Shown here: piece by piece, positions 1-64,000 of the stretch
Position numbering within the stretch: position 1 is the stretch's first letter
Layout of the letters: each line of letters starts with the position of its first letter
NCBI GenBank assembly: GCA_038496445.1
Contig: JALMLS010000155.1
Coordinates: 1-64,000, forward strand
Reading direction: 5' to 3'
Length of the DNA stretch: 64,000 nt
Source: Trichosphaerium sp. ATCC 40318
Lineage: Eukaryota > Protista > Tubulinea
Program-made: the position numbers and the translations under genes
Notes under the pieces: model-generated
Seen by the model: the letters and a program-made list of their open reading frames with translations, nothing else
Database searches by the model: none
What the model was told of the DNA's origin: nothing

Positions 1-1120
1 CCACGAAAAGTTCAAATCTTTTAGCTGGTACTTGTTAACTTCAATCCAATAAAAAACAAAAAATTTACCGATTCTGTCGAGAATCTATTTGTTGGGCTTA
101 ACTCGTCTATGCAAACAACAAGTGGGAGATCGTGTTCCACGTTGTTGTGATAGAATATTATTGCGTTTTCTAAAGTGTCCATTTTTTTAGGAATATCATC
201 TGAGCCTACAAAGTGTTAGAACATGTTTATAAGTTCAACTTTCTTGTACCTAATTCACTTGTATTTTTTATTTCTTCAAAAAACTTGGCAAAGTCTACAC
301 AGTGTTAGAGAGAATAAATGTGAGTTCAAGCTTTGTACCTAATCCACGTGCTTTATTTATTTGCTCAAAAAAGTTTTCAATAACTTTTTTGTTGCATTCC
401 GCTTCATTGAATTTGGCATCAGACATTGGTTTGATGAATCGCACATCGATAAATACCATGTCTCCTTCGAGGATATTTTCTGCAAGCGTTGTTACAGCAG
501 CTTTATTCTTCTTTGGATCCTGACTAAATGGTGGTATATCAAAATGGTTTAATCCAGCTTCTTCTATGTAATGTAAAAGGCTGTCGAAATAGCCACTTGA
601 AAATTCATCAAAAATGTTGTCTTGCCTAAGAAACTTAAGACTCAAAAATAATACAAACAACCAAGGTAATAATAAGTACCACATCCGAAGTAAAGTCCCA
701 AAATTGGGGTGAAGTACGATTTTGGGTGTGCCTGTTGGCCAGGCCCGCTTGGTTCACTCAGGCTTATTGTGTTGCCTACAAATGTTTTCAACAGCTCGAG
801 ATAAGTGTCATAAAACAGATCCAGGATAATAACACTCTCGGTATGTTGGCCCTCTAGGCATGCTCGAAGTTGTGGCAGGTCGTCATTCACATTAAAGGTA
901 GTGTGGATGCGGGCTAAATCTCTGATGCCCTTTGAATCCAACTTCGCAAGTTCCTCAGAATCGAAACCTAGTATTGCACAGAATTAGTTTTTTCAAAGAC
1001 ATGATTGATTCGCGAAAGCGCATAGTTGCGTGTAATTACTGAATTTGATAAAATAACGTACGTAGCATAACTTTCTGCTCACCTGGTGTTGGATCAACAC
1101 TCTGGGTGTTTCTTGCCTCT
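1..1120 (-). CDS. Crinkler-like P-loop NTPase, 5' part (paralog of 50233-55620; runs off the window start; 1-nt frameshift near 587)
   Basis: Spliced exons give ...PILGLYFGC|GKTTFLMNFQ (Walker A split by an intron) and HDLPLVVCIDELSPTNRF (Walker B). Collinear with the gene at 50233-55620 and shares intron positions (MLR|F, CG|K, RGL|). Start not resolved. Confidence 0.7.
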
Positions 1121-1607
1121 AGTACTTGTTAATTGGTGTTGTGGTGTCGGTGGGCGTTGATAATATAAAAAAAGTCATGCAAATTAACAACCGCAGAATT
1201 CGCCTTCAGAAGCGTTTCATTGGCAAGGCAGAGCGTGGTATAGCTTCTGCGCGATACAAAAGTGTTTTCTACGCGCAAACACACGATTTAAGAGTGTAAA
1301 CGTACCACTATCGTTGTCCGCCATGTTGGAACCACTTCTAGGCAGTAGAGAACGTGCTGCGTTAGTGTTGGTAAGTTTAAAATGGTTTAAACATGTGTTT
1401 GGCGTAAAATCAATCATCCAAGCGGATCAATCAGCAACTACCTCAAAATACGCCACCAATAGTTTAATGGAGAAGATGACTCTACGTAATCTCTGTAGAA
1501 CGAAGTTAGTCTAGAGTCTACAAGCTTTAATCGCATGTGTCAGCGTAGACTAATCGGTGGCTTAGTTTCACTTTATTTGTGTGCTTGTAGAATTACAACT
1601 GTTTTTT

Positions 1608-4600
1608 TCAAGTTGACTGTGCTTTATGTAAAAACTTGCGCATATAAAATTTGTATGTATTCGAATCACCTCCTTCAATGTGCCACTGGACATGGCATCC
1701 TTTTTCTTCCGCTTCAAAGTACATAGTCATAAAATTCCTTTCGGTGATATGTGTGACTGATGTTCCCTTAAATTGTCTTAAATATCCTTTTGTATTAGGT
1801 GTAACATCCTGGTTATGACCAGCAGACCACTTCAAACCAAGAGCAAAAAAATTTCCTACAAGGCAAGTAAGCATTTAGTAGTCACATGAACCCCAACCTC
1901 GCTGACGAAAACCAATAAAACTTTTTTTTTGAAATGCATTTTTTTTTAAGGTACATTATATTGTAATTACCTGCAGGTCTAAATGAACCAATCCCTGATG
2001 TTGTAAAATTGTTAAATATACCACCGTTATTTGGTGGAATATTACCAAAAAGCCATAGCTTCTTAGGAACCATAACAGAGTGCGCAGCAACATGTGCATC
2101 ACCTGAAATAATAGAAACCCTACATCCGCTCTTTCGTTGAACAAATCTCTCCAGAGACTCTACAAACATCCTTCTTTCTAAGTAATGGCGATGACTTGAC
2201 CACTGGTCAAGGAAATCATCTGTGTATCGATGATTAGCTAGTTCAAGCATCTGATAAAGCGTAAGTTGAAAAACCAGAAAAAAGTTCAATTTTTTTCAAA
2301 AAAACCAATGTACCTTATCAACTACTGCACCATAATTACCGTACATCACTGGTACTGGAGACAGTACTACGAAGTGACATATGTCTTCGTTTACTAGTTT
2401 ATCCAATAACGTATCAATAGCAGACCAAGTTTCACGTGACATTACTTGTTTCTTAGATCTTTCTGATCTACAATCTAAGCTTAGTATAGCCATATCATTA
2501 ATACGATAAGTCTGACTGAAGTCTAAACAGAAACATCAATAAAATCGCATCATATAGGCGATAGTTGTACATGATTGATTCTCTAACGTAGTGGCAGGTA
2601 AGTCATCAGGGGAACATCCAAGTTGAAATAAACAAAAGGCTTCTTTTGCTGCAGCAAACAACCCCTTAAATACCGGAGATTTTTGAACATGTGGAGGGAA
2701 CTACAAACTATTAATAACCAATCAAATGACGCATGCTATTATACTATAATATACTATTACTTACACTACCGTATCCATCAAATATATCATGATCATCCCA
2801 CATCATAATACCTAAATCGAACTTCAATCAAAAAGCAACAACAAAATCTAGGGAAAAACAAATTGTACCTGGAACTTGTGCTAGAAGAGGAGCTACATTC
2901 ATTTGGCCAAATAACTCTGCATAAGTCCGCCAGTAAAAATGTCGTGCTTGTTGCTGATCTTCAGTTGAGAATGGCCACTTTGCTTTAATAGCATTACTGC
3001 TTGTTTCAAACGAAACTGTTCCTTGATGAAGACTTTTTATATCCTAAAAGAAACAAAAGTTAAAAAACCCATGTAAACCACCAGCCCTTCGACTCTGTTG
3101 GACTATTTAAACAGTATTATGTATTACATATGTACTTACTTCCCATATGTAAGGATACGGTGAGTCAGAATACACTTGATCACCAGCATGAACTAAAAGA
3201 TGAAATTTATCTTGTTTATGTTTCTCAAGCATATCTTTCCACAAAGAGAAGGCTGGCTTTCCTTCACTAGGTTTAGAGCATGTATTATTACATGAATATG
3301 CAGAAAGCCGTATATCTGTGCTGGTACCAGGCACCTATCAAAACAATTAGAAACGACGTTATAAGTCAACAGCTGTTGAACTATCTTTCGTTTTCATGTA
3401 GAAATTTCGGTATTGTATTTTTCTATTCCTAAAGCGTACAACTATGTTGTGTGACGTTTGGTTCAGTGTGTATGTTACAATATACTCAGATTCATATTGG
3501 TTCATTGTAAAATCGAAACGAAGAACTTTCATATTATCAAGTTTAGCTAATTCTATAGAATTTATAGGAGTTTGAGGTTGTGGCTCTACTGTAAGCTTTG
3601 GATCATCTAAAATCAATAATTAATTAACTTATTAGTGCTTACGCTAGAAGAACAAGAGATAGTATAAGGTACAGTTGTAAAGACCAAAATGGGTGCACGT
3701 ACCTCTGATATAAAGAGTATCGATAACTAATATGATAGCAAGTTTATAATTTGAGTTATCACAACCTCTAAATAAAACACTTGGCCCCATTACTATCCCT
3801 GTGGGTAACGGTGTACCTAATATTTATATGTTACAATAGGGATTGATAATAAACGCTAACGAAACAAAAAAGAATTGACATATATCATTCAATGAACGAA
3901 GTGTCACAATCTCGTATTGACATCAGTTTTCTTATTTCTTAATATAAAATCTCGTTTGGTTTTACTGCGTGAAGATATTTATTCACAGGTTGATTTTTGG
4001 AACACGCACCGAAGGATTGATTATCATTTATACTACCAAAACATTGTGGTTCTGGTCCACGCCATTTAAAATCACCATACAGATGTCCAGAGCCTTTAAG
4101 CTGCAAAGACCATCCGCGTTTATTGAGCCAAGGCTCTATTAAAGGTATATGATCACTATTAATACCTGAAGCAGGTCCATCACGGCCATAAAAGGACCCA
4201 GAACCTGTTTAATTAAATCAGATGAAACAAGGTGCATTGGAATAGAAGAACTTGCCACCATAGCTCACGAAATGTACTAATTCAGCGTTCTCGTTTACTA
4301 GAGCGATACCAGCTTGCTGAGGTAGCGTCATAGGTATGTGTACTACACCGAAGCCATTCTGTAAGTCTGGTATGGTGCCTTTCGTTTAATTATTAGTTTA
4401 ATACTATTGTACTGTACCACGAGGTACCTGCTAGCGTCACATTGCTCGTTGCTTTGCCGTCGTGTTCACTATACAAAACAATTTGCCAATCAGTTAGATT
4501 TGTATCTAAATTATCAATTTATGCCTGTTAATGATATTGACAAGCGCAAATCGCGTGTAGACTCGAAAAATACGTATTTCTACTCTAACACAATGAAAAG

Positions 4601-4703
4601 TACCTGAAGGACCAGCGATCTCTATAGCTTGTCCAGTTGTAACACCCCAGTTGTAGTAGTGTAATTCGTTAAAAAATACGTGCGCTTTATCATCTAAACT
4701 CAT
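1608..4703 (-). CDS. Lamin-tail-like (LTD) domain fused to a PhoD-like metallophosphatase, multi-exon
   Basis: N-terminal exons VFFNELHYYNWGVTTGQAIEIAGPS|DTNLTDWQIVLY...GTIPDLQNGFG...SLQLKGSG join through GTGCGT...AG intron 3817-4009 to exons carrying PhoD motifs HAGDQVYSD, MWDDHDIFDGYGS, LDCRSER and IISGDAHVA. Confidence 0.8.
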
Positions 4704-5046
4704 TAATAGGCCAACTCAATGCGACAGCTGTAAAGTTAACGTATCAATAAAAGAAAAACGCACTATTATGGATCATACTCCTATCTGATACACCAACGTT
4801 AATGTCAGCGTAGACAAAATAGCCAGGTGGTACTAATAATAACAATATCGTTGTTTGCGGTCAATAGATGTCTTATTCCGAGCAATCTTGTTTCTGATTG
4901 AGCGTACAATAATGACAAGCTTCTAATACGCCTCCACAATTTAATCTAATTCCACGAACAATCGTAAACGAATCACCAGCGCTACAGTACGTAAATCCAA
5001 CCTAGCAGGTTTGGCGATGGCGTTATGTAACTGCTTTACTCTACAG

Positions 5047-5931
5047 ATGCAGTGGCCGAAGTTTAAAGTGGCAGTTGTTGGTGACTACGGTGTTGGCAAA
5101 GAATCTCTCGTGAGCAGCCTTAGAGATCATGATTCTAAGCATAAGTACATTGGTAGTCACCTCATAAGTCTACAACCATACTAAAATAAATACTAGCAAC
5201 TCTTACAAGCGTAGTAGATGAAATACCATTGTTCACATCACGTGGTAAAATAATTTTACAGCTATTTCAGCTCAAAAGCTCAGAAAAGTTTGGTCGACCA
5301 AGAGATGCGTTCTAGTATGTGTTTCACTGTAACGAGCCTAAAAGTCGGAGACTTATATCTCTAGTGCAAACTCTGGTGGTGCAATTATCATGTTTGCTGT
5401 TAATTCACGTGTTACGTATAAGAATACACCAAGCTGGTGGAAAGATATTTCTCGAGTGTGTAGTATCCCTATTGTTATGGTAGGTAACAAAATAGACTTA
5501 CGACCTCATAAGGTACAACAAGCGACCCCTTATAGTACTCATCTATTGACAAATAGGTGCCTCACAGAGTGATATTGTATCCTGCCAGGAAAGGTCTTGA
5601 GTACTTCCCGATGTCAGGTACTTTGAAGAAAAAAGCAAGAAACAATTGCTTCCACTATTATCCATTAATGGGTGCTAGTAAAAGAAGATTTTAATACATT
5701 AGAACCATTCCTTCACCTACTTAGAAAGATTGTCGGGTACGCAACAAGTCAAAACCTCTAAAATTGAACTGATTCTTCTTAAAAAAAAACAGAGATGAAA
5801 AGTTATCCATTGTTAAGCCTCCAGCGTTCCAAATACCATCCAACATAGATCTCAACCATGTTAAAGATATGACTCAAACTATCTCACAAGCACAGAAAGT
5901 GCCCATCGCAACATACGAAGATGACATTTAA
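5047..5931 (+). CDS. Divergent Ran-like small GTPase (probable pseudo-GTPase), 6 exons
   Basis: [76 protein letters not shown] and acidic end YEDDI* all align with Ran. Confidence 0.85.
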
Positions 5932-6778
5932 AGCAAAAAGGACCAATTGATCATCCTTGATAAATTACCCCTGTATACTTTCTAGATCTTTTTGCACATG
6001 ATTGTTACCACATTTGATACCTTGGTATGGTTTATATTGACTGTTCCTTAAATACGTCTGCACGTGCTACTACGCAAGCTGACTTTTTTTTTTGAAAGCG
6101 TTTACACTTTTACTTTACAGATTCCGGAAAGGTTTACTGGTAATAAAAACAGTGAATCGTAATAGTGTAGGGTTCGTGGTAGCTGCCAACAAACAATGAA
6201 AAGTGCTAAATACGCTAGTAGGGTACATAGGTAGCTCTGTAACAAAAAACCCGATAAAAGCACGCCCCTTTTGTTTCACCATAACCCGCACTTCTAAGTA
6301 ATAGAAACAAATTTACCATGAAATGCGCACAATGTATCGTGCTTACGGCAGCTAGTTGTTCTATTTTTAAGTAAATTATTGATCACCTGACGATTGTTCA
6401 GGTTCAGAACCACCTAAAAGAGGCTAATGTTTTTTATTATTCGCAATCTAATGTGCACTGTCACGAAAATCAGAAAACATTTCGCACGTGATTTCGAATG
6501 GTAAGAAGGGTGCCTATCGGATAACTAAATTGTTATCTTCTGTGTAACGTATATGAAATCAGTATGAGACTTCGTATGCCGTCATGATAGAATTCTTATC
6601 GCTAGTTGTCGCTAGTGAATAAATCGTACTACACATAAAGATGAACTAATTTTGAGTGTTAGCCCAAGCTGTTTGATTTGGGTTTCGAAGGTTTCCCTGG
6701 AATACCCTGGTAGCAATAGTTCACATAAGATTAACAAGCAGTATAACCAAAAACAAATATCGCAAGCACTCACAGCAC

Positions 6779-9010
6779 ATGATCAGGATACTTACAATAT
6801 GTAACTAAACTGAAACAGGTTGTTATTTTTATTTTACTCACCTTCGATTAGTATCGCTGGCTCTTGTTGTTTGTTGTTGGGACCAAGAATACTGGGATAA
6901 CACGAAACATTTTGATGTTATCGATGAAAGTACGATCGATTGAGCAGTATTATTTCCCTACTTTTAAACGTATTATTGACACGCACGTGGTAGTATCATT
7001 TCAACCTTTCGAAGGGTTAAAGAGAGGGTCAAAAGATGGAGAGATGATTTTCAAGTTCGAAAATGGTAAAAACTGGACTTTTACTTGCGTTCAACACTCC
7101 ATCTTTTCTCACAATGCCAAGGTACACCTACAAGCATTACATTTTGCGCCTAATAATATTGTTAGATTGTTGTACAGGGTGGAGGGAACAAGACTTTTCT
7201 TCCAATCCCGTCAAATACGTACAAAGCAGTTGGCGATTTTCATCTTGATTTACGATTCATCACACGTGATGATGGTACCTTCACTGGAGGATTTACGTTA
7301 AATAATACACGCATTACTTTCGACGCTGTATCAAGGTACAAAATTCTGGCCTTCATTTAGCTAACACGTGTTTTCTCAGGCACAAAAGGTTCATGTCGAA
7401 AACTCACCTATCCAAAGCTGGAGGTGCATCATACTTACTATTGAGGTAAAGTTGTGTCCTATCTCTGTACTAATTACCAATAGAGAATCTATCAGCTCGC
7501 CAATCAAGATGGATATCCAACACTCAATCAATAAAAGGTACAAAACCACAAATGCTGACAACGTTTTTAATTCGAACTGTACCAGAGGCATACCAGAAGG
7601 CGATACGCTTCCTTTTTCACCACCGCCACTACCTTGTCCACAATCCAAACGAGAGCTTACTCTTGCTATTGCCGCCAATGTTGGATTCCAAGTAAAAACA
7701 GGAACTGCTGCTGAAACAATAGCATATATTCAAACAGGTACTTTGTTAGTTCGTATTGTTTTTTATTCCTAAAGTTCTATTTACAGCTATGTTGGATGTT
7801 GGCGTCTTTTATGAATCTGACTTTGTACTAAATCTCTCGTTCTTTGTTATACCCTTACGCTATAATTAGAATCTTCGTGTGACTATTGTAGCACTTGAAG
7901 TCAGAACAGCACCTGGTACAGTACTCTTGTTTGTTGTTATATAAGAAGGCTTATCTCTTTCAGGACCCGAATCATGGAATACATATTCTTATGCGGCAGG
8001 CGTGTGCCCTCCAGGAATATTGTTTAGATTCCAAAATTGGCGATCTGACTTGAACGTCCCATCAAATACTGCAGCAGGTATTATTTTACACGATTGCCGA
8101 CACAATCATATTATTGGATCTGCGACTTCAAACAACTTATGTGTACGCAGAACATTGCTAATTACATAATTTACTTAACGTTTTATAGACTTCATCAATG
8201 GCTGAGTGCTCTTGGCTAAATGCTCACCGATTGAGACGTTGTATTGGTCATGAGATTGGTCACAGTTCAGGATGTAATCACGATGTAGATGGTATCATGG
8301 CAGGTCTTTCAAATAATCCGTAAGATTACTCTCAATACAACTGCTTCATTGACTTGATTTAGAGACTATAAGATAGATAGGTTCTCACGTATCTCTCAAG
8401 CACAATGCTGTAGTAGAATTCAAAATTTTGTTGCAAACGGTTGCTTGCCGCCATACAACGGACCTACTTCGATACCAAGCAACAATATGTTTAGTATCAG
8501 AAAGAGTAATAAGATGATTTTTGCTTTGGACGGAGGCAATGGTGGAGCAAATGGGCACGACGCACGTGATTTTATTGATGTTCAAGTAATATCGTAAGTG
8601 ACTTGTGTTTCTAGGTGTATTTGTGGAGCTACAGAGTAACGAACTACAATCAGCATTGGATTGAATTACCTCAGGGCAATGGTCTTTTTTCTTATCAAAA
8701 GAGAAATACTCAGTTTTGTCTTGATGGCGGTTATAACGGCAACTTACACTTGTGGGCGTGTAACACTAACCATCCGAACCAACGATTTCAAAAAACTGTC
8801 CTATCAAATGGCAATATTGTACTTAAACTTTTACATCTTAGCCCTCCGAGAGCAATTGATGGAGGTGTTGGTGGTGCAAGGCGTCAGAGCGTAAGTTCAA
8901 GTGATTTTTTATAAAATAGTTTTTTTACCTCTTATTGTTGCTAGGTTAAAATGCAACCAATAACTAATATTGGTGATCAACAGTGGGTATTTGTTCGTGT
9001 TACTGAATAG
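6779..9010 (+). CDS. Secreted metzincin (reprolysin/M12B-like) metalloprotease with C-terminal ricin-B lectin domain
   Basis: Signal peptide MIRILTILSLALVVCC; HEIGHSSGCNHD zinc motif at ~8249 followed by Met-turn GIMAG; ricin QxW-type repeats (LWSY..NQHW, LWACN..NQRF, DQQW). Confidence 0.85.
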
Positions 9011-9463
9011 CAATAGCAATAAAAATAGTTAGCTAAGCTTAGCGCATCTGTAATCTTGTTTTTAATACCTTTTTGAAATCTAACTATGTTGGATGTTGTT
9101 ATCCCCAAGCTGAGGACTGTTGCACCAAGCACTGATATTATTTCATATAACATGTGGTCATTTTAAACACCGAACCATCTAACATAATGTAATTAATTTA
9201 CTAAGAGAGCCAAAATGCCACATAGACAATCAAGCGGAAATTGCAACTTTTCTCAAAAACCGGTACAGCTTACGATAATCTCACTACTAATCGATGGTTG
9301 AAAAACTACTAATTGTTGTAGAGTTAGTATGCCAATATGTGACGTTTAGCCTCAGGGAGTCACATGTGTTCAAACAATCCCGACAACTTTTCAACGAATG
9401 ATCACGTGTCAAAGAAAAAAATAAGATTCTACTTGTAAACTACCTTTGTATTGTAGTTTGGGT

Positions 9464-10031
9464 TCAATTAGGTTCTAACATACATTCTGGAGTGTTGAAA
9501 CAGAAGTTTGAGCAAACACGACCAACACAATTTGAAGCAAAAATACATGGGTTTTGTTGTGATAGTCGGAAGCATCTTCTTTGAGTTCTACATCTTTGTT
9601 GAACAGGTCTTGTTGGCGGGTCAGTTTGTCCTTGAACGATGATTGTAGAAACAGTCGGAGGGTTACAAAAGGCTGCAGTTCCTTGTCTGTACAATAAAAT
9701 AGTTAGAGGTTATTTGTTATCAAAAAAAAGGATGAGTTCTGTTGCGTACATGTTGCTTCCTTCATTTGATCGAATTGGAGGATTTTCATTTGCACCTGTT
9801 GTGATACTTGCAGCCAAGTCATCAACTTGACCAGGAGCGATCATTTCTAGTTCTTACCTGCTTCCAAAGTGTAAAGTACACTTCTTCTGTAAAGACTTTT
9901 TTCCGTTAAATTTTGGAACAAGTGAAGTATTGCAACAGTTACCTATCGTGTTGACCTCACGTTGCTTTTTTTTAATATCACTACAGTACCGAAAAACTCA
10001 ACAATGAGTATGAAGGTTTTAGAAAATGCAT
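9464..10031 (-). CDS. Small cysteine-rich protein; exon structure and start uncertain
   Basis: The last exon is Cys-rich (FCNPP...CRTQRRCF...PCIFASNCVGRVCSNFCFNTPEC) and follows a GTACGC...CAG intron. The upstream frame is broken near 9855. Confidence 0.4.
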
Positions 10032-10302
10032 TATACTCAATGTAATAGACGAGTCTCCTATGTTAGTGTAACTCAAAGAGTTTTTGTTCTACCAAATATT
10101 AACCGAATGCCAATTTTGTTTTGTCTTAGGATTCGTGCTGGGTTTTCTGGAATGAAGGTGAGAAATTAGAGTGTTTGGGCTGTCAGTAGATAACCAAAGT
10201 TAGTTCTTAAAGTGAAAAACAAATGACAGAGTAGCGTAAAGAAGTACTACCGCGTAGTTTCCAAAAAAAAATGGTTTGGATTTTTTTAATTGTTTTAGTT
10301 GT

Positions 10303-13300
10303 TTATTTTGATCGTCCATTAAGTCTTATTGACTGAGCTTCTTCTCTATTTAAGCGTTCTAGATAGTATCTATATTTTACCAGATCTCCATTAGGATAAC
10401 GCACAAATGCAGTCGCACTAGAAACGAAGAAATGAGTATCAAGTCAAAAAAACTCAAGAAATTGATCAAAAAGAATATCTAACACCACATACGTGTTACC
10501 AATTAGCTCTCCTGATTGAGCACAGTATGTATCCTCTCTTATCATAACGTGATTGGACTGCTCTATTAATAATTCTTTTCTAACCTAAACCCAAAAAATT
10601 AACCCTGATTTCGTCCGTGGATTTTTTTGATTCGAAAACGAGAGATTACCCGCATTGACTCTGTCTTTAGGATGTTCATCTCTATTTGATAGTTTCTCTT
10701 CTTTTGGTTCATATCACGATGTACAGACTCCAAATACGGATATAACTTGGATAAGGGAGTATCAAGAGGTAGTAAATCGAGAGCCTAATATTGTTATTAA
10801 AATAAGAATAAATTAAGAAAATAGACTTTAAATTCTTTGGCTTTGGTTTTGTTTTACGTACGCTCGGTGTATCAATCTTACTAAAGTGTGTATTCAACAA
10901 GGCAAATGCTGCTTCCTGAAACAAAGTACGTCAAAAGAAGTAAACGAAAAGAAAAACCTTGACAACTGGCACGTACGAGCAGATCACTACGAGGCGCAAA
11001 AGTACCCCTAAGACGCTCTTTATCTGTAAAATATACTTTCAAAAGGCTTAAATATACATCCTTATTTCCTTCTCTATCAGGGTCGTATTGCTCAGCACAG
11101 TATCTCAAAAGTTAAACGAAAACAAAATCAACAAAAAATGAAAGAAAAAAGAGAAAGAGGATACTTTTCAGCTGCCGTGAAATCGAATAAATACAATGCA
11201 TATTCTCTTAATGCAGATTCATGTTGTCCAATACGACTAAATAATATAGCACGCTCATCATGAAGTTGTAATTTCTTCAAGTCTTCAGTGTACTTTGTCA
11301 TAATTTGCTCCGGACGATAAAATTGTGAGTTTTTCAAAAAATGGCAAATATTGTTTCGAAGATCTTTAAGAGGACCATGTTCTGATCCAGCAATAGGCGG
11401 TGGATCATTAGGATCACCTAATGATACTTTAGTATAAAAATCTTTTACTTCAAGCGAAGACAAGTCTTATTTTCTGTTCAAACAAAAAAGAAAAAGACGT
11501 ACTAGCCAACTTAGCATCTCGTTTCAAGTTGAACACTTTGGCGAAGTAACCATGTGCCAACTCATTGTGAATTTCTGTATCCTTGTTTCCAAGATCATGA
11601 ACTAAAAATTCGAGGTATTGTATAACTATAGAAGGTGCATAAAGCTTCAAGTGCTTAAGTACTAAATCTGCAGGTAAATTTGATGCCTCTCCACGATCTG
11701 CTGTAAAGATCTATTGTACCGTTAGTCGGTTGAACTTGAACCACGTGTATACGCAAACACCAGTAACGGAAGTATTCAAATATATCAAAACAACAAACGG
11801 AAACCTCAAGGAGGCCCAGAGATGGAGATTTTCGAATAATTAGTTTTACGGGAAAAAAAAAAAGTTTGAGTCTGTTCATACCTTTAAGCCTGCTTCTGGT
11901 TCTGTTTTTAGAATCCATACAGAGAATTCCAAAATCAGTTTGGTATGCTCTTTTTTAAGGTGCTTTATCATGTAAGCTACTGTACGTTTTGTTCCCTTCA
12001 TGGACGGAAACCCATTACGTTCACCCATCCTATATTTTTTGTCAATACACATGGTTATAAACGTGATATTTCTCACTGTTTTAAATGCTCCAAAGCGGTT
12101 CTGTGCATATGCTTTGATGAGTATAATTCAATCAATTCAGCGTAGCTCTATAAATAGTTGGTAAGGATTGATTTGATTTTGTTGCTGTACCTTCGCTGAT
12201 TTAAGGATTGATTCAGATTGCTTCAAGTGTACAGAATTAGGGACATGTAAGAACGGTTCTACTATTCCAGGTCGTAATTTAACATATCCTAGAAGCATAG
12301 TAGTCTCAATTATTTGTATAGGGTCCTATATTAAAGGCATCAGAGAATGGTAAGCTAGCATACAACATACGATAGTTTGGCTCCATTCTTTTTGCTTCGC
12401 AGGATCATTGGAATCCAAAACGTGGCCACCACGCTTTTTACGCCATTCAGCGCGGACAAGATTAAGATAATACAATAGTGCATCAAGAGCTTCAGTCAAT
12501 TTGGCGCCAACTTTTGAAGAGATGTAAGAAGAAGAACAACGCAGTAAAAAAAGAACACATAAAAAGAAAGGGTAGTAACAAGTGCTTACCTAGTGGATGT
12601 ACAGGCACTGGGTACTTGAATCTCTTTGAAATACCGCTTGGTAGGTAACCTGGGAAAAGACCAATAACTTGTAATGGATCAACCTTCTCCTGGCTGAATA
12701 ATTCCATAGCTTTTGCAAAACGCTCCTTAACACAAAATAGATCATAAGCACGTTGAACACGGACTTCATGTATCTTTTCTTCCTACACCAAAAAAAACGG
12801 TTAAAACACGTGACATAATTATAATAAAAGAACTATACCTTATTGTCAATTAAATCGTCTGCTACGTTATTTAGTAAATCCTCAGCTTGTTCATACTCTT
12901 TCTTTCTGATTAACATGGATACTTGCGTTTCAAGGTTTACAGGTTCTAATCGCCAAACACTGACACGATTTGCAGCGAATACTATAGCTGGTCTATCACC
13001 TTAATAATAACGTTAGGGCTCGGTTCAATTAGTACATGTTGGTAATCATACCATGGCCAGCAGTAGCGATATATTTTGGTTCATGAGTTGCAACAACTTG
13101 AACAAGTTGTCTTTTACCGAACATCATTTTGACTTCAAGGTACTTTTTAAGCAAGCCAATAACATAAGGAAACGAGTAACCAACATTCGTTGGACATTCA
13201 CTCCAACTTATACCATTTTCTCCAATTGGTTTTCCATTGTAATCAAGGAAAATACTAACATCTACAAAAAGTTGTCAACACACTGATTCGAACTTGTCTT

Positions 13301-14466
13301 ATATCGTACTGTTTTGTGCTACTACAAGCTGTTTATTTGGTGTTGTGAAAGCAAATGGACTTGTGCTTGCAGAAGATATATGTGGTTTGATAGAACCTAA
13401 ACAAGTTAAGTTTGATAATTTATCCATTTTCCAAAAAAAAAAAATAGTCGGATTCGATTGCTTGAAGAGAACGTACCAGAATTGACATCTATGAAATTAT
13501 ACTCCCTCTTCAAACCTACACATAGTGACTGTCCACACCACCGAACAGTTTTCGCGAGATCTGGCATGGAGAGTTCCTCAACAAGTGTAAGAAAAAATAA
13601 AATGAAGTATTTTTGTTATAGGCATACCTTCCAGTCTGAAAACTGTAATGTGTTACGATCAAATCTGTACAAATATAACTTTCGTTTAACACATGCGCAA
13701 AGCCTGAATTCTCCACTTTCCGATACATCATGTGCGTAAAGGTGACAATTCCTTGTTTTTTGAACTTGATGTAACAATTTTAAGCTAGGCAACTCATGCA
13801 CTTGAACACAATTCGCTAGAAGTAGAACGTAAGTCATCAATAAACTCTTGAACATAATTAAAAAGTATACATGACGCAAATCATCAAAAAGAAGTAAAAA
13901 AAAAGATTTAAGTTATGCATAAAGCACGTGACATAATAAACAGCCAAAATCAAAAAAAAAATCAAAAAAAAGTTTCGTTTTCGTACAAGACCGTGTTAGC
14001 ATATACTCAGTTCCTTTAAACTTTACAATGTCTATCTGATTAATAGGCTTCTTAGAGAATCCTTTTTGTGATATTACAAGGCTGAGTGTGAACGCCTTGT
14101 CGGATCCTATAAAAAGTTTAACAATTTTTGGAACTGTGCACTTGGTGACGGAAATAATTAGTTGGTATCGCGTCAATTTGATCGAGCGGTGCTTTAGAAC
14201 GCGTGGAGAAATACGTACGAGGATCACTCTTGGCTTCGTACTTGTACATGAGTAAATGACCCTCAAAGGTTCCCACAACGAGTAACGTTACGCCTTCTTG
14301 CTCTAAGGGGTGGTTGTTAATGAGTGTTAGAGTTTAGTACGCATTTACCCCAACATGCTATTGACTCAATTTTCAGGGGATGTCTAGCGATAATCTGCTC
14401 TGTAGCGAACGCGATGTGAGTCTAGAAAGCGTTAAAAGCGAAAGAACTTTCTATTCGCCTTACCAT
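10303..14466 (-). CDS. VPS39: Vps39/Vam6 HOPS subunit (CNH domain, clathrin-type repeat, Vps39_2 C-terminus), ~20 exons
   Basis: Exons CACVKRKLYLY, ELFSQEKVDPLQVIGLFP, IQYLEFLV...EIHNELA, ERAILFSRIGQHESAL, KDVYLSLLKVY and TAFVRYPNG splice in frame throughout (one ambiguous acceptor near 11466-11474). Confidence 0.9.
11104..11164 (-). other. U12-type (minor spliceosome) GT-AG intron in VPS39
   Basis: 5' GTATCCTCT, branch-like TTCGTTTAAC 7 nt before GAG. Removal restores AAEK/YCAE. Confidence 0.75.
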
Positions 14467-14701
14467 GCTGCCTAAATCGTAGTACGTGTATTTAGGGCAG
14501 AATCACGAATGTAAATGCTTTGGTTTGATTATACTTTTGAAATGTCAGCTTCCTTGGCTGTGGAAGGTGTTATTGTGTACCAATTGTAAAACAATCAGCC
14601 GCTTCTGTTTTAGACACCGTAATCAAGAAGCCAACTGACTGTGTTTTACTTTTTTTGATCGTTTGCCATTTTTTTCAGTTTCTAACGTTTTAAATCACGC
14701 A

Positions 14702-15498
14702 ATGGCCAGTAAAAATGACAATGAAATAACTGCAGAGGCACTTCAATACATACAACAGCTTTGGGACAAAGTACAACGACTGATACATACAAAAATGCGC
14801 TAATAGCAAACGTAGCTCGCTCAAGAGCACCTGGAGATGAATAGTAAAAAACTAGGGGATGCCATCCCTGAAATCAAACAAGGAGTTCTTCAATTTCTTA
14901 TGCAAGTGTTGGGAAGCGATTTTAACAGAGACCTTTGTGGCGGTACGAATTAGCGGTTATTTTTGTTTGTCGTCTTTTTGGTCTTGCGCCTGTTTATACG
15001 CTGTTTCGCTTATATACGCGTAGATCTATACGAACCTTATAATCCTGAGCTGGAAAATAGAGTAAGAGAGCTTGAAATACAGCTAAAAGAGGTCGTAGAT
15101 AAGTTACAAACGCAACGGTGCGTAATCTACAATTTAAAACGCCTCCTGACCATTCTCCAGTGAAGAAAACCCAAAACTGGTTTTGGCTAAACAGGCGGCA
15201 AAATTCGAAAAATGGCGCGAGGCAGTGAGAGTAGAGGATCCGTTGGAAATTGACGAACAGGCAAGCCTTTTTATACAAGTTTCAGCCAAAAATATTTGTT
15301 TATGAACAGAGAATCTCACTACTTACACTAATGACTCAGGCACCTCCACTGGCTGAATGCGCTAAAATTAACGAGTCTCTCAACGCACTTTTATCCTGTC
15401 ATGGCGACGTACAGAAAGGATTTGATGAAAATAAGGAAAAACTCAAACGCATCCGCGATCACCTTGACAGTGGTAAATCACCACGCGCTAAAAAGTGA
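14702..15498 (+). CDS. Probable kinetochore Mis12-complex subunit Nsl1/Mis14
   Basis: Spliced protein contains EPYNPELENRVRELEIQLKEVVDKLQTQREENP, resembling the Nsl1/Mis14 EP(F/Y)D..L..RV..L.....R..P signature. Small coiled-coil protein. Confidence 0.55.
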
Positions 15499-15853
15499 GT
15501 ACAAGACAAAAAAAACTAAAATTTCGAAAAACAAATCTAATCGAAGGTCTCTTTAGGCGACAAAAAAACAGATCTTGAGAGCAAAGAATTTTAAGATCAA
15601 AAACGGAAAACTGTATTTTTAGCGAGTGTTTTGTACATAAACAACAAGATTTTTTTATGCAAGTCTCGTTGGTAGTTCTCTCAAGGAGTACATCTGCACT
15701 TTCCGTTGGTCGTATTACAATAACATGCGCACTACTCCACACAAAGACGAAATAAGCTGACTTTTCAAATTGCGAAAAAAAACAGTAGAAGCAGGTAGTT
15801 GAAGGGCCGTGCAAGCTTTTATTTAGCGGCAGAGGGATTTCATCGTTACCCAT

Positions 15854-16560
15854 TTATCCGCAAGTAGTTGTCGTAGGTGTAGAGCAATACTCTGGCGTTA
15901 CAAATAGAGCTGGGTCTTGAGGACCTACAATGACATCGAAGAAGTCAGTTGTTCCTGGGTCGTTTGCTTGATTGGGGCTTCGCAAAGGAATTGAATTGTC
16001 GGAATCAAGAGCGTAGTACTGCATGATATGCTCTGGCCTGTCTGGGTCTTGCATTTCCCACAATTGCGACCTTATTCCACGAAACTCGGTTACACCACGA
16101 TATTTGGCGTCGAGGAGTCCTACCCAGTTTGGTGACACTGAGGGGATGTCCCCAGCACGGAAATTACACGCGCGTTCGCCGGGTATTACGAACCAGATGT
16201 CAGTTTTGTTGTTGAACAAGACTGAACATCTAAGGTTCCATGTAGGCTTCTCCACGCCAACGTAGCCAGTATAAAAGTCAAATCGTGAAGCTAGAAACAC
16301 GTGTGAGTTTGGGTTTCCTGTCTAAACAGTCAAAATGTTACCTTGTTGACCCCAGTCGTAGTAGAGCTTAGTCCATTGAATGTTAGAGTTTTCAGTGTTT
16401 GTTTTGGCTAAGGTAGCCGCAAAAGCTGTAGGCCATACAGGAGATGGTGGATCAGCGCTGCAGTACGCCACCAGGCATGTCAGGAATAACACTAAGACCT
16501 ACTAGGATTACAAAGGCCTAAGGATACAAAAAACTTGCAAGACGTAGTAAGGGTAATCAT
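15854..16560 (-). CDS. Secreted ependymin-related (EPDR-like) protein
   Basis: Signal peptide ...LFLTCLVAYCSA, then PPSPVWPTAF, LYYDWVNK|ASRFDF and C-terminal DFFDVIVGPQDPALFVTPEYC typical of EPDR-like proteins. First intron ambiguous. Confidence 0.6.
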
Positions 16561-16980
16561 GAGAGGTATTAAGAGGTGTTGCCTGTCTTGAAATGGGTTT
16601 GGAATGTTCATTTAAACTTAAATTCAATGTTGAATTTGTCTCTTCCTTAGTGGGCAAAGAACCTTATTTTGGTTTTGTGTGTCGCTTGTAGTATTGCCCG
16701 AGCTTGGTTCAATACAGACTGTGCTATCTAAAACACGTGTTTGAAAGTACTTTCTACGTAATCTCTCAGAAATAAATCAGAAATTCTGTACTCATGTTTC
16801 ATCTGACAAAACACTACAAAAAAAAGTTCTGGAAGCTCGTAAGTTTTTATAAATTCACCTCATATGCAGAATCTGCGTTGAAAACTTGGACATATTATTG
16901 TGATTTTACCAAGTGTTTTATCTGAACACGGGTTTTTGCGATTTGTTGTGCGTAGAAAAACTTTATTTTGAGTGGGTTTT

Positions 16981-18536
16981 TTAGTCCTCTTTGTGAGGTT
17001 TTACAGATCCAATCAAGTGAAGCTTCATTAGGTCCTTACTGCGTAACTCAAAGTCAATTTTATCGTCAGATGTTTTATATAGCATTGTATTAGTGCTTGG
17101 CATGTAAATTGGCATTTTAAACTCAGTAGTGAACTTGTAAGGGAAGTCTGGGAAACCTGTTCCAATATCCTTTTGGAGTTGAGCAAAACAACGTTGCATG
17201 GCCCATAAACCGTGTACAATAGGGCGTTTATAACCTAAAACAATAATTTAGATATTGTGCAACATGTCAAGGACGTGAACTTAAAAAGTTGAAAATAAAA
17301 AAAAACACAAATCACTGAGAAAAAAAATTGATAAATCAATTTCATAGTTTTCGTACCAACTAGGTTACAGATATATGGAAGATGTTGTAAATTGTAATCT
17401 CCGCTAATTGTGGCGTATTTTGTTGATACATCTTTTGCTACGGCAATAGTAGATTGCTTAAAGGACGATACATCTAAAAATTGAAAAAAAATGTCAGCAA
17501 TGTGTCAAAAATCTAACATAAAAAGAAATCTTACCTGGTTTCTCGTGCTTTTTGCGAGGACCCTTAGTTTTCTTAGGGTATCGTGATAATAACTTCATTG
17601 TTGAATCCCAAACCTTTTCTTTACCAACAAATGCCTACACAATAAGTAAACATGTGATCCGTCCAAAAAAAGAATTTTCTTCTTTGAAAATGTGCCACAG
17701 AAAAAAAAAAAGACGTTTAAGATTTTCTCTCAACAAACGCCTTTTGGTTCTCTATAAAGTATCTGTTGCGTACATCTTGTGTTATTGTAATGATGTAACC
17801 TTTTTCTCCTTTTTCAATATCACCAGTAGAGAACCTCATTTTTAAGTTGAGTTTGTCGGTTGGTTTGATAGCCTATTATTTTAATATAGTGTTAGTTGTC
17901 ACCAATTTCCTTGACAGAGGGCGTACGCGGTAGTAAATATGTTCTTGTTTGATGTGTATTAAAGCCATTGGACTAATTGGCCAGTCGCGACGAGTGACAA
18001 GTTGTGGGATTGTACGAAACCACAAGACGTCGAGGTAGCATACAGGTACTGTTCTATGCGTAGTATGAGACAACAGTTGATTTTAAATTGTACTTTTGGT
18101 AAATAGCGTACAATTTATCTGAAGATACTTCACAGATCTTGTTGTAAGCGCGCAAGTTGTTCTCTTCGATTCTACAATGTTTTAGCCAAATGTTCGCAAA
18201 TATGAAAACAAACGATAAGGTTCGCGTAAGCGGTATTGTAGGTATGGTTTTGTTGACAAAACATTGTTTTTCGTACTTTGCTGTTTTAATTACGATATTG
18301 GTGGCTATGTCCTTCTTTTCTGCGCCAGGTAGCAATTTTCCTTCACTCTTGAGTGTACCATGAAGAATCACGCGTAGAGCAACTGTAAAGATGGAAGGTA
18401 CATCTTTTACGTCATTGTAGGTTACATCCCCGCCTTTTAGCGTTTGTTTGGCGATCAGTTTCTTTTCGTTCATCCAGCGCCTAACGAACCAGATCACCAA
18501 TGCGCTCACGGCAATACCAAAAATAAGACCTAACAT
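16981..18536 (-). CDS. MaoC/PhaJ-like hot-dog acyl dehydratase with N-terminal membrane anchor
   Basis: Spliced motif YATISGDYNLQHL...GYKRPIVHGLWAM and EFKMPIYMP; hydrophobic N-terminus MLGLIFGIAVSALVIWFV. Confidence 0.8.
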
Positions 18537-18973
18537 GTTGTATGCAACAGGAGGCAGGTGATTACTTTTGAGTTAAGTGCTTGAGCTGTTTTTTTCACAT
18601 TTTTTTGTTCACACTTTTACGTGTCGAGCAAGAAGCATTTGTACAAGTGTAATGGCTATGCAATGCGTATGCACGTGTTCACAAGCAGGTAAAAAAAAAC
18701 GTGGTGCAACCGATAGTACCATCAAGTTAATCAACTAAACAGTACGTGCTCTTGCGCTGTCATAGTCTTGTCATGGTGTACTTAAGCGCTCAAGTAGTTG
18801 TCACTACAATTTTGATGATAGTGCTATTATAGAAAGTCTCTTCGTTACCGCCTATCAGCCTTGGTTCAACAAAACAAACGACTTACTTTAAAAGTACAAG
18901 ATTTTTTATTTATAATACATGATGGGTAAAAACACGTGCGCCAATGACGGTAAGCAAGAAAAATAAGATACCC

Positions 18974-19663
18974 TCAGCTTGTAGGAATAAGGAGTACATC
19001 ATGATCAATGATTTCTTGGTTGTCACCTTCACTCAAAGTTGAAAGCTCTGTAACTTTTTGTCCGAGATCATGTATGTGTTTCAGTTTCGTTTGTAATTGT
19101 GCAACCACCGTTTTTAACCTTTTGTTATCTTGTTTTAAATCATTATTTTCATTCTGTAAGTCCTGAGCCTTTCGCTTGGTGCCTTTGTTGGCTTCCACTT
19201 GTTGTTCCAGGTTTATTATTTTACCGGCCATCTCTGTAAGCGCCGCACTGACGAGATCCTAGGGTACGCGTGAGTAAGGCTAAACTAGCCATCCAAATAC
19301 GAGAGGTTGCGTTTGTTCTTTTTTGTTACAAGTTTTGTATTTGCCTCAAAAAATAATACAGTGGTTCTATTCGCGCGGGCCGTACCCATAACGCAGAGGT
19401 TGTAAAAATCTTTTTTGACTAAAACCCAAACCGAAAAAAGCAAACAAGCGTAGGATACGCCTACATTACGTTGGTCCATTCGCGCGGGCCAAACCCATAA
19501 CGCAGAGCAACAATAACGTAGCCACATCATAAACCGCTCTCGCACGTACTTTTAATGATGAAGTAGCATCAAATTGAGGTTTTAGCTCTTGTATATACTT
19601 TTTTGCAAGCGTTCTCGTTTTTTTTGCATGTGAAGCTTCTCTACCGTTTGGAGAAGTTGCCAT
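18974..19663 (-). CDS. Hypothetical coiled-coil protein; splicing unresolved
   Basis: Protein-like exons MATSPNG...SSLK and a C-terminal heptad stretch QDLQNENNDLKQDNKRLK. Confidence 0.45.
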
Positions 19664-21996
19664 TTGGGTATAAAACAATATTAAATGAACAGTTGTGAAT
19701 TTTGAAAAAAAAGGCGCCAAAACGCGAAAAAAACAAGCAACAAGTCAAACAGATTACGCACAACCGAAGTTAGAAGAGAAAATTGGTCGGATCATTGAGA
19801 CTTCGTTAAGAGTACCGTATTTTTGTGGTTTTCAATCATAACTGTTTGGCATTTATGAAACTGACACATGTCTCAATAGTGGTGCTTAGCTCGTTGCTGC
19901 GATGGATGAGATACAACATAAACGAAATGATCATATCTTGTTTGCACTAGTCAATACAACGCTCACGTATGACATGATCTGCGGTCTAGCGTAACGTGTT
20001 CATTCGATATACCTTTCTTATTGTTATTGACTACAGTCAATAATGGCATACTTCTATTGTTCACAACGAGTGTGGCAGTGGAGTCACGTTGCAATTTCTA
20101 GAATTTTCAAATAGATTGTTTCGAATCACTATTTAATCCAGCAAGTTGTCATCTCATTACGTACTTGGTGACAGTAGTATTATGTTAAAAGTACTTATTG
20201 GCGGTTGTATTTCGACATTAGCATTTAATTGTCAATGGTTTGTGGTCATTTTGCATTAATTGCAAGCGTCTCTGGTTTCTATGACTCCGTTCATGGTTGT
20301 TACATATTTTAAACTACCAAGAGCAAATTCAGCTTCACTACTGCAACAGGCGGCTGTATGCACGAAAATAAAGACAAGATGCCTACAGGGATAGAAAAAT
20401 GCGTATTCAAGCGTTGTTACCAGTTTTAGAATTATCGGCAGCCTTCCTTGGATAACTACACTGAGTATCGATGATTGTAGTGTTAGTGACATACAGTAAC
20501 ATTGATGACTGCAACAGACTTTTTTGTAGCGTTACATTACAACGCTAATGTCGCGAATCAGAGCTTTCATTACCTTCCATACGTTGTACCACAATACAGA
20601 GTATTTAACACGAAAGAAGTACTAAACAACGTCTTGGATAATGGCAACACAATGTAGACATGCCAGTAAACGCTGTCAAGAACTTACTCTCGAAAGGTGC
20701 GTACTTATGAGTTCTTACGCGATGCTCGTTTTTTTATTTTTTGGCAGCTAACACTTAGGCAGCATTCAGTTCTTCATTGAAGTAGAAGGCAACGTCAGGT
20801 GTAAACATACACAAAAGATCGTTTGAAGCGTTTTGCTGATGAAGCGTTTAATGATTAACAGTACATACGATGTACGTAGTATCCATGCGGTTTTTGTCAA
20901 AGCTCCCTTAAAAGAAATCTACAACCAGGCTTGTTAAAATGGCTGAAAATCGTACCACGCACACGCACACACGATGCTATTTATTACAAAGGCATCATTT
21001 AGTTTTTCTAATGGGCCTTCTTAGTCGTTTAAGATTTGTTAATCCATGATTTGTGTCTACAACCTTATTAAATGTTCTAAAAGGCACGTCACGTGACTGA
21101 TTACCTTTTTTTGTCAAAAAGGAAAACTTGCATAGTTTACGTTACAACCAACTCAAAAACGATTTTCTACGCCAAAACAATTAAGGGCTTAGTTTTTGCA
21201 AAAAATTTAAGCTTTCCTCAACGAGACATGTCACGTCAAAATGTCATGTGACACTTTCGCATTTTGTTTGAAAAACCTTGGAAGGAGCGCAATTTGAGAA
21301 AAAAAACCTTCAGTGCGCATGTAATTTTTCAAACGAGAAAATAAGACATCAAACTTTTTGTGAAGTTGCAAAACTGCGAAATCTTGAAAAAAGTAAAAAC
21401 GCAACGAGTTTTTACCTCATTTCATATTTTTTATCTTCCTTTAATCGTCAACAAACCAATACCAATGCGATTGACGCCATCCGTCTTATACCTAACTAAT
21501 GATTGCTTGATTTAGATTTAATCGCACTTAATATCACTTTAACGGACGTGGAGTTATAGAAGTAAACGTCGAAACTATTCTTTTATTATCAAATCAATTT
21601 TTGGCCTTTGTTTTACAATGACAAAGTACGATTTGATTTTGAAGGCTTCAACACATTTTATTTGCATTAAATACGTACGGCAATGCGTTAATGTTGAACA
21701 TATACCTTATGTAAACCAATAAATACAAGAATTAATAAGTTTAGGCGTTGCCAAACTGATTGATTCCTCACAGCTTTCACGGTTATTACAAACGCAATCT
21801 GTTTGTAATATTGAGGTCCCAAAGGTATTTATAGTTAAAATAAAGGCTCAAAAACATTTGCTACTTGTATTGTCATAAAACTAACGTAGCGTTGTATTGG
21901 AGGAATACTATATGACGTTTCTCTGTGGCCAAAAGCTATTCGGGAGGTTAAGTAGACTTATTTCTTTTTGTAGAACAAAAATATCAGTTTAAAACG

Positions 21997-22412
21997 ATGC
22001 TAACACGCTCCAAAACGCGTTCTCAGTCCAATGGAGAAGATGGTTTTCAGCCAGAGCGAAATGGCGTCTATACTGTTGGAAATGAGCGCTGTCGGTTGTG
22101 TACGTACCCTACCTTACAACATAACAACACGTGTGTTGTAACATCTCGTTTTTTTTTTAATCTGTACGGTTCCTAACTTTTGTTTCTTCTAAAGTTGGTG
22201 AGTTTCGCTTGGGCGATGTGGTAACTTGTTCTAAAGAGTGTGTACAGGTGGGGTCGGCTTATTTTGCTGCGAGTGTCGGACCTTTTGGTGTGTATCAGCT
22301 TGAAGAGAAACAGACAACAGCTCTGAGCGCCCATATTGATGTTTTTTACAGGGGACGCAACGCTCCTGCCCATGCTTATATTAACGTATACCCACCTCGT
22401 TACGAAGTGTAA
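21997..22412 (+). CDS. Hypothetical protein, 2 exons
   Basis: MLTRSKTRSQ...CRL|FGEFRLGDVV...YEV*, joined in frame by a GTACGT...AAG intron. Confidence 0.55.
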
Positions 22413-23353
22413 ATGGTGAACAACAAAGCGGCCACGAAATGCACTGCGCGTGCTATTATGTGTACATGAACGTTGTGTTTATATATGATTACAAATAAAG
22501 TAGTTCAGAATGAAAACCCTCTAAACTCCGACACGTTTTTATAAGTTCACTTATACACGAACACAGACTAATAAAGTATTCTCAGAGGTATAAGATTAGA
22601 TTTCGTCTTCATTTAGTTTGCGGTCAGCACTTTACAAATAAAGAAAGTGAGGTTTTACAATTTCGAATTGAGTACCATGTTTATCACACCATAAAAGGCT
22701 CCATTTTTATAGGATTCTAAACGTTTACCACGTGTTTTAAGGGCACAACTTTTACTTTGTATACCTGGTAGCATTTACAAAGTAACGTTGAAAAATTACG
22801 ACACTGTCAATGAGATTTTAGAAGATGTTCAAAGCTTCCCTAGTATAGATCTATAACGAATCTATAACTGCAAAGTGCTGTTTTTCGACCAATTTTGTGT
22901 CCTCCATTAGGTTTCCATAGACCAAATAGTATTGGTGTTGCAAGCTACTATTACACTAGTACAACCTGTACATGGTTTGGCGTTAAACGCCAAACCTATG
23001 TACATTACCAGTACTATCCCAGCGTTTGCCATTTTGCAAGTCGATGGATTGATTTTTGTTTTTCCACATGCCGAGATGCGACAGAGTAGCCTTATTACGC
23101 CCTGATGTTGGCCTGACACCTGTGTCCAAAGCTTTATTTAAAACGTGCTAATCTTGAAAGCAAAACTAGCAATACTGATGCCAATAGGGCACTCTTTCAT
23201 CATTATTTGAGTGAGTAGCCTTTTGTTGATCGACTTTATGGTTATTCCATCAAACTGTAAAGGTCAACTCTTTCCATTTTACTTACCTCCAAAAGTAACA
23301 TTTTTGCGTATTGTTGTGATATTACAACAATAGGCGGCAGTGATAGATTCATG

Positions 23354-23639
23354 GTAATTCTCCAACACGTAACTCTTACAACCGATCACCAATGCGTGAT
23401 TACTATGATACAGACAGGCTATCTTCAAGACGTACCTACAATCTCGTCAAGATCGAAGGTATAAAGATCAATACCACAGCAGACGTCGCAATTACAATGG
23501 TGGCTATAATAGGTACTCACAAAGGGATCGTCAATATGATCGTGATTCCTCAAGAAGGCATGTGTATACACAAAGGTACCACCGAAGAGATGATGTCAAG
23601 CGTAGACAACGAAATGAAAAAGATGACAGGAATGATAAA
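23354..23639 (+). pseudogene. Detached copy of the RS-rich tail exon of the gene at 50233-55620
   Basis: Near-identical inverted copy of 50284-50567 with a 2-nt insertion (TACAATCTCGTC vs TACAATCGTC) and several substitutions. Confidence 0.85.
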
Positions 23640-24498
23640 AGACGTAGTCCAAAAAAAGAGAAAGAAGAGAATGAAAAAAAAGCCAATGACTTGTAAAAAC
23701 AAGACTAACATACCATGTTTGTTTAGTATATTAGTTTCTTTGCTAACATGAGCAATCAATTATTCGTTGGGCTTCTATTGTGCTGTAAGTTGAAGAGAAG
23801 CTCAGAAAAGTAAATAAAAATGCCTACAAGTTTTATATTTAGCACTTGAACACCAAGTTTGTTTTTATTTCGTGTTTTGTCAAGAAGTGCTTGGCGCCTT
23901 AGAAAAAAACCTATTTTAAATATGTTTGTTTATACTGCAACAATAAACACAGCTCCTCCAGATTATCAAGAATCCATACTAAGGTTTTAGAATACTGGAT
24001 ATTGAGAGAAGAAAATTTGTTAACATAAACGACAAACGGAGAAGAAAGTGTAGTTTTCAATTTTTGGTAACAAAAGGAATGTGCACTTGTTCCTTTCTTC
24101 CCCCCAAGCGCTGTTTGAAGCAAAAGGATTAGATGTGAAAGGAGCACTTGCAATTGAATGTGATCTTGTCAAAGACTCTTGAAACCACAGAAGCTTATGG
24201 AACTGTGTATGACGCAGTAGGCGTGAGGCCTTGTTTTGAACAAAACTATGTAAGTAAATAAAGAGCTGTTGTTTGACAAATGGTGTTAGTGGTGTCGTGT
24301 AAGTCCTGTTGTACTCAATAATTTCAGTGAGTCTATACACTTTGTAGCCTAGTGGTTCACACTCCTCGACAGTGGAAGTGCTAATAAGGAAAATTTCCAA
24401 ATATGTACCATTTGGCCGGAAAACTCGCAGAAATTGGAAAAAATCTACTCCAACTATTCTTGCGTAACTTAAAACAAGGTAATAGCTCCTCTTTAGTA

Positions 24499-27400
24499 AT
24501 GACAGCGTTCTTACGAACGGTTGCTTTGGTCATTAGCTTGTCGTTAGCTTGCTTAGCGTACGATATAGCTTTTGGCGTACAGCCTTGCTATGTGGCGCGT
24601 CAAGCCAGTACGTATTCGCATTTTATCAAAATAAATCAAAACATCAAGCTTAAAACCTCCTCAGTTGTGCCCTCGAGCGCTAATATAGCATGAAAATACG
24701 ATTTCAGGCGTAGATTCTATGTTTACAAGACAGCAAATACATTTTACTTTTTTTTTGGTCAGAAAGGCGTTTTTGAAGATAAAAGAACCGCTATCTTAAG
24801 TCAAACTTGAATTCACACGCTTTACTTATCGCTTTGCGAATTAATTGTACACTCAGCACGTTTTCATTGCGTTATGACATCATCTAAACGTTTATGTTAA
24901 CGTCAAAAGCAGAGTGCAAGTTTTGCGTCAAATATTGCCAGTTTTCCACATTTGTTGTGTACCACAGAACAACACTATTAGCTCAATTCTTATATCTTCG
25001 TACTTACAATTACTTAGTGAGATTCCATATTGATCCACAAAGCTTTCGTACAAACAACAAAGGATCAGTTATTTACACGTGGCAAAACAAGAGAGCAGTA
25101 ACTGTGGAAAACGACAGCGACATCAAAACTGAGTGGTGTCAAACTATTGTATTCAATGACACCCTGGTATCTGCTGCATATGATGGGGACTTTATTCACG
25201 TTGTATTCCCAGTAGGAATGATAATTGTGTTTTCTTGGTCACCAACTGTAGAAGGTTATGTTAAGCATGTAAGATCAATAACTGTTAATGTAACAGAAGA
25301 CAAAGGAGAAGGTTTTGGAGAGCTTATGGTCGTTGAGAACAATACTACTGCTCTCAAGATAGCTCCAGGTATTGTAGCTTGGTTTAGACTAGGAGAACAC
25401 GATACCCCAAAGATTCTATCAACTCTTATTCCTGAGCCTGTGTTCGTACCAATAACGGATTTGAAGTTGAGTCGAGAAGAAGAAGACGTTGTCTTTATTC
25501 TTGGTGCTTCAAATGCATATCTAGAAGTTGTCTATTGTATGGTAGCTTTCCATGCTTTAGATGGTTCTTTGGCAAGTCCTCCATCAAAGTGCTTTGCTGA
25601 TCGTGAAGCAATACTAGGTAATCTCCTTTTCTTTCTTGTTTTTTTCTTATTCTTATATATTAACTTGTAACTAGTGCAAGGACACAGTACGCCCACGTGT
25701 CCAGAGTGCAACTTGCTTTCTATGATATTAACTCGTATTACACTTGATGGAGGATTAGATAGAATCGTAATAATGGCCGTCAATGGTACTTTCCTAACAG
25801 ACCAGGTGGAATACCCTTTGACAACTGTTGACACTGATACACCAATCATCGGTTATTACGACAAATGTAGTTTATATGAGTACGCTAAAACACACTTCAA
25901 GTACTAGTGTAAGTTGTACTTTATTAATACTGAACCTAGGTTTGATAAGAGCAATGGAGAGTTGTGTATATACGCTCTATCACATACACGTGATGCATAT
26001 AATACTTTGGGTTCATCAATATCCGCAATGAGAGCAGATGGCGTACTGGATTACTCGAAAAGCAGATCTCTATTTCCTAATATATTTGTATATCATGACT
26101 TCCCACTCTTAAGTGCAGCACAAGGTCCCTACACTAATGTTGAATTGGATAATATAGAGTATGTTGAATATAAAGATAGACTGCACATTGAACGAGCAAA
26201 TGCAATATCTAATTTGACATGTCCTGAAGGTACACAACGTAATCCTGATTTAGACTCAATTGTAGTATGCAAACTGTGTCCTTCAGGCACTTACCAACCA
26301 CTCAGAAGTACGTTACTTTTTTTCAAACAAACGCAAGTTCATACACGTGTGGTTGTGTTGAACTTACAAGTCATAATAAGTCCATTTAATTCAGCTTAGA
26401 TAAAACAAGTTGTCGTCCTTGTTCTAAGGAACAATATTGTCCTGGCGGTGTTGTAAAACCACAATTATTAAAGACTCTCAATATATCATACCAACAACTG
26501 TATCCGTTCAAAGAAATGAATCCTGACAGTGTAGATGCAGTGTTTATTACACTACTTTCATCTCCCAAGGGTAGCACACCTTTCTTTGCTTCGGCTGTGT
26601 GTTGCTTAGTGTTGGTGACTTTACTTCTGGTCTTGATATCGATCTACCAGCATTGTAAAGGACAACAAAAGATAGCTATCGTCCTGTTTCAAAAAATAGA
26701 TATGGACAAACAACCAAAACTCATAAGTGGTGAAGTTGGGTTCAAAGGTACTGTTATTGGAGGTGTCATATCTATCGCCATGTTTCTGTTTATTATACTT
26801 GGCGCCGTAGCCGTTATAGATATATATGAAGGATACAAACCTATACCATATGACCTCAATATTGAACCACCAATGAAGCAACTAAACACTGAAAGAAAAA
26901 CAGGACTTTGGCCTATTCAAATGAAACGCAATGATCCCATCTACAACTTTTATGAAAAAAACGAAAGGTACACCTCCCTGCTTATATGATTCGGTCCCAT
27001 ACCTACTAAAAAAAACAGGAATACATCATTGATAGTAAACATAGTATGGCATAACATGAGACATGAGTTTGAAACTGAGGCAATGCTACAACTTGAAGTT
27101 GAAATTGACAGCAAAAGATATTCGAGACAAGACATCTTACGTAAAGCACATGACTTGAGGTAATTAAAATTAAAACCCTTTAAAACGACATTAATAGATA
27201 CTAATGCTATTCAGTTTCACAACTAGTATTCCTGCAACATTCGCACCAAGAACGAATATCTCATTCGCTTTTTTCTCACCTTTTACCAACACAAAGCTAA
27301 CACCTAGACTGGTTAGTTATGACTCTGTTCGTATAAATATAACAAGTACTGGAGCTCATCGTATGTTAGCTGAATATCAGTTACTCCTACCTTTTAACAC

Positions 27401-27979
27401 GTGATTAATGACTTTCTTTTAGCATCTTCAGCTGTGCAAACTATTTTATCTGAACATGGCGAATTCTTGGCTTCAGAATCATCTGAATTTACGATATCAA
27501 CAACATCATACATACGCACCTCTGATACATACTTCAAAGGACCTGTTATTGACGGTAAGCTCACAACAAGACAAAACATGCAAACACTAAAAATGAAAAT
27601 AGGATACATCCACGTGTTTTTGAGCAAAAGACGAATAGTAGAGTCACCTCCACTCAAACTTGAAGATGACCGTGTTTACACAAGGATTTTGTTTCCTAAA
27701 ACACACTTTATCTTTGAACATGCACCAAATATAATCACAGAGGAAGAAAAGCTTCAAGTTCTGCCAAAGTCACTTATTGTGGCACTTGTGATTATTGTCA
27801 CATTGATATTGAATGTTGGCGCTTACACGAACAAAGCTTTTAGGCTTCTACTTACATCCACAAGTTTTTGTAGACGGAAAAAGAAAGTGTCACAAATGTA
27901 CACTTTTGCTGCAGCTGATAGACAAGTCCATGAAGGAGACTCTGCTCCTGGTAACAATATTTTTGAAAATATACAATAA
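24499..27979 (+). CDS. Large secreted/membrane protein with Cys-rich (GCC2/GCC3, ephrin-receptor-like) repeats and several TM segments
   Basis: Signal peptide MTAFLRTVALVISLSLACLA; CPEGT...CKLCPSGTYQ...SCRPCSKEQYCPGG; hydrophobic TM stretches at ~26580, ~26760 and ~27770. Confidence 0.65.
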
Positions 27980-28597
27980 ACCGAGACTTTACAAAAGAGG
28001 TTGATAATCTAGTTCTTGCTTTAGATAAAGGTTTGTTGATATTGTACTACTGCTGGTCTCGTTGTAAAAGATGTGATTCACAACAAAATTTTGCCGATGC
28101 ACGTGGCTTCCCTCGATTTGTACTTTAACTAATAAACCCACGTTTTTGTACGTTCAAATTGTATAAGTGATAATGCATATTTTGAGTGAGATTGCACGCT
28201 AATTGGTTGGTGACTGGTATGTTTCTTCATAATTACCAAAGTGGTATCTAATAGACCAAGGTACTTGAGAGAATATCGCCAAGCTATCAACGACATTGCG
28301 CAATCACTCTGATATTGCATACTGCATTGCACACAGCTCATGACTGTGAGGCTGTAATCATGAGTTTGTAGCGAATGGATTCATTTGGTGACCAGTTAGT
28401 TAAAAGTACTGCTGTTAATAACTAAATCTTAAACCAAATTGAGTCGGCTAACAAAAAAAACTCATGTTGGACTCAATGTAGCCCGTTTCTGGCAAATAAA
28501 AAAAACCAATTTAAACAACTCGCCTTTGGTAAGGCACCCATTTAATGAATCAGTCTTAAGCCAAGCTGAGTCAACTAACACAGATTTAACCTTAAAC

Positions 28598-29885
28598 GAG
28601 ACGACCTTTTAACAAAATAAAAAGAACAATATAAACTACGCCTTTGGTAACTTGCTACTCTTGATAGATGGATTTATTCATAATGACAATGATTATTCGA
28701 TAGTACTGGCAAAGTCAAAGAAAGCTTTGTGTGCTTCTTTGTACACAGGATCTTTCTTGATTTTTTTAAACAAAGAAGCAATCTTTTTAGGAAGAGCTTC
28801 CTTGTATCCAGTACCAGTAGCTTGAGCGAGAGAAACACAAAGTGCATAATCAGCCATGGATACAGAGTATCCAACCAAGAAACGTGACTTTTTGAAGTAG
28901 TTCTTCTCATAGAATGCTAACTGATCAAAAGAGTAAGCAAATGCCAAAAACAGTTTCTAAAAATACCTCAGCTTGTAGTTTATCGGTGATCTCTTTCAAC
29001 TTTTTAGGACATGGATCTCTTGGATTTGGTCCCTTCGAAACAAAGTAATTCTCAACAGCAAACTTGTTGCAGGTGTTGAAATCTTGTATGTTACCTAAGA
29101 ATAGCACTTGAGTCACGGACAACAACATCTCCTTCAGTTACAGATGGTACTTGGTGTTTTGGGTTTATTTTTAAATAAGCTTCTTGTTTATGTTCACCGT
29201 TGGCTAAATCTACAGGCTAAGAGATGGTTAGATCTCATTGTTTCGGTCCACAGCTTAGTACCTTGAGAGTTATGTCAGTGTCAGTGGCAAGAGCACCAAT
29301 ATGAGCAATACGACATGGAGCAGATAGGAAAAGGTAGTGGATAGTAGCCATTGAGGTTATGGTTTGAGATAATGATCCAAGTCATGTCAAGTCAGGAAAG
29401 ACGGAACAGTTCTTAAAAAGGAAAGTCAGCCGAGATTTTTGCTTAAAATGCCCGCAATGTAAGAATATAAATATATTCCTCGGTTTCTCTTAAATGTAAA
29501 CCGATATTAAGGATAATAGTTTACTGTAATAAATTGTCTTCAGAGGACATTAAAATGATGGGTGATCGAAAACCAAACTGGTTTTGAAAATTCAATAAAA
29601 ATAATAAAAACACCATTAAACGCTTTATAAATATTACAGATTATTGTCCGCTATGACAGATTGTAAGTTCAACATGGCTTTGAAAATTAAACTGTAAATT
29701 GTAGTTTCAGTTCTCTATTATAATGGAGTAGCCCCACTTCAATATCTATCATTAGATGCGTAGCCTTTACAAGCGTACCCAAAAACTGTATGGCTATAAG
29801 CTATAAATAGTAAAAAGGACGGTAAAGGATATATGGTGTACAAGGAACGCATGTGAAGGATTTTCAAGGAGAGACAATCAAAAAC
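28598..29885 (-). repeat. Left arm of a large inverted duplication (GST locus plus upstream region)
   Basis: Reverse complement matches 36637-38186 closely by direct inspection, apart from one internal deletion. Confidence 0.9.
28693..29351 (-). pseudogene. Glutathione S-transferase duplicate with a ~235-bp internal deletion
   Basis: Nearly identical to 37194-38095 but lacks 37463-37697 (junction ~29081), which removes exon 3 and the next acceptor. Read-through hits ATT CTT AGG TAA. Confidence 0.85.
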
Positions 29886-30089
29886 AGCAATTACGCCGAG
29901 CAATAATTGGCGTGGACATTTACCTTGAATGTTTTAGCTACAACCAATACATTATGCCAATTGTAGAGTTTTGAAAGTGATTCCAAAGTGATTTCTACAT
30001 GAGTTTTTTATCTCTTGATGTTGTAGGTGCACTTTTTGCAATTTTGTTATTTCGCAAGCGCACCTTAGATGTATTACAACCAATACTTA

Positions 30090-32064
30090 GTGAAAAGTAT
30101 AAAATGTCCCAATTCTAGGTAAAATGTCCCCACTTTTCAATTTTTAAAATGCCTCGCAGAAGTGCCGCAAAGGCTAAAAACATGGCAGAGGCCACAAAGG
30201 AAGTACTTTATAAACTAAAGAAGCGTAAACCTTCACAAACACTCTCAATTCGTCAAATTTGCATCACAGTGGCTAAAAAACACTGTGTTAAATCAGAATC
30301 ACTACGAAAGCGTGTTCAGAGGGCATTTGCAAAGGAGAATTCGGAGAATTTCAAATCTCATGGCAACCAACTTTTTACAGATTTTGAAGAAGAAATGTTG
30401 GTTGGCTACTGTTTGAGTTTTAGCGGGCGTCATATGCCTCTATCACGTGCAGCCTTGATATCTATGGCACAAAGTCTGTACAAGAAGAAGAAGTCGACCA
30501 GTATGGAAGCTTGGTGTGATGGCTTCACTGAAAGACACAATATTGAACTCAAAGCCACTGTTTCGAAGACAATTCGCCGCTGCCGTGTATCTCCTGTCAC
30601 TCTGCCATGTGTAGAAGCTTGGTGTGATGGTTTTGAGCGATTCTCAGAGATGTATTATATGAACCCAGATTTGATGTTCAATTGTGACGAAAAGTTGATA
30701 ACAGCATCAAGTGACAAGTATCAACACATTACCTTTCAAGATAGAACGATGAAAATTGCTGGGCGGCTGAACAATAACACAAGCAGCCCTCTCACGTTGA
30801 TTCCGTTTGTTTCAGCCTCTGGACGCGTACTGGTGTCAATTTATATAATGGCAGCAAAAAACAAAGGTGATGAACAAAAAGTGCATCAAATGACAGTACC
30901 CAGACCAACAAATACCCGCTCTTCATGCCCTAGATACTATATATTTCATGGTAAAGGGTATGTGACCAACGAAATTTGGCCAAAAATTCTTGATGTGTTC
31001 TTAAAGCACTTGAAAATTTTTCAAGGGGACAGGGTTGCATTTTTATTCCTTGATAGATTGGCCAGCCACATTAAAACAGAATCGTTACAAAAATGCCTTG
31101 AACAGCATGTACACACTATCACATGGGTGCCTCATACCTCACATTTCACGCAACCCTTAGATGACAAGCCATTTGCTACCCTAGCTCAGGCATATAAATT
31201 AAACAGGAAAATTACAATTGAAAGTGGCACAGAGATCAAACATAAAACACGACGTTATGACATAATGGCTGTTGCAGCTGCAGAGACCAAAGCACTGTCT
31301 CCCAAAATCTTAAAATCGGCATGGAAGTCCGTGGGCATTGTACCCTACAACAGAAAGTTGATCTTAAATCATGCTTCAAAAAATGTAGGGGTCCAACCTA
31401 AACAATCACCTTCCTTCATCACCGATACTGCTAGAAAAGCCAAAAACGCTATGGATGAGCTATACAGCCACAGCAATCAAGTAAATGCCCTAACAATCGG
31501 TTCAATGACAGTACCAAAAGGGGATGCTTATATTGCTACCCAAATGGTTGAATTAGCAAAAAAAAAAAAGATAGATAAAGAACAAGAAATTAAACACAAG
31601 GCAGAGCTAAGGCAACTCAAGAGAGATGCTAAACAAAAAAAAATTGAGGAGGAGAATGTTCGTAGAGAGGTGACAAGACAGAAAAAAGAAAAAAAAAAAC
31701 AGGAAAAAAAACTTGCCACTGCTAAGAAGAAGTACAAAAATGAATGTGAGACCTGTCAGATATGTGGCGAGCGCTTATGGAGGGGAGGATCTACGTGGGT
31801 GTGGTGTGAAGTCTGTGATCAGTATGGGTCATGCCCATGCTGCTTAAAAGAATTTGATGGAAAAAAAATGGTTGAAATGCACGAAGAAGAATGTACAGGA
31901 GGGCGATCTTTTGGTAACTGGTACTCAACGCAAATGGACACATCATGTTAAAATCAGAATAAAAAAGTATTTTTTTTAAGAGCGTAGCATCAATTTTTTG
32001 TTCAAAAAAAGTGTTGAAAAGTGGGGACATTTTACCTGTGGTTGGGACATTTTATACTTTTCAC
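30090..32064 (+). mobile_element. Intact pogo/Fot1-type DNA transposon with 51-bp TIRs and TA target-site duplication
   Basis: TIRs 30090-30140 and 32014-32064 (GTGAAAAGTATAAAATGTCCCAA...GGTAAAATGTCCCCACTTTTCAA, 4 mismatches). TA at 30088-89 and 32065-66. Confidence 0.93.
30149..31951 (+). CDS. DDE_1/CENP-B-family transposase (DD35D) with C-terminal coiled coil and PHD-like zinc finger
   Basis: Intronless 600 aa; HTH_Tnp_Tc5-like FTDFEEEMLVGY...W..GF..RH; triad NCDE / FLDRLASH / QPLD with 35 residues between D2 and D3; CQIC...WVWCEVC...CPCC. Confidence 0.92.
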   Translation: MPRRSAAKAKNMAEATKEVLYKLKKRKPSQTLSIRQICITVAKKHCVKSESLRKRVQRAFAKENSENFKSHGNQLFTDFEEEMLVGYCLSFSGRHMPLSRAALISMAQSLYKKKKSTSMEAWCDGFTERHNIELKATVSKTIRRCRVSPVTLPCVEAWCDGFERFSEMYYMNPDLMFNCDEKLITASSDKYQHITFQDRTMKIAGRLNNNTSSPLTLIPFVSASGRVLVSIYIMAAKNKGDEQKVHQMTVPRPTNTRSSCPRYYIFHGKGYVTNEIWPKILDVFLKHLKIFQGDRVAFLFLDRLASHIKTESLQKCLEQHVHTITWVPHTSHFTQPLDDKPFATLAQAYKLNRKITIESGTEIKHKTRRYDIMAVAAAETKALSPKILKSAWKSVGIVPYNRKLILNHASKNVGVQPKQSPSFITDTARKAKNAMDELYSHSNQVNALTIGSMTVPKGDAYIATQMVELAKKKKIDKEQEIKHKAELRQLKRDAKQKKIEEENVRREVTRQKKEKKKQEKKLATAKKKYKNECETCQICGERLWRGGSTWVWCEVCDQYGSCPCCLKEFDGKKMVEMHEEECTGGRSFGNWYSTQMDTSC

Positions 32065-32837
32065 TAACTGATGCTTTGAGGAAAAAAAGCGCTTAGAAAT
32101 CGCTTTGGAATCACTTTCAAACCGCTTTCCAAGTGATTCTAGAGCGTTTCTACCAAGGCGTTATGAAGCGAAAATAAGCGCTTTCAAATCACTTTCGAAT
32201 CACTTGGAAAGTGCTCGTTATGCACAGAAAACCGTCTTGAGTTGCTGTAGCACAAGCAAGGAGCACTTCCAACAGACAGAAACTACGAAAGTCGTGTATA
32301 CAACGCTAAATGAAAGAAAATCAAATCACCGTATCAGGAACCACTTGTGTCTCAGTGACACTTCTCATTCTTTCTATGTCACTTTTTGAAACAAGAACAG
32401 TTGCTCACTGCAATGCTCTTGGAAACCAACCAAAATTTCTTGCTTCAACTGTGTTAAGATGTGGTTGTCCAGGGCAATCTACTTACCAGTAAAAACACGG
32501 AATGTTTCAGAATATTTCGTGTTTTTTTCGGAATCAATTCATTTGATTCTGTACATCTCCTTAATTAAAAGAAAGTAGTGACTGTGTAAGGAGTAAATAA
32601 TGTAACTTAATGTACACAAGCTCACTTAGAGCAGAATAAACTAGTTAATATCACGTGACGGTTTTAGTCTTTACAACTGGTGTTCAAAAAGAAGCCAACA
32701 ACTGGTGAATGTTCACTGAATGCACATACTGGTAAATTGCGGACCGGTTACTGACCGAAAACCGATATCTTGAAACCGGACCGGTATTTTCCACCTTTAG
32801 TCAACGTCTTTAATAGCGTTGGTATTTGGAAACACAC

Positions 32838-34432
32838 ATGTCATTGAATAACCTACCCGATGAGCTGTCTTTAGAGATAATATTTCGTATTGGTTATCCA
32901 AAAAGTATACTGTCTTTTGCGACTTGCTCTCAATACTGGTAAAGTTTTTAATCCGCGTCAGAGAGTCCAAACGCCGAAAATGGCTAATGTTTTTCAAAAG
33001 GCACTCACTTTGCGGCGATGACGTTGTTTGGAGGCATTTATGTTGTACTCTATGGCAAGTACTAGAAAAATCGCCACCTCCAGGCAAGATAGACACTGGT
33101 GAAAGCCTAAAAAGCGAAGAACAAAAAAACAATGAAATGGAGACGTGGAACGAGTACTTTAAGCGTTGTTTCCTATTCAACACGTATTTCGAAGGTCTGT
33201 CAGCTCAAACTGGTGGATGGAAGCCGTATCCAGGTGCGTACAATCCGTTTACATTAACATCTGTGTTAGCTAACTTTATTGTTCTTCTTCGTAGTGGCTA
33301 CGTACTTTAAGAGGTTAACAAGGCAAGCTGACAATGTTGACAAAGGAATTCCATTCAAAGGTTAGTTGTAAACCTTACACTTAGCTTCGCAAGATGTTTT
33401 TTACCTTCTGAAGATGTCATTCATTTACTCACGTGATTTTAGGCTTCCTTTTTTGGCCTTACTTTAGACGAGCTCATAATACTATTGGTATATGTGCTGG
33501 TATGACAACCATGGTTGGTGAGTTCAACGAACATAAAATCATAAGGTACTGCATTGGAAGAAAGCTCATTGGTGTTTGAAATCACGTTTTTCCTAAAACT
33601 CGTTTTAAATTGTTTTTAGAGTGACTGAAGTATCGAAAATATGTGGAGCAGCGTTACGTGTTGGTGGTAAATATGTATTGATGCCATTTCTACGATGTAA
33701 TTGTATTCTTGGTTACTGGGAAGGACGATATTCTGAGGAAAAATACAATTACTTTTACTTGGTAATGACAGGTACAACTTTACTTGTTACACTGATGATA
33801 CATGGCCTCTAACTCTCTATTTTCATTATAGATATTTCATATGATCTAGGACCTCTTAGTGTATGTCATATACCCTTTTATCAAGGCTCTTACTAATATT
33901 TCTTAGTCTATTGTACCTGTTGCTAAAAATATCATGAACCTAAACATACAGGTACAAACCCTCACCTCGTTTCAACTTGATTGTTAACCGAGCTATACAG
34001 TACTCTGGAACCGTCTTGTGCACGATATCTGATGCTCCCAAGGCATTACCAATGACAGTTACTATCCGTAATGTATCTTCGACTAGATCTGGGAGTATAC
34101 CACTGCTTGGAAAAGCATCACCACTTATTACTGTCAATGACTTAGGGACAGTGTCTGTCACTATTAATGTTGATGGTAAAGAGACCCAGTATGATGGTTC
34201 TTTCTTCTCTATGCATGATAAGCTGTGGAATGATCATAAAGTACATCGTTATGTTCGCGATACTAAGGATAAGCCTCTAGAGTATGGTATGCTTTTTGAA
34301 GAGTCTGATGGTAAGTACTCCATGTTTAGTATAAGAGGTGATTGTATGTTCGGTAATCTACATGATAATGATAGCTTTTATTTACAACATAAGCGTAACT
34401 ATCATCAAAAGATTAGAGAGATATATATGTAA
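32838..34432 (+). CDS. F-box protein, multi-exon
   Basis: MSLNNLPDELSLEIIFRIGYPKSILSFATCSQYW|HSLCGDDVVWRHLC is a canonical F-box. Confidence 0.8.
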
Positions 34433-34834
34433 TACAATACAATAATAATAAGTCGTACTTTCTTTGATGTTGGCGTACATTGTAATATCTCATAGCTTTT
34501 TTCTAAGCAACATTGTATTCAAGCAACCTCAGTTTAAGGGTAACTGAATCACAAACAGGACCTACCTCTACAGGGTTTGTTTGTGTTCTTAGTCTTAATC
34601 ACGACTAGAAACGGAAACAGTCAATAAAAGTGATTATCACGTGGGGATAAGCAAACTTGCGGTTTATACTTTTCTTCTCCGTGTGTTGAACAAAATTTAT
34701 CTTCAACCTTTTTTGCCTTGTGTCCTGATGCGTCATTGACCCGGAGTGTTTGTGTACGTTTTTTAGGAGTTGAGAAAGAAACGACTTCCACACTAGAAAA
34801 GTAGCATATCTTCCTTTTATTTCATCCGCCAACA

Positions 34835-35373
34835 ATGCTAACAGACTGTATTAACGAAGTATCTAGTAATAGCGATATAAACGCTGAGCTATTAGACATA
34901 CCAAACGAGATACTCGCTCACTTATTCAATGCTTGCGGCGCTATGATCGATTTTCTGTTTCCCAAAGCTGCAACCGACTATATGAAGTTATACATAATCA
35001 CGTGGGATACAAGAGAATTAATATACCCGCATATGAAGCAACTTCTCATTGTTCACGTCTTTGTGGCAGTCCATTATTAAAAAATACAAATATAAGCGTC
35101 CAGTCACCTTCAGACTCAGATCTTAGTATGCTTTCAGGTGCCCTACACCTTACACTTAAGTTTAGAACCAAGAGTATCTTGCTAACAGATGACGGATTGA
35201 AGTCTATTTGTGGTGTACATCACTTATCATTAAAGAACTGTAACAGTGTCACAGACACAGGATTAATGCCGCTAGTGGGCACACCTCCAGTCCATCCACT
35301 TGTATGGCGTTCCATGAGGTGTCAGCTCTATTTTGTAACAATAAGGCTATTTGCACAGTTAACTAGTATGTAA
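34835..35373 (+). pseudogene. F-box/LRR gene, frameshifted and apparently truncated
   Basis: F-box LLDIPNEILAHLFNAC continues as RYDRFSVSQSCNRLYEVI only after a 1-nt shift at 34937-38. LRR-like TDDGLKSICGVHHLSLKNCNSVTDTGL ends next to a dispersed repeat. Confidence 0.65.
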
Positions 35374-36636
35374 CCTATCACAGTGATATGTTCCTGTGGA
35401 GCCCTAAAGTGATTGCCGAAAGTCTTGCGCGTGCTATTTGAAAAGTTAAATGAGCTTTTTCAGGTAGGAACGATAAACAGATTCAAACTGCTTGGTATCT
35501 CTTAACTATGTTTTACGAAGACAAGTATGTTGATATTTTTTTTTGGCAGTTCGTAATGTAGAGCACAAGCACTAATAAATACGTAATAATAACCAACCGA
35601 AGAGCTAAGTGATGTAGCGTTTTATGTAGTGATACTTTACAATCTAGATGTCAACAATTACCAAGAACACGGTTGATGTCTAAGCACACCTGTACACTGA
35701 TTGAGTACTGTCTGATGAAAGCTCACTTGCACAGTCATTACATTTTTACCATCTTGAGTATGCGATCCACTTACTTTCCTCAATCTTTCGCCACCAATGA
35801 CCTAAGTATAAAATAAAGTCACCACGTGATTTCAAGTTTCTAAAAAAACTAGTGTATTTTTTGGGCAGCTTCCCCAACAATCACTACAATATATAATCAG
35901 ATATACGCTCTAAACAGCACTTAATTACATTTACTAAGAGTTAATTGGTCAATACCTCCATCTTCGTCTGAAAAAAAGTTTGTACTTTTTCAACACCATT
36001 TGAATACAGCTACTTCTTCACAAAGGACAGAACAAAATATGGCTATAAGAAGTAAACTAACGACTTGTAGGAAGTGTTGTGTCATCTTGGGTTTCTGATG
36101 ATGAGACCAGTTACCTTGAAATTATCCGATATTGTACTACCATTGGTTTTGTTGTAAAAAGATGTAATTGATTCACAACCATTCCGCCGGTGCACGGCTA
36201 GTGTTGTGGAAAGCTGGATTTAACACCCTTGAATTAGTGACGAGAACTTTTAATAAAACCCTATTGTTGAACAGCAAACTCAAACCGTTTAATTTGCACA
36301 TTTTTGAAAAAACTGAGTCATGCGTGAGACTATGACGAATAGCATTCTATACTCAAAAAGCAATACAATAGCAACGGTAATTCTCTTACAGCCTAAGGGT
36401 TTATCCTGTTCTTGCTAGATGTAGTGCAACCCTGAGAACACAGCATCAGAACCTACATATTAACCAGCTTAGGCGTTACATAGTTTTTGAAGTTGCCTGA
36501 GACATTTATCACGCAAAAGGCTTAAAAACTCTATTAGATGCGCAGAAAATGCTAACCCAACTCGTTTATCAAGATTTTTCACACACTGGCAACGGATGAC
36601 TTCATGACACGTCCACGGTTATTATTGCCTGGCCAG

Positions 36637-38186
36637 AACTGTTTTCTTGATTATCTCTTACCTTGTACCACTCCTTCACATGCGTTCCCTGTACACCACA
36701 TATCCTTTACCGTCCTTTTTTCTATTTATAACTTTGTAGCCATACAGTTGGGTACGCCTGTAAAGGCTACGCTTCTAATGATAGATATTGAAGTGGGATG
36801 TGATAGCGGGTGTACTGTAAATTTATAGCTTCAGTTCTTTTATTATAACGGAGTCTCTAATGAGTTTGTGTAACTAAATATTTGTAATTAGCGGACAGGA
36901 CAATAATTTGTAATATTTATAAAGCGTTTAATGATGTTTTTTTATTTTATTGAATTTTCAAAACCAGTTTGGTTTTCGATCACCCATCATTTTAATGTCC
37001 TCCGAAGACAATGTATTACAATAAACTATTATCCTTAATATCGGTTTACATTTAACAGAAACCGAGGAATATATTTATATTCTTACATTGCGGGCATTTT
37101 AAGCAAAAATCTCGGCTGACTTTCCTTTTTAAGAACTGTTCCGTCTTTCCTGACTTGACATGACTTGGATCATTATCTCAAACCATAACCTCAATGGCTA
37201 CTATCCACTACCTTTTCCTATCTGCTCCATGTCGTATTGCTCATATTGGTGCTCTTGCCACTGGCACTGACGTAACTCTCAAGGTACTAAGCTGTGACCG
37301 AAACAATGAGATCTAACCATCTCTTAGCCTGTAGATTTAGCCAACGGTGAACATAAACAAGAAGCTTATTTGAAAATAAACCCAAAACACCAAGTACCAT
37401 CTGTAACTGAAGGAGATGTTGTTGTCCGTGACTCAAGTGCTATTCTTAGGTAACATACAAGAACACATTTCCTCTGCAAAGACAAAATAATTTTAATGCT
37501 TACACCCTAAAAATAGGTATTTTAGTATTCAGAATCCGTCACCTATTTACCCTATAAACAATGCAGTAGCACTGGCTCCAGTACGTTTACAAACTTTTAT
37601 GAATGAATTGATCAAAACACAATATCACGTTTTGTGAAACGATAATTAAGTTGTTTTTTAGATCGACTCTGCATATGAATCTATTCGTAGTGATATCTTC
37701 AACACCTGCAACAAGTTTGCTGTTGAGAATTACTTTGTTTCAAAGGGACCAAATCCAAGAGATCCATGTCCTAAAAAGCTGAAAGAGATCACCGATAAAC
37801 TACAAGCTGAGGTATTTTTAGCAACTGTTTTTTTGCGTTTTCTGCATTTGCTTACTCTTTTGATTAGTTAGCATTCTATGAGAAGAACTACTTCAAGAAG
37901 TCACGTTTCTTGGTTGGATACTCTGTATCCATGGCTGATTATGCACTTTGTGTTTCTCTCGCTCAAGCTACTGGTACTGGATACAAGGAAGCTCTTCCTA
38001 AAAAGATTGCTTCTTTGTTCAAAAAAATCAAGAAAGATCCTGTGTACAAAGAAGCACACAAAGCTTTCTTTGACTTTGCCAGCACTATCGAATAATCATT
38101 GTCATTATGAATAAATACATCTATCAAGAGTAGCAAGTTACCAAAGGCGTTGTGTATTGTTCTTTTTATTTTGTAAAAGGTCGTCT
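36637..38186 (+). repeat. Right arm of the inverted duplication
   Basis: Inverted match to 28598-29885. Confidence 0.9.
37194..38095 (+). CDS. Glutathione S-transferase (theta/delta-like), intact copy
   Basis: MATIHYLFLSAPCRIA...VDLANGEHKQEAYLKINPKHQVPSVTEGDVVVRDSSAIL; C-terminal FLVGYSVSMADY. Confidence 0.9.
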
Positions 38187-39108
38187 AGTTTGCCAGAAAG
38201 GTTTTATTATTATTTGACTCAAACCGCGTAAGACTGACGCACTAACTAACTAACTGTACGCCAAGTGAGCTTCATAACAACATTGACACGTCGCACTGCT
38301 TTCCAGTACGCTAAAGCTATTCTCTCAGCTAAACTACAAACAAGCAAATAATCAAAACAACCATTCGCAAGAACAGTTATTGAAGAGGATTTTGTTTGGT
38401 TACAATACCTTATAAACTGTAGAGCGTCAGGATTTAATTAGAAATATGTTGAGTTAGTAATAAAGCTTTTGGTGTTTCGTGAGAATATGTAACTGCTACA
38501 GTAACCTATCACAGTGATGTGATACTGGAGCGCTGAGAGTGATTGAGGAAAGTCTTGCTACTGATACAGTGTTTGAGAAGTAAGTTAAAACCATTCACTT
38601 ACAGCGAAACTTCTGTGATTAGGCAATGCGCAAGAAATTCACTACCAAACAGTACTGGCAAATTGTAAAGTCGCATACTTTATTTCTACAACAAAAGTCA
38701 CGTGATTCAAAAACACTTTTATTGCTAATGCACAAATTACTCAAGTCTTCTCAAACATCCGTGCAGGTGAATACTATATGCAATGGGCCTAAAAGCGATA
38801 AAGTTTACTACTGTTGTCATAACGTAATGTCCAGGCACTAGCTACAAGCAAAATAAAACTGTTGATACTACGGAAGGTTGTATGCTGCTGGTGATTCTTT
38901 TTTAAACGTTTTCAACGAGTCTTGCGTAAGAACTACCAAACCAAGGACAAAATACGGGAGAAGAGCCATAAAAGAGTTTTGAGGCACCGGTAAAACTCTT
39001 GTGAATCATTGGTTCTTTCTTCATCAGAAAAATCATCTCGGAAAAAAAATCACAAGCAGTACACAAACCCGGATAAAAACAACATTCATTCAAAACCAAG
39101 ATACAAAC

Positions 39109-39573
39109 ATGACAACTCAACACCTCTACTTACCAATTCTTGCCGTACTGCTCACTTCGTTCGTGTGCTATGTCTCATGTGAAGACGAAGCGAACTGTGT
39201 TTTCAGTTGGTGCTCTAAAAAGTACAAACAATATGCGAAAGATGGTACGAACCACTTTCTCCTAAAAGCCTGCCGTACTAAAAGTCTATCTTTAGTTCTA
39301 ATAACTGACACCGTGTTTTGTTCTGATATTTGGGGTAGCTGTCCAGCAGACACTTTAAAAGACGTAAGTGCCAGACCACGCTTTTAGTTTGTTTTCAAAA
39401 CTGCTATTCATCACGTGACATTATCAAAGGGCGACGATGGCAAATTGAAGAAAATAAGCGGATCTAGAAAATGTAAACGTTGTAACAAGCGTTCTGACAA
39501 TGGTAACAAGTGCAACAATTACTCTGTAGACATGTCAGGTGATTTCGGTCAATCAGTTTACAGATGCAACTAA
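39109..39573 (+). CDS. Small secreted cysteine-rich protein, 3 exons
   Basis: Signal peptide MTTQHLYLPILAVLLTSFVCYVSC; 8 Cys in the mature part after in-frame splicing. Confidence 0.6.
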
Positions 39574-40419
39574 CGCGTTTGTTACTCCTGTTTGTTTCCT
39601 CAACAATTCGAAATGTACTCATTTGTACTCCCCCAAACTGTTGACAAGCAAATAAACTCATCCTCAATACATATATTCTAGTTAAACTGACCTTCTCACG
39701 TAAATCTTGAGAGAGTTTATTACACCACACTTTTCTTAGGTTGTTTGTGATCACAATAGCCCTAACGTCTAATAGCGGCGATGAGTGGTCTACTTTGGAC
39801 TGGAATTTGTTTGTAGTAGCTTTAACCACAGTTTATTTACGCCTGCTGATCCAATAAAGGAAACTATAGCGCCAGCATAGTGGATTGAAGTCCAGGTGAT
39901 AAAAGAATTTAAAAATTAAGTTGTACTGCATCTTCTACGCGTTAAAGCTGATGTGAAGCAATTCAGAAAGCTTGCAAATTTCTAAGTCAGAAAAAGCTTC
40001 TTTTGCCACACTGGCTCCTGTACTTTCACCAGGTGGATTTAAACACTCAATCATTGAATTTAAAGGCTGTTTTATTGCAAAAGGCGGGAATGCTATCGCA
40101 CAAAAGAAGACGAACACAACAGGAGCATAGCAGGTACGGACACACGCGATCAAACGTGTTTGGCACAAAACGGTAGCGGTACAGTTTTTTTAACTTCTAT
40201 TGCAACCAAAAAGTAATTTAGTAACAAAAAACGCTTGTCTGTCATGACACACAACGTTCAGTAACAATTGCAAGGTAAAACGCTCTTTTCACATTTGAGT
40301 ACCAAAACCTGGCTCCAGGTTGAAATTTCACGGAAAACAAAAGATCAATCAAGACCTTACCCCTACTTAAGGTAAAACTATTTGGGTTGAATCAATCAAG
40401 CATCACATCACGCACAAAA

Positions 40420-41063
40420 ATGGCATTTGAAGCAGCGCAGCAATTAATGTTACTCGGAATTGGAGAGTATGCGTTTAATTCCTTTAACTTGCCTCAACAA
40501 GTTGCAACAGAAGTTGCAGAGGAAGTTGCAGAAGAAGGTGTAGAAGAAGTCGAGAACAATTCTAACTCAAAACGGCCGGGTAGAACCAGAATACCAGAAG
40601 AAGCAAAGAAGATACTTCTAGAATATCCTTTAACACTGTATATCTAATTTTCGCTATGCTTATCCTTTAATTTCTTTAACTCTAACTAACATTCTACAAA
40701 ACGCAACCTTATCCCACAAACGACGAAAAGACGCAAATATGTAACCAAACGGGTCTAACATTAAAGGCAGTGAACAATTGGTTCCAAAACCAACGCAACC
40801 GCAATAACGCGACGAAGAAAAGGCGAGGACCATTACCGCGTAAAACAACAGTCAAAAGGCGACGTAAGGCGCCAGTCAAGACGCAAGAAGCCCCGAAATA
40901 CGAAAATGCGCCTACGTCATTCATACCACCAGCTGTTAAGATACAACTTCAACAATACAGGCGCATAAAGGTAGAGCACTCAGCGCAGTTGGGCGTCCCG
41001 CCGAATTACAACCCACCATCATACAACCCTCCCTCATACCACCCACCATCGTACCCGCACTAA
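40420..41063 (+). CDS. Homeodomain transcription factor, 2 exons
   Basis: After removing the AT-AC intron: [51 protein letters not shown]; Pro-rich PPSY tail. Confidence 0.92.
40623..40690 (+). other. U12-type AT-AC intron
   Basis: 5' ATATCCTTT, branch TTCTTTAAC 10 nt upstream of terminal AC. No GT-AG solution restores the homeodomain. Confidence 0.92.
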
Positions 41064-41177
41064 CACGCCCTCCAACTTAGTTATTAAGCCGCTAGGTGTC
41101 TTAAACAAAGGAAGTGGATAGCTCAGGCCTAACACTGCAACTATTCATCTCTACACCTACACCACTCCTTGTTTTAC

Positions 41178-42211
41178 ATGAATAGGCGGTTAATTACTAA
41201 GTTGGTACCATGGGCTGCACCAGCAGTTGGGTACTTACTTCTACGCGTAAATATGCACTAACACAATATATAGAGCGCTCACACTTGGTGTTGGAATTGC
41301 TACAGCTGCTGTGTGGTTGTATTCTAACAGTACACCCAGTACTGCTAATGAGAGCACAAAAAATGAAGTCTCTAGGTATGTACGCGTACGTAGACTGCAC
41401 TCTAACATTTTTTGTAGCCCTTCTTCCCCAATTATACTAAATTATAGAAAATACGCTAGCGAACGCACTGGTTCGTTACCGAGGATAGCTATAACAACAA
41501 ATAACGTACTAAAAAAACTTTTCCTTCAAACTACAACTCATTTGACAGTATATTGGTTAGATTCTCCTAAAACCAAAAGGATCTGCATATGAACTCATTC
41601 CAGAGGCCGTTGAAGTATTGAAATGGCTTTGTGGTTTGAGTGATGTATACTTAATTACAGACGTACGTAAACGCATACCAACACATAAAAACCAAGTTTT
41701 TAGTTGTTTTTAAATCATTTAGAAAATCACGTTAAAATAACCTTAATGTCCTCAATAATCGTTTTAGGTTCAAACTGATGAGCAAGAAAATAATGCCACA
41801 CGATTACTTCAGGCTAGTGGTATTTTTACAAGTGGTATGAACCCTTGTAAGCTATTATTCTCAGAGAAACTCGATGGACGAATAGCAATGATACGACAAA
41901 TCAAACCAATACTACACATCGATCGTACGCAACTGGTTTACTCAAAAAATTTCTTTCCTTTTTACCAAGTTTGTGGTGGTTTTGACAGTTTTGGAGATGG
42001 GTCTGTTTGAAAAATTTTCGTGAATATTTTTTTGTGGCTTTGCAATTTGTTTATTTTTGTTTTAGCATCAGAATACGTCATAAATAAGTTACGTCAGTTT
42101 TTTGAAGGCCTAGCACTTATTACACCAGAAGCAAAATTAAAAAAAGGGATATTCACAGCTGCTAGTTTATCGCAGCTATTCCCTGAACACCAACAAGGTG
42201 CTCGAATGTAA
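41178..42211 (+). CDS. PEX22: Peroxin 22 (plant-type)
   Basis: N-terminal TM; DVYLITDVQTDEQE...LLQASGIFTSGMNPCKLLFSEKLDGRIAMIRQIKPILHID matches the plant-type PEX22 core. Confidence 0.75.
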
Positions 42212-42631
42212 AATAATACCAAACAATAAAAAAAAATAGAGATGAATCAAAAACCCGTTATTTGAACGTGTCAACCCATAAGACTTTCGAAACTCACTCT
42301 TGTACTATCAACATGTATTTAAAACATGCCCGTTCTATGTGATAGCATCGCTAGTAAACAGTTGCATCGAAAATTCTGACACCATTTTAAGTTTGGCACA
42401 AAAAAGTCGAGAACTGTATGACATGTAGGTACAGAGCTCCAATTGTGCCCTAAATCAACAAGTCGAAGAGCGATAAAGAAATTAATTACCACTTCCAATA
42501 TGTAGCTCTACGTTGTTTATCCACGTGACACGTTTTATTCTGTTAAATAATCTGGAATTTGAGTGGTTCAAACTGAACGTTCCCGAAATCATAAAGCTGG
42601 GAACAACAAACAAAAAACTATATCCAGAACA

Positions 42632-44260
<1,629 letters not shown>

Positions 44261-44966
44261 AGCGAGGAACGTCGCGTTTTTTGAGCCTTTGTTGTATGAA
44301 TATGTTCTCTAATCCTCGTATAATGCTCGGTTACGTGGCGTTTAGATTATGAGATAATGTGAAGACAATTAAACGATGTTGTACACTATTTTGTTAAAAA
44401 TGATGTATTTACACGTAATTATGTTGCATTTAGCGTGTGACAAGCATGTTAGTCGTGTTGGCGTCTGTTGTTTCCTCTACCTTTGTTACCTCGGTTTCTT
44501 CTTGAGCTAGTGATGTTTTAATAACAATTAGGCCACAATTAGGCCACAATTAACGCTTTTTACCTAGATTTCTCCTCTTTCTTGGCTACAGGTACAACTT
44601 TACCAGTAAGGTGTCTTTGGTAGTATTGGGATTTTACAGGGTAGATCATTGGTGCGTTAAAGATAATTTAAACAAAAAGTGAGGAATAACATTGAAAAAT
44701 ACGTGAAAAAAGTACGCAAGTTTTTTACACTTGCTACGACGTATCACGTGACCAATAACGAAATGCAGCATTTCTCAGAGTATCAAAGACGTTCTCAATA
44801 CATGTTAGAAGTTTTACAAGTTGACAACACAGTTTCGGTCGTAGAGTATTCAAGCAACGCGAATTCGTTAAAACGCTGAACCATTTGATGTGGACGTCTC
44901 TAGCGTGAACGTCACGCTTGTATAGCTCTTGATTGAACTTAGATACAGAGTGGGAACATGATCTTT

Positions 44967-47073
44967 TTATTTGAATCGTGCTTGCTTTACAATTTTATCA
45001 CTTAGTATTGCATCTATCCATTCGTCCCATTTTTTGTTTAATGTTGTTAATTGCATTTGCTTTAATTCCTTTGATAAACTACTGTATGTAATAGAATTTC
45101 TTGTGAGCTGCTTCATATCCGCCAAGGTTAAGTTCCATGATGTGTATGCTTCCCAGAAGTCATAGGATAATCCAGTGTACCCATAAACACCAGGATCATC
45201 ATTTGAGATAGTAACCTAGAGCTCAACAAGTAAGCAATAGCGATTGAGCTATACTTAAAAAGAACATTGAAGAAGCTTGTAAAATACCGACGTCAAATCT
45301 TCAATCTTGCTTTTGTGCTGTTAATGACGTACTGGTAAACCTTTTGCCATCATTACAGCAGCAGGGTTAATCCTCATATCAACAAGCAGTTTCAAGAGTT
45401 GGTTCGAAATAGGACATAGCTCTATACCTATTTGCTTTTGCTTTACTATTTCCATCAGTTCAGGGTGTTTAGGAAGAGCGAAACCGTGTCCTATCCGTGA
45501 CGTATTAAGCAGAATAGCATCGTAAAGATTACTGAAGTTATTCTCAGACCAATCTGTTTCTCCAGAGTGAAAGAAGAAGTTCAGCGGTTTGAGGCCGTTC
45601 TCAGCTGCGTATGCGTTGAATTTAAATATAGAACCCAGATAGTACTTAAGAGTGTGAAATCTAAGCAGAAAGTAAAAAGATGAAGAATAACGAGATGCTT
45701 GTTAACCAAGTGAACAAGATAATAAGAAAAAACAAGGAAAAAATTGCAGGCACCTGTCTTCTTGTCCTACGAAATCAAAACCGGATACTGAATCTCCTAC
45801 GTTTTCTATGAGTTCTGCACACGTTTTCATTTCTTCAAACGCTTGTGTATCCGGAAAGTTACGTGGCATTATACAAATAAAACGGATAGTTAAGTTTGTA
45901 TTATGCATTTCATTAAAGGCATCGAACAGCTCCAAAGTGAGTTTCACGAAGAAGTCATACGATTTTTGACCATCGTAATCATAGAGTAGTAGCGGTCCTC
46001 GCAACTCTACATGTTGAATGTTATCTTCAAACGCCTAGAAGAAGAGAATCAGTCAGAGTTAAACACCAGCAAACGACGAAAGGTGAAAACAAAAACTTGC
46101 CCAGTAGTGAAGCGCCTGTTGTATGTATGCGATGTAGTTTGGTACAAACTTCTCCAAAGATTGTTCTGTAGTTATCATATGTACGAAATAGACCCACATA
46201 TCATCCTCTGTCATGTTTTCTGGGGTCAAGAATTGAAAAGAGTCGAATAGTCCTTGATCAAATTCAGTTACATTCTTTGCTTCCTAACCACTATTTGAGC
46301 ATCCTTTTTCAACACCAATCATACGTACTTGTCGAAGAGCAACACAATTTCCCCTATGCAATAAAGTAAGTAATATAAATGCTGTTTCGTGAACCTTACT
46401 CACCATTCAACTCCTGGAGCATTTTCTGGCGTCGAATTTGCGAAAAGAAATTGTCCATGTAGGTAGTCAACGCTACCAGAGCCTGTGTTAACATAACAAT
46501 CTACAACAACAATATTAGAGCAAGTGCACACCCAAATTCTATAGAACCTTTTCTGTACGTCGCATTCTTTACGAGAAACCATGGATCAGAAAGAGAGTGA
46601 GTGTGCAGTATACCGCCTTTAGGCATTTGCTGCAAATACGGTAACAATGCACTACTGTCTATCAAGTGCCTGTCGCGCCTGAAATTATGTTGAAACGGTA
46701 AATTTAGTGCTTCATTCAATATTTCTTTTGTTCTTATTTCTGCAAGCATGGTTTGTACTAAAAAGGCAATTAAGTAAAAACACGTGACTGCAATTTAAAT
46801 TACGAGATTAATTGTTTTGTTTACCTTGTATTTCTTTAGTGTTTAGTGTTATAGACTTAGAAAACCGTTCTGACCGGTCTTTTGTAACAAGTGCTTCTCT
46901 GGCTTTTAAATAAGCTTGGCACTCATCTCCGGTACAAGTGGCTAAAGCAGGGCGTTAAAACAAGTAAAACATAGGTTTTGATTACCTGTTGCTGTATCCG
47001 GCATTGTATATGTGCTAGTACTCAGCACTGATACGATAACTACGAGGACAAGCTTTAGAAAGGTTGTTGTCAT
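44967..47073 (-). CDS. ADA2: Secreted adenosine deaminase ADA2/CECR1 (ADGF family)
   Basis: Signal peptide; MPKGGILHTH, GFDFVGQED, FFFHSGET, RIGHGFAL, ELCPISNQ, ISNDDPG. Confidence 0.92.
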
Positions 47074-48178
47074 TGTCAGGTTTTTGATGAAATAATTACA
47101 AGTCACGTGATATCGGACACGTAACGAATTCATGTATCATGTTCTTTGAACATTTTTCAACGTCACAATGTGCACGTTATCCTTCTTTTTTAGCATTCTT
47201 TACAATACTATTTAAGCGCCCATGTATTCTTTGTAAGGATTAGGTGTAGATACCAACCAAATTTTGTTGTACAGAGGAGCGTGGTAAATAGTTTTTGACT
47301 TTTCAAAAAGTTGGCTTACATCAAGTTTGAGTGCTTAACGTTTTACTAATGTCACATACACAGCTCGTTCGTGAAGATTCCCTTGAAGATATTGATCTTC
47401 AGGTAAGTGGAAGAAATGTAGTATTACATCGAATATTTGATCTGATTTTGCCCGACAGTCTTTCGGCTCGGATTCAGACGAATCAGAAGAAAGTGAAGAC
47501 CCTTCGCTTGTATTAAGTATACAATCCTCGCCTGGCCCTCAAACGAGAGATATTGCTTGGTATTCAAACTTATGGCCACCAAAGAACAAATTGGATGCTT
47601 TTGTCATGTGTTGCGAAGCGACAGCTTTAATTTTGTTGGTTATTTCTATTTTTACACTTATCGACAGAAAAGTCAGTACAACTCACTGGTACGTTTAGCG
47701 ATGTTCCAAACGGATAGATTGCAAAATTCGTATTTGAACCAAATTTTCTTGGTTTATTCGAATATATTCTTCTCGCTTTTTTTGTGGTGAGATAAAACGG
47801 CACAAATTACATCCTTATTGCTGTCCTGAACCCATTTTTTTACATCCGAACACGTCTGAGACTTTTTTTTAATAGAGCAAGTGCATAGATAAAACTACAA
47901 AATTGTGTTAAAATATGTTTTACCTCAAGTGATGGCTATTTCTACGCGTGGAAAGTACTAAAAAGTGGTTTTGAGACAGCAAAAAAATAGATCACGTGGT
48001 GGGCTCAAGATTGGCTCGAATTGTCAAAAAAACGTCACCACTGGCACAATTTCACACAACAAAAGTGTCGGTTAGGCTTACTGTGACTTAGTTTTACCGC
48101 TAAAATGTAGATATCTTAAACTCACTCAATATAGGGCTTTCAACCACTCTATGTATAGAAATATGCATTTTAAAACGT

Positions 48179-49646
48179 ATGAGAGTGGTTTGGATGAACA
48201 AAAAGCACTTGGTGATTAAAAAAAAAGCCAACAACTTTCAGTTTCACAGTCGCTCTTCTCTGAAAACCGAATCGGAATATATTCGACTATTTCCAACTTT
48301 TTACGTTCTGGCGATAGATTCGGTATTCTATTCGTTTGGAACATCGCTAGGTACGTTATCCCATTAATAATGTAAACATATTTTTCACATTATATCGAAC
48401 TCCGAAAAAGATTCAGAAGAAAAATTATGCCGTACTCACCCATTTTTCTTCGGTATGTAGGTATTTACCTTTTGTTGGTGTTGGTATGTTTCTATTTCTA
48501 CTTTCGAAAATAACACGTGAGCAGTTGGTGCTACAATCGCTATGGTTACTCCGACATCAAGTGGTGTTATATTAGTACCATTCATGAGTGCTGTTGGTAT
48601 TCGGATTGACCATGCTGTTGCTCTAACTGTAACGCTTCAAGTGAGTTTTTTGTTTTTACAATATTCACTCACTGCCTTAGTTCCTGGGTATTGGAATTTT
48701 CGGCACTCTCGCTTGGATAAGAAAAGATAGAAATGCTGTAATGGTTGGCATACTTCCTCATTGGATCTTTGTAGGATGGATAGGTACATCCAAACACCTG
48801 AAAAACGAATATTGATGATTAAACAAAGGTTGTGTTTTTGGTTTGTATCCGTTGCACATAGAAAGCTCTAATCTTTTAAAGAGCGGAGCTGCATTGTTTG
48901 GTTTAATACTCGCATTTTGGTTATGGTATGCATTATCAACAAAAGGCGCCACCGATAACAACGGGTTATTCAAAATATGGCCCTCCAAAAAATACAAGTA
49001 CCCTGTTCTTAATGAATGTGTACTAGTCACTGGAGCTCTTGTCGGAGGTATTGAGAATTATGAGTGTTATTTACTTGCTTTACTCTGTGTTTATATTTTT
49101 AGGGTTGCTGGTAGCATGGATTGGCGTTGGAATTGATACAGTTCTTTTTTTTATTCTGACAGCGTTTTATAAAGTTAATGCTCACAAAGCAATTGTTACT
49201 TCTATTATATGCATAGGGTGGACTTCTTTAATCCCAGCGCTTGTTTACCACTTCCATTTCAAAGACTTGGATGTAGGACTACTAGTCATGGTACAACAAC
49301 AAATAGCTTTTTTTTTTTTTTCAGTTGAAAAAGAAGAGTTCCGCTTTACAGTTTGCCTTAAAAACTCACGTGATTACTACTTCACCATTTTTTCCTATAC
49401 TTACCTATTTAGATTTTACCTGGTATACTCATAGGTGCTCGATTAGGGCCTATTATAAGCCATGTGCTAGGAAACAGAAATATTATTCTACTCTTTAGTA
49501 TTGTATTAATTGTGGAATTCCTACACACCTTTATTGTTGTTGGTATAGATCTCGAATGGTGGTGTATAATGGGATGTGATGTTAACCCTTCAATACACGC
49601 AAACAGAACAAACACAGTTCATTTCTATAATGTAACAACTTTGTGA
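48179..49646 (+). CDS. TauE/SafE (TSUP) family membrane transporter; start uncertain
   Basis: GATIAMVTPTSSGVILVP, GGLLVAWIGVGID, AIVTSII, LPGILIGARLGP; multiple TM segments. Confidence 0.75.
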
Positions 49647-50232
49647 AACTGTTTGTATTTACCTGTATTCAATTGCCTTGTAAAAAAATATTGATAAAAG
49701 TTCAAAGCCCTTTTTTTCTACCTTTGCAGGAACTGATATTCTTTCTGACAAGAACATAAATTTTGAGTTTTCAGGAAGCCTACAATCACTTAAAAAAAAG
49801 TCTTTTGTTGTAATTGGCTGTTATACGGGACGTTGCCTACCAAATAGTCCCTATAAGAAAACTCATTATTTTATGTCCAAAACTCTCAAACTTTTTAGCT
49901 GACATTTGCTGTGTAGTTATCTGTGGGCACAGAGTATTCAATACAAGAGTTCTTGGCCCAAACAAAAATTTCCCAGTAAATCAACTATAGCTCATATATA
50001 AGTAGAACAACAGTAGGAAAAAAACTACAAGGATTGTACAGTCAATCCCAAGTTCCTTCACCTTGGTCACTTAAAAATGTAGTATTTGGTATTAGGAGTG
50101 TAACATTTTGCGTAAACGCTTTGGCTTGGTTTTGTTTCCTTTGAAAGTTGTTTTTATAATTGTAATGTACTCAAAAACCTAGCAGTTAGTGGACCAACAA
50201 AATACAAATGTAAAGGTTTTTAACTCAACTAT

Positions 50233-53200
50233 TTATTGTGGTGATACAGGGCTCTTTTTTTGATCATTGCTTCTTTTTCGAACTTTATCATTCCTGTCAT
50301 CTTTTTCATTTCGTTGTCTACGCTTGACATCATCTCTTCGGTGGTACCTTTGTGCATACGCATGCCTTCTTGAGGAATCACGATCATATTGACGATCCCT
50401 TTGTGAGTACCTATCATAGCCACCATTGTAATTGCGGCGTCTGCTGTGGTATTGATCTTTATACCTTCGATCTTGACGATTGTAGGTACGCCTGGGTGAT
50501 GGCCTGTCTGTATCATAGTAATCACGCCTTGGTGATCGGTTGTAAGAGTTACGTGTTGGAGAATTACGGGTTCTTGGTGAACGTGATGGCCTGTGTTTGT
50601 AATAGTCATCACGCCTTGGTGATGGCTGATATTCACTCATTGGAGAACTTTTGGGTCTGTATGGGGAATGTTGATGTGGTGAGTACGGTGAAGCATCACC
50701 CATTACATAATCTTGACTTGTATTTGGAGTGGTTGACTTTCTTGTTGGTGTTCTTTGCTTTTTTTCATAGCGTGCACTTCCACTTTCTGATGAGGTATTT
50801 TTCCTTTTTTTACTATTGTCATCCTCGCTCTGATCAACAATAGTGTATACACCATTGTCTTTTACTTGCTTAGGACTGTAGGCTACAAGTTGGTTCTGGT
50901 CTTTGAGTGTTGGGAAAAAGCTCAAATCGAACATGTTTTTGACTACAATTGTTAGTTAGACATATTCTATGTAGAGCTTATTTTACCTTCAATTACCAAT
51001 TGTGTGTCGTTGGTAACAGACAAAGTTTTTGATTCACCATTGTAATTGATTGTAATTGTTTTAATTCCATCATCTACAAGATAAGTAGCACCATTGTTCA
51101 CATCTTCATAGTATACGACTACAGTTCCATTCATATCTTTGACTTTAATATTGCTGGCATTTAATCCAAATGATTTCGCAACTAAAATACACATGTTAGC
51201 CGTGTTCAAGAGAGATGAGTAGTATTGTACCTTCTGGTACCAGTGCTATGGTTTCTGTAACAGATAAACATTTTAATTCACCTTTGTAATTGATTGTAAC
51301 TGATTTAATTCGATCGTCTACAAGATAAGTAGCATCATGTCTCAGGTCTTCATAGTATACGACTACAGTTCCATTCATATCTTTGACTTTAATATTGCTG
51401 GCATCTAATCCAAATGATTGTGCAACTATTCACATGTTAGCAGTGTCAAGAGAAACAAGTATTGTACCTTGTACTTGCAGTCTGGTAGTTAATCCGACAT
51501 TCAGTGTTTTTGTATCATTTTTGTACTTGACATTGATTTTCTTCAGATCAAATACAAATTTTGGATCAAAGAAGTATGTATCTTCTTCTTCAATTTCTTC
51601 ATATCTGGACACTGGCGCCTTGTATTTATTCAGTAGAATAGCACCTGGTACGGCAAATTTCTTGAAAACTAAAGATTTTTCAGTAAACTCTGAGTAAGAT
51701 ATTGACTTTTGTCGTACTTAGGTTAGTGTAATTATGGCCAGGCTTAATTTTTAGTGTCTTTTCGTCATTGTTGGCAAGATTCCGTATTTTTACCAGTTTC
51801 GTCCTTGGTGCGAGATTTAGGAATTTCTTTATATCAGCTAAAAATACGAAAAATATAAGAACAGGAATACAACAACCAAAAAAAAAAGTTTGTACCGTTC
51901 ATCACTAGTTTGCCTTCGTTCAAGCCATATCCTCTTGCATCTGGATTGTTTCCGTACTTCACTATTTGGGTATCTTTTGTTTTGCACAATCGCCTTACAT
52001 CATCAACGCTCAATATACATACATCTATTCCTGCAACAATCGTAAAGGAGTCTTTGGAAACTGTTTCTTGCTTGCCACTTTTTTGTTTTTTTGGAGTAGT
52101 CTTTCTGACAAGTTTTATTTGTGTTTTTGTATTGCAGATACCAAAAACTGTTTTGATGTGTTCATCAGGTACTCTTAGCTTCTTCAATACTATTATTTTT
52201 GATCTTATCTTTTCTACAACGGTTACTATTCTATCCTTTGGTATTATGTTGGTATTAGAGTTACTTGAAGGTACTACTGTAAGTTTTATCTAACATTGCA
52301 ATTGGCCATTAGTTCAAGAAGTGATTTAAATTCTGCGTACCTTTTTACCACCGATAATAACAGTATCTGTTGTAGTGTTGAAAAGAGCCTTGCCAGCAAC
52401 TTTTCTGTATACTCCAGCTTTGTTATAAAGTGTTAACTTTATATTGTGTGAGACAATCAAACGTACGTTCAAGCATGATGGTTTCTCCACCAAGGCAATT
52501 TTTCATCTCGTCGCCAATTTCAATGCACACAAACATGGCCACGTTTATATCAGCATCAGAAATATCAATGTGAAACTTCTTTAACTCAGTACCAATCTGA
52601 CTGAATTGTAATCCGTCTTTTTCTGCCTAGGAATGGATTATTTAGAGTATATCCAAGTACTTTCAATTACTGTACCTTCATCTGGCATCCAATATTGCAA
52701 GTTTGAGCAGTTTCTGCAACTTGACATCCTTTTAGATAAAAGTCCATTGAACCTATTTAATTAATTGTTATTTACACACTCTCATTCTTTATAGATAACA
52801 ACACAAGTAAACAGAAGTATAACAGGTACGTACTTGATTGATCATGTGGATTTAACATACACGGAGCTATGTAGTACTCCCATATGCGTTTAAAGTCGTT
52901 TTTGTTAGCTGTCTTTAGTGATGCTGCAAGATCCTCCTGACACAAAGCTCTGTTTTGATTCCCAATATTAGCAAGCATGTTTTTCCAGTTGATGTTCCCT
53001 GCTGCTGAGGTTATCTTTGGGAATGTTCGCTGTTTCGAAGGAATTACAACATTCTATGTTTCGAAGTTAATAAATATTCTGGATAGATAACAAGTGCACT
53101 AATTGAAAGAGCCTTACCTCCAATTTAGTCCCCAACAAAGATGGTATGATTTCTGAAAGCCTTAAACCTTTATTAATTTCAAATCCAACCTTTGATAGTC

Positions 53201-55620
53201 GCTCTAAAAGTGCTCCTAGTGTTGCGTGAGAATTGAACAAGTTGACTACAATACAATTGTTGCTATACCTTTCGTTTCGCCTTTTCCAAACACTTCTTTT
53301 AATTGAGTGTCTTGACATTTGTTTTTAATATACTCAACTACGGGCTTGGGAAGTTTAGGATAGTAGAATATTCCTGATGTTGTTTTCTTCTGGGTAAGCA
53401 TCATAGGTACAATGGAGTGTATCTTTTTGAGAGTATATGTGGTTCTAGATATATCGCTCTGATAATTAATAATAAACTCTGTCATCATGACACTGTTTAA
53501 GCTGGTTCCTGCCGCTATTGGAAGCCCATATTGAGCGGCAATAGCTATTTTAGTAAAAGCAAATAGCACAGAGTCAAATCCTGTTGCATCAAACATTTTT
53601 GGATGTAGAATATTCTGAATTTCATCCTGTCTACTTTGTGAATATATAGACTCCTCAAGTGCGTCGCTCACCATTCTAAATATCAGTTAGAAATAGAAAT
53701 TAATATTGATTTCGGTTATGGGGGATAACTCACCTATCTACATCTGCTAATTGGATGTGCATGTTTGTTCTATTTCATACCAAGTTAGTCTCTCTGAAGA
53801 TAAACTTAACACTCATCACATACCCATTTTTATCCTTAAACCTTCTTGCTTGTATTAAAAGCTTTCTTAAAGGTTCAAATTAGTGATGTGGTATCGATTG
53901 TAATAGCTTACTTGAAAGCGTTTTGTATGAACCTCGGGTGACCAGCGTAATCATCAACCAAGGCTTTTGTGTATTTTTCCTTTGCGTCATCATCAAAGCG
54001 AATTGGCTGTTTGTATTTTGTTACTGCTTCATCAATGACTCGCTTGAAAAAAGTAGTTGTGAATGTCTAGTTACAAAGTTAGATGGAAACCATTTCTGTT
54101 GAGATAATTTATAAAAAAACCAAAAAAAAAAACAAATACTTGCGTTTAAGAGAATGGGTCTACTATTTGTCACCGAAGATCTATTCCTCCATATAGACTT
54201 TTCAGTCTTGTTTCCTTTTTCATCGCGTACACCGCCAATATCCATGAAAATAGGATTGTGCCCCGCCATCACAAAAAGGATTTTTCGAGAGTATCGATGC
54301 TCGACTGCAGCATTAAATAACGTGCCCCAGAGAAACTCAAGAAACTCACCAAATGCAGCAAGCTAATAATTATCATCAGTATGAATTATTGTAGTGGCAG
54401 CGGCATACACTCTTTTCTGCGTATCTATTTGTTGGGCTTATCTCGTCTAAACAAAAAACCAATGGATGCCCATGACCAACAAGCTTGTCATACTCAGCTA
54501 GTGCGGTCTTGAACGTTAATTTTGTTGGATCAAGTTCTATTATATAAAATATTAGCAAACGGCAAGATGAAAGTTGGTACATACCAAGTCCTCGCGCTAA
54601 ATTGATTTGCTCAAAAAACATCTTGACAATCATTTTATTGGCTACATCTTGTTCGAACTTATCTCCGGTTGGTTTCATGCTTCTTGTATCAATACACACT
54701 AAATCTCCTTCAAGGATTTCATTCGCAAGATCTTGAACTTGTTGGCTTGCTCCTTTATCCTAGTAGACACATAAACAACTCCTTAAATTAAAGGAAGGTA
54801 CCTTTAAATAACCTGTTAGACCTGATAAAACGGCAATTTGAAAATTTACCAGAAACGTGGACTTTCCTGGTGATAGTACATATTAGAATTTTATGGTCAA
54901 AAAAAAGTGATTTCTAAAAGTGCAATCAAATCAGAAATACTCTATTGTACCACAACCAAAATACAGTCCCAAGATTGGCACATGGTAGTGCTTTGGTAAA
55001 GATTTAGCTGCCTCAGTGCCAGCTTTTAAACGGCTTTCGTTCATAACTACGGCATGATTTGTTACAAAGGTTTCAAAAACCTCATGGTAAGTATTAAAGA
55101 ATAAGTCTATTAGAACAACATCCATAATAGTGAGTTTAGCAAGTGCTGCTCTAAGTGTTAGAATATCTTTTGAAACGCTGTTCTGGGTGTAAACACGTGT
55201 ATACAACCTAACTTGGTCGTCGTTCAATTCTTTAATTGCTTCCTTAGAAAACCCTGAAATCAAATGAGTGAGACGTACATGAGTTGTTTTTTGGCATTAA
55301 CAAAAAATAGTGGTTCACAATCTTAGAGATTTCTGTTGGTTTTTGAAGAGAAAACAACAACACGTGACCAAAATTTTTTTTCAGAGCTTCTTATTTGCAG
55401 AATTACGTACGCAGCATCCCCTCTTTTGTTTTTTTTGCCTCTGTGTTGATTGTAAGCCGTTGTAAGCTCTCTAAAGTTTTCTCCTCGGTATCCGTTGATT
55501 CTGCTAGTAGAAAGAGTTAGTATTAAGGTTCTAGTTAGAGTGAAGTGTTTTAAAAGGTCGTTAAAAAGATGACTACTAACAAACAGCGTGAGATCAACGA
55601 TCGTTTACTGGTGCATTCAT
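50233..55620 (-). CDS. Crinkler-like multidomain protein: P-loop NTPase, PD-(D/E)xK-like nuclease, 3 Ubl-like repeats, RS/SPRR-rich tail (start tentative)
   Basis: GLYFGC|GKSTF (Walker A), PLVFCLDEI (Walker B), PHDQSSSMDFYL...IGCQMK...IGTELKKF (REase-like), three ~240-bp exon/intron repeats, and a terminal exon with KKRK and SPRR repeats. Confidence 0.7.
50830..51545 (-). repeat. Three tandem ~240-bp exon+intron units encoding Ubl-like beta-grasp repeats
   Basis: Repeated K.I.INY.GE.K.LSV...G|intron|VA.SFGL.ASNIKVKDMNGTVVVYYED...ATYLVD; intron sequence conserved between units (GTACAATACT...GCTAACATGTG). Confidence 0.85.
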
Positions 55621-57297
55621 CTACGCGCAAGAGACATTATGTTTGACGTTTTTTGAAGTTTTAAGCAAGAATTTGATTTGGAGTCAAGAATAAAAAGCAA
55701 GATCAATGATCATGCATGATGATAATATTGATAGCAACATAGGCATTAGTAGACGAACGGTTGAACGTACTAACGGACTCCATAAGATACTGTGTGGTAC
55801 TAGAATTAACCCTTGCGTACAGCTAAACTACAAAGAGGTGTTGTGTTATTGAGAGATGCACTATGGGTAGGGAAAAAACGGACACAACATTTGTATCACA
55901 AACTCGGCGCCTATTATTTTGAAATAAAACAACAAGCAATTGTATGTGCTCAGGAGTAGTGTGACACCTCAAAAAAAGAATAGAATTGAATTACACAGCG
56001 AGGGTTTCCAAAAGTGAATAAAAACAAGTGCTAGTTTTGTATCACGGCAACGATATTTACAGACGGATAGGCTTCAGTGAATAATTCAAGATATTTGTAG
56101 TATTCACCCACATGATCATATCACTATCTATGACACTTTTATGATGGAATATGATACCAACTCCCAACACGCACAGCAGAACAAACAGTTCTTGTAAAAA
56201 ATAGCAATTTTAAATAACTAACGCCTGGTTTTACCCCAGACTCAACATGTAGTATCTAACACGCTACAATACAGTTTCACTTAAATAACAGTGATAGGCA
56301 GTTCAGTAGCACACTGTAGTATGTTTCGTAAACGATAATTTTGATGAATGTGAGTTTATTTGCTTGTCAACAGTTTTGGAGTACATTTCGAACTGATGAG
56401 GAACAGGAGTTAAAAACCCTTCAATTGCATCGAATGGGTAATTTATCATTTCTCTGTGTTTTTAGGAGATTCGTCAACACGAGGTCATGTTTCGTGCAAT
56501 CCGTTCAACTCTTAGCTACTTAGAAGCTGTAATAAAAGGCAAGATATTTGCTGACAGCACTATATCTGGCATGTAAAAAGTTTGAAACTTCAAATAATGT
56601 GCTGTACTTCCGTTTATTTGTTTTCAAGTTTTCTTCTCTCGAAGACATCCAGTATAATCAATCTGATACCTACACCTTGGCATTACGCCGAGTAAAGGGA
56701 AAGACCATATATCAATAAAAAGCAACTGTACAACTTGTTGATAACTTTGTGGGTAGCAGATTTTAATAACAAGTTTAATGGTCATTGGGTTTGATGCGAA
56801 TGAATCTCTTTATCTCACTGATCCAAGCTATACCTTGTTAACTTTTGCTCATCCTTAAGGCTTCACTGGATATTTTACTAGACGCCTAACTTCACCCGAG
56901 TGAAAGTATGTATTGGGTGATATGGAGACAAAGAAGAAACTGTTTAAGAATTATGGAAATATATGAGACTCATTGCCTCGTGACCCTGAGCTTTGTAAAA
57001 CAAAGGCAAAAGTAGGCAGTTGGGAAAGGCATTTGAAGTGAAGTCAGGCGCCCTAGGGCTAGCAAGTTCCTTCCACCGATACGGCGTTTTTTTTGAAAAC
57101 TCTGTCACGTGTTCGCTGAGTACATTGAAATTCAAAATATTTCAACCTGAGTTCAGATTCACTGATGTTCGCTATAACTTTTCAAATTTGCCCGAAATCC
57201 CTGGTTTCACAGCATGATTTTGACCAATGCTGACAAGCGAGTATCATATTTTATACATAAACACAAGCATAGTACCCTGTAATAAGCAGATAACCAC

Positions 57298-58900
57298 ATG
57301 TCAACGTCAGAAACTAAAAAGGTGTCAACTCCGAAAACGTCAAAGAAAAAAGAACCCAAAGATAAGTCAAATAAAAAAGATGGCAAGGAGGAGAAGAAGC
57401 ATATACAACATGGTGTTCCTGAAGGTGTAAAGGTAAAAATCGCGTGTTAATTTTTTTTGCTTTTTTTGGCTCTAAAACGATAGAAAGTACTTATACAGCG
57501 TAGATAGAGTTTGGTAAATACAATTCGCAACCTTTAGAGGAGCAATTATTCCCTCAAGAGCTAGAAGCGTTAAACAAGCTCAAAAAAGAAAACCCGCTCG
57601 CAAAAGGTACTAAAAACGTCACGTAACATGCGTTTTGTCAACTTTTACGTAAAACGTGCTGACGTTTCTCTTTTTCAGAATTCAACGATTACTACCTCAT
57701 ATCATGCCTTCTTTCGCGTAAACTAGACGTTGAGAGGGCCGGCCTAATGTTAGAAAATACTTTGAAGTACAAGAAAGACAATAACATTGAGCGCATACCA
57801 AAATTTAAAGAACTAGACCAAAGATTATGGGAATCAAGGTACTGTATAGGATGGGTTAGTTTGCTGACTCACCGTCTTTCTGTGATTTTTGTCTTGTCCG
57901 CACAAATAATTTATCCTTGCTGTGTTTACTGTGTTTCTCGCTTGTCCTTCTTCTTTTTGTTGTAACTAATCCTGTTAGGCACGCGTGGTCCGTTCCTGGT
58001 ACAAGATCAAAAAACGGACAAGGAATAATGTATGTTATCCCTGCACGACTCATTCCAAAGGATTTCAGAGATAATGATTATAAAGCTATAATGGAGTTCC
58101 AATACTGGATGGTTATGAAAGGTAGCTATTGTGACGGACAGTACGTTGGTTGTTTTTGAATTTTGAAAAAAAACTTGAAGGTTCATGCTATTTTTCTTTT
58201 TGGCTGTCACGTGATTTTTTTGAATTTTGAAATTTTCGATTTCACTACGTTGTGTTGGCTTTTAGAGTTATATTTACTTAACAAACTGTAGTATTGATAC
58301 ACAACGCAATGGTGTCATTATAGTTGAAGATTTGAAGGGGTTGTCTATGAAGCATTTCGATATGAAATTACAGAAAAAATCTGGAACCATGACTGTACGT
58401 TTGAAACCTTTTTATTCGGTTGTTATTTCGCACTCACTCGCAAACAGGACACTTTCCCTATGCGCGTTAAAAAAATTATTTTATTAAATCCACCTACTAT
58501 TCTAAAGGCAATGCTGGCTATTGCAAAGTTGTTCATGAAGAAAAAGCTCTTTAAGCGCGTAAGTAAAAACTAGTAAAAAAATAGGAATTTTTTACTAACG
58601 AAGTACACTTCTAGATTGAAATTCTTAAAGACGAGAGTCAACTTCTTGAATACATTGATAAGAGTCAGCTTCACCAAGACTTTGGCGGAGACTTGACGTA
58701 CTCTGTTGGTGAGTGAAGACTATTTTTTTTTAATGGAAATGTTGACTTTTTTTGAAGACGATTGGGCTCAGTTTGTTGAAGAGTATGCGGCTAGGACAGA
58801 AGGAGACAATGTCAAGAAGCCTAAAAAGAAGAGTAAAAAGAAATCTCCTAAGAGTAAACCAAAGAAAGAAGAATCATCCACCTCCGCTGTTGAAGTGTAA
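57298..58900 (+). CDS. Sec14/CRAL-TRIO lipid-binding protein
   Basis: DYYLISCLLSRKLDVERA, TQRNGVIIVEDLKGLS, DTFPMRVKKIILLNPP, QLHQDFGG. Confidence 0.92.
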
Positions 58901-59439
58901 AATACAATTTTGTTTACTTGTAATTCTATAGTTCTTGTTTAATAGTTTTTCTTCTAAGTATTAACTTCATACTTGTTACTTGGGTACGCGAATTGTACAT
59001 GGTAATACAAGACTCAGCTGCAATGTAGACGTTCCCTACCTTACGAAGGAATTTTTCCTAAGGGTAACAATCGCATCTCAAGGTAGCTGTTAAGTTGTAC
59101 TGTTGTTTTTGAATAGGATTTAGCAGTACTTTATATTTTTCGTATAAAACGTGATTCTGTTAATCACATGTTATCTTTGTGCCCAATAAATCTAGACAAT
59201 CACAGGCAAATGGGTGAGTCTATGACCATTTTTGAGGATAATAGTAATTTCATAAATATGTTCAGTTAAATGAAATCAGACAAGAGCGCTCATGTACGCA
59301 TAATCACTACGTTCTTAACTGTGCTGAAGAATTCAAATCACTCGGATACCCAGGGTAATTCTGTTAAAAAATCCACTGTTGTTAACAGTTAACACCATCA
59401 TGATCAGTAGTGGCACTCCAAACCCGAAAAATTAACCAT

Positions 59440-60387
59440 ATGTTTTATTCTTGCAAACGACAAACACCATGCCATGCCCTAATTTTGATACTCGTTATCA
59501 CACTTTCCTCGTCTACTCCCAAATACATAGCGGGGTTTATAGAGAACTCTTCCAGAACAGGCGGCTACACTATTCTGCTAGAAGTTGCTACGGGTGATGT
59601 ATATAAGCAGCTTGATATTAAGTATACTTCTCAACGCTTGGAAGAAACCAGTTTATGCCTACTTTCATTCTCGCTTTATTCTGACATCGAAATACTTGCA
59701 GGAAGTAGTAAGTTGTATGTGATAGATTATAGCCTAAAGAACATATCAAATACTCTTCCATCTCCAACGTTCATCTCTGATGGTGGCAAAGGACTTTATT
59801 TTACAGCTACAGAGTGTTTTCGAGGGATGATTGTAGATAATGATACTGTGACTGTGTACTCTTGTACTAGTACTGGAGCTTGCACGAAAATCTTAGGGAA
59901 CTTGGGTTTTACGCCTGATAGTGTTACATCATGTGGCAAACAAATAGCTATTGCTTCATCATCTGAGAATGAAGTACAGTTTCTATTAACTAGCGGGAAC
60001 CAAGTGTTTGCTGCCAAGACTGCTGCGGCTTCGACTGTGACTCATGCTATAAGCATACTACCTTATGGAGATAACGATTTTAAGTTTTTCTTTGCAAATG
60101 ATGGAGGTGTTTATGAAGTTGTAGATGAGGGTGTTAACCAAACAACAGTTCAAGATGTTTTGAAACTCGAAGAAGGATCAAAGATGCGTTCATTATTATG
60201 TAGCAAGTGCTCGGTAGACAATACAAAGGCAGAGTTCTTTGCAGTTTACACTCTTCCTAATGGCTCTCTAACAGCTTCTGGCTTTGAGTATAGTCTATCA
60301 CCGTATCCTCCTGTACAAACAATAGTGACAGTGTTCAAGGATATAATAATTACTGACTCCCAAGCTGTATTTCAAAACATGCTGTAA
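59440..60387 (+). CDS. Single-exon hypothetical secreted protein, beta-rich
   Basis: Long ORF with hydrophobic N-terminus ALILILVITLSSS; no family recognised. Confidence 0.55.
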   Translation: MFYSCKRQTPCHALILILVITLSSSTPKYIAGFIENSSRTGGYTILLEVATGDVYKQLDIKYTSQRLEETSLCLLSFSLYSDIEILAGSSKLYVIDYSLKNISNTLPSPTFISDGGKGLYFTATECFRGMIVDNDTVTVYSCTSTGACTKILGNLGFTPDSVTSCGKQIAIASSSENEVQFLLTSGNQVFAAKTAAASTVTHAISILPYGDNDFKFFFANDGGVYEVVDEGVNQTTVQDVLKLEEGSKMRSLLCSKCSVDNTKAEFFAVYTLPNGSLTASGFEYSLSPYPPVQTIVTVFKDIIITDSQAVFQNML

Positions 60388-60687
60388 GAGAATAAACAAC
60401 TCAACCTGTAACTACTTTCCATCGTCTTTTTCTAACGTTGTATTTTCTGAACAAAGTACCAAGTACAACTTGGATATCACTGAGACAAAGAGATCTCACG
60501 TCAAGCCCAAATGATAAAGTTGACATTAAAAAATCTACTAACCATTGGTTGCCACAATCAAACTGCTTGACAATCGCATTATTTTAACCGGTTCAATTTT
60601 AGTAGAATTTGTAGAGAATTATTGAAAACTGCTGACACAACGTGATTTAAAACGTGATTGTTTTTTTTTTTTGTAAAACGCTTCGCA

Positions 60688-61982
60688 ATGGCAGATAATA
60701 CGACCAACTTTGATCTCTTAGACTATCCTACAGAGGTAAAAACAGTTTTTAACCATGTTTTACAGCGGTTAAGACAATATTGTAGATATTGATTCATATT
60801 ATTGCTTGTTTAGACGATACAAGCGATATTTATGCGTGTATGATGGTTAATAAAGAGTTATATAGATGTAGCACAGATGATATGGTATTTACATTATTAA
60901 ATACGCCCTTTTTAACAGTGATACAAGGTATGGGCCGCACAACTCATGTATTTGATTGGAAAAGTACCTGATAACGCTCACAGTAACAAAGAAAGTTACC
61001 GTGACATTGTACAACACTCAAGGATGTCCAAGGTGCGTCACTTATCGTTAAAAACGAGCCTTTTGAGCTTGTACGAGCGATAGCAAAAGTTATCACCTCA
61101 GCAGAGCTGTCTTAGTGTTCATTCAATGCAAATCCCATTCTTAAGTCTTAAACATTTTCTTTTCTCAACAACTTTTTGTTCATGTGATTAGTGGTAACCT
61201 GGTTTTACCTTCTAGGCTCATTTTGCAAAAGGAAAATACGCCTTATCAGAGAAAGACAGTGATGGTGATTATTGGATCAATGTAAAAGAGCATATTATAG
61301 GGTATTGTTACAGAGGAGAGCTGGAAAAACTCGCTGCAAATGCTGATCAAATTGATGTTAACAAAGTATCTCTTTATAAGTCTTATGCTTATCACGGAAA
61401 CTACTCATTCCCATACATGGTACGCTCACATGATAATTGACAACTTGTTACTGACCCCTTATAGGGCAAGATTATTATCAAAGACGGTATGACAACTGAT
61501 CCAAATGAAAGCAAATTTGCTTTGATCTAAACCTCTATTTCTTGAATAGGATTGTATGTTCCAGATATTATTTCAAACGGTCGTCGTAGGAATACACCAG
61601 CACTGGCACTTGCAAACAGGGGCACAGCAGGTTAGGGAGTATTTCAAATGCATTAAAGAGAGAATTTTACTGATGGTATTTTTAGGAACTCCATTGCATT
61701 GGGCTTGTATTTGTGGTCATGAAAACATTGTTAGATACTTATTAGAAGCTTTTTCAGATGTAATCGATGTTGATGTAAAGATTATGATGCATAAAGCTAC
61801 TGCTGCACAAGGCACGTTTTTTTGTGACCACGTGCCAATTTAACAACAACGTTCTTTTGAGATGCCTTGCTTTTATGATCTTATTCTACATAGTTGCTCA
61901 AGCCAACGGACACTTAGAGATAGCCAGGTTGATAAGACAATTCAAAATGATGTCAGGTGGAAAAAACAGTGACGAAGCTTAG
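60688..61982 (+). CDS. F-box plus ankyrin-repeat protein
   Basis: LLDYPTE|ILIHIIACLD...MVNKELY (F-box); GTPLHWACICGHENIVRYLL and TAAQVAQANGHLEIARLI (ankyrin). Confidence 0.85.
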
Positions 61983-62621
61983 ACACGCATTAATACTGCA
62001 GCTGTACAGCTTCAAATAAAAACCCATCTTTATTTTTTCAATTTCTTATTACAATTACTTTCTTAGATGATTTCTGTAAGAATCTTGAAAGTTGTCAATG
62101 AATATGCCCATTACGCGTAAGATGTGTGCTCAAATGACAGGAAACTCGCACAATTTTAGGATTCATTGCCGGAAAGAGGAAACTTTTAAGTGGATACATG
62201 ACTTGTTAATCTTGCACTAAGCGTGTACTTTGATTGCACCCCCAAAAGGAAATAAAACTTCTCACTACGTCGTATCTCTTGAGTATCTCCAGACACTTTA
62301 CTGCTTGTTCGCTCAAAACATCAAACAAGCAAGAGAAGCCATTTTACGAAGAGAATTCTGAACATGACTTAAATACACGTTAAGACAAGCAAAGCCTTCC
62401 ACCGTTTTATGCACTTCGTTTAATACCCATATCGAATACATAACTACATACGCAATGAAAAACAACAGTCGCATGACTTATAGGCCAATGCAGCTCCATG
62501 CTTCGCCCTATGCATCTAATTGGATGTTTATTGCCCCCAGTTTTCTTGTAGGCGCTTCTCTCGTTGCTGGCTCAGTTGTATGTTGTTTTTCGGTTGATAT
62601 TTAATAAACTATGCCTAGTAC

Positions 62622-64000
62622 ATGTTTGCATCACCTCTTAGACGCTTCATGGCCAACCTTTCGTTCCATTACGCACCACAAGGCGCATTACATTCAGACG
62701 ACTCCAAATGTGGTCAACATAATTTACCAGCACTAACGAGCCCTTTGATACCACGCACAGACTATTTATACAAACTTCATACAAAAACAAACAATCAGGA
62801 TGAACTCACAATTTGTGCCATCGTGTCGCCTCCAGGTGCGTAGTAGAACATTCCACGACAACTATTGCGATTTTTTTATGTCAATAAAATGAGAAAAAGC
62901 GACAAACTAATAAAACTTTAGGTTGTGGTAAAACGACATTGGCTGTAAAGTTTGCCTTGGATTTCTTAAACAGAAACAATGAGGCACTTGTACATATGAT
63001 AAGGCTTGATCATTTGAACGTAAAGAAAGATCTTCAAGTATTAGCGAATCGCTTAGGATGTACGTTTTGAGATTGAGTGAGTTTAGTGGTTTTTTTTATT
63101 TTTTTGATTTTTGACACGTGATTTAGATCCTGCTGATTCGAACACCTCTGTTGAATCTTGTTTAGAGTCTATAAATACAGCTCTTTCAAGAAGACGAGAA
63201 AGTTGGCTTATAATAATCAAAGACGCCTATGTCATAAGCGATATTCATCATATCATACGCGACAATTATCCTTTCGGTGTGTATCACACGTGATAAATCT
63301 GTTAAGTAGTTTTTTTTGACGCTTTTACTTGTAGGTACTATCCTGGCGCTTACAGACACTAAAAAATTTGATGCTCCTGATAGCCTAGTTTTGGAATCAA
63401 TGACGACAACTCAAGTTAACGAATTTATTAAATTATCAGGTAAGTGAACTAACAACACGGTTCAAGCAAATGCTCACTTTTTTTGCGAAAGGTGTTGACA
63501 TGGATTCAAGACTTCTGAGGGAGATGCTATTTATTTTTAAGGACAACATCTCTTTGCTCTCTTTCGCTTGTAGTATAGCAAAGAATTTTAAGGTTAAACC
63601 TGGAGAAGATAAGGGAGACGCTTTATACAACATGTATCAAAAGATAGCGACAGAACTTCTTGGAAAGTATAATTTAAAGTCAAACTGTAAAATAATATGC
63701 AAGTTTATTCTTCATATTACAATGTTCCGTGGACCTGATGCTATAGATGAAATAGCTATTGCTGATTCTTGGGAGAAACTATCACATCTAAGATACGTAC
63801 ATGGACCACCATCAGATTGCTTAAAACACTCTGAGAACGCTATAACGCATTATGAAAAACTTGGTTACAAGAAAGAAGAAATTTTAAGAAAATGTTACTG
63901 TAGGAAGGCTATGTCTCTTTTTAGGCTATCAAAGTACTCTGAAGCTATAAAAGTATTTGAAATAACTATACAAATGGCATTAGATGCTGGAGCAGATAAA
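62622..64000 (+). CDS. NB-ARC-like STAND NTPase with C-terminal TPRs (NLR-like); runs off the window end
   Basis: HNLP...PR, ICAIVSPP|GCGKTTLA (Walker A), WLIIIKDA (Walker B position), TPR-like CYCRKAMSLFRLSKYSEAIKVFE. Confidence 0.75.

Follow-up and report, generated by a model that had tools for sequence, protein, structure and literature searches.

A predicted U12-type AT-AC intron at homeodomain codon 18 of a solitary homeobox gene in Trichosphaerium

Minor introns in Amoebozoa and the Trichosphaerium locus

U12-type introns are defined by their 5' splice site and branch-point sequence rather than by their termini, and the optimum distance between branch point and acceptor is 11-13 nt (PMC3584512). 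That such introns are rate-limiting is a general hypothesis of the literature (PMC3584512). Minor introns and their snRNAs have been documented in the amoebozoans Physarum polycephalum, Protostelium aurantium, Pelomyxa schiedti and Acanthamoeba castellanii (Larue and Roy 2023, PMC10639083), a survey whose main text does not name Trichosphaerium. Minor introns can be very short, and the lengths of minor and major introns correlate across species (PMC10639083). The published draft genome of Trichosphaerium comprises 70.87 Mb in 710 scaffolds, with a GC content of 37.69% and a mean intron length of 75 nt (PMC10521059).

We analysed a stretch of 64,000 nt from Trichosphaerium sp. ATCC 40318 (the window; GC content 35-40%). 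Positions 40420-41063 on the + strand very likely constitute a two-exon gene encoding a 191-residue typical (60-residue, non-TALE) homeodomain protein, the sole intron of which, 40623-40690, is of the U12-type AT-AC class. Like described U12-type AT-AC introns (PMC3584512), this intron has the donor ATATCCTTT, a TCCTTAAC-like branch site, a spacing of 11-12 nt, no polypyrimidine tract, AT-AC ends and a phase other than 0. It differs from them by a C-to-T change in the branch site and by its very short length of 68 nt, and it is predicted from DNA. The length is unremarkable given the host mean of 75 nt (PMC10521059) and the cross-species correlation just cited (PMC10639083). The suggestion of the initial annotation that the intron could rate-limit a transcription factor is reasonable as a proposal. 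Compared with the survey of Amoebozoa (PMC10639083), the locus belongs to the same supergroup, the snRNAs are detected by the same Rfam models, and short minor introns again accompany short major ones. There was no sign in the Trichosphaerium genome of a mass expansion of minor introns like that of Physarum, only tens of strict pattern matches being found.

Gene structure, intron motifs and reading frame

The features of the gene and of its intron are as follows.

40420 to 40622, + strand: exon 1, 67 codons plus GA of codon 68 (from translation)
40623 to 40690, + strand: predicted U12-type AT-AC intron, 68 nt, phase 2, in homeodomain codon 18 (helix 1)
40623 to 40631, + strand: 5' splice site ATATCCTTT, agreeing at every position with the donor consensus of U12-type AT-AC introns, /[AG]TATCCTT
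40661 to 40670, + strand: second copy of TATCCTTTAA, a 10-nt direct repeat of 40624-40633, inside the intron and 37 nt past the donor copy
40672 to 40680, + strand: branch-point sequence TTCTTTAAC, with one C-to-T change relative to the consensus TTCCTTAAC (8/9 positions match)
40689 to 40690, + strand: 3' splice site AC, the sole acceptor that lies past the stop at 40683-40685 and keeps the frame set by the 40622 donor
40691 to 41063, + strand: exon 2, last base of codon 68 and 123 codons, stop at 41061-41063 (from translation)

Exon 1 starts with the ATG at 40420, in a frame that is open from 40387 (11 codons upstream of the ATG), and ends with ...AAG ATA CTT CTA GA at 40622. Its N-terminal part is acidic, and its final 18 residues (the split codon included) form homeodomain positions 1-18 from 40570 onward. 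Exon 2 opens with A TTC TAC AAA ACG CAA CCT TAT CCC, which reads (E)FYKTQPYP and continues through WFQNQR. It contains homeodomain positions 19-60 (to 40817) and a basic region. When exon 2 alone was searched against Pfam, it matched Homeobox_KN (PF05920) at 6.4e-13 and Homeodomain (PF00046) at 4.6e-9, and its second residue fell on Homeodomain profile position 19, the conserved aromatic of helix 1, placing the start of the exon at about profile position 18/19. The helix 3 residues W48, F49, N51 and R53 of the homeodomain are present (WFQNQR), and the three-residue loop insertion of TALE homeodomains is absent. The translation of exon 2 has no methionine in its frame, so this exon is not translatable alone. 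At the C-terminus of the protein there are three tandem PPSY motifs (41013-41054), which presumably fit the PPxY ligand of WW domains. About 2 kb downstream of the gene, on the same strand, lie exons of a ketol-acid reductoisomerase (43238-44195; KARI_N by atlas features, at very high confidence) with short introns between them.

In database searches the two exons were used singly rather than as the joined protein. A word search with exon 2 against a protein collection gave no match, a null result that says little, and exact look-up in the protein collection found none of three ORFs from the window.

The strongest constraint on the position of the intron comes from the reading frame. When the frame of exon 1 is extended into the intron, it meets a stop at 40645. 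The frame of exon 2 has a stop at 40683-40685 and is open only from 40686, so the acceptor must fall within 40686-40691. There is no AG within 40622-40728, and the sole GT in 40600-40740 is at 40638; a GT-AG intron is therefore unable to join the two exons. An AC at 40685-40686 was considered as the acceptor and rejected, as its use causes a frameshift and it lies 7-8 nt from the branch adenosines. In contrast, excision of 40623-40690 keeps the frame, with GA joined to A as codon 18 (Glu). Exon 1 then supplies exactly 18 homeodomain residues, with Arg and Leu at the conserved homeodomain positions R5 and L16, and F19-Y20 follow. The initial annotation had proposed that the GA/A join yields an uninterrupted homeodomain, and this was borne out: the frame is open, and the register of 18 + 42 residues equals that of an intronless paralog, L013.

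These boundaries were weighed against others. The GT at 40638 could be joined to the AG at 40729-40730 to give a short product without the homeodomain, or the intron could be mostly retained as a switch. The GT at 40638 and the AG at 40729 do both exist, and U12 introns have been reported to be slowly spliced and retained (PMC3584512). However, excision of 40638-40730 removes helices 1-2 and shifts the frame, so that a stop is reached in fewer than 10 codons, and GTATATCT is a poorer donor than the GTAAAA and GTGAGT of two major introns. The conserved protein results from the AT-AC junction, as paralogs show. We thus consider different boundaries, or predominant retention, highly improbable, and we favour the AT-AC intron at 40623-40690.

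The donor, branch point and AC acceptor named in the initial annotation were all found in place within this 68-nt interval by direct reading and by script. The TCCTTT of the donor is complementary to AAAAGGG at the 5' end of the U11 candidate of this genome. At the branch site, the T that replaces C in TTCTTTAAC would still pair, as G-U, with the U12 box GUAAGGA. The putative branch adenosine is at 40678 or 40679, a distance of 12 or 11 nt from the intron's 3' end, and both a polypyrimidine tract and an AG are absent from that end.

With a T in front of it, the second TATCCTTTAA motif is not usable as an AT or GT donor. The USSE (mentioned in PMC3584512), a splicing enhancer that binds the U11 snRNP and is found in the SNRNP48 and RNPC3 genes, consists of tandem U12-type 5' splice-site motifs. 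The window transcript likewise has two TATCCTTTAA motifs, 37 nt apart, although this is a resemblance only. Unlike in the USSE, the first copy here is the actual donor and the other falls within the 68-nt intron, and this internal copy is missing from both paralogous AT-AC introns described below.

Taken alone, the intron motif does only moderately better than chance. ATATCCTT occurs six times in the window against about two expected, and a relaxed AT-AC pattern that covers 40623-40690 gave 18 matches genome-wide compared to seven for a backward control. The motif itself is therefore of moderate specificity, and the call of an AT-AC intron is settled by the coding context. The other five ATATCCTT sites in the window were examined as introns, and only those at 29832 (- strand) and 36700 (+ strand) had a plausible branch site. 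Both were rejected, as they lie inside the arms of an inverted duplication without coding support.

This inverted duplication (28788-29860 / 36672-38000) has arms that are, piece by piece, 94-99% identical, with about 6.8 kb between them. In both arms ATATCCTTTACC is followed about 330 nt later by TCCTTAAT and 10 nt ending in AC. These stretches are probably not introns, since there is no coding support on either side of them. The window also holds a pogo/Tc5-like DNA transposon at 30078-32076, with a 600-residue ORF (30149-31951) that matches DDE_1 (8.6e-10) and HTH_Tnp_Tc5. On either side of the ORF is a 63-nt terminal inverted repeat (30078-30140 and 32014-32076), the two being 87% complementary.

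Homeobox paralogs with AT-AC introns at codon 18

Searching the assembly in six frames with exon 2 as the query identified a dozen homeobox paralogs. Exon 2 aligned without gaps, from F36, with the intronless paralog L013, in which FYTVQ comes after 18 homeodomain residues. Two TALE homeobox genes assigned to contig C292 have AT-AC introns at codon 18, in phase 2, directly before W19-Y20. The search with the strict AT-AC pattern independently matched the DNA just upstream of one homeobox paralog. The two introns are as follows.

C292 22969 to 23031, - strand: AT-AC intron of gene L027, 63 nt; GAC TT / ATATCCTTT ... CCTTAAC plus 10 nt, AC / A TGG TAC
L018 1372 to 1478: AT-AC intron of gene L018, 107 nt; GAA GA / ATATCCTTA ... 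CCTTAAC plus 10 nt, AC / T TGG TAT

The downstream exons of both introns start at Homeobox_KN profile position 1 (Pfam). In all three introns (window, L027 and L018) the distance from TTAAC to the exon is exactly 10 nt, and TTAACTCTAAC is common to the window intron and the 63-nt intron of L027. The sister genes L014-L017 are intronless at codon 18 and read continuously as ...VMEDWYTP..., which verifies the AT-AC junction predicted for L018 (...VMED/WYTP). In two further homeobox genes, L008 and L012, the introns are of the ordinary GT-AG kind, about 50-60 nt long, and sit at another position. The comparison of intron positions proposed in the initial annotation, run on the genome's own homeobox paralogs, thus found the same codon and phase in two TALE genes.

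The TALE genes form a cluster encoding proteins of about 160-190 residues at C292 20137-23100 and 35257-36479, with near-copies on C301 and C205 (L011, L014-L018 and L027). The members are mixed, some with and some without the AT-AC intron at codon 18, and L016 consists of two tandem copies. A word search with an intronless member of the cluster against a public protein collection found no relatives.

The window gene shares codon 18, phase 2 and the AT-AC subtype with the C292 TALE genes. In contrast to those genes, which have three extra loop residues, tandem clusters and intronless sisters, it is solitary and has a 60-residue homeodomain and an unrelated N-terminus. A shared MAFEA start had suggested that exon 1 might be related to the clustered TALE genes. 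This was rejected: BLASTP gave no match, and searching the genome turned up no paralog of the exon elsewhere. Because exon 1 lacks a paralog, the window gene appears to be a solitary typical homeodomain gene outside the clustered TALE family. The codon-18 position common to TALE and non-TALE genes may be inherited or convergent.

The solitary state of the gene also bears on whether it is functional. The locus could be a decaying or never-expressed homeobox pseudogene, in which the 68 nt are a chance U12-like insertion and there is no splicing. The word search with exon 2 matched no database protein or transcript, exon 1 has no paralog and the gene no allele, and the relaxed motif has about seven chance matches genome-wide, all of which would fit such a pseudogene. 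The search for an ortholog or allele of the homeobox gene that could show purifying selection likewise found none, leaving the gene a singleton. However, both exons maintain long open frames in a genome of 37% GC (67 codons plus 11 upstream in exon 1; 123 codons in exon 2). The interruption restores both the frame and the exact 60-residue register, and it lies at the same codon and in the same phase as the AT-AC introns in two other homeobox genes, a combination that a random insertion would not produce. We therefore regard a pseudogene as very unlikely.

Collectively, restoration of frame and register, AT-AC introns at the same site in two paralogs and intronless sisters that read through support the assignment of 40623-40690 as a U12-type intron.

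Minor-spliceosome components and significance

Components of the minor spliceosome were sought in the assembly (70.3 Mb, 642 contigs) by means of Rfam models and Pfam families, with the following results.

U11: 66.4 bits, above the Rfam gathering cut-off of 39
U6atac: 51.9 bits, above the Rfam gathering cut-off of 33
U12-like gene: 39.2 bits, below the Rfam cut-off of 53; full length, with UGAGUAAGGAAAAUAA, the Sm site and the 3' stems intact
PDCD7 (U11/U12-59K protein): 42.5 bits, above cut-off
U6atac candidate, L002 1501 to 1621 (C20 307774 to 307894), + strand: the only one, with a poly-T terminator

The Rfam model detected no U4atac in the assembly. A pattern built from the complement of the U6atac candidate gave two matches against two for controls, neither of which was convincing, and zf-U11-48K had no Pfam match in the assembly. 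The initial annotation had held that the organism keeps a minor spliceosome and had looked to an Infernal search for its snRNAs. Of the components sought here, U11, U6atac and PDCD7 were above cut-off; the U12-like gene fell below it and U4atac was not found.

The U6atac candidate is unusual in having GAGCCGAGAGAUGG in place of the conserved GAAAGGAGAGAAGG, so that its 5'-splice-site-pairing box reads GCCGA where the strongly conserved consensus is AAGGA, a box that pairs with the CC of the 5' splice site. The minor introns of the genome keep canonical ATATCCTT/GTATCCTT donors despite this box. A pattern search for a second, more canonical U6atac recovered only the C20 locus.

Strict U12-intron patterns were about ten times more frequent genome-wide than in backward controls (AT-AC, 9 compared to 1; GT-AG, 24 compared to 2). 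One strict AT-AC match interrupts a BTB domain, with the next exon beginning at BTB_2 profile position 10. A further match divides ...EGANTMD / I / GRVV... in a gene that is read as a putative thiamine-diphosphate enzyme; Pfam gave no score to those short exons.

These components bear on whether the intron, although real, could be a rare U2-type AT-AC or otherwise non-canonical intron that the major (U2-dependent) spliceosome removes. Such a route would be in keeping with the CTAAC motifs at 40682-40690, which resemble branch sites of the major type, with a U6atac candidate whose 5'-splice-site-pairing box is not the canonical one, and with the failure to detect U4atac. However, the branch-to-acceptor spacing is short, there is no polypyrimidine tract or AG, and the recognition boxes of the genome's U11 and U12 are intact and complementary to the motifs of the intron. 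The TATCCTT donor is not known from U2-type AT-AC introns. The window intron contains both of the sequences that define the U12 type, the 5' splice site and the branch-point sequence (PMC3584512). Removal by the major spliceosome thus seems most improbable, and assignment to the U12 type is preferred.

We infer from the sequence that RNA splicing takes place at 40622^40691 and that removal of 40623-40690 would be carried out by the minor spliceosome. In the proposed mechanism, U11 would pair with the donor ATATCCTTT and U12 with TTCTTTAAC, so that a branch adenosine is bulged out 11-12 nt before the intron's 3' end. Cleavage after the AC would then join GA to A, creating homeodomain codon 18 (Glu) in helix 1.

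A more far-reaching reading takes the codon-18 AT-AC intron to be an old shared trait of a lineage-specific homeobox expansion which, with the second U11-type motif, acts as a life-cycle retention switch gating regulators, and takes the odd U6atac to reflect an altered minor-spliceosome chemistry. We consider this reading unlikely. The window intron is very probably real but ordinary, since related organisms are known to have both such introns and the machinery that splices them, and both are also present elsewhere in the same genome, and it leaves existing knowledge of minor splicing unchanged. The points of note are the intron position shared between TALE and non-TALE genes with intron-free sisters, the internal TATCCTTTAA and the unusual U6atac box. 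In practical terms, a gene finder restricted to GT-AG introns cannot build the window homeobox gene, nor at least two other homeobox genes and probably tens more. For the biology of the group, the locus is one more data point on minor splicing, from an amoebozoan lineage that has been little studied, and the three same-site AT-AC introns together with several intronless sisters provide a small natural series for minor-intron loss.
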